Positions 1-63,087 of a stretch of 63,087 nucleotides of DNA are shown here, in pieces (within the stretch, counting starts at the first letter, position 1; each line of letters starts with the position of its first letter). Position numbers and translations under genes: made by a program. The notes beneath the pieces were generated by a model, which saw nothing but the letters and a program-made list of their open reading frames with translations, had not been told where the DNA came from and did no database searches. Source of the stretch: Alphaproteobacteria bacterium MarineAlpha3_Bin6 (GTDB taxonomy: Bacteria > Pseudomonadota > Alphaproteobacteria > Rhodospirillales > UBA2165); contig PTLH01000001.1 of the NCBI GenBank assembly GCA_002938035.1, forward strand, positions 1 through 63,087, in the 5' to 3' direction.

Positions 1-120
1 AAGGCTATGCGCTTAATGTTTACCCCTCAAAAAGGGGTCAGACCCTATGTCAATAGTATCTTTAGGATGTTCTGACAATTAGAATTAGGGTGGATACAAC
101 AACCATACCCACGGCATTGC

Positions 121-553
121 TCATGCATTACTCCAAGCATGCTTGTTGCAAAGCTCAAACAGTACATACGGCATACCCACGGTATGCTCTTTAACATCAC
201 CCAGGGCATGGCACTCGATTAGTTGTAAAATAAAACGTGGCTGCTTTTCATAGAAATCGGGACAGAGTTTCTGACCTTCAAGCGAGGGATGAACTTCAAG
301 GAATACCTGACACCCGCATTGACGGTTCGGATACACCCGCCGATCTTAAATCTTCCTCGGATGCCAGCGGCGACATTAATATGGTTCCTAAGCCGGGAGT
401 TTTATCGCGTGACCAAGCTTTAGATCGGGCATCCCAACGAATTGACTCGGCTTCCTCGCCATCTTCGGAAAGGCAGAGTTTTGCAAAAACGCCTTCGACA
501 TCGCGGATTGAAAATTCAAGTGATAGTTTTTCTAGTTCTTCGGGTGTTGCCAC
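121..553 (-). pseudogene. possible frameshifted hypothetical gene (two overlapping minus-strand ORFs in different frames)
   Basis: ORFs 296-553 and 121-336 overlap by 41 nt in different frames on the same strand. No family recognised. The overlapping plus-strand ORF 237-677 looks like an antisense artefact (Ser-rich). Confidence 0.25.
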
Positions 554-615
554 TAAAAATATCCTTAAACGATTAGAGGGACCATATCAGACATCGGGCT
601 CTTTGGCCCGAGTTC

Positions 616-1041
616 CTAACCTACAAGCGAGGGCGTTAAAGCGGTTACATCAATCTCAACCATCGCCCCTTCTGTGAGGAGGGCTTGTACACCGATACAA
701 GTACTCGTCGCCGAGCCAGCTTCGCCATAAAACTCGTTCATTGCATTTTGAATTATAGGCCGCTGAGCAAGCTGCAAATCAACAACGAATATTCTCTGGC
801 GAACAACATCTGCGGGTGTCGCCCCGGCAATTGCTAATGTCTCCCGAATATTATCAAAAATGTATTTCATTTGAACAGCCAGATCTCCCTCGCCAACAAG
901 CACCCCTTCTGCAGTTGAAGCAAGCAGACCAGAGAGATGAACCTGCTTGCCCGCTTCGCTGATAATGAGGTTGGTGAAATGCGGCTTGTTGTGAAGAAAT
1001 TCAGGTCGGTGGCGTTGGATTATAGGGCTATTATCAGTCAT
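616..1041 (-). CDS. RidA/YjgF (Rid) family reactive-intermediate deaminase-like protein
   Basis: 141 aa. The length and the segments VHLSGLLA...GDLAVQMKYIFDNIRETLAIAGATPADVV...RIFV and a C-terminal VEIDV are typical of the YjgF/RidA fold family. Confidence 0.8.
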   Translation of the reverse strand: MTDNSPIIQRHRPEFLHNKPHFTNLIISEAGKQVHLSGLLASTAEGVLVGEGDLAVQMKYIFDNIRETLAIAGATPADVVRQRIFVVDLQLAQRPIIQNAMNEFYGEAGSATSTCIGVQALLTEGAMVEIDVTALTPSLVG

Positions 1042-1055
1042 TTTTGGATTGGCAG

Positions 1056-1095
1056 CATTGGTTTTTCACAAGACCCATGAGAAGGGGTAGTACAG
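1056..1095. repeat. left arm of a perfect 40-bp inverted repeat, abutting the integrase stop codon
   Basis: cattggtttttcacaagacccatgagaaggggtagtacag is the exact reverse complement of 2254-2293. Identity stops at 1055/2294. Confidence 0.95.
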
Positions 1096-2253
1096 TTACT
1101 TCTCAACAGCTTTCTCCATCCAGTTATACAGCACATCAACTGGATATCCTGAGCCGTAATGTTCACTCATGCCAGCCAATGACCAACCACCTAACCTGTC
1201 AGCAATATCTGGTGGACATTGAACTGCTCTAAGGCGATCCCTAATGCTGTGTCTGAAAGAATGAATGACACATCCTGAAGGGACCTTGGGTCTAAGCCAT
1301 TTATTCAAAACTGCACTCGCTGAATTGGACTTACATTCAGTCTCGTTACAATATCTGGGAAACAGAAAATTGGTTTGAGTGGAATTGAACGCTTTTTGAG
1401 CAGCCCAAAAGGCAGCTCCAACCAATGGAACTATTCTCTCACTGCCCTTTGTCTTTAACCTACGCGAAGAGTGTGCCTTCAGTAGGATATGAGGATATTC
1501 CCCCTCTAAGGATAGGTCATCTTTAAGAAGACCTATGACCTCGCTTAAACGCATCCCCGTATCACTGATCAGTGCTACTAGCCATCTAACTTCATCATTC
1601 ATAACGCGACAATCAACTTGTACTGAACGGATTGTCTCTAGCGGAATGGGATTTCTCTTCGTTTCAGAACCTTCTCTGTCATCACCCAGATAAACTCCGG
1701 AGAAAGAGTTAATTTCAGAAAGGCCTACTTCGCGAGTGGTGAAGTTGATTATGGCTCTAATGGTGCTGAACATACGACTGACGCTTCCTCGACTAAGACC
1801 ACGTTCAAAGAATGAGTCTCTTAAAAGGTTTGCGTCATGACGAGTGTAGGTGTCGATCGGTTTATCACCGACGAGTTCAGTTAGATTTTTAATTGCTCTT
1901 TCTACGGCAGCGCTAAAAGTAATAGGCCTACTAGCCCCCTTTACTCTTAAGTATATTGTGCCAGCTTCTGTCATCAGTGGAGCTGACGAGGATATTCTAG
2001 CTTCTGCAGCTTGACCTTTGAGGAACCTAAGTAGAGGAGTGTCCTTACTTCGCCATCTAAGCGTTAGCCAATCTTCTTCTAACTGGGACGCAAGTGATGC
2101 AGCTTTAATCTTTGCAGCCCTGCAAGATTTGGTACGAAGCGAAAAGACGATTTTAGACCGTTCGTAGTGATCCAATAGATCTTTTGGAACTCTTCTGCTG
2201 AAATAGTAAATGCCACGCTTTCGGAACAAATAAGGTGATAAATGATCTACCAT
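1096..2253 (-). CDS. tyrosine-type site-specific recombinase / phage-type integrase
   Basis: 385 aa. N-terminal RKRGIYYFSRRVPKDL motif is typical of alphaproteobacterial island integrases. Catalytic signature: GMRLSE (Arg), HSFRHSIRDR (His-x-x-Arg), GGW...HYGSGY (Tyr). Lies directly 3' of tRNA-Leu. Confidence 0.9.
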   Translation of the reverse strand: MVDHLSPYLFRKRGIYYFSRRVPKDLLDHYERSKIVFSLRTKSCRAAKIKAASLASQLEEDWLTLRWRSKDTPLLRFLKGQAAEARISSSAPLMTEAGTIYLRVKGASRPITFSAAVERAIKNLTELVGDKPIDTYTRHDANLLRDSFFERGLSRGSVSRMFSTIRAIINFTTREVGLSEINSFSGVYLGDDREGSETKRNPIPLETIRSVQVDCRVMNDEVRWLVALISDTGMRLSEVIGLLKDDLSLEGEYPHILLKAHSSRRLKTKGSERIVPLVGAAFWAAQKAFNSTQTNFLFPRYCNETECKSNSASAVLNKWLRPKVPSGCVIHSFRHSIRDRLRAVQCPPDIADRLGGWSLAGMSEHYGSGYPVDVLYNWMEKAVEK

Positions 2254-2293
2254 CTGTACTACCCCTTCTCATGGGTCTTGTGAAAAACCAATG
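2254..2293. repeat. right arm of the perfect 40-bp inverted repeat, abutting the integrase start codon and containing its SD-like GAAGGGG
   Basis: ctgtactaccccttctcatgggtcttgtgaaaaaccaatg is the exact reverse complement of 1056-1095. Confidence 0.95.
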
Positions 2294-2329
2294 AACACCA
2301 AAGGGTTAGCTGATGTTTACCTTGAGAAA

Positions 2330-2416
2330 TGGTGCCTCGGGAGAGACTCGAACTCTCACTTCCGTGAAGAAACCGGATTTTGAATCCGGCGCGTCTACCA
2401 GTTCCGCCACCGAGGC
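2330..2416 (-). tRNA. tRNA-Leu (anticodon CAA), class II with long variable arm, CCA encoded
   Basis: Reverse complement reads GCCTCGG-TG-GCGGAACTGGTAGACGC-GCCGGATTCAAAATCCGG-TTTCTTCACGGAAGTGAGA-GTTCGAGTCTCTC-CCGAGGC-A-CCA. 7-bp acceptor stem, anticodon loop TTCAAAA, T loop GTTCGAGTC. Confidence 0.93.
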
Positions 2417-2503
2417 ATTTTATTTTAAACGATTAATCAGGGTCTTAATTTTTCTAATATTTTACCCTTTAATAAACAGTTTTCAGTTTGAAAATAACGC
2501 CAA

Positions 2504-2713
2504 TTAAATATCTATTATTTTCTCATATACTACTTTACTGTGCAGACGAGACAATCCTTTTGCTGAGCGGATAATGCTTTTTGCAAATGAGAAAAGTGCT
2601 CTATTATATCCGTCGCTCAGCTCCTTAGGTTCCTCTATCATGACATTTTCAAGCCAATAGGGATGACAAAGTTCGTGAAGGAATTCCCAATGCTCGACAT
2701 GCCCAACAAGCAA
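2504..2713 (-). pseudogene. short HExxH-containing ORF, probably a remnant of a zinc metallopeptidase-like gene
   Basis: 69 aa from a TTG start, with motif FLHELCHPYW. The frame stays open upstream to about 2824 without an ATG. Far too short for a complete peptidase. Confidence 0.3.
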
Positions 2714-2946
2714 ATTTCGATTGAGGGTAAAGTTGTTAATTGAGCAACTTCTGACATGGTTATAACAACCTCTAAGCGCATGGTTCCATTGGTTTTGGTC
2801 TGTTATGGCGCATAACCATCTTGCTCACTGTTGACATTCTGGCTTACCCTAACCAAAGCCTTTGTACAGAAAATTAACTTAACCATTGCAAACTCATGAT
2901 CTAACAAATGGACCACATTGAAGGGTAAGCCAACAAAGAGGGGACC

Positions 2947-4206
2947 ATGAAAAAAGTATTAATATTAATATTTGCATCAAGTAATTTGCTGAGCCCCGTA
3001 GAGGCCAAGGACCTAATTCTTGAGGTGACCAAGAAGGATTGCCGTCGGGCTGTCCGGCACATGCCTTCAGCAGACGTGGCCTACAAACCGGGCCTTGATG
3101 CCCGCGGACGTTGGGTGGGAGCCGCGGATGTCGGCGGTGGCTCCCGGATAAAGCTTCCGGATGTATTCGAGTTCAATGTCAACGTTGACATCCGGAGGTA
3201 TTTAGGAGGGCCCGAGGCTGATGCGGCTGCGGCCAGTACTGCAGCAATTGCAGCTGACCAGGCGAAGTCGGCAGTAACCGCTGCTTCAACAGCAGTTGCC
3301 GCCGTTGAAGCAGCAGCTTCAGAGGCACAGGTCATCGCGGATGCAGCCAATATAGATTCAACGAGCACAACTGCTAATGCCGCTAATGCACTTGCTGAGC
3401 ATGAGGCGGACCCTTTGAACCAGGAGAAGAAGGATGCCGCCATAACAACCGCTGCGGCAGCCGCTTCCGCTTCTGCTCTTGCCGCCTCAACAGGCGCTGA
3501 TGCTGCAGTCCTTCAAAGACTATCAAAGGCTGGTAGAGTTGCTGTAGACGCTGCGGATAAGGCATCCAATGCTGTGGACAAGGCCGCTAACGCAACAGCC
3601 GCTAGCGAACTGGCAGCTGAGGCCATATCGGCGGCAGCTGTTATTACCGCCACCGCAGCAGCGGATGCTGCTGCTACAGCAGCTTCAGAGGCAGAGGCCA
3701 CGGCCGCTACGGCACTGGCCGCTCACAAGGCAGATCCATCTAATGAAGTGAAGGAGGGTGTTTTTACGGCAGCAACAGCTGCCGCCACGATTGCTGCGTC
3801 TGCGTCTGCCGCGTCTTCTGCCAGTGCCGCTGCTGTTGTTAGTTCCGCCACCATAGTAAAGTCCACATCTGGGGCAACTCGCGCAACTGCTGCAAAGACT
3901 GCCACAACAGCGGCGGCCGAGGCAGTCGCTGCCTCAGGGGGGACGGCGGTCATATCCAATCTTTCTGATGGTGCCGCCGACACGGTATCAGCGGCGGGCG
4001 CCGCAATAGTTTCATCTGACGCCAATACGGCGCTGGTTAAGGCTTTCAGGGACGCGCAGAAATATGGAGGTCTGAACATGGCAGTGGGCAAGGTGCGTTT
4101 TGACATTCTGAAAGGTACTTTAACATTTAATGGACAGCCTTTTTCCGTTTCGGATCAGGCTATGCTGGCAAGGGTATGTCAGGAAAGACTGAATAAGCGA
4201 CGTTAA
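2947..4206 (+). CDS. secreted protein with a long Ala/Thr/Ser-rich low-complexity core
   Basis: 419 aa. N-terminal signal peptide (MKKVLILIFASSNLLSPVEA/KD), an ordinary-composition N-domain (about 70 aa) and C-domain (about 60 aa, VGKVRFDILKGTLTFNGQPFS), and a core of about 300 aa dominated by GCN codons. AAGAGGGG SD-like element upstream. Confidence 0.75.
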   Translation: MKKVLILIFASSNLLSPVEAKDLILEVTKKDCRRAVRHMPSADVAYKPGLDARGRWVGAADVGGGSRIKLPDVFEFNVNVDIRRYLGGPEADAAAASTAAIAADQAKSAVTAASTAVAAVEAAASEAQVIADAANIDSTSTTANAANALAEHEADPLNQEKKDAAITTAAAAASASALAASTGADAAVLQRLSKAGRVAVDAADKASNAVDKAANATAASELAAEAISAAAVITATAAADAAATAASEAEATAATALAAHKADPSNEVKEGVFTAATAAATIAASASAASSASAAAVVSSATIVKSTSGATRATAAKTATTAAAEAVAASGGTAVISNLSDGAADTVSAAGAAIVSSDANTALVKAFRDAQKYGGLNMAVGKVRFDILKGTLTFNGQPFSVSDQAMLARVCQERLNKRR

Positions 4207-4530
4207 ATGTAGCGTAATAACCTGCAACATATTTTGGTAATTAACCCAAGTTAAAACAATCTTTGCAAACTGATATCTGATTTAAACTTACTGAGACCAA
4301 CTGAATTGTCTAACGTCAGAAGTGAATAAAATCCTAAGCGTCGTTGATTGTATCTTTGGCGTGCATCCACAGATTTTGATTTTCTACTTAAATCTTAAGA
4401 CCATTGGTCAAAGCCGAACGAAAATTTCGCAAGTGCTCAAGTAATTATTCATAATGAGGGTGTCTAAAACTTATTTCCTTCTTTATTTTTAAATAAAACG
4501 TAGGTTGGAAGCCTATTTATATGAAATGAA

Positions 4531-4575
4531 GGCGATTTTGAATTCGGCGCGTCTGACGACACCGCAACCGAGGCA
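4531..4575 (-). pseudogene. degenerate copy of the 5' half of tRNA-Leu(CAA)
   Basis: ggcgattttgaattcggcgcgtctgacgacaccgcaaccgaggca aligns without gaps to 2372-2416 at about 33/45 positions, in the same orientation. No matching 3' half. Confidence 0.55.
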
Positions 4576-4705
4576 ACAAATTTTGGACCATGATCATATT
4601 TGTGCTGAAAAATCGGTCAACCACCTATGGTAACGACATAACCGTGTTTGCCAAAGCCTACCCAAGTAGATAGTTAGTTCCTATATAGAACTCCCCTTAA
4701 TTGAG

Positions 4706-5293
4706 TTGGCGATGCTACGGCGCATTTACGGATGGACTTTTGAACTTGCTGCTCACAAGCATGCATTGTTGGCTCTTGCGTTCGTATCGTTTCTGGAAAG
4801 CTCAATATTTCCAATTCCACCCGATATCATGTTAATCCCCATGGTTTTGGCAACCCGAGATCGAGCTTGGGTAATCGCAAGTGTGTGCACGGCGTCGTCG
4901 GTTTTAGGCGGCATGGCCGGTTATGTAATTGGTGCGTTCCTTTTTGATCAGATAGGAGAGCCCATTTTAAATTTCTACCATTATAATTTGAAATTCCAGG
5001 AGTTCCAGAAGGTCTACACTAATTGGGGTGCTTGGGCCGTGTTCATTGCCGGTGTAACGCCATTTCCGTATAAAGTTATTACAATTCTAAGCGGGGCTAC
5101 ACACCTCGATTTCGGTATTTTTTCATTTTCTTCTTTAATTGCCAGGGGGCTTAGGTTTTTCGTTGTAACGGCTCTTCTTTGGTACTTAGGTGAATCAATA
5201 CGGGAATTTATCGAGCGCCGTTTGGGGGTTTTATTTTTATTTTTTGTTGTTTTATTATTATGTGGATATTTGTTTGTAAAATTTTTGCTTTGA
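4706..5293 (+). CDS. YqaA/DedA-family (SNARE-associated domain) membrane protein
   Basis: 195 aa. The motif FLESSIFPIPPDIMLIPM is characteristic of YqaA-like DedA proteins. Multiple TM segments. Start could be ATG 4712. Confidence 0.8.
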   Translation: MAMLRRIYGWTFELAAHKHALLALAFVSFLESSIFPIPPDIMLIPMVLATRDRAWVIASVCTASSVLGGMAGYVIGAFLFDQIGEPILNFYHYNLKFQEFQKVYTNWGAWAVFIAGVTPFPYKVITILSGATHLDFGIFSFSSLIARGLRFFVVTALLWYLGESIREFIERRLGVLFLFFVVLLLCGYLFVKFLL

Positions 5294-5312
5294 CGACCGT
5301 GGGCTAACTCTT

Positions 5313-5792
5313 ATGAGCTATTTGCTTCGATTTCATCTCTTGACCTCGGTTATGTTGGCGAGTGCAGGCGCTCTAGGGGTCGCGTTGATTGCTCAATACG
5401 GCTATCAATTGAACCCGTGTGAACTTTGTAGCTATCAGCGCATCCCATATGGGAGTATCATCCTATTTGGTGGGCTCGCCCTGGCGTTTGGAGGATGGAA
5501 TAGAGCCGCTGTCGGCTATCTGTTTGGTGTAATATTTTTCGTTGGCGCCGCACTGGCATTCTATCATACGGGTGTGGAACAGCATTGGTGGCAGTCCGCC
5601 ACCTCCTGTGGTGGACATCAACCAATGCCAAGAAGCCTCGCTGAATTAAAGGTTGGACTAACTCAATCCATGTCGAAACAATGCGACGATATAGACTGGA
5701 CCTTGTTTGGTTTCTCTATGTCTGTTTACAATATCGTTGCCTCTTTAGTGTTATCAACAGCCTGTATTTTTAGTGCCCGATTAAAAGGTTAA
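5313..5792 (+). CDS. disulfide bond formation protein B (DsbB family)
   Basis: 159 aa with 4 TM segments. PCELCSYQRIPY (CxxC plus QR) and a second Cys pair in the second periplasmic loop (SCGG...QCDD). Confidence 0.75.
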   Translation: MSYLLRFHLLTSVMLASAGALGVALIAQYGYQLNPCELCSYQRIPYGSIILFGGLALAFGGWNRAAVGYLFGVIFFVGAALAFYHTGVEQHWWQSATSCGGHQPMPRSLAELKVGLTQSMSKQCDDIDWTLFGFSMSVYNIVASLVLSTACIFSARLKG

Positions 5793-5800
5793 GGTGTTAA

Positions 5801-6361
5801 ATGAACCAGAAAGAAAAAATCTTAGGGCGGCTCCCCGGAGACCTTTCAAAAGAAGAGTTGATAGCGCGCATTATACGGGTGGATCAAGCCGGTGAATACG
5901 GCGCTAAACGTATCTACGAGGGGCAGTTGTCAGTTTTGAGTGGTACCAAGGATGAACCCGTGCTCAGAGAGATGGCGGATACGGAAGTAGTTCACTTGGA
6001 TACCTTCAATAAAATCATGGTGGAGAGGAGGGTGCGTCCCACTCTACTCGCGCCCTTATGGCATGTTGCAGGTTTCGCATTAGGTGCTGGTACTGCATTG
6101 ATGGGCCGGGAAGCGGCTATGGCCTGCACAGTTGCTGTGGAAGAAGTAATCGAAGAACATTATAGTCACCAGGCTGCCCAACTCGCTTCCGAAGAAGAGC
6201 CCGAAATTCTGGAAATCATCGAGAGGTTTCGAAAAGACGAAGCAGAACACAAAGAAACGGCTTTGCTTGAAGGGGCGGAGAACGCACCCGGCTACCCCTT
6301 TTTAGCTTCGGCAGTGAAATCCTGCTCACGTGTTGCCATTTGGTTATCAGAGCGCATTTAA
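5801..6361 (+). CDS. coq7: demethoxyubiquinone hydroxylase (Coq7 family di-iron carboxylate protein)
   Basis: 186 aa. RVDQAGEYGAKRIYEGQ and repeated E...ExxH motifs (EVVH, EEVIEEH, DEAEH). Confidence 0.85.
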   Translation: MNQKEKILGRLPGDLSKEELIARIIRVDQAGEYGAKRIYEGQLSVLSGTKDEPVLREMADTEVVHLDTFNKIMVERRVRPTLLAPLWHVAGFALGAGTALMGREAAMACTVAVEEVIEEHYSHQAAQLASEEEPEILEIIERFRKDEAEHKETALLEGAENAPGYPFLASAVKSCSRVAIWLSERI

Positions 6362-6376
6362 GGACATCGCGTAGCC

Positions 6377-7246
6377 TTGCCTCCATTATCTCTGACTATT
6401 AAAGGAGCAATTTGGATGTTGGGTGCGATGGCATCGTTTTTGATGATAGCCGTTGGTGCACGGGAACTTTCCGATACTATGAATACTTTCCAAATTGTAT
6501 TTCTCCGGAGCTTGGTTGGTTTCGGGATAATCCTATTAGTATTGGCAAAGCAGGGTATTAAAGTACCCGAAACAGGGCGGCTCAAAATTCACATATTTCG
6601 GAATATCCTTCATTATAGCGCACAAGCTGCATGGATTTTGGGTGTGTCACTGCTGCCCCTTGCGACGGTATTCGCCATTGAATTCACAACACCAATCTGG
6701 GTGGCATTAATGGCGGTGTTGCTTCTTAACGAAAGATTGAACCGGGGCCGATTGGTTGCAATTTTATTTGGTTTGATAGGAACCCTAATTATTTTGCGAC
6801 CAGGCCTGGGGGGATTTGGGTTAGGGCATTTAGCCGTTTTGTGGGCGGCAGTAGGCTATGGTGCCACTTACGTGATTACTAAAATGATATCTAATACGGA
6901 GGCGCCAATTACCATACTTTTCTATATGACCGCAGTACAAGCGGTTGTCGGTCTCGTACCTGGCTTAATCGGTTGGGTTGCGCCTAAACCCGAAGACATC
7001 TTTTGGATTGGATCTTTAGGCGTATTGGGTTTGACCTCACATTTTTGCCTAGCCAAGGCGTTTATTTATGCTGACGCAACATTAGTTCTTCCTATTGATT
7101 TTTTACGGCTCCCGCTTGCGGCTGTTGTTGGGTTTTTCTTTTATCAGGAAGCTTTTGAACTAGCAATATTAGTTGGTGGCGCGGTGATTTTTGCGGGTAA
7201 TTACTATAACATTCACACGGAAACTAGCGCCAAAACTGTAGCATAA
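6377..7246 (+). CDS. DMT superfamily (EamA-like) transporter
   Basis: 289 aa, about 10 TM segments, two-fold EamA-like repeat architecture. Confidence 0.8.
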   Translation: MPPLSLTIKGAIWMLGAMASFLMIAVGARELSDTMNTFQIVFLRSLVGFGIILLVLAKQGIKVPETGRLKIHIFRNILHYSAQAAWILGVSLLPLATVFAIEFTTPIWVALMAVLLLNERLNRGRLVAILFGLIGTLIILRPGLGGFGLGHLAVLWAAVGYGATYVITKMISNTEAPITILFYMTAVQAVVGLVPGLIGWVAPKPEDIFWIGSLGVLGLTSHFCLAKAFIYADATLVLPIDFLRLPLAAVVGFFFYQEAFELAILVGGAVIFAGNYYNIHTETSAKTVA

Positions 7247-7285
7247 ATATTGGGACTGATGTCATTGCGGGAATAGTTATATTGC

Positions 7286-9463
7286 TTATTTTTTGGAGAA
7301 AATAATGTCGCCGGAGGCTTTTCTAAAGCCAGCGCGAACAATGCCGGTAGTCAACAGCTCTGGTAAAACCACTCCTTCCTTTGCTTTTGGCCCATATACG
7401 GCGTTAAATGGAATACCAAATCGGCCGAAGGTTTTTAGGTAATTTGCGATCTTTTGGTTAGGTCGGGTCCAGTCGCCCTTCATTGCAATCACGTTACCAC
7501 TCTTTGACAGGACTTCGTAGATTTGCCCCCGGTTAAGTACCGCAACCTTATTGACATAGCAGGTGATGCACCATTCAGCGGTTACATCCATGAATACCGT
7601 TTTACCGTTCGACACCAATTCTGCAATTCTTTCAGGTGCAAACGCTACCCAGTGATCAGACGCCCTAGTGTGGGGGTCCAATGATCCCCGTTGAGTCAAA
7701 TAATAGGGTGTAAATATTGCTCCAAAAATAAATACAAATATCGAAAAAGTCGCTAATTTCTGCCAACTGCCGGTTATGTATTTCTTGCCAAATAATATTC
7801 CACCAATGGCAATCATAAGAACGCTAATGATTGTGGCTGAGGATATATTGCTTTGAACGGCTAGCACCATTATTAGCCAAACTGCAGTTGCTATTAGGGC
7901 GGCACCCAAAAGTTGTTTTACTCGGACCATCCAGACGCCCGGCTTGGGCAGCCAATTGGCCAACACGGGAAAAAGGGCAATCAGAAAATAAGGTAACGCC
8001 ATTCCAATGCCCAGTGCCGCGAATACGGCATATATTTCAGTTAGGGATCCTGCCAGGGCAAAGCCGACGGCTGTTCCCAAAAATGGTGCGGAGCAGGGAG
8101 TTGCTAAAATTGTAGCAAAAGAGCCAGCAGCAAAGTTAACACTGAAGTTTTGGTGTAGTTCGTTTGTAATAATTGGTCTGCCAGCAAGATTGCCCAGCCA
8201 AGATGGTAGGTTTAATTCGAAAAAGCCAAATAAATTGTATGCGAACAGACTTACTATGACTGTTAGGCTAACAATAAACCACGGTTCTTGGAACTGAATG
8301 CCCCATCCTACCGCAGAGCCGGTTAGTTTTAGTATAATGAGCCCTGTAGCAATGACTAAAAATGAAAATAAGATACCTAGCGAGGAAGCTAAAAAGCTCA
8401 TCCGAATGGTCGTGTTCGTCGTACCGCTATGGGCCACTAAACCGAGGATTTTGATAGATAGAACCGGAAGGACGCAAGGCATCAGGTTGAGGATAATCCC
8501 GCCAATCAAGGCCAAACCTAGAATGAATGGGAGAGAAATTTGAACATGGGATGAGGGTTGGGAGATTAGTGATCCAGTAGAAACCAGATGATTTTCGGTT
8601 ATCGACCGTTGACCATCGGTAATCGTAAACCTGAGACTTGTATGCTCAATTTTGGTACCCCCTTCCTCCGATACCGGGATAGTCATTACAGCTTTCTTAC
8701 CATCGTCTCCCAGCTTGATCTGGGGTAGTGAAAAGAAGGCTAACTCAGGACCCTCCACAAACACATCTGGATTGATTAGCGGTAAAGCGCTTTCGATCAC
8801 CAAGCGTATAAAGCCCTTACGGACATTCTTATCGATTGTTTTAAACTCGCCGGCAGTTTCCACCTGCAATATCTTCAGGCTATCGTTGGAACCTTCATGT
8901 GGTACTCTGGATGCAAAATCACGTATAAGGTCCAGATACTCGGTAGGGGTGCCGTTATCGGACGGTAGATTAAGTGCTAAATTCGTCTTAATGGGAATGC
9001 AGATATCATCACATGTGAGGTAGTTCAGCGCCAATCTTAGCTGCACAGATCGTTCCGGGTTATTTACGGTAGCTACAATTGGGAATACTACCTCTTTTTT
9101 ATATCCAATTGTTTGAAATCCAAGAACTTGAAACCGGGTAGGAGCAGGCCAAGTAAATAGTGTTTGTTTTAGGTTGCTAGAGTTTTTCCAATCCAATTGA
9201 GGAGGGTAACCGGCATCGCCTGGTGTTCGCCAGTAAATTTTCCAATTATCCTTCAGTTTAAATTGCAGGCCGAGTTGTATATTTTTGCTGTTTTTTACAC
9301 CTCGGGTGGCTGAAATTAGGCGAACCTTGCCTTGTTCGTTTTCGAACCATTTAGATGCGCTAACTTCGGTTTGGGCGGTTCCGAAGTTGCATATTCCTAA
9401 TCCAAGATAGAAGCTAAGTGCGGCGATTGTAAGGGCAGTATAGCGAACGGAATTGAAGGTCAT
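7286..9463 (-). CDS. DsbD/ScsB-family protein-disulfide reductase (N-terminal periplasmic domain, DsbD TM core, C-terminal thioredoxin fold)
   Basis: 725 aa. Signal peptide, TCDDICIP motif (DsbD N-domain), TM-core motifs MPCVLPVLSIK and ATPCSAPFLG, and C-terminal thioredoxin WCITC. Confidence 0.8.
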   Translation of the reverse strand: MTFNSVRYTALTIAALSFYLGLGICNFGTAQTEVSASKWFENEQGKVRLISATRGVKNSKNIQLGLQFKLKDNWKIYWRTPGDAGYPPQLDWKNSSNLKQTLFTWPAPTRFQVLGFQTIGYKKEVVFPIVATVNNPERSVQLRLALNYLTCDDICIPIKTNLALNLPSDNGTPTEYLDLIRDFASRVPHEGSNDSLKILQVETAGEFKTIDKNVRKGFIRLVIESALPLINPDVFVEGPELAFFSLPQIKLGDDGKKAVMTIPVSEEGGTKIEHTSLRFTITDGQRSITENHLVSTGSLISQPSSHVQISLPFILGLALIGGIILNLMPCVLPVLSIKILGLVAHSGTTNTTIRMSFLASSLGILFSFLVIATGLIILKLTGSAVGWGIQFQEPWFIVSLTVIVSLFAYNLFGFFELNLPSWLGNLAGRPIITNELHQNFSVNFAAGSFATILATPCSAPFLGTAVGFALAGSLTEIYAVFAALGIGMALPYFLIALFPVLANWLPKPGVWMVRVKQLLGAALIATAVWLIMVLAVQSNISSATIISVLMIAIGGILFGKKYITGSWQKLATFSIFVFIFGAIFTPYYLTQRGSLDPHTRASDHWVAFAPERIAELVSNGKTVFMDVTAEWCITCYVNKVAVLNRGQIYEVLSKSGNVIAMKGDWTRPNQKIANYLKTFGRFGIPFNAVYGPKAKEGVVLPELLTTGIVRAGFRKASGDIIFSKK

Positions 9464-9767
9464 AATGTTACTGGTTTATTCATTTGTAAGTATTTCATCA
9501 ACTATAAAAACAAATTTTCAATTTGGCCTAAGTGATCCAATAACTTAAGGTAACGATGCCAAAGGAAATTATCAAATTCATACGACAGAGGTCATGATCG
9601 ACAAATTATAACACGGAGTTATAGCTTTGGACTGATAAATAAAATTGGATTTTAATGTGCAACACCCTTTGATCAATGCTTGCCATATGTGACAATGAGA
9701 TAATAAAGCTTCTTTTGAAGTTCAATGGATAATAAACGAGTATCTCAAATATTTGGATCTTTAAATA

Positions 9768-10343
9768 ATGAGTGATATTTCCCAGGATGAATCCTATGTG
9801 ACCGGACAACTTCTGATTGCAATGCCAGGTATGCGAGATGAACGCTTTGCCAAGTCGGTTATATACATGTGTGCGCATTCAGAAGAGGGGGCTATGGGAT
9901 TGGTGCTCAATCAGCGTCTAGACTCTCTTACATTTGCAGAACTAATAAGTCAGTTAGAGCTCGATGAAAAACACCTCTCCAGGGATGTTCCTGTCCATTT
10001 TGGTGGGCCTGTTGAATCAGGAAGGGGGTTCGTATTGCATACCTCTGACTATCAACAAGATGCCACATTAGAGGTGGTAAATGGTGTTGCCTTGACCGCT
10101 ACCGTAGAAATTTTGAAAGCCATTGCGCAAGGAAAAGGCCCTCAAAAAAGTTTGTTAGCTTTGGGCTATGCGGGATGGGGACCTGGTCAGTTAGATATGG
10201 AAATTAGGGCTAACGGTTGGCTTCAGGTGCCCAGTGATTCGGAGATTATTTTTGACATTGAGCCCGACACCAAGTGGGAGCGGGCAATACAGAGACTCGG
10301 AATTGACCCCCGTATGCTATCTGACGATGTGGGGCATGCCTAA
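9768..10343 (+). CDS. YqgE/AlgH family protein (UPF0301)
   Basis: 191 aa. GQLLIAMPGMRDERFAKSVIYMCAHSEEGAMGLVLN and GGPV...GFVLH are family hallmarks. Confidence 0.85.
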   Translation: MSDISQDESYVTGQLLIAMPGMRDERFAKSVIYMCAHSEEGAMGLVLNQRLDSLTFAELISQLELDEKHLSRDVPVHFGGPVESGRGFVLHTSDYQQDATLEVVNGVALTATVEILKAIAQGKGPQKSLLALGYAGWGPGQLDMEIRANGWLQVPSDSEIIFDIEPDTKWERAIQRLGIDPRMLSDDVGHA

Positions 10344-10465
10344 ATCTTTTACAGGTACCTCTTTTTTGTAATGTCTTTCCTAAAACAATTTTCTTACCTT
10401 GCCTTAATAAGTAAGTAAATCCATACGAACCGGAAACAACGTAAATTTTACGTAGCAAAGGGTAT

Positions 10466-11722
10466 TTATGGTAGCAAATTTTCTATATGGGCATAGTCAT
10501 CCAATTTGTTGGTGGGCCCGATAGCGGCAATAGTCGGGCGACTGCAAAATATGCGGCGGGCGACTGTCTCCACGGCATCTGTGTTTACCGCGTTGATTTT
10601 TTCTATGACCTCAGGAATTGTGATGGTGTGACCAAAGATCTGAAGCTGTCGAGCCGCTTGTTCACACCTTGAGGATGAGCTTTCCAGCGCCATGAGAATT
10701 GCAGATTTTAGCTGTGCTTTAGCCCTAGCCAGTTCATTCTCTGTTACCTTACCACAAACCGATGTTATTTCCCCGCAAATGACCGGCACGAGTTCACCTA
10801 TGTTATCGCCGCCGGTACCGGCGTATATACCTAGAAGACCTCCGTCCTGATAGTTCAATGTGAAGGAATAAATGCTGTATACCAAGCCTCTTCGCTCACG
10901 GGCTTCCTGGAATAACCGCGACGACATACCTCCGCCAAGAAGGGTCGATAGCACCGCCATCGGATAATATTCGATATCAAGGTACGAAAGTCCGTTAAAA
11001 CCCATGACGAGATGCAGCTGCTCAAGATCGCGGCTTTCTCGGTAATCCCCGTTTACATAGTCCAGCGTCTCCGTGGCTCTGGGACTTTTGAAGGGTAACG
11101 TCGTGAAGGTATCCTGTGCCAGGGCAACAAATTCGTCATGATTTACGTTGCCCGCAGCTGACAGTACGATGCGGTCGCATGCATATTGTTCCGTCATAAA
11201 GCTTTTTATTGTGTCCCGTGGAATTCCTTTAACCAGGGCTACTGAACCCAGAACGGGTCGGCCAATTGCCTGGTTTGGGTATGCAGCCTGCTGGAAATAA
11301 TCGAAAACAATATCGTCTGGCGTGTCATAGGCTTGATTGATTTCTTGGATAATAACGGCCCGTTCTCGCTCAAGCTCCTCTGGGTCTAGAGGGGAGTATT
11401 GTAAAATGTCAGAAATTATATCCGTAGCTAGGGACAAATCGTCTTTCAGCACTTTAGCAAAATAAGCCGTATTTTCTCGAGACGTATATGCGTTTAAGTG
11501 ACCCCCTACGGCCTCTATTTCCTCCGATATCGACCGGGCAGATCGGTGATCTGTTCCCTTGAAGGCCATATGCTCCAATAGGTGGGAGATCCCGTTGTGT
11601 TCGGGTTGTTCGTGACGAGTTCCAACGCTTACCCATGCGCCTAAGGACACCGTCTCCACTGTTTTAAAAGTGTCTGTCGCAACTTGGAGGCCACTATCCA
11701 GGGTCGTTACTTGTACTGTCAT
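10466..11722 (-). CDS. M16 family zinc peptidase (pitrilysin / processing-peptidase-like)
   Basis: 418 aa. Inverted zinc motif HLLEHMAFKGT. 4-nt overlap with the upstream thrC stop. Confidence 0.85.
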   Translation of the reverse strand: MTVQVTTLDSGLQVATDTFKTVETVSLGAWVSVGTRHEQPEHNGISHLLEHMAFKGTDHRSARSISEEIEAVGGHLNAYTSRENTAYFAKVLKDDLSLATDIISDILQYSPLDPEELERERAVIIQEINQAYDTPDDIVFDYFQQAAYPNQAIGRPVLGSVALVKGIPRDTIKSFMTEQYACDRIVLSAAGNVNHDEFVALAQDTFTTLPFKSPRATETLDYVNGDYRESRDLEQLHLVMGFNGLSYLDIEYYPMAVLSTLLGGGMSSRLFQEARERRGLVYSIYSFTLNYQDGGLLGIYAGTGGDNIGELVPVICGEITSVCGKVTENELARAKAQLKSAILMALESSSSRCEQAARQLQIFGHTITIPEVIEKINAVNTDAVETVARRIFCSRPTIAAIGPTNKLDDYAHIENLLP

Positions 11723-13125
11723 GCCTTAGAACCATTTTCTAACGTTGTGGCAATAAATTCGCGTACACTTTCAAAATCATTCGGTAGGGTCAAATAACTT
11801 TCCTTCCTTTGAAAAAGGTCATTTAGATGCGGTGGGAGTGCTGGACGGATACCCGTAGCCTCCTGAATAGCATCTGGGAATTTTGCAGGGTGAGCAGTCG
11901 CCAGAGAGATGACGAGATTGTTTTTATTGGTGAGCGCTTTCTGGCTCGCTACAACGCCAACAGCGGTGTGTGGATCTAATATTTCGCCCGTTTCCTGGTA
12001 AACCTTAAAGATGGCATCCTTTATGGCATTATCCTCCACACGTTGTCCCTCAAAGAGACGGCTTATTGCTTTCCAACGGCCTTTGCCAAAGCTAACTAAA
12101 CCTTTCCGGCGGAATTGTTCCATCACTTTTGCAACGGCCTTGCCGTCCTGCTTATAGTATTCGTAGAGCAGACGCTCAAAGTTACTGGAGATTTGGATAT
12201 CCATGCTTGGACTTAATGTTGGGATCACTTCGGTAACTGACATTTGGCCAGTTTCGAAGAACCGGGTAAGAATGTCATTAGCGTTAGAGGCGACGATAAA
12301 TTTCTCTATTTGCAACCCCATGCGCCGAGCCGCGTATCCGGCGAAGACGTTGCCGAAGTTACCTGTCGGTACTGAAAATATAACTTTACGGTATGGCGCT
12401 CCTAAAGCTAAGGCGCTCCAAAAGTAATAAACTGCCTGGGCCAGTATGCGTGCCCAATTGATGGAATTTACTGTGGAAAGATGGTGTTTTCTTCGGAAAA
12501 CCTTGTCAGAAAATAGCGATTTTACCATGTCCTGACAATCGTCAAATGTACCCTCCAGGGCAATATTGTGAATATTAGCCGATTGTACTGTAGTCATTTG
12601 GCGGCGCTGAACGTCTGACACGCGACCAGCCGGATGTAGCATGAATACCTCGATGAGGTTTTTGTCGCGGCAGGCTTCTATGGCTGCAGAGCCGGTATCA
12701 CCTGAAGTAGCCCCTACGATAGTTGCTTTTTGACCTTTCTTTTTTAAGACGTGAGCAAATAACCGGCCAACCAGTTGGAGGGGGTAATCTTTAAAGGCTA
12801 ATGTCGGTCCATGGAATAGTTCCAGGATCCATTGATTGTGGTCTAGTAGCTTTAATGGAGCCACAGAAGGGTGCTGGAAATTACGGTAAGTGTCCTCTAC
12901 CATGCTGCTAAAGTCATCGTGAGATATAACGTTACCTATAAACGGGGTCATGATTTGGATAGCAAGCTCGGTATAAGGTAATCTGCTCAAATGTTTTAAG
13001 TCAGCATTTGAAAATCTTGGCCATATTTCCGGTAAATAGAGCCCACCGTCACGGGCCAGACCAGTGAGCAAAACTTCGTCAAATGGCAGGGTTGGTGCCT
13101 GCCCTCGTGTACTAACGTATTTCAA
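11719..13125 (-). CDS. thrC: threonine synthase
   Basis: Canonical N-terminus (M)KYVSTRG from the TTG at 13125; the ORF track extends to 13158. PLP lysine context HGPTLAFKD, and GATSGDTG. Confidence 0.9.
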   Translation of the reverse strand: MKYVSTRGQAPTLPFDEVLLTGLARDGGLYLPEIWPRFSNADLKHLSRLPYTELAIQIMTPFIGNVISHDDFSSMVEDTYRNFQHPSVAPLKLLDHNQWILELFHGPTLAFKDYPLQLVGRLFAHVLKKKGQKATIVGATSGDTGSAAIEACRDKNLIEVFMLHPAGRVSDVQRRQMTTVQSANIHNIALEGTFDDCQDMVKSLFSDKVFRRKHHLSTVNSINWARILAQAVYYFWSALALGAPYRKVIFSVPTGNFGNVFAGYAARRMGLQIEKFIVASNANDILTRFFETGQMSVTEVIPTLSPSMDIQISSNFERLLYEYYKQDGKAVAKVMEQFRRKGLVSFGKGRWKAISRLFEGQRVEDNAIKDAIFKVYQETGEILDPHTAVGVVASQKALTNKNNLVISLATAHPAKFPDAIQEATGIRPALPPHLNDLFQRKESYLTLPNDFESVREFIATTLENGSKA

Positions 13126-13299
13126 AGTTTTAATTTTACAAAACCCGCGGCCCACCAAATTCAGTTTCTAGCCTATATGGCCTCATGACAGGAAACAAGT
13201 TGTCGAAAGAATGTTATGGGTACGCAGAATATTTGGGAAGTCTGTTTGGCTAATTGAAGGAGTGCTTCTATGACCGAATAGTATGGCCATTCAAGCAAC

Positions 13300-14256
13300 C
13301 TAAAAAATAATAGGTATGATCCCGTGATCGGCGAGAAATATTACGAAGACTAAAAAGAGATAAAGTATGGAATATCGGAACATGGAACGTGGTGCATCAG
13401 GATTGTTACCGGATCGTACTTGTAAAGCGTGCCAGATGAAAATAAGGCCAAGAAGTAAAACAACGGCGCCGCCTATGGGACTAATTATTTCAATAAATGC
13501 TGGGATCAAGGTAATGGGAACGAGCAAAAGGGTATATATGAGAATCAGCCGCTTGGTCTCGGTTTTACCCGAGACCACGGGCATCATTGGAACACCTGCC
13601 CTCTCGTAGTCTCCAGAAAGGTATAGTGATAACGCCCAAAAGTGGGGAGGTGTCCACATGAAAATAATGGCGAATAGAACAATTGACCCTAAGCTCACGT
13701 CGTTGGTAACGGCTGCCCATCCAATCACTGGCGGCAAGGCTCCCGAAGCGCCACCTATAACAATATTTTGGGGTGTTCTACGTTTAAGCCAAATCGTATA
13801 AATGAATACGTAGAATGCGATGGTCGTGGCAAGCAATAGGCTCGAAATTAGATTAACATAAATCCCCATCACAGCGACCGAAAATAACGAGAGTACCGTA
13901 CCAAGAAAAAGTGCTGAACGAGGCTTTAAACGCCCGGCTGGTAAGGGTCGATGCTTAGTACGTTGCATCATTTGATCGATATCCCTGTCGTACCACATAT
14001 TAATAGCCCCAGATGCGCCGGCGCCTAGGGCAATGCAGATAACAGCAATTGTGCCAGTAAGGACGTCGATATTTCCGGGCGCTAATAGCATGCCGGTAAA
14101 GCCTGTAAACAATACAAGTGACATAACCCGTGGTTTTAAAAGGATTGCATAATCAACGATTGGAGGTCTCGAAACTAAGGCAGCCGTATCGCTACCGTTT
14201 GGTTCCTTATCGAGTGGAACCGTAGTAGCTTGCTCGGAGAGCGAGGACTGCGTCAT
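13300..14256 (-). CDS. ctaB: protoheme IX farnesyltransferase (heme O synthase)
   Basis: 318 aa UbiA-family polytopic protein. NMWYDRDID...R...RPLP motif. Lies beside the cox genes. Confidence 0.9.
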   Translation of the reverse strand: MTQSSLSEQATTVPLDKEPNGSDTAALVSRPPIVDYAILLKPRVMSLVLFTGFTGMLLAPGNIDVLTGTIAVICIALGAGASGAINMWYDRDIDQMMQRTKHRPLPAGRLKPRSALFLGTVLSLFSVAVMGIYVNLISSLLLATTIAFYVFIYTIWLKRRTPQNIVIGGASGALPPVIGWAAVTNDVSLGSIVLFAIIFMWTPPHFWALSLYLSGDYERAGVPMMPVVSGKTETKRLILIYTLLLVPITLIPAFIEIISPIGGAVVLLLGLIFIWHALQVRSGNNPDAPRSMFRYSILYLFLVFVIFLADHGIIPIIF

Positions 14257-14333
14257 GTGCTGTGTCGATTGCCAATGTCGGTTAATAGGGGATTACGTAT
14301 CATAATGTCCAAATAAGTCTAAGCCAACTTAAC

Positions 14334-15704
14334 TTATGGCATGGTGTTAGCAGGTCTGAAAAGCGATTTAAGTGCTATAACCACAAACAAAACGCCCCCA
14401 AGTATTGCAAGGCCGCCGCCTAGGTCTCTAAGACCGGTTGCAAAAATAGCAGAAAAACTGTCCACATCTATACCAGCTCCCATAATTTTGCGCGATGCTC
14501 CCATACCGCCTGCTGCGAACATGCCAATAACAAATAATAACTGACCGCCGGCATAGAGGATGATTTGGACAGGTAGAAGCTTGCTTGGTTTTAGAGGTCG
14601 ACCTAAAAGTGGTAAAAACCAGACGTAAAACAATCCCACAAAGACTAAGTTAATGCCGCTGATTAGACCGTGATAGTGGGCGGGTGTACGTGTGTCGTGC
14701 CCATCAACAAAGAAACCAAGTAGCGTTCCAATTCCAAATACTACGAGAGCCGAAGCAAGGCTGAGGGAAGCCGGATCCAGCCAGGAAATTTTGGTTCTTT
14801 GTCTCCAAAGTCCCGTTACGAGTGCAGCCACCATCATTAACACCGGCACGCCTAGTGCATATTTTAGTTTGGTAAATGCAGAAAAGTGTCGAGGGTCTTC
14901 CACCTCAAAAATACCAAATAAAGATAAACCCATTAGTCCCAGAAATACTAAAATGCTACTAGTCCAAATGAAGAAGGCTCTACCTGCTAGGGATGTTTTG
15001 AAAGTTTGGCGGTAAAGTATACTGCTGGCGATAAGGAATAGAGTGACGTTTACAAGCTGCAGTATGTGACCTGCTCCCCAAAACAAGCTTTCATTATAGT
15101 CGTAGTTCACCGGCTGGGCCTGGAGTTGCTCGGCAGACATTCCTGTCGCGACAAAAGCGGTAACGTACAGAAGGCCGGCACATATGAGGAGGGGCCATTC
15201 ATCCATCGATTGACCCACGACCCCGTTTAAATCCTTAAAAACACGGATCACAGATATTAAGATACCAAGCGCCAATAAGAACAAACCCCAATAGTAAAGG
15301 GGATCAATAATAACGGGGATATAATTGTTGAGGGAGGGTGTGCCTTGATTTCGAAAGGCAGGGATAAGGATTAAGATAATTCCTGCGGTAAACAATAAAA
15401 TAGAAATTCTTTCCATAAAATTACCAATATGAGATTGCGAATGGCCATTAATTTGGGGTGCCATAGCTGTGTTTAATGCTCCAAATACTGCTAAAAACCA
15501 TACGACGAAGGAGAGTGAGACGTGCACAATCAGACCTTTCTGAAAGAAGTCCTCTGGCCAGGGGACACTTTCACTTGTGCCAGGAGCGCGGGAGAGTACC
15601 AGCAACCCCGCAAATACCCCAGCGATAGCAAGGGAAACAACGGCAAGTGCGGACCATTGCCATAACTGTCGGCGGCTATGGCCAAGGGGCATGGGATGTA
15701 TCAC
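14334..15704 (-). CDS. polytopic membrane protein, divergent heme-copper oxidase subunit-I-like (CuB His-His pair absent)
   Basis: 456 aa, about 12 TM segments. Motifs LFWGAGHILQ (compare [12 protein letters not shown] in CoxA) and GHDTRTPAHYHG (compare [14 protein letters not shown]). Conserved TM2 His (IVHVSLSF). No WAHH-type motif. Confidence 0.6.
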   Translation of the reverse strand: MIHPMPLGHSRRQLWQWSALAVVSLAIAGVFAGLLVLSRAPGTSESVPWPEDFFQKGLIVHVSLSFVVWFLAVFGALNTAMAPQINGHSQSHIGNFMERISILLFTAGIILILIPAFRNQGTPSLNNYIPVIIDPLYYWGLFLLALGILISVIRVFKDLNGVVGQSMDEWPLLICAGLLYVTAFVATGMSAEQLQAQPVNYDYNESLFWGAGHILQLVNVTLFLIASSILYRQTFKTSLAGRAFFIWTSSILVFLGLMGLSLFGIFEVEDPRHFSAFTKLKYALGVPVLMMVAALVTGLWRQRTKISWLDPASLSLASALVVFGIGTLLGFFVDGHDTRTPAHYHGLISGINLVFVGLFYVWFLPLLGRPLKPSKLLPVQIILYAGGQLLFVIGMFAAGGMGASRKIMGAGIDVDSFSAIFATGLRDLGGGLAILGGVLFVVIALKSLFRPANTMP

Positions 15705-15882
15705 AATAATGCAGCTCGCAAAACTTCATCGCCAGTAATCGTCGATAAAATGTATTTTCCTGAGAAAAACATCACAGTTCCAGCGGATATAGGCAAACTT
15801 CCTAATCGTCTAATAGGCGAATACTTCGTTGAAATCAGCATTAAAGTATCGAAAAATGGTGTTATTTAATTAAAGGCCTTGG

Positions 15883-15981
15883 TTAGCCGCTGAGCATTTT
15901 AACCATGATGCTAATGAACATTGTAACGGCAGCTAGTACCAAAATAATCAGCAGGATAGTATTCTTTTTTTTTAAATCCAT
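15883..15981 (-). CDS. candidate 32-aa single-TM micro-protein
   Basis: MDLKKKNTILLIILVLAAVTMFISIMVKMLSG. Basic N-terminus plus one hydrophobic helix. Below the ORF-track cutoff, weak RBS, same strand as and upstream of the HCO-like gene. Confidence 0.25.
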   Translation of the reverse strand: MDLKKKNTILLIILVLAAVTMFISIMVKMLSG

Positions 15982-16379
15982 TGGTTCGACCCGGAACAAT
16001 TTACGGTCAAGAGGCGGACGTTTTTCCTGGCGCCCGTTGGGGGTATTGGGTAGATAAGATCAAGCCTAATACCTTATCATTTCCGCGTGGTTTATCACCC
16101 CAACTGGGGGGCGGCAATAACTTTAGGCGGGTATTGTAGAAACTTAATATAGGTCGTAAAAATTTTTTCCAATAAACCTCGGAATTCAGCCATAAATAAC
16201 CATTTGCCTAAATTCGTATGGGTTTACGCTTATAAAAAGATCGGGTATAGAATTGGTTGCTAGATTGGGTTTTTATAACTTCACAGAGTTACAATGCCAT
16301 CAAATTACCATTCGAGGTTATCGTAAAAGTACGTTTTACCCCCTAGGGACTGAAAGCAATGAGGTCAAAGGAAGAAGGT

Positions 16380-17249
16380 ATGACTAAATATAAACAAATT
16401 GTATCGAGATTGTTTTATACTGTTTTGCTGGCTGCTGCCTGGTTGCAAACAGGACCCTCGTTCGCGCAGTCGGGCCCGCAACCGTGGCAAATGAATTTCA
16501 GACCATCCGCTACACCGGTGATGGACGATATAGTAGAATTTCATAACCTCCTTCTGGTTATTGAAGTGATCATTGTGCTCTTTGTTTTGGGGCTGATGGT
16601 TTATATTTGCGTAAAGTTTAACGCAAAAGCAAATCCCGTTCCGTCAAAGACAACCCATAATTCACTTTTAGAGGTGGCATGGACAGTAATACCAATCATT
16701 GTATTGATTGTTATTGCGGTGCCCTCCATGAAACTTCTTGTGTTTATGGATAAGGCCCCGAAAGAGAAGGTCGAGATGACCCTTAAGGTTATCGGTCATC
16801 AGTGGTATTGGTCCTACGAATACCCCGATGCTGGCAATCTTGCATTTGATAGTAATATAATTCCTGATGAGGAAATCGATGCCTCAAAAGGGCAAATCAG
16901 GCTTTTGGAGGTTGATAACCGTATAGCAATCCCAGTCGATACTACTATTCGGGTGCTTATGACTTCTGAAGATGTTTTGCATAACTGGGCTGTCCCCGCA
17001 TTTGGAATTAAAATGGACACGGTACCTGGTCGGATCAATGAATCTTGGATCCGCGTACCTGCTGCCAGGGCGGGGGTTTATAGGGGGCAGTGTTCTGAAC
17101 TTTGTGGCGTAAATCATGGATATATGCCGATTGTGATTGAGGCTAAATCCAAACAAGACTTTGCAAAATGGTTAGACAAGGCGAAAAAGGAATTTGCCAA
17201 TGACGCTTCACCGGTCAAAGTGGTGCGGAAAGATACAATCGTCCGCTGA
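16380..17249 (+). CDS. coxB: cytochrome c oxidase subunit II (aa3-type)
   Basis: CuA motif HNWAVPAFG...CSELCGVNHGYMP, signal peptide plus 2 TM segments. The ATG at 16380 follows AAGGAAGAAGG; the ORF track starts at 16359. Confidence 0.92.
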   Translation: MTKYKQIVSRLFYTVLLAAAWLQTGPSFAQSGPQPWQMNFRPSATPVMDDIVEFHNLLLVIEVIIVLFVLGLMVYICVKFNAKANPVPSKTTHNSLLEVAWTVIPIIVLIVIAVPSMKLLVFMDKAPKEKVEMTLKVIGHQWYWSYEYPDAGNLAFDSNIIPDEEIDASKGQIRLLEVDNRIAIPVDTTIRVLMTSEDVLHNWAVPAFGIKMDTVPGRINESWIRVPAARAGVYRGQCSELCGVNHGYMPIVIEAKSKQDFAKWLDKAKKEFANDASPVKVVRKDTIVR

Positions 17250-17284
17250 GTGCGGCGTGAACAAGGAATTAGAAAGGTAAATCT

Positions 17285-18934
17285 ATGTCTGATACGGCAA
17301 CTGCGGCAACCCATGATGACCACGCCCACCATGACCACAAGCCGACTGGCTGGAAACGCTGGGTCTACTCAACAAATCACAAAGATATTGGAACCATGTA
17401 CATCACAATTGCGGTTATTTCCGCAATCCTGGGTATGGGTGCATCAATGGCGATACGATTGGAACTCGCGGTGCCTGGCATTCAATTTATTACCGATACC
17501 CAGTTTTATAACGTTCTGGTGACGGCGCATGGTTTTCTCATGGTCTTCTTTGTCGTAATGCCGGCACTCATTGGTGGCTTCGGAAACTGGTTTATACCAT
17601 TGATGATAGGGACGCCAGATATGGCTTTTCCTCGTATGAATAATATCAGTTTCTGGCTGCTTGCGGGGGGCTTTATTTTGCTGGTGTTATCCGGTTTTGT
17701 GCAAGGTGGCGCCGGAACAGGTTGGACTGTCTACCCCCCTCTTTCTAATGCCGATTATCATCCCACGCCGGCCGTTGACTTCGCTATCCTCAGTTTACAT
17801 TTAGCCGGCGCCTCTTCTATCCTTGGGGCCATCAATTTCATTACAACAATTATTAACATGCGTGCGCCGGGTATGACGTTTCATCGTATGCCACTGTTTA
17901 TTTGGGCATCCTTGATTACAGCATTTCTTCTATTACTTGCTATGCCCGTATTAGCCGGTGCGTTGACGATGCTTCTAACCGACCGCAACTTCGGAACGAC
18001 ATTCTTCGATGCATCTGGCGGCGGAGACCCCATCTTTTGGCAGCATCTCTTTTGGTTCTTTGGGCACCCGGAAGTCTATATCATGATTGTCCCTGCCTTC
18101 GGTGTGGTAAGTCAGGTGGTTTCGACATTTTCCAAGAAACCCATTTTTGGATATTTAGGTATGGCCTATGCCATGGCATCGATTGGTGTTGTAGGTTTTG
18201 TCGTGTGGGCTCATCACATGTTTACGGTCGGATTTAATGTTGAAACGCGAATTTACTTCGTTTTGGCTACCATGGTTATTGCCGTTCCCACTGGCATCAA
18301 GATTTTCAGTTGGTTAGCCACGATGTGGGGTGGTTCTATCGAATTTAAGACACCTATGCTCTATGCCATGGGATTTATTTTTCTTTTCGTCGTTGGAGGC
18401 GTGACAGGTATAACCCTGGCAAATGCTGGCGTCGATTTGGCGTTTCACGATACATACTTTGTGATTGCTCATTTTCACTACGTTTTGTCGATTGCAACTA
18501 TATACGGAATATTTTGCGGCATGTTTTACTGGCTTCCAAAAATGTGTGGAAAAATGTACGACGAAACTCTGGGTCAGTGGCAATTCTGGATTACCTTTAT
18601 TGGCGTGAACGTTTTATTTTTTCCTCAACATTTTCTAGGTATGGCGGGAATGCCTCGGCGTATTCCTGACTATCCAGATGCCTATGCAGGGTGGAATATG
18701 GTAAGCAGCATTGGCGGTGCCATTTCCTTAGTCGGTGCTCTATTGTTTCTTTACATTTTATGGAAAACAATTGTTTCCGGAGAAAAAGCGCCTGCGAACC
18801 CTTGGGGTGAAGGTGCGACTACACTAGAGTGGACTGTCGATTCACCAGCACCGTTTCATACTCATGAACAAATTCCCGAAATTCCCGAAGAGGAACACGG
18901 TGAAAAGATATACGTATCCCCTGGAGCAGAATAG
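17285..18934 (+). CDS. coxA: cytochrome c oxidase subunit I (aa3-type)
   Basis: 549 aa. [15 protein letters not shown] and [13 protein letters not shown] are all present. Confidence 0.95.
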
Positions 18935-18943
18935 TCGTCGCAC

Positions 18944-19570
18944 ATGATTAAAAAAACAACGCTCCAACAGAAAAGCAATTACCGGAAACGCGGTACGGCT
19001 TTAGTGCTGTTTTCCCTGGTCGCCGGTATGGTTGGGCTGGCCTTTGCTTCTGAGCCCCTATATCGGATATTCTGTCAGGTCACTGGGTACGCTGGCACGA
19101 CGCAAGTTGCTGCGTCTGTACCGAAATCAAATGAAGTATTGAAAAGAATTGTCGCTGTTAGATTTGACGCTAATGTTAATTCAAAATTGCCGTGGAGTTT
19201 TAGGCCCGTCCAACGTGAGATCAAAGTTCGTTTAGGTGAACAGGCTTTGGCCTATTTTGAAGCGACGAACAATTCTGACCAACCTCTCGTTGGTACGGCA
19301 TCGTTTAATGTCACACCTTACAAAGCAGCGATCCACTTTAACAAGATCGATTGTTTCTGCTTCACGCAACAGGTTTTGAAGCCGGGCCAGACCATGAAGA
19401 TGCCGGTCACTTTTTTTATTGATCCTGAATTAGCGAAGGACAGCGGTGCAGATGATTTAAGAACCATCACGCTATCCTATACATTTTTTCAGGATAACGA
19501 TCAAAGCGCAGTTGAGAAACTTGCTGCGAAGCGCATTGACGCGAATGATGTCAATCCAAGAAGGCTGTGA
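18944..19570 (+). CDS. ctaG: cytochrome c oxidase assembly protein CtaG/Cox11 (copper delivery)
   Basis: 208 aa. One TM segment, YRIFCQVTGYAGT and CFCF motifs. Confidence 0.9.
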   Translation: MIKKTTLQQKSNYRKRGTALVLFSLVAGMVGLAFASEPLYRIFCQVTGYAGTTQVAASVPKSNEVLKRIVAVRFDANVNSKLPWSFRPVQREIKVRLGEQALAYFEATNNSDQPLVGTASFNVTPYKAAIHFNKIDCFCFTQQVLKPGQTMKMPVTFFIDPELAKDSGADDLRTITLSYTFFQDNDQSAVEKLAAKRIDANDVNPRRL

Positions 19571-19642
19571 CCCGTAGAAATGGATAATAAATTTAGTAGA
19601 GAAGTTGTTTGATACCCTGACAAACCAAACGGATGAAGTAAC

Positions 19643-20464
19643 ATGGCAACAGAAGCAGCAACTACACAACCCTGGCATGTCCCCGAGCCAAGCCCATGGC
19701 CAATTGTCGGCACAGCAGCAGCATTATCATTGGCCTTTGGCCTCATTTGGTTCATGCACGCTGGGGTCCCGTGGCTGGTCTCTTTCGGAGGCATATTGCT
19801 GGCAATAACTATGGTAGGCTGGTTTAAGGACGTCATCGGTGAAGCTAATGACGGAAAGTCTCACTCCTCGGCAGTTAAGACGGGTCTACGGGTCGGTTTC
19901 TTGATGTTTATCCTCTCCGAGGTGATGTTTTTCTTTGCTTTCTTCTGGGCTTATTTTCATTCCAGTCTACCTATTTTAAGTAATGTTGCGGGGCCGTGGC
20001 CACCTGAAGGCATTGACGCGTTGGGCCCTGCCGGGGTTCCGATGCTGAATACGCTATTATTGTTGACATCGAGTTTGACGGTAACGGTTGCCCATCATGC
20101 TATCCTGGAAGGTGAACGGCAAAAGGTCGTCCTATGGACTGGCATTACTGTTATCCTTGGGGTGTTGTTCCTAGGGGTGCAGATCGCTGAATATGGTCAC
20201 TTGGTGTTTGGCCTCAGCGACGGTATCTACCCTTCAACCTTCTATCTCGCCACGGGCTTCCACGGGTTTCATGTTTTTGTGGGTACCGTTTTCTTAATCG
20301 TATGTTATTTTCGTGCCCGGAACGGCCACTTTACAAGAGATGCACATATAGGCTTTGAAGCTGCCGCCTGGTATTGGCATTTTGTGGATGTGGTATGGAT
20401 TTTCCTCTACATAAATGTTTACTGGTGGGGGTCTTCGGAGTTCGGACACCGACTGGTTGGCTAA
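19643..20464 (+). CDS. coxC: cytochrome c oxidase subunit III
   Basis: 273 aa, 7 TM segments. HGFHVFVGT...AAWYWHFVDVVW motifs. Confidence 0.92.
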   Translation: MATEAATTQPWHVPEPSPWPIVGTAAALSLAFGLIWFMHAGVPWLVSFGGILLAITMVGWFKDVIGEANDGKSHSSAVKTGLRVGFLMFILSEVMFFFAFFWAYFHSSLPILSNVAGPWPPEGIDALGPAGVPMLNTLLLLTSSLTVTVAHHAILEGERQKVVLWTGITVILGVLFLGVQIAEYGHLVFGLSDGIYPSTFYLATGFHGFHVFVGTVFLIVCYFRARNGHFTRDAHIGFEAAAWYWHFVDVVWIFLYINVYWWGSSEFGHRLVG

Positions 20465-20870
20465 TTTCAACCGAGCTAATAGGAAGATAGAACAAACTAG
20501 TTCTTCGCCGGTCTGGAGTGCAATTTTGGGTCGTTGTCCGAGATGCGCTGGGGGTCGACTTTTTACCGGTTATCTGAAGATTTCTGAGGCGTGTGACAAT
20601 TGCAATCTAGGGTTTTCGGCGCATGATGCCGGCGATGGGCCCGTAGTTCCTGTGATGCTTATTGTAGGGCCAGTTGTTGCAGGTTCTTCTTTCTGGCTGG
20701 AATTTTCCATCCAACCATCTTTATGGTTGCATATGGTAATTTGGCCACCCCTTATATTAATTTTATGTCTGGGTCTTCTGCGGCCTTTCAAGGCGATTTT
20801 TATCGGTGTGCAATTTAAATTTCGTTCGGTAAATGGCGAATTCCCTGACAGCGATGATTTTCAAAAATAA
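20415..20870 (+). CDS. DUF983 domain membrane protein
   Basis: CPRCAGGRLF...CDNCNLGF zinc-ribbon-like motif followed by 2 TM segments. A usual neighbour of coxC in alphaproteobacteria. The true start is probably later (for example the in-frame TTG at 20457), which would reduce the 50-nt overlap with coxC. Confidence 0.75.
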   Translation: MFTGGGLRSSDTDWLANFNRANRKIEQTSSSPVWSAILGRCPRCAGGRLFTGYLKISEACDNCNLGFSAHDAGDGPVVPVMLIVGPVVAGSSFWLEFSIQPSLWLHMVIWPPLILILCLGLLRPFKAIFIGVQFKFRSVNGEFPDSDDFQK

Positions 20871-21441
20871 ATAAAAAATATTCAGGCGCGCCGGATCACA
20901 ATCCCCATCAACGTGTGGTTGCCTAACTTGGCTAGGTGCTCGGCCTCACCTTTAATTGCAGCCAACACGAATGTGCCAAATGCCAGAATAACAATAATTA
21001 ATTATCCTGTTACCGAATGTAAGGTCGCCATTGGCAAATGGTATTTTACTGCTTTCATTCGATATTAACTTCTTCACATATGGACTTGGGAGTTGCCAAT
21101 TTTCAAAACCTTAACATCAATTAACATACCTAACAAAATAGGATTTTGGAGATGTTTCGGCCGAAAGGGGATTAATGCTACGATTATTGGTTTATGTTAG
21201 TGGGAGTAGGATTTGACCAAGTCAGGGAATTGGAAATAGCGATAAAGACTACCGGCAGATACCGCCTGGCGGAGAGTAAAAGTTTAGGGACTAGGCAAAA
21301 TAAATAATTTTCCAAATTATTGAAAAATTTGACTCAGATGTAATTGTTTACAAAGAGTGATTACGCTGTAAGAACATCAAGTTTATTTGTCATTTGGATG
21401 AAGTAAGACTACTTTAAATCAGGTCGATAGGGGCAAGCTCA

Positions 21442-23073
21442 TTGTTTAGGCGTTATTACATAGCGATAGGGCTTTTAGGTCTAGCTCTTCTCCTGTCAGG
21501 AGCAGTTTTTGTTTTTGATGGTGATAGTGTCCCAGCGAAAAAATTCCAAACAGCAAAAATAGAAAGGGGCAGTATTACTAAGTCAGTTTCTGCGTCGGGA
21601 CGACTAAATCCTGTTGTGTCGGTTGAAGTGGGCTCAGAAATTTCGGGGCAAGTGTCAGAGCTTTTGGTAGATTTTAATTCAGAGGTTAAGTCGGGCCAGG
21701 TCATTGCACGCATTGACCCAGAGCGTTTTGAGGCAGAGGTTTTAAAGTCGACGGCAGAAGTATCAGTGGCCAAAGCCGTCGTTGCTACCAAACGGGCTGC
21801 CGTAGACCAAGCGCTCGCAAACCTCGCAAATGCAAAGGCCGTTCTCACTGCCCTGAAAGCTGATGTTGAGAAGTCTGGGGTTTTTAGGAGTGATCTTAAG
21901 CTAGATTATGATCGTAAGACAAAACTTCTCGAACGAGGAGTAGTAGCTGTAAGCCAGGTTGATAAATCGAAAGCAGCTTGGGCATCATCAGTGGCACAAG
22001 AAAAAGCTTCAAAGGCGCAAGTTCTCGCACAACAATCTGCGGTGGCGGCTCGTGATGCCCAATTATCGATGGCGCGTGCCGAGGTTAAACAGGCACGAGC
22101 TTCAGTTGAACAAAAAAAAGCCACTCTCAACATTACTAAAGTGGAACTCAAAAACACCTATATCAGGTCACCTGTTGATGGAGTGGTAATAGGTAAGGAC
22201 ATTGATATCGGACAAACAGTTGCGGCAAGTTTTCAGGCGCCAACTCTTTTTACGATCGCCAGGGATCTTCGCAAAATGCAGGTTGAAACAAGCATTGATG
22301 AAGCCGATATTGGGCAGATAACGTCGGGTCAGATTGCCTCCTTCACTGTTGATTCTTTCCCTAGCAGAACCTTTATTGGTACGGTTAATCAGGTCCGTAA
22401 AAAGTCCCAGGAAATCCAGAACGTAATTACCTACACTGTCGTAATAGATACGAATAACAACGACCTCCGGTTGCTGCCGGGTATGACAGCAAATGTTGAG
22501 ATTAAAGTTAGTGACCGCAAAGATATTCTTAAAATACCTGGTGCGGCTTTGCGATTTACTCCGTCAGGCGCAGATAATTCTGAAATAGTCTCGCCTGGTA
22601 AGGGTGGTCAAAGCATGGGGCGTTCTGGAGGCGGTAATCGACGTGCTAAGGCGCAAGCTCGTCTGAACCGTCTCGCAAAGCAACTAACTTTGACTGAACA
22701 ACAAAAAGATCAGGTTAGGGATTTGAACAGGAAGATCGGGCAGCGCATTCGAGCTATGCGTAGTTCTGGAGGAGGAGGTTCCGGGTTTAGGGAGATAATC
22801 CAAAAAATGCGCCGGCAAAACAGCGATAAAATTATTGAATATTTAACTCCAGAGCAGCAGAAAAAATATCGAGCTATTATTGCTGAAAGCCGCGCCAACA
22901 CAATATCACCGGGTCGGGTGTGGGTGTTGGAAGGCAGCAAGCTAAAACTAATAAATGTGATGATAGGGGTTGGTGATGGAAAGTTTTATGAACTTACCCA
23001 GGGAGAGTTAGTTGAGGGGCGGGAAGTGCTTGTCGGAGAAGATAAAAAACTTTCCAAATCGGTGTCCCGTTAA
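21442..23073 (+). CDS. efflux periplasmic adaptor subunit (HlyD/MacA family) with a Gly-rich/LTxxQ insertion
   Basis: 543 aa. N-terminal TM anchor, lipoyl/hairpin/beta-barrel pattern (GQVIARIDP..., SPVDGVVIGKDIDIGQTV) and a long coiled-coil. An extra segment of about 115 aa sits before the last membrane-proximal strands. Confidence 0.8.
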   Translation: MFRRYYIAIGLLGLALLLSGAVFVFDGDSVPAKKFQTAKIERGSITKSVSASGRLNPVVSVEVGSEISGQVSELLVDFNSEVKSGQVIARIDPERFEAEVLKSTAEVSVAKAVVATKRAAVDQALANLANAKAVLTALKADVEKSGVFRSDLKLDYDRKTKLLERGVVAVSQVDKSKAAWASSVAQEKASKAQVLAQQSAVAARDAQLSMARAEVKQARASVEQKKATLNITKVELKNTYIRSPVDGVVIGKDIDIGQTVAASFQAPTLFTIARDLRKMQVETSIDEADIGQITSGQIASFTVDSFPSRTFIGTVNQVRKKSQEIQNVITYTVVIDTNNNDLRLLPGMTANVEIKVSDRKDILKIPGAALRFTPSGADNSEIVSPGKGGQSMGRSGGGNRRAKAQARLNRLAKQLTLTEQQKDQVRDLNRKIGQRIRAMRSSGGGGSGFREIIQKMRRQNSDKIIEYLTPEQQKKYRAIIAESRANTISPGRVWVLEGSKLKLINVMIGVGDGKFYELTQGELVEGREVLVGEDKKLSKSVSR

Positions 23074-23094
23074 TCCTGTTTTGGATTTTTATAT

Positions 23095-23838
23095 ATGAAC
23101 ACTCCTGACTTGGATAAACCGTTAATTAAGGCTGTTGGTATCAGTAAGGACTATGTAATTGGTGATAATGTTGTACATGCCCTCAGTGACGTTCACTTCT
23201 CGATTATTAAAGGTGAGCTTGTGGCAATAATGGGACCCTCTGGATCCGGCAAGACCACGCTGATGAACCTGCTTGGTTGCCTGGATACGCCCACTAGGGG
23301 ACAATATTATTTGGACGGTATTAACGTATCAGAGTTAACACCCGATGATCTAGCGGCAACACGCAGCAGCAAGTTAGGTTTTGTTTTTCAGAGCTTCAAC
23401 CTCCTTGCAAGAACTTCCGCCTTATCAAATGTACAATTGCCTTTGCTTTATAGTCGGATTGATAAGATACAGCGTCGAAGTAAGGCAGAGAAGACGTTAA
23501 CAGATGTTGGTTTATCCGATCGCGTGGATCACCATCCCTCACAGTTATCGGGCGGTCAACAACAACGCGTGGCAATTGCACGGGCCCTTGTGAGTGAACC
23601 AGAAGTTATTTTGGCAGACGAGCCAACAGGTGCACTTGACACGAGAACTGGGGTTGAGATTATGTCAATTTTTCAAAGACTTAACGATGAAGGTATGTCG
23701 GTAATAATTGTTACCCACGAAGCCGATGTTGCGCGTTTTGCAAAACGGATCATTCGTTTTCAGGATGGTCGGCTAACTAGTGATGAGACACTGCAGGAAA
23801 GAGTTAGCGCCTCGGAGATGCTTTCTAAAATGCCATAA
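23095..23838 (+). CDS. ABC transporter ATP-binding protein (MacB/LolD-type)
   Basis: Walker A GPSGSGKTT, signature LSGGQQQR, Walker B ILADEPTGALD. Confidence 0.9.
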   Translation: MNTPDLDKPLIKAVGISKDYVIGDNVVHALSDVHFSIIKGELVAIMGPSGSGKTTLMNLLGCLDTPTRGQYYLDGINVSELTPDDLAATRSSKLGFVFQSFNLLARTSALSNVQLPLLYSRIDKIQRRSKAEKTLTDVGLSDRVDHHPSQLSGGQQQRVAIARALVSEPEVILADEPTGALDTRTGVEIMSIFQRLNDEGMSVIIVTHEADVARFAKRIIRFQDGRLTSDETLQERVSASEMLSKMP

Positions 23839-23852
23839 GGAGTGACGACAAA

Positions 23853-25085
23853 GTGACGTATGGCGACTGTATAATGGCGGCCTTAGGCGCAATTCAAGCT
23901 AACGTATTGAGAAGCGTATTGACGGCGCTTGGTATAATTATTGGCGTTGCGGCAGTAATAGTGATGATTTCTGTCGGCGCTGGGGCCCAGAAACAGGTCG
24001 ACGATGTGATAAAAAAACTTGGCTCTAACTTGGTAATTGTTGTCCCAGGTACCACAACTTCCGGTGGTGCACGGGGTGCTAGAGGTTCACGGCGGACGCT
24101 TACAGAGGACGATGCTATTGCCATACAGAACGAAGTACCGACGGTTAAGGTATCAGCTCCAACGGTAAGGGGTTCCGGCCAGATTATTTTTGGAAATCAA
24201 AATTGGTCAACGGTCATAAGGGGGGTTACGCCCGATTATGGACAGGCGCGGGAATGGGAAATTGCGGATGGACGTTGGTTCAGTAATGACGAAGTCCGTT
24301 CCGCTGCTAAAGTTGCTTTGATTGGGGAGACTGTATCCGAGAGTCTATTTGGTAATGATAATCCCGTTGGGCAAATCATTCGTATTAAAAGAGTGCCATT
24401 CACGGTCATTGGGACATTGGTGGGAAAGGGTGAAACTCCCATGGGAAATGACATGGATGATGTGGTATTTATTCCGCTTACTACTGCCAAGAAGAGAACT
24501 CTTGGTGGTCGTCGAGTGAGCGGTAGGTTGGTTGGCGTCGTGTTTGTTAAATCAAACAGCGCAGAGGTTGTCGACGATACTATCCGGGACATGACAAAGC
24601 TCCTGCGCCTAAGACACAAATTACGGCCTGGTCAACCAAATGACTTTTTTGTTCGGAACCTTTCTTCCATTTTAGAGGCACGGGCGAACTCATCTCGTGT
24701 GATGAATTTACTGCTCGCGGCGGTAGCGTCTATCTCGTTGATTGTGGGGGGTATAGGGATAATGAACATCATGTTGGTTTCAGTTACTGAACGGACACGT
24801 GAAATAGGCTTACGTATGGCTGTAGGTGCCAAAGGAAGAGATATTCTGTTACAATTTTTGATTGAAGCCGTAACGTTATCTCTTATTGGTGGCGTCATAG
24901 GGATCGTATTTGGTCTCGGCGGGTCTTATATAATCGCAATGATTGGTAATTCGCCGGCAATTGTTCAACCGTATAGCATTTTTCTCGCTTTTGGGTTTGC
25001 CGCGGCAGTAGGAGTTTTCTTCGGTTTTTATCCGGCGCGGAAAGCTGCACGGCTTGACCCTATAGAAGCCCTTAGATACGAGTAA
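23853..25085 (+). CDS. ABC transporter permease (MacB/FtsX family, large periplasmic domain)
   Basis: 410 aa. TM1, then a periplasmic domain of about 240 aa, then the FtsX 3-TM bundle (RTREIGLRMAVGA). The GTG start is preceded by AAGGAG. Confidence 0.9.
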   Translation: MTYGDCIMAALGAIQANVLRSVLTALGIIIGVAAVIVMISVGAGAQKQVDDVIKKLGSNLVIVVPGTTTSGGARGARGSRRTLTEDDAIAIQNEVPTVKVSAPTVRGSGQIIFGNQNWSTVIRGVTPDYGQAREWEIADGRWFSNDEVRSAAKVALIGETVSESLFGNDNPVGQIIRIKRVPFTVIGTLVGKGETPMGNDMDDVVFIPLTTAKKRTLGGRRVSGRLVGVVFVKSNSAEVVDDTIRDMTKLLRLRHKLRPGQPNDFFVRNLSSILEARANSSRVMNLLLAAVASISLIVGGIGIMNIMLVSVTERTREIGLRMAVGAKGRDILLQFLIEAVTLSLIGGVIGIVFGLGGSYIIAMIGNSPAIVQPYSIFLAFGFAAAVGVFFGFYPARKAARLDPIEALRYE

Positions 25086-25234
25086 TCAAACAATAATAAT
25101 AACTAAATAAATTTTTATGGATTTTTCTCTATTCGACTGGACGATCCGCTGGTTTATCTTCCCTGTGACTATGTGTATTGCTATAGCCTGGATTGAAATC
25201 CGCAACACCTTCTTTCTGTAGTTTAATATAAAGA

Positions 25235-25843
25235 CTAAACGATGTTAAATTTGCTGCATGAGATGGAGCAGTGGCCATATGCATTATTAAACTCAACTTC
25301 GACTACTTTTCTGATGTCATTATAAATAGGCTTTAGCAATTCGTTTTGCCCAAAGGCATTTTCCAAAATCAATTTGGCCAGCCTAGGTCCTAGTCCACGG
25401 TTTCTCGGTTCATCGCTTTCCTTGTTTTCTGTCGGGGCACTGAAGATTTCGTTTTGCACAAAATCCTTATCTTCCTCAATGACCTTTGGGATCCGTATCA
25501 GGGCTTGCTTTATAAACGTCTGGAGCGCTCTCTCTTGAGCTTCGAGATTCATTGTTTCTCGAAAATGTGCTTTTAAGTATTTTAGTTTTGGTTGGTCTTT
25601 CATACTGAAAAACATCAGTTCAGAGAGGCAGATTATCCAGGTAACCTTGAAGCGTGAAATTTCTTCGGGAAAAAGAGCATCAAAATCAAATCCGTTGCTC
25701 ATACCATCGGTACGGTTATATATCCGGCTGAGGGCGAGGTCACAAAAATCGTCGAACAATTCAAACATTCCATCCACCATGGTGTTCACGTCCGTATCAA
25801 TTCGTTCTCCATATGAGATGGTATTTATTTGGTGGTTATCCAA
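25235..25843 (-). CDS. hypothetical protein (no recognisable family)
   Basis: 202-aa ORF directly 3' of tRNA-Gly. Acidic, no TM segment or signal peptide, no motifs recognised. Confidence 0.5.
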   Translation of the reverse strand: MDNHQINTISYGERIDTDVNTMVDGMFELFDDFCDLALSRIYNRTDGMSNGFDFDALFPEEISRFKVTWIICLSELMFFSMKDQPKLKYLKAHFRETMNLEAQERALQTFIKQALIRIPKVIEEDKDFVQNEIFSAPTENKESDEPRNRGLGPRLAKLILENAFGQNELLKPIYNDIRKVVEVEFNNAYGHCSISCSKFNIV

Positions 25844-25889
25844 ACCTTTGCCTCCACGGTATTATTCTAACGTTGAGGAAATCCCAAAT

Positions 25890-25963
25890 TGGAGCGGGCG
25901 AAGGGAATTGAACCCTCGTCTAAAGCTTGGGAAGCTTTCGTTCTACCACTGAACTACGCCCGC
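25890..25963 (-). tRNA. tRNA-Gly (anticodon CCC), CCA encoded
   Basis: Reverse complement reads GCGGGCG-TA-GTTCAGTGGTAGAAC-GAAAGCTTCCCAAGCTTT-AGACG-AGGGTTCAATTCCCT-TCGCCCGC-T-CCA. Anticodon loop TTCCCAA. Confidence 0.93.
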
Positions 25964-26508
25964 AACTTTTTGAAATACGTGACTGTTACAATCTATAAAA
26001 AAACCTTTTAGTCGCACGCTGGAGCTTACTTGAGGTTTTAACACCATTACGACTAATTGTCGGTGCAAAATGACACCCTATCCTTAGCCCTTTAGTAATA
26101 AAACCTGATTAACTTTCATGCATTCTACCAATAACAAGGTTACATAACAAAGTTAAACTAAGCGCCATCAAGCCTCAAAAAGGAAGGGCATGGGCATTGG
26201 CTAACAAGAATCATATTGAGCAAAAATCAAATTGAAAAATTATTAAGGAATAGCCATTTTGCCGAATCACTAATATAGGCATAGTGGAGCCGAAAAAAGA
26301 GAAGACAATACAATAATTAATATAATTAATTCAATATATTACAATTTTTATGTAGATGAATGTTAGAGAATTAACTTACACTTAAAAGATTAAAACGATT
26401 TTTTAGGAATATTAACGGCGATAATTTATTTCAAAAACCAGTTTAGAATTATGATTGTTTTTACCTAAGGTTAGTAAAGTCAGGTTTTAATTCTGAAAAC
26501 TCCTTATT

Positions 26509-27318
26509 CTATAAGAGACTACGAAGATGATTGATCCCCAATCTTGCAGCCGTTCTAAAATCCGGATTCATCTCAACTTGCAGCGACAGGTAGCCATCAA
26601 AATCGATTGCTTTTAAGGAACTAATAATCTCCTTAAACGGGATATGACCGCCTCCTGGATAAAGACGGTTGCTATCACTTATTTGCAGATACCCCAAATA
26701 TTCTCTGGCATCAAAAATACTTTGTGCGAAGGAGGTGTCTTCAATATTCATATGAAAAGTATCAAGCATCAGGCCCATTCCAGGACTGTCAACTTCACTA
26801 GCAAACCGCACGCCATCCTGAGCGGTAAAACCAAAATTAATATAAAATCGAGTTTGAGGTTCAAAAAGGATCTTAGTACCAAGTTTTTCGGCATAATCAG
26901 ATCCTTCTCTGAAGGCATCATACATCCAATTCACCGACACCTCTCTAGCCTCTCCATCACTAAGTTGGCCACGGAAAGAGCCAATTAAGACTTCAACTCC
27001 AAAAAATGAAGCTGCTTCAAGCGCTCCCTTGAGTCTTACCATTCCTTCATCACGGATAGACTTATCTGGATGACACAGCCAAATTTTATCCTGAAAACCG
27101 ATAGCAGCAGTGTGAATGGATGCAACTTCCAAACCCCTTTGTTCTACTTCCTTTTGGAGTTTATCTAGGTTAAGCTCTTTTGGTTGCCGAATAGAAACCT
27201 CAACACCGTCATAACCATACTCGGAGAGAACATCGAGATTTTCGCCGAATGCTCCCTGTTGTGCGGGGAGGAGCGGGGTATCAACATCTGGCGTCGCTAC
27301 ACTAAACCCTATCTTCAT
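26509..27318 (-). CDS. sugar phosphate isomerase/epimerase (xylose-isomerase-like TIM barrel family)
   Basis: MKIGFSV start preceded by AAGGGGAG; the ORF track extends to 27363. Typical GYDGVE...FEP...DTFHM...H TIM-barrel pattern. Confidence 0.8.
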   Translation of the reverse strand: MKIGFSVATPDVDTPLLPAQQGAFGENLDVLSEYGYDGVEVSIRQPKELNLDKLQKEVEQRGLEVASIHTAAIGFQDKIWLCHPDKSIRDEGMVRLKGALEAASFFGVEVLIGSFRGQLSDGEAREVSVNWMYDAFREGSDYAEKLGTKILFEPQTRFYINFGFTAQDGVRFASEVDSPGMGLMLDTFHMNIEDTSFAQSIFDAREYLGYLQISDSNRLYPGGGHIPFKEIISSLKAIDFDGYLSLQVEMNPDFRTAARLGINHLRSLL

Positions 27319-27528
27319 GTGAAAATCTCCCCTTTGATATGAATTTCTATTCTTTCGTTGCACCCGTCTTTATGTGGCCAAGGAGCAAGAGATATAAAGG
27401 CATTCGTCAATTCATACAAAAACGATAACACCACCCGAGAAGCGAGTCTAATGTTGGAAGATGATCAGTGGGGTGTTTTAATGACGAGACGAAAAATTTT
27501 ACGAAAATGGTAAGCGTCGGGGTCTCAT

Positions 27529-27996
27529 ATGAATAATATAGCTACTCACGAAGGTGGATGCCTCTGCGGAACGGTACGATACAAGACGGAGGGTGACCCT
27601 AAATACGTTGGTATTTGCCACTGTCGTTATTGTCAACTGCGAACAGGCAGTGCGTTTGGCATTTCGGTCTACTTCGATAGTGGTCAAGTTAACGTGCTTC
27701 AGGGAAACACCTCCCTGAAGTCTTTTAAATATCCGACAGAGTCTGGGAGGCAGAGCCATCTTCAGTTCTGTTCTGATTGTGGTACCACGTTGTTATGGAG
27801 TAGTCAGTGGCGCCCCAGTATGACGGGGATCGGTGGAGGTACTTTTGATCCACCTACGTTTTGGTATAAAATTGAACGGGAAGTATTTTGTAGATCCAAA
27901 GCAAAATTTATTAATACAGATGTTAATAATCAATTTGATACTGGCCCGGTTTACACGCCTTTGAACGAGGAAGCATTGAGGTTGAAGGGCGGTTGA
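27529..27996 (+). CDS. GFA (glutathione-dependent formaldehyde-activating / CENP-V) family protein, copy 1
   Basis: HEGGCLCG..VRY, CHCRYCQ and FCSDCGT zinc-binding Cys motifs. Confidence 0.85.
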   Translation: MNNIATHEGGCLCGTVRYKTEGDPKYVGICHCRYCQLRTGSAFGISVYFDSGQVNVLQGNTSLKSFKYPTESGRQSHLQFCSDCGTTLLWSSQWRPSMTGIGGGTFDPPTFWYKIEREVFCRSKAKFINTDVNNQFDTGPVYTPLNEEALRLKGG

Positions 27997-28159
27997 GCAT
28001 TACCCGTTTTCCTACAACGAGTTTATGATGATAAAATCGAGTTCCAGAAGTCTTCTAATTCCATTAAACAACTGCTGTAATGCTAAGACCTTTAGACGAC
28101 GGCGGCGGTAGGTTGTTACTTTTCCCGGATTTTTCTGCGCTTATAACGGAGGATATATC

Positions 28160-28945
28160 ATGGCTAACCAGTCTATATCTCTTTTGGGTCGATCCGCCCT
28201 GGTAACTGGTGGGGCAAGCGGCATTGGTGCAGCGACGGCTGGTTTATTGTGTGAACTAGGAGCCAAGGTTGCGCTAGCTGATATCAATGCTGACGGGCTC
28301 GTAAATGCACAGGAAATCGTAGGTGCTTTTAAGACATTCATCGGAGACGTATCTGTCGAGGATGAGGCCGAGGCAATTGTTGCTGATGCGGCTAACGCCC
28401 TAGGGGGGCTTGATGTGGTCGTAAACGCCGCCGGCTTAGTTGACGAAGTTAAATTTGCGATTGAGCGTGATATTGGACCGTGGCAGAGAATCATGGATGT
28501 AAACTTCCGGGGTACATTCCAAATATGTCGTGCAGCGGCCCGCATTATGGTACCCCAGAGGCGCGGCTCTATTGTTAATATAGCATCAGTAAATGGCCCT
28601 GGGGGATGGCCAAGGCGCACGGCATACGGACCCTCCAAAGCTGCTGTGATTGCACTTACACGCGAACTTGCTTGCGAATGGGGAATTCATGGTGTGCGTG
28701 TTAATGCTGTCGGTCCTGGTTACATCACGACCCCAATGGTTCAAGGCCTCGTTGATGAAGGTAAAATTGATACAAATAGGCTGTGCGATCGCACTCCGAT
28801 TGATAGACTAGGTACACCCGATGAGGTTGCCCGGGCAATAGCGTTTTTAGTCTCTGATTGGGCTTCTTATATTACGGGGGAAACGTTATTTGTTGATGGT
28901 GGTTGGATGGCCTATGGCGGAGCAGGCGATGTAAAAACCTTTTAG
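28160..28945 (+). CDS. SDR family NAD(P)-dependent oxidoreductase
   Basis: TGGASGIGAA cofactor motif, NAAG, and catalytic Y..SK (YGPSKAA). Confidence 0.9.
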   Translation: MANQSISLLGRSALVTGGASGIGAATAGLLCELGAKVALADINADGLVNAQEIVGAFKTFIGDVSVEDEAEAIVADAANALGGLDVVVNAAGLVDEVKFAIERDIGPWQRIMDVNFRGTFQICRAAARIMVPQRRGSIVNIASVNGPGGWPRRTAYGPSKAAVIALTRELACEWGIHGVRVNAVGPGYITTPMVQGLVDEGKIDTNRLCDRTPIDRLGTPDEVARAIAFLVSDWASYITGETLFVDGGWMAYGGAGDVKTF

Positions 28946-28985
28946 TGTTTGGAATTATAAAACCAATACTCCCGTGGAGGTGATA

Positions 28986-30044
28986 ATGAAAAACATTGGC
29001 GTTGCTGTGATTGGACTAGGCGGAATCGGAACACTCCGTGCCCATTCTTGCGCACAGATCCCTCAAGTTGGTCATTTGGCAATATGTGACATCGATCCTG
29101 GCAAACTGGACAAACTTTCTGAAGCAGTCAAGGCAGACATAGTTACAGAAAATTATGAAGAGGCTATAAATGATGAACGAATTCAATCGGTTATAGTATC
29201 GACAGATGAAGAATCACACTACGGCCCAGCGAAGCTAGCTGCTGAACTAGGGAAGCCTGTCCTTATAGAAAAACCGTTCGTTTTAAACCTAGACGAGGCA
29301 GATGATATCATAGCAACGGCGAAGCAAAATGGCTCACCTGCATTTGTCGGTTACACCCAGCGTTTTAGAAAACGTTATTTGCTGGCCAAAGAGTCTGTAG
29401 AGGCCGGACACCTGGGCGACGTCGTAATGGCATTCGGAAAAATCTACGTTACCCGAGCAGTTGGTGAAGCTGTAGCGCGACGTTCACCCAATACGACGCC
29501 GTCAATCAACACTCTGACATATATGGTTGATTTAATACTCTGGTATATGGAGGGGAAAACTCCAGTGGAAGTTTACGCCCGTTCTGCCAGTAAAGTGTTC
29601 AAGCCATACAATCGAGATGATTTTCAATGGATGATAGTTACGTTTGATGATGGAAGTGTTGCGACCCTTGGGACGAGTTGGCTACCTCCTCATCATTGGC
29701 CTGCATATACAGCTACGATGGAGATTGATCTTCAGGGAACGGGAGGTTCATTGAATATTGATGATTCCCACCGTGACTTTGTGCTTGCCTCAGCAGAACC
29801 AATTCCTTGCCCCTATACACCAGAACATGAGGTAAAAGTAGCATTCCTAGGGTCTGCAATGCCTGGAGATTTTGCATTAGGAGAATTCTTTGGGCCAATG
29901 AAGGAAGAAACCGACTCCTTTATCAGATACACTCTCCAGATGGGTGGCGTCGGTTTGGCAACGGCTGAGCATGCACGTGACGTCCTCGCTTTAACAATGG
30001 CTGCTGATAGATCATGTAAGGAGAATAAACCTATCAGAATATAG
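28986..30044 (+). CDS. Gfo/Idh/MocA family oxidoreductase
   Basis: MKNIGVAVIGLGGIG Rossmann start after GGAGG (the ORF track starts at 28974). EKP motif (LIEKPF). Confidence 0.85.
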   Translation: MKNIGVAVIGLGGIGTLRAHSCAQIPQVGHLAICDIDPGKLDKLSEAVKADIVTENYEEAINDERIQSVIVSTDEESHYGPAKLAAELGKPVLIEKPFVLNLDEADDIIATAKQNGSPAFVGYTQRFRKRYLLAKESVEAGHLGDVVMAFGKIYVTRAVGEAVARRSPNTTPSINTLTYMVDLILWYMEGKTPVEVYARSASKVFKPYNRDDFQWMIVTFDDGSVATLGTSWLPPHHWPAYTATMEIDLQGTGGSLNIDDSHRDFVLASAEPIPCPYTPEHEVKVAFLGSAMPGDFALGEFFGPMKEETDSFIRYTLQMGGVGLATAEHARDVLALTMAADRSCKENKPIRI

Positions 30045-30206
30045 CTCTAATGGTTAAATAGCTTGGATCTCAAACCATCATTTCTTCGGAATCTACGGAA
30101 GCACTTTTAGGAGTGGCTTCAAGTGATGTTCATTTACCTTGATTTAAAGACGTTATTCATAAGAATTGTAGATTCAAGAAAGAAACACCAGGTGATAGGA
30201 TCAAAT

Positions 30207-30674
30207 ATGAACAAACTGGATACGCATGAAGGTGGATGCCTTTGCGGGGGCGTTCGCTATAAAACGGAAGGTAACCCGGAATATGTTGGTCTTTGCCACT
30301 GCAGGTACTGCCAGTTAAGAACCGGAAGTGCGATGGGCATATCGGTCTACTTTGAAAACAATTTAGTCTCCATAAACACAGGCGAAACCTCAATTAAACC
30401 GCATGAATTTCAAACCGAGTCGGGCGGTAATTTTGTGATCCAGTTTTGTAGTAATTGTGGAACGTCCTTATTCTGGCGTCTAACTGCCCGTCCCGGTCTT
30501 GTGGGAGTTGGGGGCGGTACCTTTGATCCCCCTACTTTCTGGTATGAGGTTGAAAGAGAAGTGTTTTGCAGATCAAAGGCTGATTTTATTCATACGGACA
30601 TCAAAGACAAATTTGTCTCTGCTCCAACGTATCAACCGATCAAAGATGAGGCGGTACATTTGAAGGGCGGCTAG
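30207..30674 (+). CDS. GFA family protein, copy 2 (paralog of 27529-27996)
   Basis: MNKLDTHEGGCLCGGVRY... Same Cys motifs and length as copy 1, collinear similarity over the full length. The ORF track extends upstream to 30123. Confidence 0.85.
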   Translation: MNKLDTHEGGCLCGGVRYKTEGNPEYVGLCHCRYCQLRTGSAMGISVYFENNLVSINTGETSIKPHEFQTESGGNFVIQFCSNCGTSLFWRLTARPGLVGVGGGTFDPPTFWYEVEREVFCRSKADFIHTDIKDKFVSAPTYQPIKDEAVHLKGG

Positions 30675-30777
30675 AACAAACTATCCGTCGATTATATTAT
30701 TCCAACATTTTAGTGTTCTCTGTCTTAAAAAATAATGCTAATTTGTCCTATAGATAAATATATGGGAACCTAAACTA

Positions 30778-31170
30778 ATGTATTCGGAAACTACGCGGGC
30801 CATACGAATTTCAGTGGATACCAGCTACATAGACGACCAGTCTGAGCCGGATGACTTCCATTACGTTTGGGCTTATCACATACGTATCGAAAATAATGGT
30901 GATGAAACCGTCCAACTCTTACGCCGTCATTGGCATATAACAGATTCAAAAGGAAGGGTCCAAGAAGTCCGTGGAGAAGGCGTGGTTGGGGAAAAGCCAG
31001 TTCTGGAACCTGGTGAGACTTACGAATATACCAGCGGTACACCACTTTCAACGCCATCAGGTTTTATGGTTGGTTCGTATCAGATGGTAAATGAGGATGG
31101 AAAACGTTTTAGCGTTTCGGTTCCGGCTTTTTCGCTTGATTCTCCTCACGAAATTGGTCTCCTAAATTAA
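30778..31170 (+). CDS. apaG: ApaG (DUF525) protein
   Basis: 130 aa. YVWAYHIRIENNGDETVQLLRRHWHITDSKG...V.G.GVVGE.P.L.PGE.YEYTSG is the ApaG signature. Confidence 0.85.
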   Translation: MYSETTRAIRISVDTSYIDDQSEPDDFHYVWAYHIRIENNGDETVQLLRRHWHITDSKGRVQEVRGEGVVGEKPVLEPGETYEYTSGTPLSTPSGFMVGSYQMVNEDGKRFSVSVPAFSLDSPHEIGLLN

Positions 31171-31271
31171 TCGATTTTAAGTTCGTAGAAGAAAGTCTAG
31201 GCGTTAAAACTAGCGAAAAGCTTAAAAAAAACTATTTTTAAGTTTCAGAAACTAGAGATTATAACGTTGTA

Positions 31272-31955
31272 GTGCAGCTAGGCCGGTTGTATGCCGGGCT
31301 TTTTCCTGAAAGGAAAAGTAGAGTGAGTGTAGAAAAAGCCGAGAGATTGATTAAGGAAGAGCAAGTTTCACGAGTAGAGAAGCCAAGCCGAGAAGAAGCA
31401 GAAAGGGCTGTTCAAACGCTGTTACGTTGGGCTGGAGATGACCCTTTCCGTCCGGGTCTAATCAATACCCCCGGCCGTGTGGTAAGGGCCTATGAGGAAT
31501 ATTTTCGGGGTTACAATGAGGATCCATATGAACTACTTGGCCGTACTTTTGATGAAACGGAAGGTTATGATGAGATGATCGTTCTAAAAGATATTTCTTT
31601 CGCCTCCCACTGCGAACATCACATAGCTCCAATTATAGGAAAAGCACATGTTGCTTATCTTCCTGATACCAAAGTTGTTGGTATCAGCAAGCTCGCGCGG
31701 TTAGTTGAAGTTTACGGTAAGCGTCTTCAGATCCAAGAAAAGATGACGGCGCAAATAGCAAACACGCTCAATGCTGTTCTTGAACCCAAGGGGGTAGCAG
31801 TTGTGATCGAGGCTGCGCACGAGTGCATGACAACGAGAGGCGTGGATAAGCCGGGCGTAAACATGGTCACCAGTCGTATGCTTGGTGCGTTTAGAAGTGA
31901 TGGTGCTACCCGTCGCGAACTCCTGGCTATGATTGGAAATCCACTCGGGAGCTAA
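31272..31955 (+). CDS. folE: GTP cyclohydrolase I
   Basis: [20 protein letters not shown] and QIQEKMT motifs. The start is uncertain (alternative GTG about 31326). Confidence 0.9.
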
Positions 31956-32044
31956 AAGAGGCTAATAAAAGAAGTCTTGACCCTTTTCACGGTCGAAGTT
32001 CATATACTTAATTTTGATCGAATTGAGTTCAAGTCAAAAACGCT

Positions 32045-33493
32045 GTGATCGATTTTCGTCCCATATTTCTCATACTCGGATTTCTGTTGACCACATTGGC
32101 CGTCATGATGATGGTTCCTGCTGCCGTCGATATATTTGCTGATAATCCCGATTGGCAAGTGTTTGCCGCAGCTGGTGGTGTCACACTTTTTGTCGGCGTT
32201 TCATTGTCACTTACAAGCAGAACGGGAGGAGCCAAACTTTCGGTTCGCCAGGCATTTATACTGACCACCCTCAGCTGGGTTGTTTTGACCGTATTCGCGG
32301 CGCTTCCCTTCGCATTTTCACAATTAGAGCTAAGTTTTACCGACGCGTTTTTTGAGGCTATGTCTGGTATTACCACAACTGGGGCTACGGTAATTGTCAA
32401 TTTGGATACCGCCCCACCAGGCTTATTACTTTGGCGGTCACTCCTCCAATGGTTAGGTGGTATTGGAATCATAGTAATGGCCCTTGCGGTGTTGCCCTTA
32501 CTCCGGGTTGGGGGCATGCAGCTCTTCCATATGGAATCTTCTGATCAATCGGATAAAGCCTTACCGCGGACCGCTCAAATCGCAGCAGCCATCGTTGTCA
32601 TTTACCTGGCACTCACCGTTATTTGGTCTGGGGCACTTTGGTTGGCTGGACTTAGTGGCTTTGATGCTATCGCTCATGCGATGACTACTATTGCTACCGG
32701 GGGCTTTTCTACCCACGATGCTTCGTTGTCCTATTATGATAGTGCCGTAGTAGAGGCAATTACGACTGTAGGTATGATACTTGGTAGCCTGCCGTTCCTG
32801 TTATATTTATTGGCCCTTCAAGGAAGAGTAGGCGTCTTATTTAAAGATAGTCAGGTGCAATGGTTTTTTAAGGTGTTGGTGGTAGTCATTTTGTTCGTCG
32901 CAGGCTGGCTTTGGTTAGTAAATGATGTCGATCCGCTGAACTCTATCCGCTTGTCATCTTTTAATGTCGTCTCCATTATGACCGGTACAGGCTATGTTAC
33001 TGACGGTTTTGATAAGTGGGGAACATTTGCTATTCCCGTCTTTTTTTTCCTGATGTTTATTGGTGGTTGTGCCGGGTCCACGACGTGCGGTATCAAAGTC
33101 TTTCGTTTCCAAATTCTCTACGCCGCCGCAAAGACACAGTTTGAGAATTTATCCCAGCCTCATGGCGTTTTTATCCCCTACTATAATGGTAAGCCTATTT
33201 CGGATGAAGTTATGAAGTCGGTCTTAAGCTTCTTTTTTGTTTTCGGTATGACATTCGCTTTACTGGCTATCGGCCTAGCTTTCCTGGGTTTAGACTTCTT
33301 AACCAGCGTTTCAGGAGCTGCATCGGCAATCGCAAATGTTGGACCGGGCCTTGGGTCAGTAATTGGTCCGGAAGGAAATTATTTATTACTTCCGAGTTCA
33401 GCAAAATGGTTGTTGGCTATTGGTATGCTCTTGGGACGACTTGAACTTTTTACAGTCATGGTACTACTGACGCGCGCATTTTGGCGGGCATGA
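32045..33493 (+). CDS. trkH: TrkH family potassium uptake protein
   Basis: 482 aa polytopic protein. Repeated pore-loop motifs (SGITTTG, TIATGGFS, MTGTGY, GPGLG). GTG start. Confidence 0.9.
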   Translation: MIDFRPIFLILGFLLTTLAVMMMVPAAVDIFADNPDWQVFAAAGGVTLFVGVSLSLTSRTGGAKLSVRQAFILTTLSWVVLTVFAALPFAFSQLELSFTDAFFEAMSGITTTGATVIVNLDTAPPGLLLWRSLLQWLGGIGIIVMALAVLPLLRVGGMQLFHMESSDQSDKALPRTAQIAAAIVVIYLALTVIWSGALWLAGLSGFDAIAHAMTTIATGGFSTHDASLSYYDSAVVEAITTVGMILGSLPFLLYLLALQGRVGVLFKDSQVQWFFKVLVVVILFVAGWLWLVNDVDPLNSIRLSSFNVVSIMTGTGYVTDGFDKWGTFAIPVFFFLMFIGGCAGSTTCGIKVFRFQILYAAAKTQFENLSQPHGVFIPYYNGKPISDEVMKSVLSFFFVFGMTFALLAIGLAFLGLDFLTSVSGAASAIANVGPGLGSVIGPEGNYLLLPSSAKWLLAIGMLLGRLELFTVMVLLTRAFWRA

Positions 33494-33504
33494 GGAATTC
33501 AATC

Positions 33505-34677
33505 ATGGGGGATGTGTTGACACCATTTGAGATACTTAGGCGGCTCATTGCCTTTGATACGGTTTCTGCTAGGTCCAACAAAGCTATGATCGAATTCATA
33601 GCTGATTATTTGGAGGAACACGGTATCTCATGCAACATAGCCCCGAATGAGGATGGGACCAAGGCAGATATGATAGCTACAATCGGTCCAATGGTCGAAG
33701 GCGGTATTGTTCTCTCCGGTCATACGGATGTAGTGCCGGTGGAGGGTCAGGATTGGCAAAGTGAACCGTTCAATATGGTAGAAAGGGATGGATTGCTTTA
33801 TGGGCGCGGCACTTGCGATATGAAGGGTTTTATCGCTGTGGTGATGTCGCTTGTACCTGAAATGATCAAGCTCAACCTCAAGAGGCCTTTGCATCTGGTA
33901 TTCAGTTATGACGAGGAGGTAGGTTGTCTGGGCGCTCCTGCTCTCATCTCTCGCATGATTAGGGACGTTCCTATGCCACAGGCTGCCATCATTGGTGAAC
34001 CAACCAGCATGAAATTGGTGAACGCTCATAAGGGTGTCACCATCTTTGAAACGGTTGTCACTGGCTGTCCTGCACATTCTTCACAGACGCAAAGTGGGGT
34101 AAATGCTATTACGGTTGCTGCCGAATGTGTCGTTTTCCTTAAATCGAAGGCCAAAGAGTTTCAAACGGGCGGTTCTCTCGATGCACGATTACAACCCCCC
34201 TACAATACCGTTAGTGTCGGAATGATTGAAGGAGGAACCGCTCTCAATATTATCGCTGGAGAATGTAAATTTAACTGGGATTGCCGTAGCATTGCTGGTC
34301 AGGATGCGGGTCAATTACTCGAAAAGCTTGAAAGATATTGCCTAGAGGAACTTTTGCCACCCCTAAAAGAAATAGATCCAAAAGTTAAAATTGTTACCCG
34401 AAAGGTTGCGGCGATACCGCCGTTGACCCCGAGTGACGATAATCCAGCAGAGGCCTTAGTGCGACAACTCACTGGGCAAAATCAAGCCGGAGCTGTCTCC
34501 TTCGCTGCAGAAGCAGGAATGTTTCAAGATGCGGGAGTCCCTTCGGTGATCTGTGGGCCAGGAAGTATTACTCAGGCACATCAACCTAATGAGTTTGTCG
34601 AGATTACGCAGATTGATGCCTGCACCGAGTTTGTCCGGAAAATAGCTCATTGGGCGGCTGATAAAATTGATAGATAA
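33505..34677 (+). CDS. argE: acetylornithine deacetylase-like M20 peptidase
   Basis: LRRLIAFDTVS..SN N-terminus, GHTDVVP, RGTCDMKG, and a dimerisation-domain pattern. The ATG at 33505 follows GAGGA; the ORF track starts at 33481. Confidence 0.8.
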   Translation: MGDVLTPFEILRRLIAFDTVSARSNKAMIEFIADYLEEHGISCNIAPNEDGTKADMIATIGPMVEGGIVLSGHTDVVPVEGQDWQSEPFNMVERDGLLYGRGTCDMKGFIAVVMSLVPEMIKLNLKRPLHLVFSYDEEVGCLGAPALISRMIRDVPMPQAAIIGEPTSMKLVNAHKGVTIFETVVTGCPAHSSQTQSGVNAITVAAECVVFLKSKAKEFQTGGSLDARLQPPYNTVSVGMIEGGTALNIIAGECKFNWDCRSIAGQDAGQLLEKLERYCLEELLPPLKEIDPKVKIVTRKVAAIPPLTPSDDNPAEALVRQLTGQNQAGAVSFAAEAGMFQDAGVPSVICGPGSITQAHQPNEFVEITQIDACTEFVRKIAHWAADKIDR

Positions 34678-34693
34678 CGGCATCAATATTATA

Positions 34694-35740
34694 TCATAAT
34701 TTTGCTAAGGCCGGCTCATTTACCTCTGTTTGTTGTCTAATAGTGTCGTCAAGCTCAGGCATAATTTCCTCAGAAAAACGTCTGAGGGATTTTTCGTCAT
34801 CGGGTAGCAAGATGTTTACATACTCAAAACCCATTTCCTGTAATGCTTTTAATCGCACAATGATTGTTTCAGGATCACCGATCAACGCCGCATCATCCAA
34901 TTCCGCACCTTTGTCAGAGTAACTATTAGGACGTTCATTTTTTACCCCGGGGAGAGTTCCAAACCTATTTATCATTTTTGACAAACGGGCTTCCCTTCGT
35001 TGTATAGCTTCGTCATATTCTTTGTCGGATAAGGTAATTGTTAGGCCTCGAGCAAGACAAACTTCATAAGGGTCAAATTTTCTGCCGTTTTCTGTACATG
35101 CTGCCCTCCAAATATCCAGTCGTTGTTTGGTTCTTTCGAATGTAGCAAAGTGGTCAAAGAGAACGTTAAAGCCAGAACCTGAAACTGCACGGATGGAATC
35201 ATCAGAACCGGCAGCTGACCAAAGTGGGGGATGCGGCTTCTGGAAAGGAGCGGGCTCCACGATGATATCTTTAAACTTCCAATAGACGCCATCCCAACTA
35301 AACTTGTCCCTGCAAGTCCATGATTTTTTAATGATTTTGATAGCTTCTTGATACCTATCAAAGGCCTCCTCTTTTGGTATGCAAAACCCCTTATATTCAA
35401 TGTCGCGGTAGCCTTTTCCAACACCAAAATCGACCCGTCCTTGAGATAACACGTCGAGTGTAGCAACCTGCTCGGCAAGTAAAACAGGATTATGCCACGG
35501 CAAAACCGTGACGGCGGTACCTAATCGGAGTTTTGAAGTTAATGCTGATAGGTGAGATAGCAAGTTTAGCGACGCTGAAATTTGTCCGTCACCCCCAAAA
35601 TGGTGCTCTACCAAAAACATACTTTGAAAGCCTAAACTTTCTGCTTCAAGAACAATATCCATGAAAGGTTCATACCCCAGGCTGTCGCCCGAGTTACCAT
35701 CATTCTTGAGGACAGCCCCACCAAATAAACCAAATTTCAT
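34694..35740 (-). CDS. LLM-class (luciferase-like) flavin-dependent oxidoreductase
   Basis: MKFGLFGG...LGFQSMFLVEHHF start and a TIM-barrel LLM pattern. Confidence 0.85.
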   Translation of the reverse strand: MKFGLFGGAVLKNDGNSGDSLGYEPFMDIVLEAESLGFQSMFLVEHHFGGDGQISASLNLLSHLSALTSKLRLGTAVTVLPWHNPVLLAEQVATLDVLSQGRVDFGVGKGYRDIEYKGFCIPKEEAFDRYQEAIKIIKKSWTCRDKFSWDGVYWKFKDIIVEPAPFQKPHPPLWSAAGSDDSIRAVSGSGFNVLFDHFATFERTKQRLDIWRAACTENGRKFDPYEVCLARGLTITLSDKEYDEAIQRREARLSKMINRFGTLPGVKNERPNSYSDKGAELDDAALIGDPETIIVRLKALQEMGFEYVNILLPDDEKSLRRFSEEIMPELDDTIRQQTEVNEPALAKL

Positions 35741-35997
35741 AAGTATTGCACCAGATTAGGGTTAATGAGCGAAAGAAAAGTGTGAAAATTCCAAGATGGC
35801 AAAGGAGTTCCTATCAAACCTGACTAAAAGAGTAAACGTCACTGTCAAATCTGCTGAAAACCATAAATTTATCTGATGCAGCACTATTGCACGTCTTTGA
35901 ACTATTGATTACCCTAACAGAGTAGCCATGAGCTCTTAATGGGCGAGCGTCTTAATGAAGGGGCGTGACACTTTAAATTACCAGGGAGATAGTCTCT

Positions 35998-37104
35998 ATG
36001 AAGAAATCACTCACAACATTATCTGTTTCATGCGCGTTGCTTATAGGTGGAGCGAGCGTCGCGATGGCGGGGTCTCATATAACACCACAGGAAAAAAAAT
36101 TAATAGCAGGGGCCAAAAGTGAGGGCTCTGTTACTCTTATCAATCCGTTGTTAAGTGACCGCACTAGTAAGCGGTTGCAGAAAGCATTCCGGGAATATTA
36201 TGGACTTGGAGACGACTTCAAATACAACAACCTTCGTAAAGGTACTGGTGCAACGGTGTCCCAGGTTCGCCAAGAGATTAAAGCGGGGAAATTTACCGTT
36301 GACGCCATTTTGGTTAGCGCGCCCGGTTTCTTTTCTGCTGCTGCAAAAAGAGGCGCCTTTTTAAAGCTTGATAGCGGGCAATGGAAACATAGTGCCGGTG
36401 TCGCAAAAAAAGCAGGTCAGTACACCGATTACCCCTATGCAGTCGTTCCACTGGCATATGCATTCCAACCCGTTTGGAATACGGCATGCCCGGGGATGAG
36501 TAACTTTACGATAAATTCCTACGCTGGTGCTACTGTTGCGGCCGTTAAAGGTAAAACGATCAGCTCAGATATTACAAAAAGCTTCACATATACGAATACC
36601 GTCATTGCACTTGGTGAGGCGGGAGCAGTTGATTTCAAGTCTTTTTGGAAAAAGCTTAAGGCAACTGATCCTATTATCGAGTTTCGAACTGAGCCAAAAA
36701 TGCAGATGGTAATCTCATGCCAGCGCCCATTTGATATGTGGAACCTAGCCGGACGGGTTTATCAAAACGTTAAAAAGAAGCCTGATCTTAAAGGTAAGAT
36801 TAAGATAGGTTCTTTCAAAGAAGGAATAGTATTACTTGGTAACCAGATCGCAGTGCTTAAGGGGGGAAAACACCCAAATGCGGCTAAGCTTCTGGTTGAA
36901 TTTCTACTGAGTAAGGCTGGGATGGACGTTGTAGTCGAGGGTGAAGCCCTGTACACCTTTAGAGAAGGTTATAAGGCACCCGCAGCAGCTCAGCCATATT
37001 TGCTCGATTTGAGTAAAGAAAAGCTGATCGGTATGAAAGATTGGGTTGGTGCCCAGAAAAAATTTAAAGCCACCCGCGCCGAGTGGACAAAAAACTTCCG
37101 TTAA
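35998..37104 (+). CDS. ABC transporter periplasmic substrate-binding protein (family 1, Fe3+/polyamine-like cluster)
   Basis: 368 aa. Signal peptide ending VAMA/GS. Followed by permease and ATPase genes. Confidence 0.8.
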   Translation: MKKSLTTLSVSCALLIGGASVAMAGSHITPQEKKLIAGAKSEGSVTLINPLLSDRTSKRLQKAFREYYGLGDDFKYNNLRKGTGATVSQVRQEIKAGKFTVDAILVSAPGFFSAAAKRGAFLKLDSGQWKHSAGVAKKAGQYTDYPYAVVPLAYAFQPVWNTACPGMSNFTINSYAGATVAAVKGKTISSDITKSFTYTNTVIALGEAGAVDFKSFWKKLKATDPIIEFRTEPKMQMVISCQRPFDMWNLAGRVYQNVKKKPDLKGKIKIGSFKEGIVLLGNQIAVLKGGKHPNAAKLLVEFLLSKAGMDVVVEGEALYTFREGYKAPAAAQPYLLDLSKEKLIGMKDWVGAQKKFKATRAEWTKNFR

Positions 37105-37117
37105 TTCGAATTATACG

Positions 37118-37148
37118 CCGGACCCCGCTAACGCTGGGTCCGGTTTTT
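37118..37148 (+). terminator. Rho-independent terminator / intra-operon attenuator after the SBP gene
   Basis: ccggaccc-cgctaacgct-gggtccgg stem (8 bp, GC-rich) followed by ttttt, 14 nt after the SBP stop codon. Confidence 0.6.
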
Positions 37149-37186
37149 CCTACCACTAATATTAAGTTTCACCTTCAGTATAAGGA

Positions 37187-38932
37187 TTGAAGCCGGTGGC
37201 CCAAGCCATAGCCCCCGTTGAGCCTGTTCAGACGTGGCGTCGTTTTTTAACCCAAGAGACGATCGTGACCGTTATCGTAGGGTTAATTGTTGCGGTCGCC
37301 GTTATATTGCCACTCATAACCCTTGTTGTGAGTAGTTTCCTCGTTTTAGATGACCTGGGATTTGATACGGAATGGGGCCTCGAAAATTACATCCTCTTGT
37401 ACACCGATCGGGTCATTCCGAAAGCGATCTTTAACACGTTCATTATCAGTTCCGGTACGATGATCCTAGCTACTTTTCTAGGCGTTTCGTTAGCCTGGAT
37501 TAACGCCCGGACCAACTGTCCGTGGGCTGATTACCTCGAACCGTATAATCTCATACCTTTCTTTTTGAGCCCATTTGTAGGGGCTATCGCATGGCATAAT
37601 CTGGCATCGCCCAGAATTGGCTTATTGAATGTCTGGTATCGGGATTTTTTTGGTGCCGAAGGTTATTTGTTGAATGTGGATAATCTCTGGGGCGTTATTT
37701 GGGTTACCGGTTTATTTTTTACTCCGTTAGTTTATCTTTTTGTTATTGGTTCACTCAGGCGCATGGATCCGTCTCTTGAAGACAGTGCCCGCACGACAGG
37801 TGCCGGGTTACTTAGAACCACTCTGACAATTACCCTTCCCCTTGTAACACCGGCGATATTGTCCGGGGCGATAATAGTATTTGTCACGAGTGCCGGAGAA
37901 TTTGGTGTCCCCTTTAAATTGGCTGCCCCTTACGGATGGGAAACGCTTACCACACAAATTTTTACAAAGGCTGTGGGTGATGATGCCAACCACTATCTTG
38001 GTGCCACCATGAGTATGGTGCTTGGTGTCATAACAGTAATACTGATCTGGGTTCAAAGGGTCTATATCGCGCCAAGATCCTACACAACAGTTACGGGTAA
38101 GGGGTTCCGTCCGAACGTGCTGGACCTTGGTAAATGGAAATGGGTGGCATTCGGTTTTAACCTTTCCTACATATTCGTCGCAGTTGTTTTGCCCATCTTT
38201 TGCTTATTCATTGTTAGCCTACATCCGGTCTGGACCGCAGAAATTATTCCCAGCGATATGAGCATGAATAACTATGTCAAAACATTATTTTGGTGGCGAG
38301 AGGATAGTATACGAGCCGCCACTGATGGTATAATTAATAGCTTTATCCTGGCGTTTTCCGGCGCTTCAATTGCGATGGTCTTGGCCCTGGTCGTTAGTTA
38401 TATGATACATCGTACCAAAGGTTTTGGTTCTAAGGTGCTAGACATTTTGTGTGTGATTCCTATCGGGTTTCCGGGGATTGTATTAGCCATGGGTGTTTTG
38501 GTCACGTACATCCAGACGCCAATTTATGCCACGTTATGGATCCTTCTTCTGGGCTATATCACGAGATTTTTTCCATACGGGCAGCGGAATATTGCTTCCA
38601 TCATGCTGGCTATATCTGAAGAACTTGATCAAAGTTCCCGTATGTCGGGTGCTACCTGGTTCACGACACTGCGCCGTATAACGATACCTCTTTTAAAACC
38701 TGGGATATTTGCAGGCTGGGTGCTTTTATTTGTCATATTCCTGCGAGAATTATCCATATCGATCATTTTATATTCGACGGGGACTGAGACAATCTCTGTA
38801 GGTGTTTACTACCTAGCTAACTTTGAAAATGAGGCTTTGACCTCTGCTTTGTCCATGACCCAAACAGTAGTATTGTTAATTTGCATCTATATTTTTAGGC
38901 GGGTTGCAGGAAAAGAGGCATTATCCGCCTGA
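37187..38932 (+). CDS. ABC transporter permease, fused two-domain (2 x BPD-type) protein
   Basis: 581 aa, about 12 TM segments. Two EAA-like loops (LEDSARTTGAG..., LDQSSRMSGAT...). Confidence 0.85.
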   Translation: MKPVAQAIAPVEPVQTWRRFLTQETIVTVIVGLIVAVAVILPLITLVVSSFLVLDDLGFDTEWGLENYILLYTDRVIPKAIFNTFIISSGTMILATFLGVSLAWINARTNCPWADYLEPYNLIPFFLSPFVGAIAWHNLASPRIGLLNVWYRDFFGAEGYLLNVDNLWGVIWVTGLFFTPLVYLFVIGSLRRMDPSLEDSARTTGAGLLRTTLTITLPLVTPAILSGAIIVFVTSAGEFGVPFKLAAPYGWETLTTQIFTKAVGDDANHYLGATMSMVLGVITVILIWVQRVYIAPRSYTTVTGKGFRPNVLDLGKWKWVAFGFNLSYIFVAVVLPIFCLFIVSLHPVWTAEIIPSDMSMNNYVKTLFWWREDSIRAATDGIINSFILAFSGASIAMVLALVVSYMIHRTKGFGSKVLDILCVIPIGFPGIVLAMGVLVTYIQTPIYATLWILLLGYITRFFPYGQRNIASIMLAISEELDQSSRMSGATWFTTLRRITIPLLKPGIFAGWVLLFVIFLRELSISIILYSTGTETISVGVYYLANFENEALTSALSMTQTVVLLICIYIFRRVAGKEALSA

Positions 38933-38954
38933 TTTCCAGTTATTGAGAGATGCT

Positions 38955-40058
38955 ATGAACACAGAGGATAAAAATTATTTAGTAGTGGACCAACTGGTTA
39001 AATGGTTTGGTTCCGATCGTGCCGTAAATGGTATCTCCTTTAGTATCGAAAAGGGTTCTTTCCTAACCCTCCTGGGGCCGTCAGGTTGTGGCAAAACGAC
39101 AACATTGATGAGTATAGCTGGGCTCCATGCCATCGATGCCGGTGAAATACGGGTAGGCGATACAATTTATACATCGAGAGAAAAGAAAATTTTCCTGCCA
39201 CCCGAAAAACGGGATATCGGAATGGTTTTCCAGAGCTATGCAATCTGGCCTCACATGACAGTGAAACAAAATGTTGCGTACCCGCTGGAAATCAGAAAAT
39301 TGCATGCCGACGAAATTGACGAAAGGGTCAACAAGGTTTTAGAGCTGGTTGGCCTCTCTGAAATGGCTGAGAAACTCGCTACACAGTTGTCCGGAGGACA
39401 GCAACAGAGAACGGCCTTGGCGCGTGCAATTGTTTCAAATCCCAGGCTCCTGTTATTTGATGAACCATTATCAAATCTCGATCTAAAGTTACGCGAACAG
39501 ATGCGTGTGGAGTTGAAACGTATTCAAAATGAAGTAGGAATTACTTCAATTTACGTTACTCACGATCAATCGGAGGCCTTGGTTATGAGTGACGAAATCA
39601 TAGTGATGAGCAAAGGGCGAATTGAGCAGAGGGATCCACCATTAGCTGTTTATTCAAAACCAGTTAATGAATACGTGAGTCAATTCATCGGTGTCGCAAA
39701 CCTTTTAAAAGGTAAGGTGTTGAGTGAAGCGGAAAGTGGCAAGGGGAAAGTCGATATTTCAACATCTATTACAGGGCTTTCATGTGATTGCCTATTGAGC
39801 AGTGAGATGAAAAAAGGAGATGAGGTGGTTGTTTCTGTGCGACCAGAAAACGTCTCAGTTTCCAGAGATAATACCGATAGCAGTGGTATAGAAGGTAAAG
39901 TCAACGCGGCTATTTTCATGGGTAACTGTGTTGACTGTAGGATAACATCCGGTAGCTACGAGTGGAAAGTACTTACACATCCTCGAGAAAATCTGAATGA
40001 AGGAGATCGCGTTTTTTTACACCTTGATCCTGAACATACCTTGGCGGTGACACCATGA
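38955..40058 (+). CDS. ABC transporter ATP-binding protein 1 (with C-terminal TOBE-like domain)
   Basis: GPSGCGKTT, LSGGQQQR, LLFDEPLSNLD. The ATG at 38955 lies after the permease stop; the ORF track starts at 38904. Confidence 0.9.
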   Translation: MNTEDKNYLVVDQLVKWFGSDRAVNGISFSIEKGSFLTLLGPSGCGKTTTLMSIAGLHAIDAGEIRVGDTIYTSREKKIFLPPEKRDIGMVFQSYAIWPHMTVKQNVAYPLEIRKLHADEIDERVNKVLELVGLSEMAEKLATQLSGGQQQRTALARAIVSNPRLLLFDEPLSNLDLKLREQMRVELKRIQNEVGITSIYVTHDQSEALVMSDEIIVMSKGRIEQRDPPLAVYSKPVNEYVSQFIGVANLLKGKVLSEAESGKGKVDISTSITGLSCDCLLSSEMKKGDEVVVSVRPENVSVSRDNTDSSGIEGKVNAAIFMGNCVDCRITSGSYEWKVLTHPRENLNEGDRVFLHLDPEHTLAVTP

Positions 40059-41173
40059 TAGATGCTCAATCATCCATGGTAGAAATAACCCACCTTGAAA
40101 AGCGTTTTGGAGCGGAAATAGCGGTCGAAGACTTTAACCTATCCGTGGGGAAAGGTGAGTTTGTTACACTTCTTGGTCCTTCTGGTTGCGGAAAGACTAC
40201 GACTTTGCGTTCTATAGCTGGCCTGGAGAAACTCGATGCCGGGGAAATAAGGATCGGTCAAAATATTGTTGTTTCAGCGGATAAAAATATTTTTCTTGAT
40301 CCCGAATTAAGAGAAATAGGGATGGTCTTTCAAAGCTATGCGGTTTGGCCCCATATGACGGTATTTGACAATGTGGCCTATGGGCTTCGGGTTCGTGGAA
40401 CTAAGGCATCAGATCTTAAGAAGAAGACGACATATGCCCTTGAACTAGTAGGCTTAGATCACCTGGCGGATCGCTTTGCAACTAAACTGTCAGGAGGTCA
40501 ACAACAAAGGGTAGCTCTCGCCAGAGCTATTTGTTATGAACCAAATGTAATACTTTTTGACGAACCTCTCTCAAATCTTGATGCGAAGTTGAGAGAGCAA
40601 ATGCGAGATGAGATTGTAAAGCTTCAAAAAGAAGTCGGCATTACCTCAATCTTTGTGACACACGACCAATCGGAAGCGCTCGTTATGAGTGATCGTATTG
40701 TTGTTATGGATAAGGCGGTAATTCAGCAGATTGGTGACCCAAAATCCATATATTCAAATCCAGTAAACTCGTTCGTGGCTAATTTTATCGGCGTCGCTAA
40801 TCTCTTTCAGGGTAAACTCATTGGAGTAGAAGGCACGGAGTGTCAAATTGAAATTAATTTTGGTAATGCATTAGCAACCAAGAAACTTTTGTCGACGGGG
40901 GGTGATAATCTAAACCTCGGACAACAAGTTTTTTTGAGTGTGCGGCCCGAAGATATAAAACTGAGTACAAAAAAGTCTACTGGAAACGTAGAGGCAAATT
41001 GTATCGAAGGGATTGTTTTAGATACGGTCTATTTGGGAAATTTTTTGGAGTGCAGGGTCAAGATAGGGTCCCATGAAATGATTGTACAAATTGATCATTT
41101 TGAGCAACTTGATAAGGGTCAAACTGTCTACGTTTCTTTTCTTCCCCAACATGGACTGACTTTGCCTAATTGA
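40055..41173 (+). CDS. ABC transporter ATP-binding protein 2 (paralog, with TOBE-like domain)
   Basis: GPSGCGKTT, LSGGQQQR, ILFDEPLSNLD. 4-nt ATGA overlap with the preceding ATPase gene. Confidence 0.9.
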   Translation: MIDAQSSMVEITHLEKRFGAEIAVEDFNLSVGKGEFVTLLGPSGCGKTTTLRSIAGLEKLDAGEIRIGQNIVVSADKNIFLDPELREIGMVFQSYAVWPHMTVFDNVAYGLRVRGTKASDLKKKTTYALELVGLDHLADRFATKLSGGQQQRVALARAICYEPNVILFDEPLSNLDAKLREQMRDEIVKLQKEVGITSIFVTHDQSEALVMSDRIVVMDKAVIQQIGDPKSIYSNPVNSFVANFIGVANLFQGKLIGVEGTECQIEINFGNALATKKLLSTGGDNLNLGQQVFLSVRPEDIKLSTKKSTGNVEANCIEGIVLDTVYLGNFLECRVKIGSHEMIVQIDHFEQLDKGQTVYVSFLPQHGLTLPN

Positions 41174-41348
41174 ATAGTCCAACATGTCCCCAATTTTACA
41201 GTTTTCAGGTGGGGACGGGGAGAAACTTTCGGCATTGTATTTGTGAAGATGGATTTCGCGTCAAGGTATAAAGACTTGGGTCTGCCAGGAATTCTAAAAA
41301 TTACACCAAATTAGTTAATTATTTAAATAATGAACCGAGGTGACCCGA

Positions 41349-42494
41349 ATGGATTTTGGTTTTACTCCAGATCAAGAGGTTTTGCGTACCAACGCAAGGA
41401 AGATACTCCAAGAGGTCTGCACGCAAGATTATGTTCAGCAATGTGACACTGAAGCTCGCCCCCCTCGAGAGGCATATGCTGCCATGGCTGAGAATGGCTG
41501 GCTTGGACTGATATTACCTGAAGAATATGGAGGTGTTTCAGGTTCTCCCATAGATATTGCAATTTTGTTAGAGGAGGCAGGACGGCAATATGAGGAACTA
41601 GCTGTTTGGATGTTTCGATCAATGGTTTGGGGGGGCTACGCAATTTTGTCCCACGGCAGCGAACAACAAAAACAAGAGTTTCTTCCAAAAATTTCTAGCG
41701 GTGAAATCACTGTCTGCTTTGGTCTCACGGAACCGGGTTCAGGTTCTGATGCAACAGCTCTCACTACATTTGCAAAAAAGGCAGAGGGCGGCGGGTATAT
41801 CATAAATGGCCAGAAAGTATTTACCTCGGGAATGGATATTAGTGATTATTGCCTTCTTGTTGCTCGAACCACTAAGGCTAATAAACAGCAGGAAGGTATC
41901 ACCAATTTCTTTATTGACACTAAGTCTCCAGGAATAGAAATCCAAAAGATTGAAACCTTGGGGCACCGGGCTATTGGAACAACTCAAGTATTTTATAGCG
42001 ACGTTAAAGTCCCGGAAAATTGTGTTCTCGGAGAGGTCGATGATGGCTGGCGTGCGGCTGATAAGTACCTTTGGTATGAAAGATTATGTCTTTCCGCCGC
42101 AAGGTATGGTGCTGCTTCAAAGGCATTTGAGTATGCATTAGACTACGCTAAAAATAGAGAGCAATTTGGTCAACCTATTGGAAAATTCCAGGCTATTTCG
42201 CACAAATTAGCCGATATGAAGGTTATGTTGGATGTTTCCAGGGTGCTGGTCTACCAGTTTGCTTGGCAAATGGAGGCGGGGAAAGCCTCGAGACACGATG
42301 CCGCTATATTGAAGCTCTATACCAGTGAGGCGTATAAAACGATTTCTGATCTTGGTTTGCAGATTTATGGAGGGTACGGATACTGCATGGAATACCCAAT
42401 GCAACGTTTCTTCCGTGACTCTCGGCTTGCGGTTATTGGCGCTGGAAGCTCTGAAATACAACGCAACATTATTGCTCGTAGTCTTGGCCTCTGA
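41349..42494 (+). CDS. acyl-CoA dehydrogenase family protein
   Basis: MDFGFTPDQ start after GAGG. GLTEPGSGSD, and a C-terminal ...GGYGY...RD.R...IGAGSSEIQRN pattern. Confidence 0.9.
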   Translation: MDFGFTPDQEVLRTNARKILQEVCTQDYVQQCDTEARPPREAYAAMAENGWLGLILPEEYGGVSGSPIDIAILLEEAGRQYEELAVWMFRSMVWGGYAILSHGSEQQKQEFLPKISSGEITVCFGLTEPGSGSDATALTTFAKKAEGGGYIINGQKVFTSGMDISDYCLLVARTTKANKQQEGITNFFIDTKSPGIEIQKIETLGHRAIGTTQVFYSDVKVPENCVLGEVDDGWRAADKYLWYERLCLSAARYGAASKAFEYALDYAKNREQFGQPIGKFQAISHKLADMKVMLDVSRVLVYQFAWQMEAGKASRHDAAILKLYTSEAYKTISDLGLQIYGGYGYCMEYPMQRFFRDSRLAVIGAGSSEIQRNIIARSLGL

Positions 42495-43692
42495 TAACCA
42501 AAATACACATGCTCTAAGCGGGGTCAGGATCCTGGAACTAGGGCAGATTATCGCGGGCACTTACGGTAGTCAGCTTCTATCAGATCTCGGGGCTGAGGTC
42601 ATAAAAATTGAACCACCGAATGGTGATCTTGGTCGCCTTACGTCGATTGCGCCATATCGCGGGCAAAGCGGACTTTTCTTGACTTTTAACCGCAATAAAA
42701 AAAGTATGGTCATTAATCTCAAGTCTGATGAAGGGCTGAAAACATTCTATGACCTCGTTAAAATATCTGATGTAGTGGTTGATAACTTTCGTCCGGGGGT
42801 GCTGGAAAAACTAAAAATTGACTATCAGTCTCTTCGGCAATTAAACAATAAGATTATTCAATGCTCAGTGACGGGGTTTGGTAATACAGGCGAATATAAA
42901 GACTTGCCTGCGTTAGATATTATAATTCAATCGATAAGTGGGTTGATGGCAATTACGGGAGAGCCAAATCGACCACCCGCGAGAGTTGGCATACCAATTT
43001 CTGATCTTGGTGGGGGTGTTTTCTCGAGTAATGGAATACTTGCAGCTCTTTACCAACGAGAGCGTACTGGCGTAGGAACCCGCGTTGAGCTTTCCATGTT
43101 TGATGCGATGCTGAGCCTTTTAAGTTATATGGGAACCATGTGGCTGACAAATAGAGAACTACCTGAACCACAAGGATCCAAGCACGAGTATACGGTTCCA
43201 TGGCAGGCTTTCTCCGCGAAAGATGGTTATCTAGTAATTGCGGCAAGGCAGGACGTGTTTTGGGAAAAATTATGCTCGGTATTAAATCTTCCAAAATTAT
43301 CGAGTGACGAAAGGTTCAAAACTAATCAGGATCGTGTTGAAAATAGAGACGTACTTGTGCCTATTCTTGAGGACCAGTTTATAAAGCGAACGGTTGAAGA
43401 CTGGCTTAAGGATTTCAGAGAGGCGGGCGTCCCTGCTGCTCCGGTGAATAATCTGGATGCGGTGTTCTCTGAGCCCCCAGTTTCTGAGCGTCAAATGATA
43501 GTAAGCTATGAACATCCAGAGGTAGGTAAAGTGAAACTTCCCGGCAATCCAATCAAATTAGGCGGTATGACAGAGGTAATCTCTAAACCAGCGCCTCTCC
43601 TTGGCGAGCACACGGAGGAGTTGCTCAAATCTTTATTGAAGTTAAGTCCGAGTGAAATAAAAGAACTAAGAGAAGCTGGAGCAATCAGTTAG
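42484..43692 (+). CDS. CaiB/BaiF family (class III) CoA-transferase
   Basis: LSGVRILELGQIIAGTYG N-terminus, NKKS, DVVVDNFRPG. No in-frame ATG after the ACAD stop, so a TTG at 42484 is the probable start. The upstream part of the ORF-track ORF (from 42325) overlaps the ACAD gene. Confidence 0.85.
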   Translation: MASDNQNTHALSGVRILELGQIIAGTYGSQLLSDLGAEVIKIEPPNGDLGRLTSIAPYRGQSGLFLTFNRNKKSMVINLKSDEGLKTFYDLVKISDVVVDNFRPGVLEKLKIDYQSLRQLNNKIIQCSVTGFGNTGEYKDLPALDIIIQSISGLMAITGEPNRPPARVGIPISDLGGGVFSSNGILAALYQRERTGVGTRVELSMFDAMLSLLSYMGTMWLTNRELPEPQGSKHEYTVPWQAFSAKDGYLVIAARQDVFWEKLCSVLNLPKLSSDERFKTNQDRVENRDVLVPILEDQFIKRTVEDWLKDFREAGVPAAPVNNLDAVFSEPPVSERQMIVSYEHPEVGKVKLPGNPIKLGGMTEVISKPAPLLGEHTEELLKSLLKLSPSEIKELREAGAIS

Positions 43693-43701
43693 GGTTATAA
43701 A

Positions 43702-44151
43702 ATGACCGGTTTATATTGGGAAGAATGGAAAATCGGAGCAGAATTTGTCACTTCCGCCCGTACGATCACCGAAACAGACATCATTAATTTTGCTGGAATT
43801 TCCGGGGATTATAATCCTCTTCACATTGATGAAGAGTTTTGTCGCAATACGCAGTTTGGAACAAGGATCGCTCACGGTCCGTTAGTTTATTCGATTGCGA
43901 CCGGGCTTATTTTTCAACTACACCTCTATGACGATACACTTATTGCATTTCTAGGTTTTGATAGCCTTAAATTTACAAAGCCAGTTAAGATCGGAGACAC
44001 AATACACGCCCGTGTAGAAGTAATAGAAAAAAGAGAAACGTCGAAATCAGATCGCGGGATAATGAAACGTCTCCTTCAAGTGCTCAATCAAAATAATGAA
44101 TTAGTGCAGGAAGGTGTTCAGGCATTCCTCCTAAAACGGAATTCCGATTAA
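43702..44151 (+). CDS. MaoC-like (R-specific) enoyl-CoA hydratase/dehydratase
   Basis: 149 aa hot-dog fold. FAGISGDYNPLHIDEEF motif. Confidence 0.85.
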   Translation: MTGLYWEEWKIGAEFVTSARTITETDIINFAGISGDYNPLHIDEEFCRNTQFGTRIAHGPLVYSIATGLIFQLHLYDDTLIAFLGFDSLKFTKPVKIGDTIHARVEVIEKRETSKSDRGIMKRLLQVLNQNNELVQEGVQAFLLKRNSD

Positions 44152-44242
44152 TAGAGGCACACCTAGCAGAAATTGATACTTGGTTTTTTACCCATCAGGT
44201 ATTTTTAAATAATTTTTTAATTAGTTTAGTCGGAGAAATAGT

Positions 44243-45118
44243 TTGTCCTATCCCCTCATAACACTCTACACCCCTGGAATTAAATTAGATCTTGCTCGTA
44301 AGGCCGACAAATATGCCCCCGACGCGATCATCATAGATTTAGAGGATACGGTTCCGCCGGACTTAAAGAACGAAGTTCGACATGAAGTGGCCGAACTGAT
44401 CCCGGATTTGGTCAACCCTCCCTTAGTTAGAATTAATAATGATAATGACTATTTGGAGAACGATTTGCGGGCGATTATAACAAAGAACACCCGTGGGATT
44501 TTATTACCAAAAGTAGAGAATACGAATAATCTCGAGATGGTGGACTCTATTATGTCAGAGTCTGAGAGAGAGCTTGGTCTCGAGAAAAATAGTATAAAAC
44601 TAATTTTACTTATAGAAACGGCACTCGGGGTTATGCGTTGTTATGAATTAGCATCGTCTTTGCCCCGGATAGAAAGTGTGTCCTTCGGTAGTGCCGAAGA
44701 TGGCGATCTGCAAACTAACCTCGGTTGTTCGTTTTCTATCGAAGGTCCGGAACTTTTGTATGCCAGATCAAGGGTGCTACTAGAGGCGCGGGCAGCAAAG
44801 TTACCGTACGTTTTAGATGGAGCTTTCAGTGGCATAGATGACCTTGATGGATTCAAGGAAGACTGTAAAATTTCCCGACGTTTGGGTTATGATGGAAGGA
44901 CTCTTGTCCATCCAGCTCAGATTAAACCGGCAAGAGAAATTTATACGATATCTGAGGAGAAAATTAAATATTACCAACGGGTGATCCAAGAATTTGAAGC
45001 ATCTGAAAAATTAGGTAATGCATCTATTAAAGTCGACGGTAAGCTCGTAGATTATGCGATGTACAATCAGGCTAAATCTCTACTGCAACGTTTTAGACCG
45101 GACATTCTTGCAAATTGA
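44243..45118 (+). CDS. HpcH/HpaI-CitE family acyl-CoA lyase (citrate lyase beta / citramalyl- or malyl-CoA lyase-like)
   Basis: 291 aa. DAIIIDLEDTV, LVRIN, ILLPKVEN and LLIETALG motifs. Confidence 0.85.
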   Translation: MSYPLITLYTPGIKLDLARKADKYAPDAIIIDLEDTVPPDLKNEVRHEVAELIPDLVNPPLVRINNDNDYLENDLRAIITKNTRGILLPKVENTNNLEMVDSIMSESERELGLEKNSIKLILLIETALGVMRCYELASSLPRIESVSFGSAEDGDLQTNLGCSFSIEGPELLYARSRVLLEARAAKLPYVLDGAFSGIDDLDGFKEDCKISRRLGYDGRTLVHPAQIKPAREIYTISEEKIKYYQRVIQEFEASEKLGNASIKVDGKLVDYAMYNQAKSLLQRFRPDILAN

Positions 45119-45119
45119 A

Positions 45120-46796
45120 TTAAGTAACTGCAATCGGAGCAATGGCATCGACGTCAGTCACTACGTCAATGATAACGGGTTGGTTGGCGCTTAGAGCCTG
45201 ATCTAGGGCGCTGTTAAAGTCACTAGGTTTTTCCACCCGTATTCCTAATGCCCCAATTTCATTGGCGATATTAGCAAAGTTCACTTTGGTAAAGTTCCAA
45301 ATCTCCTTAGCCTGTTCTGTTTGGGTGCCACCATATGCTTTGTCAAAGCCTGTTTTCGATTGGTTTCCCGCGCTATTGTTATTAACAAGAGTTATAGAAT
45401 TTATATTCCAACGAACCGCCGTTTCAATCTCGGCAATATGATACCAAAACCCGGCGTCACCGGTGAAGCAAACCACAGGGCGTTCCGGCAGGGCACATTT
45501 GGCCCCTAAACCTGCTGGGAAAGCCCAACCAAGATGACCGGCACTCCTAACGTAGTTTTGACTGGTCGAAGTTACGTCAAACATACCGCCCATCCACATT
45601 CCAGCGTGACCTGTGTCAACGACAACAAGACTATCGTCCGGTAATAATCGGGTCAGATCGTTACACAGTCTTTCCGGTCGAATTGGTGTGGCGTCAGATT
45701 TTAATAAGTGGTCGTATTCTGCATACCAGCTATCAACGAATTCTTTTACTTGTTGGTTCCATCTATCTCTAAGGGTAGCTGTTGATGGATCCATTAGGCT
45801 TATCATGACTTCAAGGGCCGACCGGGCGTCTCCTTGGACAGCCGCCTTTAGGGTGTAGTTTCGACCTATGGCTTCTGGGTCAATATCGATCTGAATGGCA
45901 TTAGAACCTATTGGCGGCACTTGCCAAAAATGAGTGGTCATGCCGCCGGTTTTACTCCCGATAAAACAAATCAAATCAGCTTCACTTACCACGCGGTTTG
46001 CTGAACCGCGAGAGTATGTTCCTACAACTCCTGCCGATAACGGATGGTTTGCTAAAAATGTATCTTTTCCATTTAGAGAAGTAGCTACTGGAATTCTCAA
46101 GGATTCAGCTAATTTAAGTAATTGAGGGCCAGCTTTAGAGTGTTTTACACCCCCCCCAGAAACAATTACGGGTCTCTCGGCCTGTTGTAACAAATCAAGG
46201 GCGCGTTCAATATCTTTTTTTTCAGCTTGTGGTCGGAAAGGTGGAATAGAATCAAAGCGCATATCCGTAATCGGTTCGAGATTGCCTTCTTCGAGGTCAA
46301 TTTGCCCTTCATTACCCTGAAATTGTAAATGTACTGGTCCAGGGCACCCCGATACGGCATTTCTATAAGCCTGTTCCAACATATCGGGAAACCGCTCTAC
46401 ATCATCAATGGTAGCGTTAAATTTGGTAACCGGTTCGAAGGCGGGGACGTCATCAATTTCCTGATATACGTGGCGAAACTTAGTCTTAGGACTTCTCCCA
46501 CCCGTAAACGCGATCACTGGTGAATTAGCGAGGAATGGTTCCCTCAGTCCGGCAGCAATATTCAGGGCGCCAATCACTTGGGCCATGCAAATTGCCGGTC
46601 TACCAGCTGCCCGGGCAAAACCATCAGCCATATATACGGCTGATTTTTCCGAGTGAACATGTAGCCGCTTAATTTTCGTACGCATTTCAATTTCGACTAG
46701 GGTCCGGCGTAGAATTGCCGGTACCATGAATACGTGTGTAACCCCGTAAGCTTCAAGTTGCTCGGCAAGAAAAACTGCCCCGGTTTTAAGCGCCAT
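45120..46796 (-). CDS. thiamine-pyrophosphate-dependent enzyme (acetolactate synthase large-subunit-like)
   Basis: 558 aa. N-terminal GVTHVFMVPA and TPP-binding GDAGFWYH...NN motif. The stop lies 1 nt from the convergent CitE-like gene stop. Confidence 0.85.
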   Translation of the reverse strand: MALKTGAVFLAEQLEAYGVTHVFMVPAILRRTLVEIEMRTKIKRLHVHSEKSAVYMADGFARAAGRPAICMAQVIGALNIAAGLREPFLANSPVIAFTGGRSPKTKFRHVYQEIDDVPAFEPVTKFNATIDDVERFPDMLEQAYRNAVSGCPGPVHLQFQGNEGQIDLEEGNLEPITDMRFDSIPPFRPQAEKKDIERALDLLQQAERPVIVSGGGVKHSKAGPQLLKLAESLRIPVATSLNGKDTFLANHPLSAGVVGTYSRGSANRVVSEADLICFIGSKTGGMTTHFWQVPPIGSNAIQIDIDPEAIGRNYTLKAAVQGDARSALEVMISLMDPSTATLRDRWNQQVKEFVDSWYAEYDHLLKSDATPIRPERLCNDLTRLLPDDSLVVVDTGHAGMWMGGMFDVTSTSQNYVRSAGHLGWAFPAGLGAKCALPERPVVCFTGDAGFWYHIAEIETAVRWNINSITLVNNNSAGNQSKTGFDKAYGGTQTEQAKEIWNFTKVNFANIANEIGALGIRVEKPSDFNSALDQALSANQPVIIDVVTDVDAIAPIAVT

Positions 46797-46833
46797 ATGA
46801 AATCTCTTTATATATTAGGTGGGTTTAAAGCTT

Positions 46834-47805
46834 TTATTTTATAGCCAATGGATTGATGGGTGAACCGACTGCACCGGTTATGGGTAAGGCGGGTGCGACG
46901 AACATAAACTCATACGTGTTATCCTCGGCGCAGTCCTCTGCCAGCTCTTTCAAATAGAATATTTCGCCCATTGTAAGCCCCATTATAGGTATGGTAATCC
47001 AGTGCCAAGGTTGATTAATGCCTTCTTCACTCTCATTTGGACGCACTTCGCATCCCCACGTGTCCGATGCTAGTCCGGCAATTTGTTTGTCTTGGATCCA
47101 CTCTAATGTCTCAAATGAAAAACCAGGAGCGTCACCGCCGGGATATCCATCCCAACTCTCTTCTTTTAACTTAGTTTCCATTTGTCCTGTCCGTACGATT
47201 ACGAAGTCTCCACGACTAACCTCGACACCGTGAGCGTCTGCTGCTTCTTCTAGGTCCTTGCAGGTTATGCCGTAACCGTCTTCAAGGGCATCCTTTTCTT
47301 TAACTTTAGGTAAATCGAGAAAAACCCCCCTCCCCACCATTTTATTTTTGGTTTTTTCAATGCCGCATTTCTGGGCTCCAGCAGATGTCACTTCACGGCA
47401 GTCGTAACCATTCCACATGTAGTCTTCATAGAATATATGTCCTAATCCATCCCATTGAGTTCCGCACTGTAGGGGCATCACAACCATGTCGTCGGATGCC
47501 CGAATACCTCGATGGTCTAAAACACCAGAGTAGGCGTCTGTTCCCGTTCTCAACATCGTGTGAACGGGGTTAATTCGGCCCATAGAGGGGTATTTTGATT
47601 TAGCTCCTTGCGGTCCATTATTGTCAAAGTTAAGGGCCAGTGAAATTACTTTGCCCTTTTTCACCAACTGGGAAGCTTTGATTATATCTTCGGGTGAAGT
47701 GTAATTTAAGGTTCCGATTTCATCATCGTCTCCCCACTTTCCCCAATTTTTAAATTGTTCTGCGGCTGATTTTAAATCTTCTCTTGTTACTACTTTCTTC
47801 GACAT
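46834..47805 (-). CDS. putative cyclase family protein (kynurenine-formamidase-like fold)
   Basis: 323 aa. The CGTQWDGLGH segment resembles the HxGTHxDxPxH cyclase motif but is degenerate. Confidence 0.7.
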   Translation of the reverse strand: MSKKVVTREDLKSAAEQFKNWGKWGDDDEIGTLNYTSPEDIIKASQLVKKGKVISLALNFDNNGPQGAKSKYPSMGRINPVHTMLRTGTDAYSGVLDHRGIRASDDMVVMPLQCGTQWDGLGHIFYEDYMWNGYDCREVTSAGAQKCGIEKTKNKMVGRGVFLDLPKVKEKDALEDGYGITCKDLEEAADAHGVEVSRGDFVIVRTGQMETKLKEESWDGYPGGDAPGFSFETLEWIQDKQIAGLASDTWGCEVRPNESEEGINQPWHWITIPIMGLTMGEIFYLKELAEDCAEDNTYEFMFVAPALPITGAVGSPINPLAIK

Positions 47806-47867
47806 TGTATCACCATTAAAGTTTGAAATTCGTGTGGGTTAATGTTTAGACATTTATCGTTATGGCA

Positions 47868-49076
47868 TTAGCCATGCTCATAGTCTGCTAGGACCTTTCC
47901 TTCTTCTACATAAATGTCCTTTCGATAATTAGAGGGTCTGCCATTGTTAAGGGTCTCAAGTAACCAATCGGCAATACTTGGATAAATTTCTTCGGCAACT
48001 TCCCCCATCGGATGGAAAACTCCCTCATAAAGCCAAAGCTCGCTTGGACCGGCAAGAGAGGAGCGAAAAATTTCTAAATCTTTTGGCGTGCATAATTCGT
48101 CCATATCTCCTGCAACTAAGAGATGTGGAACCTTTACCTGTTTTGCTAAATCAGGTAACAGGTCGAGAGCTTGTACAAAATTATCAAACTTATCTTCATC
48201 TGTATATCCTGCCATATACATAAATATTCTTTTAAAGTTGGGTTGGGCTTGTTCGAATATTATATCGAAAGTTCCCACGTTGGCCATTTGTCCAACTACA
48301 GCCTTCACCCGGGGGTCATGTGCGGCAACCTGCACCCCCCAACGCGAACCCATACTGGTCCCGAAAACAGCTATTTTTTCGGCATCCACATCGTCCCGTT
48401 TGGTTAACCAGTCGATAACCTTTCCTGCGGCTAGTGCGTAATTGTTTTTGTCCTGCCAGACACCATTGATGTTACATTCCCCTTGCCCTGGCCCGTCCAT
48501 AGCGCAAATATTCATTCCCCGTTTGGTATAGTCATTGGAAAAGGGGTTTGGAAAATCTTCTTTGACCGCATCCATCCCCGGTAAATACAGAATTGTTGGT
48601 TTAGGTCCATCACCCTTTGCTTTGTGGAAGATAAAATAAGATTTTTTACCATCTACAAAGTCTACAGAATCGGCCTCCAATTCTCCTTCGGAGAGGGTTA
48701 TGACTTCGCTGTAACAGCGTCCTAATCCTTCATACCAGTTCTCTTTGTTTGGATCTTGGTGCACGGGAACCAGGTGCTGTGCCCTTCCATAACATAGCGC
48801 TGCCCGGTGAAAAAACTTCGCCGCTGATGAATTTCGATTAGAAGATTTAGCCTTTATTCCCAGCCTTTCAAGCGCAGTTGCGCGCTTTGCCCACGATTTT
48901 GGGAAAGAACGTCTTCCCGTGACTTTTGAGTATACAGCATGCAGATCTTCAAGCATAAAACCACGGTGTAACCTTGTTCCCATTATGCCCGGATGCAGAA
49001 CATCTTCATTGTCAGATAGCATTAAGAAATTATCAAATATCCAACCCTGATCAGATCGCAACTGTTGTTTAGCCAT
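47868..49076 (-). CDS. alpha/beta hydrolase with N-terminal helical domain (2,6-dihydropseudooxynicotine-hydrolase-like)
   Basis: 402 aa. Nucleophile elbow GTSMGS, and a C-terminal D...H (AGDMDE, FHPMG). Confidence 0.75.
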   Translation of the reverse strand: MAKQQLRSDQGWIFDNFLMLSDNEDVLHPGIMGTRLHRGFMLEDLHAVYSKVTGRRSFPKSWAKRATALERLGIKAKSSNRNSSAAKFFHRAALCYGRAQHLVPVHQDPNKENWYEGLGRCYSEVITLSEGELEADSVDFVDGKKSYFIFHKAKGDGPKPTILYLPGMDAVKEDFPNPFSNDYTKRGMNICAMDGPGQGECNINGVWQDKNNYALAAGKVIDWLTKRDDVDAEKIAVFGTSMGSRWGVQVAAHDPRVKAVVGQMANVGTFDIIFEQAQPNFKRIFMYMAGYTDEDKFDNFVQALDLLPDLAKQVKVPHLLVAGDMDELCTPKDLEIFRSSLAGPSELWLYEGVFHPMGEVAEEIYPSIADWLLETLNNGRPSNYRKDIYVEEGKVLADYEHG

Positions 49077-49116
49077 AAATTAAATTTCCTTTTGACTAGG
49101 ATTTTGATTGATCCAT

Positions 49117-50280
49117 TTAATTTTCTTTAAAAACTTCGGCAACCCAATCAGACATGTATTCGATTGCCAATTTGCAATTATCTACTTGGCAATGTTCAAC
49201 ACCCCCATCCTCCGCCCTAAACACTTTTAATTCAGCACGTGGACTGTTGATTGCTCCTTCTATTGTTTTTTCTGCCAATCTCAATGGAATTTGGCGGTCA
49301 CTCTCCCCGTGTACTACAAGAATAGGGCAGCGAATGTTGATTAGTGCCTCATTAAGTGACATTTTGCCGGTAATATCGATTATTTCCTCGCGGGAGGAAG
49401 CGCCCAAAACCCAACGCATGTGCTCCTCCCAGTGGGATACCGATAAATTTGTGCCCGAACCTTCCAATCGATCTTTAGTAATTTTCCCGTAGTCATTAAT
49501 GGCACCCCATGCAACAACGCAGCTTAATCTACTTTCAAAACCTGCTGCACGAGGGGCATAATATCCACCCAGGCTGATACCTGCGACACCAATTTTTTTT
49601 GGATCTACATCTTCGCGACTTTCCAGATAATCAACAGCAGCTGAAGCAGGTTCCTCAGTTTCAGGCGATAGTTTTAGGTCCTTGAGGCGAAGAGCCTCCC
49701 CCACACCAGGATGATCTAATAAAAGAGTAGAAATGCCCCGTCGGGCATACTGTTGTGGCACACCAATCAAGAACAGAAATTCTTTCATGACGTCCAGCCC
49801 GTCGAAGTGGATTATGCAGGGTGAATTTGATTTTTTTGAGTATTCTTGTGCCGGATAAAAAAGTCCTGGGAGGCATGTGTCTTTAAAGGGGATTTCAACT
49901 CTGGTTACTGGATCTCTCAAACTTCTCACACCCAAATTAAAGCAATCTAGCATTTTCTTATAAGTTTTTAGTCGCAATGGCGAATTGGATTTGCACATCC
50001 TTTCAGCCGTCATGAAATAGCAGGCAGCGCGAAGCAATTTTTCCCCAGAACTAACATTAAAGTTTAAATTGGCATCTGCTTCAGCTAGCCTTCTGTTTCT
50101 TTCTCCCAACTTCGACCATGCGTCATGCCACGCTTGATTGGCCTTTTCGTCATTGGCTCCGGCGATATCTCTTAAGTTGGATAATACCTCATCTATTTCA
50201 GAGATGACCCCACCGGCATTTACAGCCATTACGGTAGCCATAGACCAGGGGTAATTCGTAGGAAAATATTCAAACATCAT
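49117..50280 (-). CDS. alpha/beta hydrolase, paralog of the preceding gene
   Basis: 387 aa. Nucleophile elbow GISLGG, HGESD, GVEHC. Same domain layout as 47868-49076. Confidence 0.75.
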   Translation of the reverse strand: MMFEYFPTNYPWSMATVMAVNAGGVISEIDEVLSNLRDIAGANDEKANQAWHDAWSKLGERNRRLAEADANLNFNVSSGEKLLRAACYFMTAERMCKSNSPLRLKTYKKMLDCFNLGVRSLRDPVTRVEIPFKDTCLPGLFYPAQEYSKKSNSPCIIHFDGLDVMKEFLFLIGVPQQYARRGISTLLLDHPGVGEALRLKDLKLSPETEEPASAAVDYLESREDVDPKKIGVAGISLGGYYAPRAAGFESRLSCVVAWGAINDYGKITKDRLEGSGTNLSVSHWEEHMRWVLGASSREEIIDITGKMSLNEALINIRCPILVVHGESDRQIPLRLAEKTIEGAINSPRAELKVFRAEDGGVEHCQVDNCKLAIEYMSDWVAEVFKEN

Positions 50281-50363
50281 TGTTCTGGGACCTGAAAATT
50301 AGATGATCAGAGAGATAATATATTTTGTAGAGACAATTTGGATAATTTTTTAAGGCGGATCAA

Positions 50364-51476
50364 TTACTCGTCTCTGGTAACGTGTTTGGATAAACGTTCG
50401 AGAGAAACCTCATCCATTTCAACGCCAAGGCCGTAACCACTTGGCACACTTACGTTTCCATTCAAAATACTGATTGGTTCTTTAACTATATCCGTTGCTG
50501 CATATTGATTGGTAATGCTTAGGCCCCAATCAATTTGAGGAATAGCTGCTGCCAAGTGGCTGACGGCAGCGCTAGCTATGCTGGTTTCACAGATTTTTCC
50601 CGCTAGGTTTACCTTCATTCCCACTTGATCGGACAACTCTGCCGCCTTTAAAGCTTTCATAACTCCACCAAGCTTGATCATCTTTAAGCTGCCGCCGGCA
50701 GCTGCACCGCTTTCTTTATGTAACACAATGTCAGAAAGACTATGTAGACCTTCATCGGCACCTATAGGGGTGCTAGATGCTTGAGCAATTGATTTCATTC
50801 CATCTAGGTCGTTGCCCATGACTGGTTGTTCAATAAAGTCAAGTAAACCACTAACTCCTTCAACAAATCTTATTGCTTCGGTACGTTCCCACGACTGATT
50901 TGCATCTGCTGACAATTGGCGGGATTTCCCAACAATTTTACGGATTGCTTCCACTCGCGAGACGTCTTCATTTATGGGGTTTCCACCAACTTTAACTTTA
51001 AATGATTGAAAACCTTCATCTAACTTGAATTGTGCTTCTTCGCTATCAGCTTCAAGTTTGCCAACAGCTAACATCCATAACACTGGGATTTTGCTCCTTT
51101 TCACTCCTCCCAGTAATTCTGACATAGATTTTTTTTGAATTTTACCAACTACATCGTAAAACCCGATTTCTAAGGCCGCCTTGGCACTGCTGTTGCCATA
51201 AAGAAAATGATCCATCAGCTTCATATTCTCTTGGAAAGACGATACATTCCGGCCAATTAAGTGAGGTGTAAGATACATTACGGCGGCATCCATACTGGCA
51301 ATTGTTTCGCCTGTCATCGTTGGTGCAGCAGGAGCTTCTCCCCAGCCGATGGAACCATCTTCCGTTTTAACACGAACCAATAAATTTTCGCTTTCAGTAT
51401 AAAGTATTCCCCCCATTTTTATTTCTTGTTTAAGTGGAATGGTAATAGCTATCGGAGTAATCGATTTAATTTTCAT
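50364..51476 (-). CDS. enolase-superfamily enzyme (mandelate racemase / muconate lactonizing / dipeptide epimerase-like)
   Basis: 370 aa. FKVKVGG, ADANQSW, IEQP and ADEG metal/catalytic motifs. Confidence 0.85.
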   Translation of the reverse strand: MKIKSITPIAITIPLKQEIKMGGILYTESENLLVRVKTEDGSIGWGEAPAAPTMTGETIASMDAAVMYLTPHLIGRNVSSFQENMKLMDHFLYGNSSAKAALEIGFYDVVGKIQKKSMSELLGGVKRSKIPVLWMLAVGKLEADSEEAQFKLDEGFQSFKVKVGGNPINEDVSRVEAIRKIVGKSRQLSADANQSWERTEAIRFVEGVSGLLDFIEQPVMGNDLDGMKSIAQASSTPIGADEGLHSLSDIVLHKESGAAAGGSLKMIKLGGVMKALKAAELSDQVGMKVNLAGKICETSIASAAVSHLAAAIPQIDWGLSITNQYAATDIVKEPISILNGNVSVPSGYGLGVEMDEVSLERLSKHVTRDE

Positions 51477-51511
51477 TTGTTTTAATTTCTGAAATTTGAT
51501 GGACGTTCAAA

Positions 51512-52126
51512 CTAAACTATAAGTTTACTTAGATAACGTCGTATTTCTTCTTCCATTTTATCATTAAAGGTTCCCATTAGTTTTTCAACCAAACCAAACC
51601 AGATCTGACGACGCTCAGTGAGTGATGTATCCTCTCTCACTGTCTGTGTCCAAGTCGCTCTCGATGTTACGGCAGCTATAATTATCCCTTTATTATCAAG
51701 AATTTCTAAGCGGGCTTCCACTATAGCGTCATAACGTTCCGAAGCTTCCTGCTTAAACAAACCTTTAAACGACTTATCCGTCTTAAGCCTGGTTTCGGTA
51801 ACATTTGCTTTGAGTATTGAGAACCGCGCAGTTCCGCTATTGCCGGCAATCTGCAGACGATCTAGTGCCCATTTTTTGACTGCTTCATGAGGAGAAATGG
51901 GAAAACGGTGTCCCACGTTAGGCGGTTCTGTATTGTTGTCGGTTTGGGAAGCCATCTGGATCTTAGCTACCCGCAGAGAGATCGGTTCCAGATGCTTGAA
52001 CGTTAGTTCAGGAAGACTGTTGTCTGGGACTGTCGTGCAGGCTCCCAACAGCATAAAAAGTGCTATTAATATCACCGAATTCAATTTTGATATGTACATT
52101 AATTTATGGTGCCATGTGCCAAACAT
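51512..52126 (-). CDS. hypothetical lipoprotein
   Basis: Lipobox LLGAC after a hydrophobic segment. The start is probably the internal Met (MYISKLN, about 52096). No family recognised. Confidence 0.55.
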   Translation of the reverse strand: MFGTWHHKLMYISKLNSVILIALFMLLGACTTVPDNSLPELTFKHLEPISLRVAKIQMASQTDNNTEPPNVGHRFPISPHEAVKKWALDRLQIAGNSGTARFSILKANVTETRLKTDKSFKGLFKQEASERYDAIVEARLEILDNKGIIIAAVTSRATWTQTVREDTSLTERRQIWFGLVEKLMGTFNDKMEEEIRRYLSKLIV

Positions 52127-52211
52127 CCATTCAAGGGTGCTAACACTTAATTGGTTTTTGAATACAGAAGTTTGAACGAAAGAAAGAACCGAATCAAGCC
52201 GTCGGCAGGTA

Positions 52212-53123
52212 TCAGAAACCCAGACACCAGGCTAATATACCCTTTTGGGCATGGAGCCTATTTTCTGCCTCATCCCATATAACTGATTGAGGGCCGTCGA
52301 TCACCTCATCCGTCACCTCTTCACCGCGATGAGCAGGAAGACAGTGCATAAATAGTGCATTACTTTTAGCCTTGGCCATCAAAGAGGCATTTACTTGGTA
52401 AGGTGACAGAAGATCTAGTCGTTTTGATCGTTCTTGGTCATCACCCATGGAAACCCAAGTGTCGGTGAGAACGCAATCCGCACCATCTACGGCCTCTCTT
52501 GCATCCAAACATACCGTGACATGGCCACCTTCTCTTTTCGCCCACTCAATTTTCTCTTGGTTAACTACCAATGATGGAGGGGTTGCAATACGGAATTCAA
52601 ATCCTAGTCTGACCGAAGCATGCAACCAAGAAGCAGCTACGTTGTTTCCGTCCCCAACCCAAGCGACGATTTTACCTTCGATGGATCCTCGATGCTCTTC
52701 GAAGGTAAGAATATCGGCCATAATTTGGCATGGATGAGACTCATCCGTCAGACCGTTGATCACCGGAATTGAAGAAAATGTTGCCAAATCCAATAATTTC
52801 TGGTGGGCGTCGGTACGGAGCATAATGATATTGGCGTAGCAAGAGAGAACCCTAGCGGTATCTGCAACCGTTTCACCTCGACCCAATTGGGAATCTTTTT
52901 CGCTCATTGCAACGACGTTTCCACCAAGCTGTTGCATTCCGACTTCGAAGGATACACGTGTCCGAGTTGAAGGTTTTTCAAACATCATTACGAGGGTCTT
53001 ACCTTTAAAAATTGCCTCCTTCCCATCTTGCCCGTTTTTAAATCGGGCAGCCTGTTCAAGAATGGATCTAAGTATTGAAAGGTCTAACCTATCGATATCC
53101 AAAAAATGGCGTAATTTTGACAC
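52212..53123 (-). CDS. argF: ornithine carbamoyltransferase
   Basis: FEKPSTRTR, SMG and HCLPA motifs. 303 aa. Confidence 0.92.
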   Translation of the reverse strand: MSKLRHFLDIDRLDLSILRSILEQAARFKNGQDGKEAIFKGKTLVMMFEKPSTRTRVSFEVGMQQLGGNVVAMSEKDSQLGRGETVADTARVLSCYANIIMLRTDAHQKLLDLATFSSIPVINGLTDESHPCQIMADILTFEEHRGSIEGKIVAWVGDGNNVAASWLHASVRLGFEFRIATPPSLVVNQEKIEWAKREGGHVTVCLDAREAVDGADCVLTDTWVSMGDDQERSKRLDLLSPYQVNASLMAKAKSNALFMHCLPAHRGEEVTDEVIDGPQSVIWDEAENRLHAQKGILAWCLGF

Positions 53124-53135
53124 GGTGACTGTTCC

Positions 53136-54311
53136 CTAATTCTCTAAATCTGTGCAAGCATGATGGAGGAGAAAAATGGCTTCTTCTATGTGGGATGTTT
53201 CAACTATCAAGGGGGGAATAAAGCGAACCACATTATTGCCAGCTGCAACAGTCAACATACCCTCTTCCTCGAGTTTTTTGACGAGATCGGTATTAGACCC
53301 CTTGCATTCGACGCCTGTAAGAAGGCCTTGGCCACGTACCTCGCCAAGAATTTTAGGGTGGGCCTTAGCAGTTTCCAAAAGCCCTTTATGGAGAATAACT
53401 GACATTTCCTGGACGTGATCTAGAAAGCCGTCCCCAAGCATTACATCCAAAACAGCATTGGCCGCAGCCATGGCCAAAGGATTACCCCCAAATGTAGAGC
53501 CGTGACTACCCGGAGCCATAGATGAACTGACTTCCTCAGAAGCTAAACATGCGCCAACGGGAAAACCCCCACCCATACCTTTAGCAACGGCTAAAACGTC
53601 AGGTTTAATATCAGTCCATTGATAAGAAAACAGTTTGCCAGTACGCCCCATGCCAGTTTGAACCTCATCTAAAAAGAGGAGGAGATCAAATTCATCTGCC
53701 GTTTCACGCAATTTGTTGAGGTAGTCTTCGGAGGCATCATTGATTCCACCCTCACCCTGCACAGGTTCTATCAAAATAGCAGCAGTTTCATCCGAGATCA
53801 TTGCCCGCATCTCATTTAGATTTCCAAAAGCGACCTGATCAAATCCGCCTAACATCGGAGAAAACCCAGCCATGTGCTTTTCCTGTTTAGCCGCCGAAAT
53901 TGTTGCTAGCGTCCGACCGTGAAAACTATTGGTACAGGTTATTACTCTATTACGGCTTGGGTTATCTTTCTCGTGATGATATCGCCTCACCACTTTTAGA
54001 CCACATTCCACTGCCTCAGCTCCCGAATTACAAAAAAACACGGTTGATGGAAAGGTTTCTTCAACAAGACGTTGCGCCATTCTTTCTTGGCCTGGAATTC
54101 CATAAAGATTGGAAAAGTGAAGCACCTTTTCAGCTTGATCCTTAATGGCGTTAACCAAGTGAGGATGTCCGTGACCAAGCGCAGAAACAGCTATGCCCGA
54201 ACAAAAATCCATATATTTTTTGCCTTCAGTCGAGTAAAGATAGACACCCTCTCCCCGTTCAAAGGAAATGCTTGGTGAACCATAAGTAGGCATGATGGAG
54301 GACATCGACAA
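53136..54311 (-). CDS. argD: acetylornithine aminotransferase (class III PLP aminotransferase)
   Basis: 391 aa. LLFLDEVQTGMGRTG, and PLP lysine in the context DVLAVAKGMGGG. Confidence 0.9.
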   Translation of the reverse strand: MSMSSIMPTYGSPSISFERGEGVYLYSTEGKKYMDFCSGIAVSALGHGHPHLVNAIKDQAEKVLHFSNLYGIPGQERMAQRLVEETFPSTVFFCNSGAEAVECGLKVVRRYHHEKDNPSRNRVITCTNSFHGRTLATISAAKQEKHMAGFSPMLGGFDQVAFGNLNEMRAMISDETAAILIEPVQGEGGINDASEDYLNKLRETADEFDLLLFLDEVQTGMGRTGKLFSYQWTDIKPDVLAVAKGMGGGFPVGACLASEEVSSSMAPGSHGSTFGGNPLAMAAANAVLDVMLGDGFLDHVQEMSVILHKGLLETAKAHPKILGEVRGQGLLTGVECKGSNTDLVKKLEEEGMLTVAAGNNVVRFIPPLIVETSHIEEAIFLLHHACTDLEN

Positions 54312-54407
54312 TATCTCCTAAACACATCGGGACGGTACGACAGCCGTCCCACAATTATAACCCAAATTATCTAAATCAGAACCCGGCGTGTCAATCTTAA
54401 AGCTTTT

Positions 54408-55217
54408 CTAAGATTTGAGTTTGTACCCACTCCTAAAGAGGTAAACGCAGAAAAACCAAAGTGACAGGTTCAATATAATTATGGTTATGGCTCCCAATTC
54501 CAGAGATCCGTCGGCGTAGCCAAAACAACCAAACCGGAAGCCGTCAATGATATAGAATATAGGATTAAACAATACGATAGTTTGAAAAAGGTCGGGTAGA
54601 TGTTTAGTAGAATAGAATGTTCCCGATAGGAAAACTAAAGGTAAGATTATAAAGTTATTGACTGATGCAACATGATCAATCTTTTCAGCCCAAATAGATG
54701 TTATTAGCCCCAAGAGAGACATGAATAGCACGGCGCCTAAAGCATAAAAAATCATGATCGGCCATGAGTGAACACTTACGGGTACGAATATATTGATTGA
54801 AAAACCAACCATCGCCGTAACTAATAGCCCACGTGTTGAACTGGCAAAGATGTAACCTGCCGTCAGTTCTCCCGGTGACAAAGGGGGCATTAATGTATCA
54901 GGGATACACCGTATCATTTTTTCAAACATTAAGGCGAATGAGGAGTTAGCAAAGCTGCCAGTCATCCCTGCCATTAATGCGAGGCCAGGGATAAGGAACT
55001 GCGAAAAAGGTATGTTAGAAGCGGATCGGCCTTCTCCCTCAAAGGCTAAATTAAAAATAGAGAGGAATAATAGGGCTGTTATTACTGGTGCAAACAGGTT
55101 TTGAATATATGATTTGGAAAAACGATTAATTTCCCGCCGGTATAACGACCAGGTCCCTATAATATTCCAATAGCCCAACATAGGTCGGGTTTGAGGTCTC
55201 TGATATAACAGTTTCAT
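54408..55217 (-). CDS. ABC-2 type transporter permease, paralog 3
   Basis: 269 aa, 6 TM segments. Shares LMPPLSPGEL, FLSGTFYS, NPIFYIIDGFRFG and a C-terminal GYKLK with the two upstream genes. Confidence 0.8.
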   Translation of the reverse strand: MKLLYQRPQTRPMLGYWNIIGTWSLYRREINRFSKSYIQNLFAPVITALLFLSIFNLAFEGEGRSASNIPFSQFLIPGLALMAGMTGSFANSSFALMFEKMIRCIPDTLMPPLSPGELTAGYIFASSTRGLLVTAMVGFSINIFVPVSVHSWPIMIFYALGAVLFMSLLGLITSIWAEKIDHVASVNNFIILPLVFLSGTFYSTKHLPDLFQTIVLFNPIFYIIDGFRFGCFGYADGSLELGAITIIILNLSLWFFCVYLFRSGYKLKS

Positions 55218-55221
55218 ATTA

Positions 55222-56019
55222 CTACGCTTTTAGCTTGTAACCATTTCGGAGCAGAAAATAACAAGCTAACCATAACATTATATTGGACACCGCTATTACA
55301 GTTAGTCCAACTAAAAGAGAACCGTCTGAATAACCGGTAAAACCATATCTAAACCCATCGATTAAATAGAAAAATGGATTAAAATAGCTAAATGTCCTCA
55401 GAATATCGGGGAAACGTTCCACAGAAAAGAAAGTGCCGCTTAAAAACGACAAGGGTAGAATGATAAAGTTTGTTACAGTCGAGACGTGGTCAAATTTTTC
55501 TGCCCAAATGCCGGTAATCATTCCAATTGCTGACATCATTGATGCGGCGCCTAAACCGTAAATGATAACAAAGATAACACTATGCACACCAATCGGAGTT
55601 ATAAGAATTAGAGTTAGACCTACACTGATCGCCACAAAAACGCCCCTCGTTGCTCCTCCGAGTATATAACCTATCGAAAGTTCGAGTGGGCTTAGCGGTG
55701 GCATTAAAACATCAACGATGCTCTCATTCAGTTTTTGTTGAATCAAAGAAGTTGATGTATTGGTAAAAGAGGTTTGTAATATTGTCATCATGATAAGACC
55801 TGGTCCAAGAAATACGACATAGGGAACACCGGAGACCATTCTGTTGCTGCCAAAAATGACAGAGAAGACGGCCAAAAATAATAGTGTTGTAATGACAGGT
55901 GCTATCAGCGTTTGGCTGAATATCTTAAAGAAACGCTGAACTTCTTTTACGTATAGTGTTTTTACGCCCATCCAATTGGCAAGACCCAAGGATGGGCGGG
56001 TAGTTGGCGTGTTGACCAT
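55222..56019 (-). CDS. ABC-2 type transporter permease, paralog 2
   Basis: 265 aa, 6 TM segments. LMPPLSPLEL, FLSGTFFS, NPFFYLIDGFRYG, GYKLK. Confidence 0.8.
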   Translation of the reverse strand: MVNTPTTRPSLGLANWMGVKTLYVKEVQRFFKIFSQTLIAPVITTLLFLAVFSVIFGSNRMVSGVPYVVFLGPGLIMMTILQTSFTNTSTSLIQQKLNESIVDVLMPPLSPLELSIGYILGGATRGVFVAISVGLTLILITPIGVHSVIFVIIYGLGAASMMSAIGMITGIWAEKFDHVSTVTNFIILPLSFLSGTFFSVERFPDILRTFSYFNPFFYLIDGFRYGFTGYSDGSLLVGLTVIAVSNIMLWLACYFLLRNGYKLKA

Positions 56020-56027
56020 ATCAAGGA

Positions 56028-56819
56028 TTACGGTTTTAATTTATAGCCAGTCGCAAACATGCGCCAGCATATCATCCATAAGATGGTATTTATAACCACA
56101 AGGAATACGGCACCAAACAATAACGGGCCGTCCGATTGCCCCGTAAAGCCAGCCCTTAATCCATCTATGGCGTAAAAAAAAGGGTTGATTAGCGCGACAA
56201 ACTGAAGGTTTTCAGGCATGCGGTCAATGGAGTAAAAGGTCCCCGACAAAAACGAGAGAGGCGTGATGATAAATCCATTTATTACTGTCATGTGGTCTTG
56301 ACGGTTAGCCCAGACGCCTCCAATGATGCCAACCATAGCAAGCATATAGGATGCCGTAGCGGCATAGAAAATGATGAGCAGAACATTATTGACGTTCATA
56401 TCTACAAAAAGGCTTACAGCAAGCCCGACAGCACAACCGACAACTATCCCTCTGGTCGCACCACCGCTTGCATAGGCCAAAACTAATTCGTTAGCTGTTA
56501 GGGGCGGCATCAAGGTATCAATGATGTTACCCTGCATCTTTGCTGCCATTATCGAGGAGGCAGCGTTGGCGAAGGAGTTCTGAATTATTGCCATCATGAT
56601 GAGGCCTGGAGCTAGAAATTCTATAAAAGGAACTCCATTTATGTCACCGCGTAGTTTTCCAATTGCGAGTGTGAAGATAGCTAGAAAGACCAAGGTGGTA
56701 ATCACCGGTGCTAAAATTGTTTGGATATAAACTTTTGAGAACCGACGAATTTCCCGCATATATAATGTTCTAAGTCCAAGCCAGTTTTTAAGGCCTAGAA
56801 GAGGGCGGGTTACGATCAT
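56028..56819 (-). CDS. ABC-2 type transporter permease, paralog 1
   Basis: 263 aa, 6 TM segments. LMPPLTANEL, FLSGTFYS, NPFFYAIDGLRAG, GYKLK. Confidence 0.8.
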   Translation of the reverse strand: MIVTRPLLGLKNWLGLRTLYMREIRRFSKVYIQTILAPVITTLVFLAIFTLAIGKLRGDINGVPFIEFLAPGLIMMAIIQNSFANAASSIMAAKMQGNIIDTLMPPLTANELVLAYASGGATRGIVVGCAVGLAVSLFVDMNVNNVLLIIFYAATASYMLAMVGIIGGVWANRQDHMTVINGFIITPLSFLSGTFYSIDRMPENLQFVALINPFFYAIDGLRAGFTGQSDGPLLFGAVFLVVINTILWMICWRMFATGYKLKP

Positions 56820-56931
56820 TGGTACCTCGTGATGGTTGTTTGGATCTGATATAACGGGAAAAGCATAAATGCCAGTAATTTAACTAGTCGCAGCACACTT
56901 AGGATTAGTATTGATCGAACAAAAAAAACAT

Positions 56932-57516
56932 ATGGCGAAGCGTAATGTCGCCGCAAATTACAAGGTTCCTAGGAAGGTGACGCGCAAGTCGCTGGAAAAT
57001 TCAGCTTTCTATTACCTTAGGCGCTATTCCTCCTCCAGTGAAAATTTGCGACGTATACTTTTTAAGCGAGCCAAACGTTCTGCCCAATACCATGGAACAG
57101 ACGTCTCCGCGGGGCAGCTTTGGGTAAACGAAATTATTGAGAAGTTTTTGGCTAATAAACTTCTTGATGACATCCGGTATGCCGAGACGAAGTGCTTAAG
57201 TGTCCATAGGAAGGGAGGGTCGAAACAAACCATTAGAAAAAAGCTGCAAGAAAAGGGCATCGCGCCAGATATCATTGAGCAGACATTTACCTTGCTTGAC
57301 CAGTATTCCATTGACCCTGAACTAATTGCCGCTGCGATTACTGCTCGACGCCGGAGGTTAGGTCCCTACCGTTCCCGCGGTCACCGTAATAACTTCAGAG
57401 AGAGGGATCTAGCTTCCCTAGCAAGGGCAGGTTTTAATTACTCTATAGCAAGCTGGGTAATTGATGTTGAGACTATCGATCACTTGGAGAAAGACGTTGG
57501 GTTTACTAATTGGTGA
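56932..57516 (+). CDS. recX: RecX-like regulatory protein
   Basis: About 194 aa, basic, all-helical repeat pattern. A..YL.R...S...L...L...G. The ATG at 56932 is preferred over the TTG at 56911. Confidence 0.6.
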   Translation: MAKRNVAANYKVPRKVTRKSLENSAFYYLRRYSSSSENLRRILFKRAKRSAQYHGTDVSAGQLWVNEIIEKFLANKLLDDIRYAETKCLSVHRKGGSKQTIRKKLQEKGIAPDIIEQTFTLLDQYSIDPELIAAAITARRRRLGPYRSRGHRNNFRERDLASLARAGFNYSIASWVIDVETIDHLEKDVGFTNW

Positions 57517-57585
57517 AGAAAAATTTGCCTGCCCAATCTGCCAATGATATCGATATAGTTAATTACTATCATATGTTTAAAAGAA

Positions 57586-58746
57586 TTGGATGATGTTCAA
57601 AGTATCATGCAGAATTTAGTAGAGTTATTTGCAAGGGTCTGGAATGGAACCTTTGCAGGAATTTCCGTTGGACAGCTCGTAGTTGCGGTTGTTGTTCTTT
57701 TAGTATTTTTACTTTTGAGGCGTTTCTTTGCCAGGTTTATTATTACCCGCCTGAAAGCTCTGACTAGCAAAACAAAGACGGATATAGATGATCATATTTT
57801 GGCGGCATTGCAGCAGCCGCTGATGTTCCTATTTCTAATTTTAGGATTATCATTTGTTATTCAATGGTTTCCTTTTGAACCAAGTATAGAAAAGGTACTC
57901 GTTCAAATACTCCAATCCTTTGTAGCGTTCACTATCTTCTGGACCATTTTTAGCATTCTAGATCCTGTTTCGATTTTCTTTGATACATTTTTGAAGAAAA
58001 TTGCTGGTGCTGTAGCACATGAAGTAAAGGATTATTTGCTGAAGGCTTTGAAGGTCTTTGTTGTTGGATCAGGGATTGTGGCGGTACTTGCCCAATGGGG
58101 AATTGATCCTTGGCCTTATTTTGCAGGTATTGGTGTTCTCTCTCTTCCATTTGCGTTCGCAGCTAAAGATGCTGTGTCTAATGTATTTGGCGGTATTAAA
58201 CTGTTAATTGTAGATCAGACCTTTCGGGTAGGAGACTGGATTGAATCGCCGTCTATTGGCCATGGAATAGTTGAGGTTGTTACTCTCTCGACGGTAAAGG
58301 TCAGAAAATTTTCCAAGGCAGTACAAACCATTCCTAATGGAGTAATAGCGGCAGAGCCAATTATCAATTGGTCGCGAATGACTAATCGCAGGATCAAAAT
58401 GGATATTGGGCTGACTTATGGCACTACGTCTGATCAGTTTAAAAATATTCTCGGAGACATAAGAGACTTGATTGCTAGTGACCATCGTGTTGACCATGAA
58501 GTGACCCAGATGGTGCACTTAGTTGGGTTTAAACAGTCTTCCATAGACATCAACCTGTATTATTTTACCAAGACGACTGATTGGGAAGAATGGAGGTCGA
58601 CGGTTGAGGATCACATTCTGAGTTTTGTTAAAATCATTGAGAAGGCAGGTGCAAGCATGGCATTCCCCACACAGTCTATTCATGTAGAGGGATTGCCAGA
58701 GGGGTTTAATGTAACTGGGATTGTTGAAAAGAACGTCTCTCGATGA
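57586..58746 (+). CDS. mechanosensitive ion channel (MscS family)
   Basis: 386 aa. N-terminal TM segments, then FRVGDWIE...G.V..V.L..V.VR......V.IPN, the MscS beta-domain signature. Confidence 0.85.
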   Translation: MDDVQSIMQNLVELFARVWNGTFAGISVGQLVVAVVVLLVFLLLRRFFARFIITRLKALTSKTKTDIDDHILAALQQPLMFLFLILGLSFVIQWFPFEPSIEKVLVQILQSFVAFTIFWTIFSILDPVSIFFDTFLKKIAGAVAHEVKDYLLKALKVFVVGSGIVAVLAQWGIDPWPYFAGIGVLSLPFAFAAKDAVSNVFGGIKLLIVDQTFRVGDWIESPSIGHGIVEVVTLSTVKVRKFSKAVQTIPNGVIAAEPIINWSRMTNRRIKMDIGLTYGTTSDQFKNILGDIRDLIASDHRVDHEVTQMVHLVGFKQSSIDINLYYFTKTTDWEEWRSTVEDHILSFVKIIEKAGASMAFPTQSIHVEGLPEGFNVTGIVEKNVSR

Positions 58747-59138
58747 AAGTCTCCTCAGTGAAGGTTGATATTGCACCCGCTGAATTGATAGACAAGATTA
58801 CCATTCTTTCAATTAAGTCGGAGAGAATCGACGATGTGGCAAAACGGAAGAATGTCCAATCGGAACTAGACATTTTGACGGCTACCCGCGATCAAGTGAT
58901 ACAACCTTCAGCTTCTCTGAATGATCTGACGTTAAAGCTGAAAGACGTCAACGAAAGGCTCTGGGTTATTGAAGACGATATTAGAAGTTGCGAGGCAACT
59001 GAGGAGTTTGGATCCCAATTCATTGAGCTCGCACGCGCTGTATACCGACAGAATGATGAGCGAGCTCGTTTAAAACGTGAGATTAACAACCTTTTAGGTT
59101 CAAAAATTATAGAGGAAAAGTCTTACAAGCCGTATTAA
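58743..59138 (+). CDS. small soluble helical protein (resembles the DUF6165 family from memory)
   Basis: 131 aa. ATGA overlap with the MscS stop. AELIDKITILSIK...LWVIEDDIR...LARAVY..ND.RA.LKREIN pattern. Family assignment not verified. Confidence 0.55.
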   Translation: MKVSSVKVDIAPAELIDKITILSIKSERIDDVAKRKNVQSELDILTATRDQVIQPSASLNDLTLKLKDVNERLWVIEDDIRSCEATEEFGSQFIELARAVYRQNDERARLKREINNLLGSKIIEEKSYKPY

Positions 59139-59413
59139 ATAAATTGAATTTATATTCAAATTAATAATCGGTGAAATTTATCCCAGACGCTTTAAGGTGT
59201 TTCAGGGTAAGTATTCCAATAGGGGGGATTACCCAACAGTATAACTAAAATACCATAAAAAATGCCTGGTGTGCGCTTCCAATTAATTGAGATGCAAAAC
59301 AAACCTGCATATTGCTGGCATATAACCGACACGGCTTAAATAACAGTAATATTTACCGAATTGAAACTTAATTCACGGTATATGGTTTAGTCTCCAGGAT
59401 ACCGCGCGACGAT

Positions 59414-61255
59414 ATGTTTGGCATTGAGTTACTCGGTGGAACAACTGTAAATATAGGAATTTTTTTGAGCGAAGTTGATTGTAAGTATCAGGATGGCATG
59501 GTCATTTTCAAAGAGGGTGAACCTGGCCACTCAGCCTTTGTGCTTGTATCTGGGCAAGTTGAAATTCTCAAGAAAACCACCAATGGACTAGTCCGCTTGG
59601 CAGTGATCTCGCCTGGCGAAGTGTTTGGCGAGATGGGTGTCGTTGATAGATCAAACAGAAGCGTCACAGCCAAGGCCGTCGGAGACGTTGTGGTAGAGGT
59701 CGTCGACCAACCAGGACTTTTATCTCCCTATCAAAATACTACGGATATCTCGCTCAACGTAACCGACATCGCTAAAACCCTTCGCCAATCTAATCAAATA
59801 TTAGTTTCTCCAGCGTCGAGGAAACTTTTGATTGATGGACAAAACAAGCCAAACATTTGGACACTAATTGGGGGTCTAATTGCTAAGCGGCGAAATAAAA
59901 ACAGGTTTCTAGAAATTCGTGTTATGCCGTTGCTAGGAGATGAAGACGGATCAAGCGTCTCACGTATTGCCAGCATTCTTGCAAATGAACCAGAAGTACG
60001 GGTAACAATTCTACCAGATGAATTTCTGGACAAGGATCCAGATACTGGGGGGTACAATCTCCAGTCAGTTAGCTCATTTGGGCATATATTATTACAGCGA
60101 GAGAAAGCCGACCTCCTAATTTTTGGGGAAGTTAATCCCATTTCCACAGTTCTTCTACTCCGGTTTTTATCCCGGAAAACTGAATCTGATCAGCCAGGCC
60201 GGTTTCTAGTCACTGACCATTTGTCACTTCCAAAAAATTTTAAACCGGAATATGACAAATTACTCTACGCCGTAGCTGTTGCGGCGATAGTGCCAAGGTC
60301 GGAGACTTATCGTCTTATGATGCATCCTTTGCTCGTAAATGGTCTTGAAGCGGCCCAGGAAGCTGGTAGCGAACCTCCCATGGAATTACCTTTAATTGAC
60401 CAGGCATCAATTCTTGTTTGTTACGGTCACATAGCGGCCAGTATTGGTAACCACTTGAGCGACAGAAATAGTTATCAAAGGGCTATTAATTCCTATCAGA
60501 GTGCGGTTGAAAATATTTCATCAGAGACGGATAAAATGGAGTGGGCTAATATTCATTATCACCTTGCCCATATTCGGCATGAATTGGGGGACAAAAACAG
60601 GGACAAGGAATTATTGGAAATCGCGCTTGAAAGTTATAATAGTGCTTTAGAATTTTACACTAGGGACCACTATCCTTGGGAGTGGGCACTGCTACAAAAT
60701 CGTATGGGAGGCCTGTTCTACCGCCTCGACTCGATTAATAGTGATACCGAAATACTAAAAATGGCAGTTACCGCATTCCAATCGTCCCTTAGGGTCATTA
60801 ATCGTAAGGTATTTCCAACAAAATGGGGTGAGGTTAAAAATAGCCTTGGCCAGGCTCTCCAGGTCTGGGGAGACGCTGTCAGAAATATTGAGCTTCTCGA
60901 GTTGGCGGTAAAATGTTGCCGGGAGGCGTTGGAAGTTCGAAGCCGAGAAGAAACCCCCCTATTTTGGGCAGCCACACAAAACAATTTGGGTTCGGCATTA
61001 TTCCTTCTCGGTCGTCAAACCAACAATGTCGAGCCGCTAGAAAACTCAACATTGGCTTTTGGTAAAGCGTTGTCAATTTACCATGTCTACGCTGCAACTC
61101 GCCTTAGAAAGGTAACTGAACGTAACTTTGCAAGAGTAGAAGAGCTATTAAATAAGATGAGATCGCGACGATTAACCAAAGTGGATTGGGACGACGAAGC
61201 CTCAGAAATGCGGGGTGACCAAGGGGATGGCGTAAACGAACATACGACGATGTAG
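59414..61255 (+). CDS. cyclic-nucleotide-binding domain protein with C-terminal TPR-like repeats
   Basis: 613 aa. N-terminal cNMP-binding beta-roll (FKEGEPG...GEVFGEMGV...RSVTAKA), a central alpha/beta-like segment, and four repeats of about 46 aa of the P..WA..QNNLG.AL type. Confidence 0.75.
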   Translation: MFGIELLGGTTVNIGIFLSEVDCKYQDGMVIFKEGEPGHSAFVLVSGQVEILKKTTNGLVRLAVISPGEVFGEMGVVDRSNRSVTAKAVGDVVVEVVDQPGLLSPYQNTTDISLNVTDIAKTLRQSNQILVSPASRKLLIDGQNKPNIWTLIGGLIAKRRNKNRFLEIRVMPLLGDEDGSSVSRIASILANEPEVRVTILPDEFLDKDPDTGGYNLQSVSSFGHILLQREKADLLIFGEVNPISTVLLLRFLSRKTESDQPGRFLVTDHLSLPKNFKPEYDKLLYAVAVAAIVPRSETYRLMMHPLLVNGLEAAQEAGSEPPMELPLIDQASILVCYGHIAASIGNHLSDRNSYQRAINSYQSAVENISSETDKMEWANIHYHLAHIRHELGDKNRDKELLEIALESYNSALEFYTRDHYPWEWALLQNRMGGLFYRLDSINSDTEILKMAVTAFQSSLRVINRKVFPTKWGEVKNSLGQALQVWGDAVRNIELLELAVKCCREALEVRSREETPLFWAATQNNLGSALFLLGRQTNNVEPLENSTLAFGKALSIYHVYAATRLRKVTERNFARVEELLNKMRSRRLTKVDWDDEASEMRGDQGDGVNEHTTM

Positions 61256-61416
61256 TTTAGTTTACGAAATAATCTTTCCAATTCTGTTCATATTATATGA
61301 AAAATGTTTAATAATCTAATGTTGACGCCTGGCTGCCATGCCGAAGCTAGGTTGTCTCGATTTTATTTTAACAGGACCGGTCACTTGTCGACAGTAAAGG
61401 AGTTATAAAGGTATAG

Positions 61417-61824
61417 ATGTCGGAACAAATGACAGTCCTTTTTGCGAATGAAGCCTACTATGCATCGTTTCAAAGTGGAGACTTTGAAACGATGGAGACA
61501 TTATGGGCGCGCTCGGTGACAGTTACCTGTATTCATCCTGGATCGCACCATCTAATGGGGTGGAACTTGGTTATGGAAAGTTGGAAATCAATCCTGACAA
61601 ATAGAGACCTTCCTGACATAGAAGCCGTTAACCCTGTTGCTAATATATATGGCGATATGGCGGTGGTTATTTGTTATGAAGTGTTTCGAGAAGTAACACT
61701 CATTGCAACCAATATTTTTGTTAAAGAAGATAATCAATGGAAAATCATGCATCACCAGGCGGGTGGTTCACCGAAGCCGCTAATGGAAGAACCTGGTTAT
61801 GAAGAAAGTAAAACCTTACAGTAA
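61417..61824 (+). CDS. NTF2-like / SnoaL-like (DUF4440-type) protein
   Basis: 135 aa. N..Y..F..GD...M..LW and a C-terminal W.I.HHQ pattern typical of NTF2-fold proteins. Confidence 0.65.
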   Translation: MSEQMTVLFANEAYYASFQSGDFETMETLWARSVTVTCIHPGSHHLMGWNLVMESWKSILTNRDLPDIEAVNPVANIYGDMAVVICYEVFREVTLIATNIFVKEDNQWKIMHHQAGGSPKPLMEEPGYEESKTLQ

Positions 61825-62005
61825 TAACCCGATAATACACCCAAGGGTTCTCCACATTAAACAAGCTACATATGAGCTAAACAGCCTTGTGGTTTAGTCC
61901 TCACGTTTGACCGGTGTCTTAACCGAGGAATCAAATTTTGGTAATGAATCGCTCACACAAGTCGTTTCCACCCGCGCCAGGAATGGTGAATTGGCGTCGG
62001 TCTGG

Positions 62006-62848
62006 TTAAGTGAGCCGAATATCCGCTAACGATTTGCTTTGCCCTAGAACAACATTGACTACTTCAGTTGTTCGGCCATCCGCAGTAATTTCTACAATAT
62101 AATCACCACTATTTTCGGCAAGGCGATCAAATTTAAAATCGCCATAAATATCAGTCATCTCTGCGGCGATTTCTTCCCCATCTTTTTTTAGAGACACCCT
62201 GGCGCCTTCCACGCAATCGACTATGTCATGCGTCTCTGCCGAGACGCTGCCAGCAATAAAACAATCCCTATAGCGATATAAATTTTTGTACCATACCCGC
62301 GGCTTCGTGCCGAATTCTGGATGTAAATACTCAAGTTCTAATTCATCCACCATTTTTTCCATCTCTGGTGGATCCACTTTGACAGCACGTATAGCCTCTG
62401 TGGCGCATACTTTATCTGCTCGAGGTGCGGACCATCCTTCGTCGATCAGGTGTGCGTCAAAGTTCCAATGCTGGGGTAATTCCTTTTCCTCATTCCACCA
62501 GATGGCTCCGTAGGGACAAGAATCTACGATCTGTCGCTGCCCCTTAGCTTTATCAGGGTCTATGATGACAATTCCGTCAGGTCGCTTGCTGATGGCGTCG
62601 TTCTCTGCCGCTTTTATACAGGGGGCATCATCGCAATGTTGGCACATAACGGGAAGGTAAGCCGCGTCTACGATTGGCGCTTGGCCGCGCACCTTTTGCT
62701 TAATATCGATCCACTTGTGGCCGTGCTTTGGCATTTCAGCGGCATAGCCTGGAAATTCGTTACCAACATATTCATCCTGAACAGCTAAGACGCAGAGATT
62801 ACAGTTGGTGCAATTGGCAACGTCAACGATGAGGTTCCATTGTTTCAT
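62006..62848 (-). CDS. 4Fe-4S dicluster subunit of a molybdopterin oxidoreductase (pyrogallol-transhydroxylase beta-subunit-like, with C-terminal Ig-like domain)
   Basis: 280 aa. Cys clusters CTNCNLC, CQHCDDAPC and CPYGAIWWN. C-terminal beta-sandwich segment GYIVEITADGRT. Confidence 0.8.
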   Translation of the reverse strand: MKQWNLIVDVANCTNCNLCVLAVQDEYVGNEFPGYAAEMPKHGHKWIDIKQKVRGQAPIVDAAYLPVMCQHCDDAPCIKAAENDAISKRPDGIVIIDPDKAKGQRQIVDSCPYGAIWWNEEKELPQHWNFDAHLIDEGWSAPRADKVCATEAIRAVKVDPPEMEKMVDELELEYLHPEFGTKPRVWYKNLYRYRDCFIAGSVSAETHDIVDCVEGARVSLKKDGEEIAAEMTDIYGDFKFDRLAENSGDYIVEITADGRTTEVVNVVLGQSKSLADIRLT

Positions 62849-62862
62849 GACCTATCCCTTTC

Positions 62863-63087
62863 TCACTCAGCAGCCATTGCGTATTGGTCGGGTGATCGGT
62901 CTATACTGACTTTTCCTTCTCGTTCCCATGGGGTCACGTCTACCAGAGCGGCACTCGAACCCATAGAATGACCTTTTTTTAATTGGGAGCGTGGTGGTGT
63001 AAGCTGGTTTAGACAGCCACCCCGATCAATTGAATGACCAGGTACACCTAAAGGATCATAAACTGCAGAAGACTCATAACCGTGTAG
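62863..63087 (-). CDS. C-terminal end of a molybdopterin oxidoreductase catalytic subunit (partial, 5' end outside the window)
   Basis: My own translation of the minus strand: [74 protein letters not shown]. Open to the window edge, with its stop 14 nt upstream of the Fe-S subunit start. Not in the ORF track because it has no start codon. Confidence 0.6.

What the first reader, a model, noticed from the sequence alone, without database searches (positions are those of the whole stretch)
1056..2293. Tyrosine recombinase gene enclosed exactly by a perfect 40-bp inverted repeat
Read directly from the sequence, 1056-1095 (cattggtttttcacaagacccatgagaaggggtagtacag) is the exact reverse complement of 2254-2293. 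The match is 40/40 and ends abruptly on both outer sides.

The arms touch the integrase ORF with zero spacer. The stop codon (1096-1098) abuts the left arm and the start codon (2251-2253) abuts the right arm. The whole 1158-nt gene is therefore the loop of a 40-bp perfect palindrome.

The start-proximal arm carries the only SD-like element (GAAGGGG, 8 nt before the ATG). Flipping the segment would regenerate an identical leader while reversing the gene relative to tRNA-Leu (upstream) and the RidA-like gene (downstream, 14 nt beyond the left arm).

Three non-exclusive readings:
(a) A self-contained invertible cassette whose recombinase sits inside its own switch.
(b) An RNA-level clamp, in which the 5' UTR and 3' UTR of the int mRNA form a 40-bp duplex that hides the SD and makes an RNase III-type substrate. 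This is similar in logic to lambda int/sib retroregulation but closes the whole mRNA.
(c) A minimal TIR-bounded mobile unit encoding only a tyrosine recombinase.

I do not know of a described integrase with this exact architecture. Perfect identity over 40 non-coding bp suggests recent origin or continuous homogenisation.
Basis: partly seen in the sequence, partly recalled or inferred. Interest (0 to 1): 0.85.

Follow-up and report, generated by a model that had tools for sequence, protein, structure and literature searches.

The report
Integrase gene between inverted attachment sites
The perfect 40-bp inverted repeat around this integrase gene is real, and it is the cut-down remnant of a widespread design I found no description of, in which a tRNA-island integrase sits between two inverted copies of its own attachment site and is found flipped in sister genomes.

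Summary
In detail: arms 1056-1095 and 2254-2293 are 40/40 complementary and abut the stop and start codons of a 385-aa tyrosine integrase, 36 nt downstream of tRNA-Leu(CAA).

It is not a one-off. In 71 of 80 informative loci of this integrase family (DUF6538 + Phage_integrase, mostly marine Alphaproteobacteria), the stretch from the last ~14-17 nt of a tRNA gene to the int start codon is repeated in inverted orientation after int. The inverted copy lies right after the stop codon or after one cargo gene.

Beyond the distal arm lie ~100 nt with a promoter-like element and two tandem 8-nt sites. These sites co-vary with a site beside the int ATG. Together this looks like a complete inverted attP of a lambda-type integrase.

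At this same tRNA-Leu locus, two independent metagenome contigs carry int in the window's orientation and two carry it flipped.

The window's distal arm keeps only the inner 40 nt. It has no core and no promoter module, so this copy is probably a locked or decaying derivative.

The invertible-cassette reading is supported in principle. The TIR-transposon reading is not supported. The RNA-clamp reading is untested. No description of this architecture turned up in the literature searches.

The parts
2330..2416 (-). tRNA-Leu(CAA) gene. Its last ~15 nt (2330-2344) are the presumed recombination core (attB/attL core).
   Evidence: ARAGORN and Rfam. In relatives the inverted repeat starts 14-17 nt inside the tRNA 3' end. 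L099 has a 16-nt identity block between attL and attR.
2294..2329 (-). Outer part of the element-side att arm ('spacer'). It carries a block similar to the IHF consensus (TAACCCTTTGGTG). It is not repeated on the ridA side in the window.
   Evidence: Alignment A2 shows a conserved TAACCCATTGAT block. It is repeated in inverted form in L119 and L092 but not in the window.
2254..2293 (-). tRNA-proximal arm of the 40-bp inverted repeat. It is the int leader, with SD-like GAAGGGG and arm-type site 1 (GGTAGTAC, 2256-2263).
   Evidence: The motif co-varies with the tandem sites of the T module in relatives.
2244..2251 (-). Arm-type site 2 (GGTAGATC), overlapping codons 1-3 of int, 12 nt after site 1.
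   Evidence: One search finds a tandem pair only at 2244-2263. The same arrangement occurs in L012 and L093 (GGTAGTACTGATGGTAGTA).
1096..2253 (-). Tyrosine integrase gene, 385 aa. It has an N-terminal DUF6538 domain (beta-beta-beta-helix, like an arm-binding domain), a core-binding domain and a catalytic domain. The ORF is intact.
   Evidence: Pfam. R235, K267, H331, R334, W357 and Y366 are invariant in 30 homologues. AF2 model plus Foldseek hits to Tn1549 Int and full-length lambda Int.
1056..1095 (-). Distal arm: the inverted copy of the leader, with one arm-type site (GTACTACC, 1086-1093). It is the truncated remnant of an inverted attP. Core and promoter/tandem-site module are missing.
   Evidence: Compare full-length copies in L119 (>=78 nt), L092 (91 nt) and L012 (127 nt).
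1042..1055 (.). 14-nt junction between the truncated arm and the ridA start. Homology to other ridA contexts begins at 1044.
   Evidence: blastn of L001-L007 against the window.
2459..2486 (-). The only sigma70-like promoter match upstream of tRNA-Leu/int on the minus strand. It is the likely source of read-through transcription into int.
   Evidence: No promoter-like match lies between the tRNA and int or in the arms.

Best explanation
The 40-bp repeat is the surviving inner part of a longer inverted repeat that characterises this family of lambda-type (heterobivalent) tyrosine integrases. These integrases integrate at the 3' end of tRNA genes.

In the complete design, the tRNA-proximal arm is the element half of attL. 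It runs from the last ~14-17 nt of the tRNA (the core), through an IHF-like site and a small hairpin, to the SD and an arm-type Int-binding site next to the ATG.

The distal arm is the same sequence inverted. Going outward it is followed by ~100 nt that carry a promoter-like element and two tandem arm-type sites. Together these make a complete attP in inverted orientation.

The integrase gene, alone or with one convergent cargo gene that uses the mirrored leader, therefore lies between two of its own recombination sites in inverted orientation. Int-catalysed recombination between them flips the gene.

Flipping changes what lies upstream of int: the tRNA gene in one state, the attP promoter module in the other. 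In the window the distal site has been cut down to 40 bp and joined to a ridA region. This copy has an intact int ORF but has probably lost the ability to be flipped site-specifically.

Shown: the repeat, the family-wide anatomy, the co-varying sites and both orientations in nature. Inferred: that Int catalyses the flip, where the crossover occurs, and the regulatory consequence.
For: (1) 71 of 80 informative family loci have the inverted copy: 46 adjacent to the stop codon (median 84.5 nt) and 25 at 0.27-2.7 kb beyond it. Several lie in contigs that continue about 3 kb on both sides, and some in complete chromosomes (L036, L027, L050).

(2) The outer repeat boundary lies 14-17 nt inside the tRNA 3' end for Phe, Leu, Thr, Arg and Gly tRNAs.

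(3) A T module lies 86-107 nt beyond the distal arm: a tandem 8-9-mer with period 12. Its reverse complement sits beside the int ATG in 24 of 38 loci with enough flank, and it changes locus by locus (GTACTAC, GGTCTAC, GTTCTAC, TGTACATCA).

(4) A promoter-like TTTACA-N17-TATGTT sits in the T module and reads inward. It is the only such match in L092 2100-3858.

(5) Both orientations occur at this very locus. The window and L119 read tRNA->int. L008 (SPAdes, ERZ838136) and L126 (MEGAHIT k127, SRR1217452) have the int stop codon next to the tRNA-proximal arm.

(6) In L067 the tRNA is on the 3' side of int and only a 20-nt inverted core repeat is present. In L085 the distal arm is fused to a second, convergent tRNA gene.

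(7) L049 shows the whole element as attL - int - inverted attP - 1.7 kb - attR. L099 shows the classical direct attL/attR form.

(8) The protein is a three-domain lambda-Int-like integrase with all catalytic residues.

(9) L119 (99% identical) has at least 78 nt of repeat where the window has 40.
Against: No read-level or experimental evidence of inversion exists. Both flipped contigs start inside int, so their distal junctions are unseen.

Orientation is strongly biased. In 67 loci the tRNA is upstream on the same strand, against 3 with it on the 3' side. Flipping is therefore rare, transient or selected against.

The opposite orientations could also come from independent integrations through either of two inverted attP sites, or from RecA-dependent recombination between the arms.

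The window's distal arm lacks the presumed core. The copies at this locus show decay: a nonsense codon in L119 and int deleted after nt 13 in L127.

How the inverted duplicate arises, and why its inner end lies so near the ORF ends, is unexplained. The promoter call rests on consensus matching only.
Confidence: 0.6

Rival explanations
1. The repeat is a passive by-product, an inverted duplication of the attP-int 5' region that has no function of its own. The two orientations arise from RecA-dependent homologous recombination between the arms, or from independent integration events in either orientation.
For: Some loci keep a short int N-terminal fragment on the distal side (L027, L038), as expected from an inverted duplication followed by deletion. 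Orientation is strongly biased toward tRNA->int. Some copies have diverged arms: 88-95% in L095, L092, L085, L087 and L050. Perfect identity within loci is what gene conversion between inverted repeats gives.
Against: The architecture recurs in 71 of 80 loci across many tRNAs and orders, with a precise outer boundary at the tRNA core. The distal copy always comes with the full set of co-varying protein-binding sites and the promoter module. L067 has only 20 nt of inverted identity, which is short for RecA. In L085 the distal arm is joined to another tRNA exactly at the core.
Confidence: 0.22
2. RNA-level clamp. The 5' and 3' UTRs of the int mRNA pair into a long duplex. This hides the SD and creates an RNase III substrate, keeping the integrase silent.
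For: The 40-bp terminal stem closes both the MFE and the centroid structure of the 1238-nt transcript. The arm holds the SD-like GAAGGGG. No terminator-like site lies between int and the distal arm.
Against: It does not explain why the repeat reaches into the tRNA 3' end. It does not explain why tandem arm-type sites and a promoter flank the distal copy, or why in 25 loci a whole cargo gene lies between int and the distal arm. Transcript ends are unknown. It can only be a side effect added to the DNA-level design.
Confidence: 0.1
3. The arms are terminal inverted repeats of a minimal transposon-like unit that encodes only a tyrosine recombinase.
For: Many homologues sit on contigs of only 1.2-1.9 kb. 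int-only mini-elements do exist (L099). Units are also found away from intact tRNA genes (L092, L037, L013, L014).
Against: There is no target-site duplication beside the arms. The arm occurs only twice in the window. The L099 mini-element is bounded by direct att repeats at a tRNA. The units away from intact tRNAs still carry tRNA 3'-end cores and lie next to att-like ends of neighbouring elements, that is, in tandem arrays.
Confidence: 0.04
4. Assembly artefact: a fold-back or chimeric join at a short repeat.
For: The window's own junction between the truncated arm and ridA (1042-1055) was not found in any other contig.
Against: The arms and int are reproduced in at least six independent assemblies made with different assemblers. 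The L010 contig stops exactly at the 40-nt boundary, consistent with a branch point there in a second sample. The family-wide repeat also occurs in complete chromosomes.
Confidence: 0.03

Closest known systems
Lambda-type heterobivalent integrases with arm-type and core sites at tRNA genes. This includes the KplE1 IntS class, in which attL overlaps the int regulatory region (PMC2951348).
   Same: A three-domain integrase. The core lies in the tRNA 3' end. Repeated arm-type sites occur on both sides of the core, together with a block similar to the IHF consensus. Arm-type sites overlap the int leader and start codon, which suggests autoregulation.
   Different: A second, complete attP copy in inverted orientation lies directly after int, so that int is bracketed by inverted sites. 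My literature searches found no description of this for lambda, P4-like or KplE1-type modules.
Salmonella Hin/hix H-segment and related invertible segments (own knowledge).
   Same: The recombinase gene lies inside the segment that it inverts, which is bounded by inverted recombination sites.
   Different: Hin is a serine invertase with 26-bp hix sites and an enhancer, and its segment carries an outward promoter. Here the enzyme is a tyrosine integrase with complex att sites. No promoter was detected inside the segment, and the promoter-like element lies outside it in the T module.
Yeast 2-micron plasmid FLP/FRT (own knowledge; PMC3737535 for Flp).
   Same: A tyrosine recombinase gene lies in a unique segment between two inverted repeats that contain its target sites. 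The predicted circular form of the element (attP and inverted attP) would be split into two flippable halves, as L049 suggests.
   Different: FLP/FRT is eukaryotic and sits on a plasmid. It has 599-bp repeats, simple FRT sites and a role in copy-number amplification. None of this was tested here.
pTN3-type integrase-driven inversions between tRNA att sites in Thermococcales (PMC5495485).
   Same: An integrase recombines inverted att sequences derived from tRNA genes and produces inversions. L085, where int lies between convergent tRNA-Thr and tRNA-Phe genes, looks like such a product.
   Different: The pTN3 integrase is an archaeal SSV-type enzyme and the inversions are chromosome-scale. In that system the recombinase gene is not a small dedicated module bracketed by its own sites.
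Tycheposons and other tRNA-linked additive genomic islands of marine bacteria (10.1101/2020.12.28.424599; PMC10872708).
   Same: Tyrosine recombinases sit next to tRNA genes in marine bacteria, with partial tRNA repeats and tandem accretion of elements. The window's tRNA-Leu locus behaves this way.
   Different: That preprint describes direct partial-tRNA repeats flanking the elements. A text search for 'inverted', 'inversion' and 'palindrom' found no mention of inverted att copies around the integrase. Whether DUF6538 integrases belong to the tycheposon recombinase clade was not tested.

Membership tests
Tyrosine recombinase / phage integrase superfamily | Catalytic R-K-H-R-(H/W)-Y set and catalytic-domain fold | tested here: met
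   Pfam PF00589, E 3.3e-11. R235, K267, H331, R334, W357 and Y366 are invariant in 30 homologues. Foldseek hits to Tn1549 Int (E 1e-10) and lambda Int (E about 1e-7).
Heterobivalent (lambda-type) integrase with complex att sites | N-terminal arm-binding domain | tested here: inconclusive
   The AF2 model has beta-beta-beta-helix at residues 9-70, and full-length lambda Int aligns over 374-401 columns. The topology matches arm-binding domains as I know them. DNA binding was not tested.
Heterobivalent (lambda-type) integrase with complex att sites | Repeated arm-type sites distant from the core on both arms, specific to each integrase | tested here: met
   A tandem pair sits at the int start, a tandem pair sits 86-107 nt beyond the distal core, and a single site sits next to the stop codon. 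The motif co-varies between loci in 24 of 38. In the window only the int-start pair and the two arm copies remain.
tRNA-integrating genomic island or integrative element | Direct repeat of the tRNA 3' end (attL/attR) bounding the element | tested here: inconclusive
   Seen in relatives L099 (16-nt block) and L049. Not found in the window, but the island side of the window is only 1055 nt long.
Site-specific invertible DNA segment (phase-variation type) | Inverted recombination sites bounding the segment | tested here: met
Site-specific invertible DNA segment (phase-variation type) | Both orientations present among otherwise near-identical genomes | tested here: met
   The window and L119 versus L008 and L126, with 97-99.7% identical flanks. 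Within-sample heterogeneity was not tested.
Site-specific invertible DNA segment (phase-variation type) | Inversion catalysed by a dedicated recombinase at defined crossover sites | not testable with these tools
   Only inference is available: the outer repeat boundary at the tRNA core, the 20-nt core-only repeat in L067, and the fusion to a second tRNA in L085.
Site-specific invertible DNA segment (phase-variation type) | Orientation-dependent expression of a gene | not testable with these tools
   Promoter-like matches lie only upstream of the tRNA (window) and in the T module (L092). There are no expression data.
Insertion sequence or transposon with terminal inverted repeats | Target-site duplication and multiple copies at unrelated sites | tested here: not met
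   The flanks of the arms (..TTGGCAG | arm ... arm | AACACCA..) share no direct repeat. The arm occurs only twice in the window. Units elsewhere keep tRNA cores.
Integron | IntI-type integrase with attI, attC cassettes and Pc | tested here: not met
   The Pfam architecture is DUF6538 + PF00589. No attC-like array was seen. The sites are tRNA-derived att sites.

The most novel reading that the evidence does not exclude
A large family of tRNA-island integrases in marine Alphaproteobacteria (DUF6538 type) is built as a self-flipping module. The integrase, with or without one convergent cargo gene that shares its leader, lies between attL and a complete inverted attP whose Int-bound promoter points inward. 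Int-catalysed inversion then acts as a heritable two-state switch. It decides whether int or the cargo gene (or antisense int) is driven by the att-embedded promoter or by the tRNA gene, and so sets island mobility or cargo expression in a subpopulation. The excised circle would be a bacterial counterpart of the 2-micron FLP plasmid, with two flippable halves.
Probability: 0.35. Interest if true: 0.8.

Novelty: new variant of a known kind. Interest (0 to 1): 0.7.

Why it matters
Integrases next to tRNA genes are usually read as simple markers of island ends. Here the integrase is bracketed by inverted copies of its own attachment site in most members of a family with thousands of homologues in ocean metagenomes. 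Both orientations are seen in nature at one locus.

If the flip is catalysed by the integrase and changes expression, it would be a new way of regulating island mobility and cargo genes. It would be a DNA-inversion switch built from att sites.

It would also explain why these loci fragment short-read assemblies. It gives DUF6538 a likely role as an arm-binding domain.

The idea can be tested directly in cultured Roseobacter-group strains that carry the full module.

Tried and rejected
- Exact-sequence look-ups of the int protein and of the DedA-like neighbour found nothing.
- A PDB sequence search with the int protein gave no hit at E <= 0.01. Only the fold search was informative.
- Rfam found nothing but the two tRNAs.
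- Eight literature searches found no description of the architecture (DUF6538; invertible + integrase + tRNA; tycheposon; attP + inverted orientation + arm-type; Roseobacter islands; recombinase within the invertible segment; inverted copies of the attachment site). One candidate paper (PMC7701988) only mentions repeats near an integrase in general terms.
- The viral-contig scan gave only 3 relatives, so this is not a phage-typical integrase.
- The plus-strand ORFs at the starts of L122 and L123 first looked like more flipped copies. They are a spurious ORF over the tRNA gene, and homology to the window ends at 2309.
- The 'cargo' that replaces int in L127 is only a 51-codon ORF, so it counts as an int deletion and not as cassette exchange.
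- An integron-like reading of the ridA cassette was considered. It was dropped because there are no attC-like sites and the breakpoints lie at ATG-3 and at the stop codon.
- A palindromic crossover region as the cause of antiparallel synapsis was considered. It holds for tRNA-Phe (CCCGGG) but not for tRNA-Leu or tRNA-Thr cores.
- An ssDNA hairpin-integration model, like CTX phage or integron attC, was considered as the origin of the repeat. It cannot be tested here.
Full report
**1. The observation**

The window has a perfect 40-nt inverted repeat, with arms at 1056-1095 and 2254-2293 and 1158 nt between them. With up to three mismatches the 40-mer occurs nowhere else in the 63 kb, and none is expected in shuffles. 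The sequence between the arms is exactly one ORF, 1096..2253 on the minus strand, 385 aa.

The ORF carries Pfam DUF6538 (E 1.5e-19) and Phage_integrase (E 3.3e-11). tRNA-Leu(CAA) lies at 2330-2416 on the same strand, 36 nt upstream of the proximal arm. A RidA-family gene (616..1041, minus strand) starts 14 nt beyond the distal arm.

**2. The protein**

An alignment of 30 homologues (51-87% identity) keeps R235, K267, H331, R334, W357 and Y366 invariant. An AlphaFold2 model (mean pLDDT 80.8) shows an N-terminal three-stranded sheet plus long helix (residues 9-70), followed by helical and catalytic domains.

Foldseek places it with Tn1549 Int (E 1e-10) and full-length lambda Int (E about 1e-7, aligned over 374-401 columns). 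It is therefore a three-domain, lambda-type integrase. DUF6538 is most likely its arm-binding domain; that is inferred from topology and not tested.

**3. The repeat is a family property and is normally longer**

The protein has more than 4000 detectable homologues. Many of the best hits sit on contigs of only 1.2-1.9 kb. I fetched 80 loci from species-representative genomes, 27 from metagenomes, and a few by exact-protein look-up.

In 95 loci with a usable int match, the 160 nt upstream of int has an inverted copy downstream in 71. In 46 it begins next to the stop codon (length 43-151 nt, median 84.5). In 25 it lies 0.27-2.7 kb further on. Nine loci with at least 1 kb of downstream sequence have none, and 15 are uninformative.

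Identity between the arms is mostly 97-100%, although the arms differ greatly between loci. The repeat is present in contigs that continue about 3 kb on both sides and in complete chromosomes (L036 Yoonia, L027, L050), so it is not a contig-end artefact.

A tRNA gene (Leu, Phe, Arg, Thr, Gly, SeC) lies 80-100 nt upstream on the same strand in 67 loci. The upstream arm typically begins 14-17 nt inside the tRNA 3' end, sometimes 21-56 nt inside.

**4. Anatomy of the arms and of what lies beyond**

An alignment of 40 upstream arms shows these blocks, in order:
- the tRNA 3' end (GGGCACCA);
- a conserved TAACCCATTGAT block that fits the IHF consensus as I know it;
- a lineage-specific hairpin;
- an SD;
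- a GTAG(T/A)(A/C)C motif just before the ATG;
- a second copy of that motif 12 nt later, over the first codons.

Beyond the distal arm most loci carry a conserved module that I call T. At 86-107 nt from the arm there is a tandem pair of an 8-9-mer with a 12-nt period, for example GTACTACCGTTTGTACTACC or GGTCTACGGTTTGGTCTACGG. It is the reverse complement of the motif beside the int ATG, and it changes with it from locus to locus. This holds in 24 of 38 loci with at least 150 nt of flank.

Between the tandem sites and the arm lies a promoter-like element: TTTACA-N17-TATGTT in the window's clade, and TTGAC(C/G)-N16-GATACC in Rhodobacterales (my reading by eye). It points toward the arm. In L092 it is the only sigma70-like match in 1.76 kb.

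Read together, the distal arm plus T has the layout of a complete attP: arm sites, core, arm sites, lying inverted relative to the tRNA. Three sets of loci support this reading:
- L099 shows the classical integrated form of an int-only mini-element. It reads tRNA-core-leader-int(truncated)-rc(T)-core-flank, with a 16-nt direct identity block. This identifies rc(T)-core-leader as attP.
- L113, L041, L092 and L095 have this full attP upstream of int.
- L049 shows a whole small element: core-leader-int-cargo-inverted(leader-core)-T-1.7 kb-rc(T)-core-flank. That is attL, an inverted internal attP, and attR.

**5. Cargo**

In the 25 loci where the distal arm is separated from int, the gap usually holds a single gene of variable function. 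In about 17 of the 21 loci inspected it lies on the opposite strand, with its start at or near the inner end of the distal arm. It would therefore use the mirrored leader and be transcribed from the T-module promoter. In L027 and L038 that position holds a short N-terminal int fragment. This hints that the repeat began as an inverted duplication of attP plus the int 5' end.

**6. Both orientations exist at this very locus**

An exact-protein look-up of the neighbouring COQ7 gene gave ten contigs of the same population (hydrothermal-vent and marine metagenomes), 96-99.7% identical to window 2300-6000. They fall into these states:
- L119 has int in the window's orientation and at least 78 nt of repeat (arm plus spacer). 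Its int carries a nonsense codon at position 6.
- L008/L121 (SPAdes) and L126 (MEGAHIT k127, a different sample) have the int stop codon abutting the tRNA-proximal arm, so the segment is flipped. The arm is shorter than the final k-mers of both assemblers, so the junctions should be supported by reads.
- L127 has int deleted after its first 13 nt.
- L120 and L122-124 carry a different island from 21 nt past the tRNA.

Elsewhere, L067 has the tRNA on the 3' side of int with only a 20-nt inverted core repeat. In L085 the distal arm is fused to a second, convergent tRNA gene. Both look like products of site-specific exchange at the core.

**7. What the window has**

The proximal side is complete: tRNA core, spacer with the IHF-like block, leader, and both arm-type sites at 2244-2263. 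The distal side keeps only the inner 40 nt, with one arm-type site. There is no inverted spacer, no core and no T module.

Instead, after 14 nt comes a ridA gene. Its DNA is 98.5-99.5% identical to seven other metagenome contigs, and the homology starts 3 nt before its ATG. None of those contigs carries the arm or int. Close relatives keep the long form: at least 78 nt in L119, 91 nt in L092, and 127 nt in L012 at the same type of tRNA.

The abrupt outer end of the 40-mer is therefore a truncation breakpoint. The L010 contig (k127) ends exactly at that point, which fits a branch there in another sample. No promoter-like match lies between the tRNA and int, so int here probably depends on read-through from the tRNA promoter (2486->2459).

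**8. Mechanism proposed**

Int binds the arm-type sites through its N-terminal domain and the core in the tRNA 3' end. It then recombines attL with the inverted internal attP, which flips int (and cargo).

What changes is the upstream context. In one state int lies behind the tRNA gene, and the T promoter fires into the cargo gene or antisense into int. In the other state int lies behind rc(T)-core-leader, the native attP-int arrangement of the free element.

This could be a stochastic switch for integrase supply or cargo expression. The arm sites next to the -35 element and over the start codon suggest autoregulation, as shown for KplE1 IntS (PMC2951348).

The steps shown are the anatomy, the co-variation of the sites and the orientation polymorphism. 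The steps inferred are catalysis by Int, crossover at the core, promoter activity and any phenotype.

For the window's truncated copy I expect no site-specific flipping. At most there would be rare homologous recombination across 40 bp.

**9. Rivals**

- A passive inverted duplication flipped by RecA, or independent integrations through either of two inverted attP sites, cannot be excluded. The strong orientation bias (67 against 3) and the decay at this locus fit it.
- The RNA clamp is physically trivial, since the 40-bp stem closes the fold. It does not explain the DNA-level anatomy.
- A TIR transposon is not supported: there is no target duplication and the mini-element has direct att repeats.
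- An assembly artefact is excluded for the repeat itself. Only the window's own arm-ridA junction lacks independent confirmation.

**10. Novelty**

The components are known kinds: a lambda-type integrase, tRNA att sites, and invertible segments with the recombinase inside (Hin, FLP). Searches of the held literature found no description of an integrase bracketed by attL and an inverted attP, nor any paper mentioning DUF6538. I rate it a new variant of a known kind.

The window's copy is a degenerate example of the design, but it led to the family-wide design.

Noticed in passing
window 2376-4575: A 2.16-kb insertion carrying an alanine-rich secreted-looking protein (2947..4206, 419 aa, no Pfam hit). 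It is flanked by an imperfect 42-nt direct repeat of the 5' half of tRNA-Leu (2376-2417 / 4534-4575, 74% over 58 nt). Contigs L126 and L127 lack it, with the tRNA joined directly to 4534 onward, so it is a second island of a different type at the same tRNA. It has no integrase.
   Followed up: partly
window 610-1044; L001-L007: The ridA gene is 98.5-99.5% identical at DNA level in seven metagenome contigs with at least three different neighbourhoods. Homology to the window breaks 3 nt before the ATG, and in several contigs at the stop codon. The gene behaves like a mobile cassette. The mechanism is unknown.
   Followed up: partly
L114 2910-4637 (contig Ga0209402_10002719): The same leader and arm plus the first 98 codons of int (99% identical) are fused to the reverse complement of window 2966-4287, the Ala-rich gene region (94% identical). 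This is a rearranged, truncated int copy in another genomic arrangement.
   Followed up: partly
L085 2736-4174: int lies between two convergent complete tRNA genes, tRNA-Thr(CGT) and tRNA-Phe(GAA). The arms reach 31 nt into both tRNAs and differ only in the acceptor-stem part. This is the expected product of recombination of the distal attP with a second tRNA gene, which implies a chromosomal inversion.
   Followed up: no
L024, L029, L036, L048, L056, L060, L064, L075, L081, L088, L097 and others (between int stop and distal arm): Single cargo genes of unrelated function lie convergent with int. Going by their N-terminal sequences they may include a cupin-like, a DUF1330-like, a SET-like and a nucleotidyltransferase-like protein, an MCP and membrane proteins. 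They start at the inner end of the distal arm and so share int's leader. No Pfam search was run on them.
   Followed up: partly
upstream arms of relatives, e.g. L012 2950-2975, L011, L113, L030, L057: A small hairpin lies between the IHF-like block and the SD. It keeps its position but changes sequence with compensatory pairs (CTTGTG/CACAAG, CTTGAGT/ACTCAAG, TCAGCT/AGCTGA). In the window lineage its 5' half is disrupted (CATTGG..CACAAG).
   Followed up: no
L120 1100-1290; L122-L124 starts: In other strains the same tRNA-Leu(CAA) is followed, from 21 nt past its 3' end, by a different island with a DUF7424 gene and its own repeated motif (GACTCTGTG / CACAGAGTC). This marks competing occupants of one integration hotspot.
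   Followed up: no
contig ends of L013, L019, L021, L047, L090 and others: Many contigs, including some from isolate genomes, end just after the tandem arm-type sites of the T module. This suggests T is repeated elsewhere in those genomes, as expected if rc(T)-core forms the distal attR. It would also explain why these loci fragment short-read assemblies.
   Followed up: partly
L119 1219-1221 (codon 6 of int): In a 99%-identical strain that keeps the long repeat, int carries a nonsense codon at position 6. Together with the int deletion in L127 and the truncated distal arm in the window, this shows the element decaying in several ways at one locus.
   Followed up: yes
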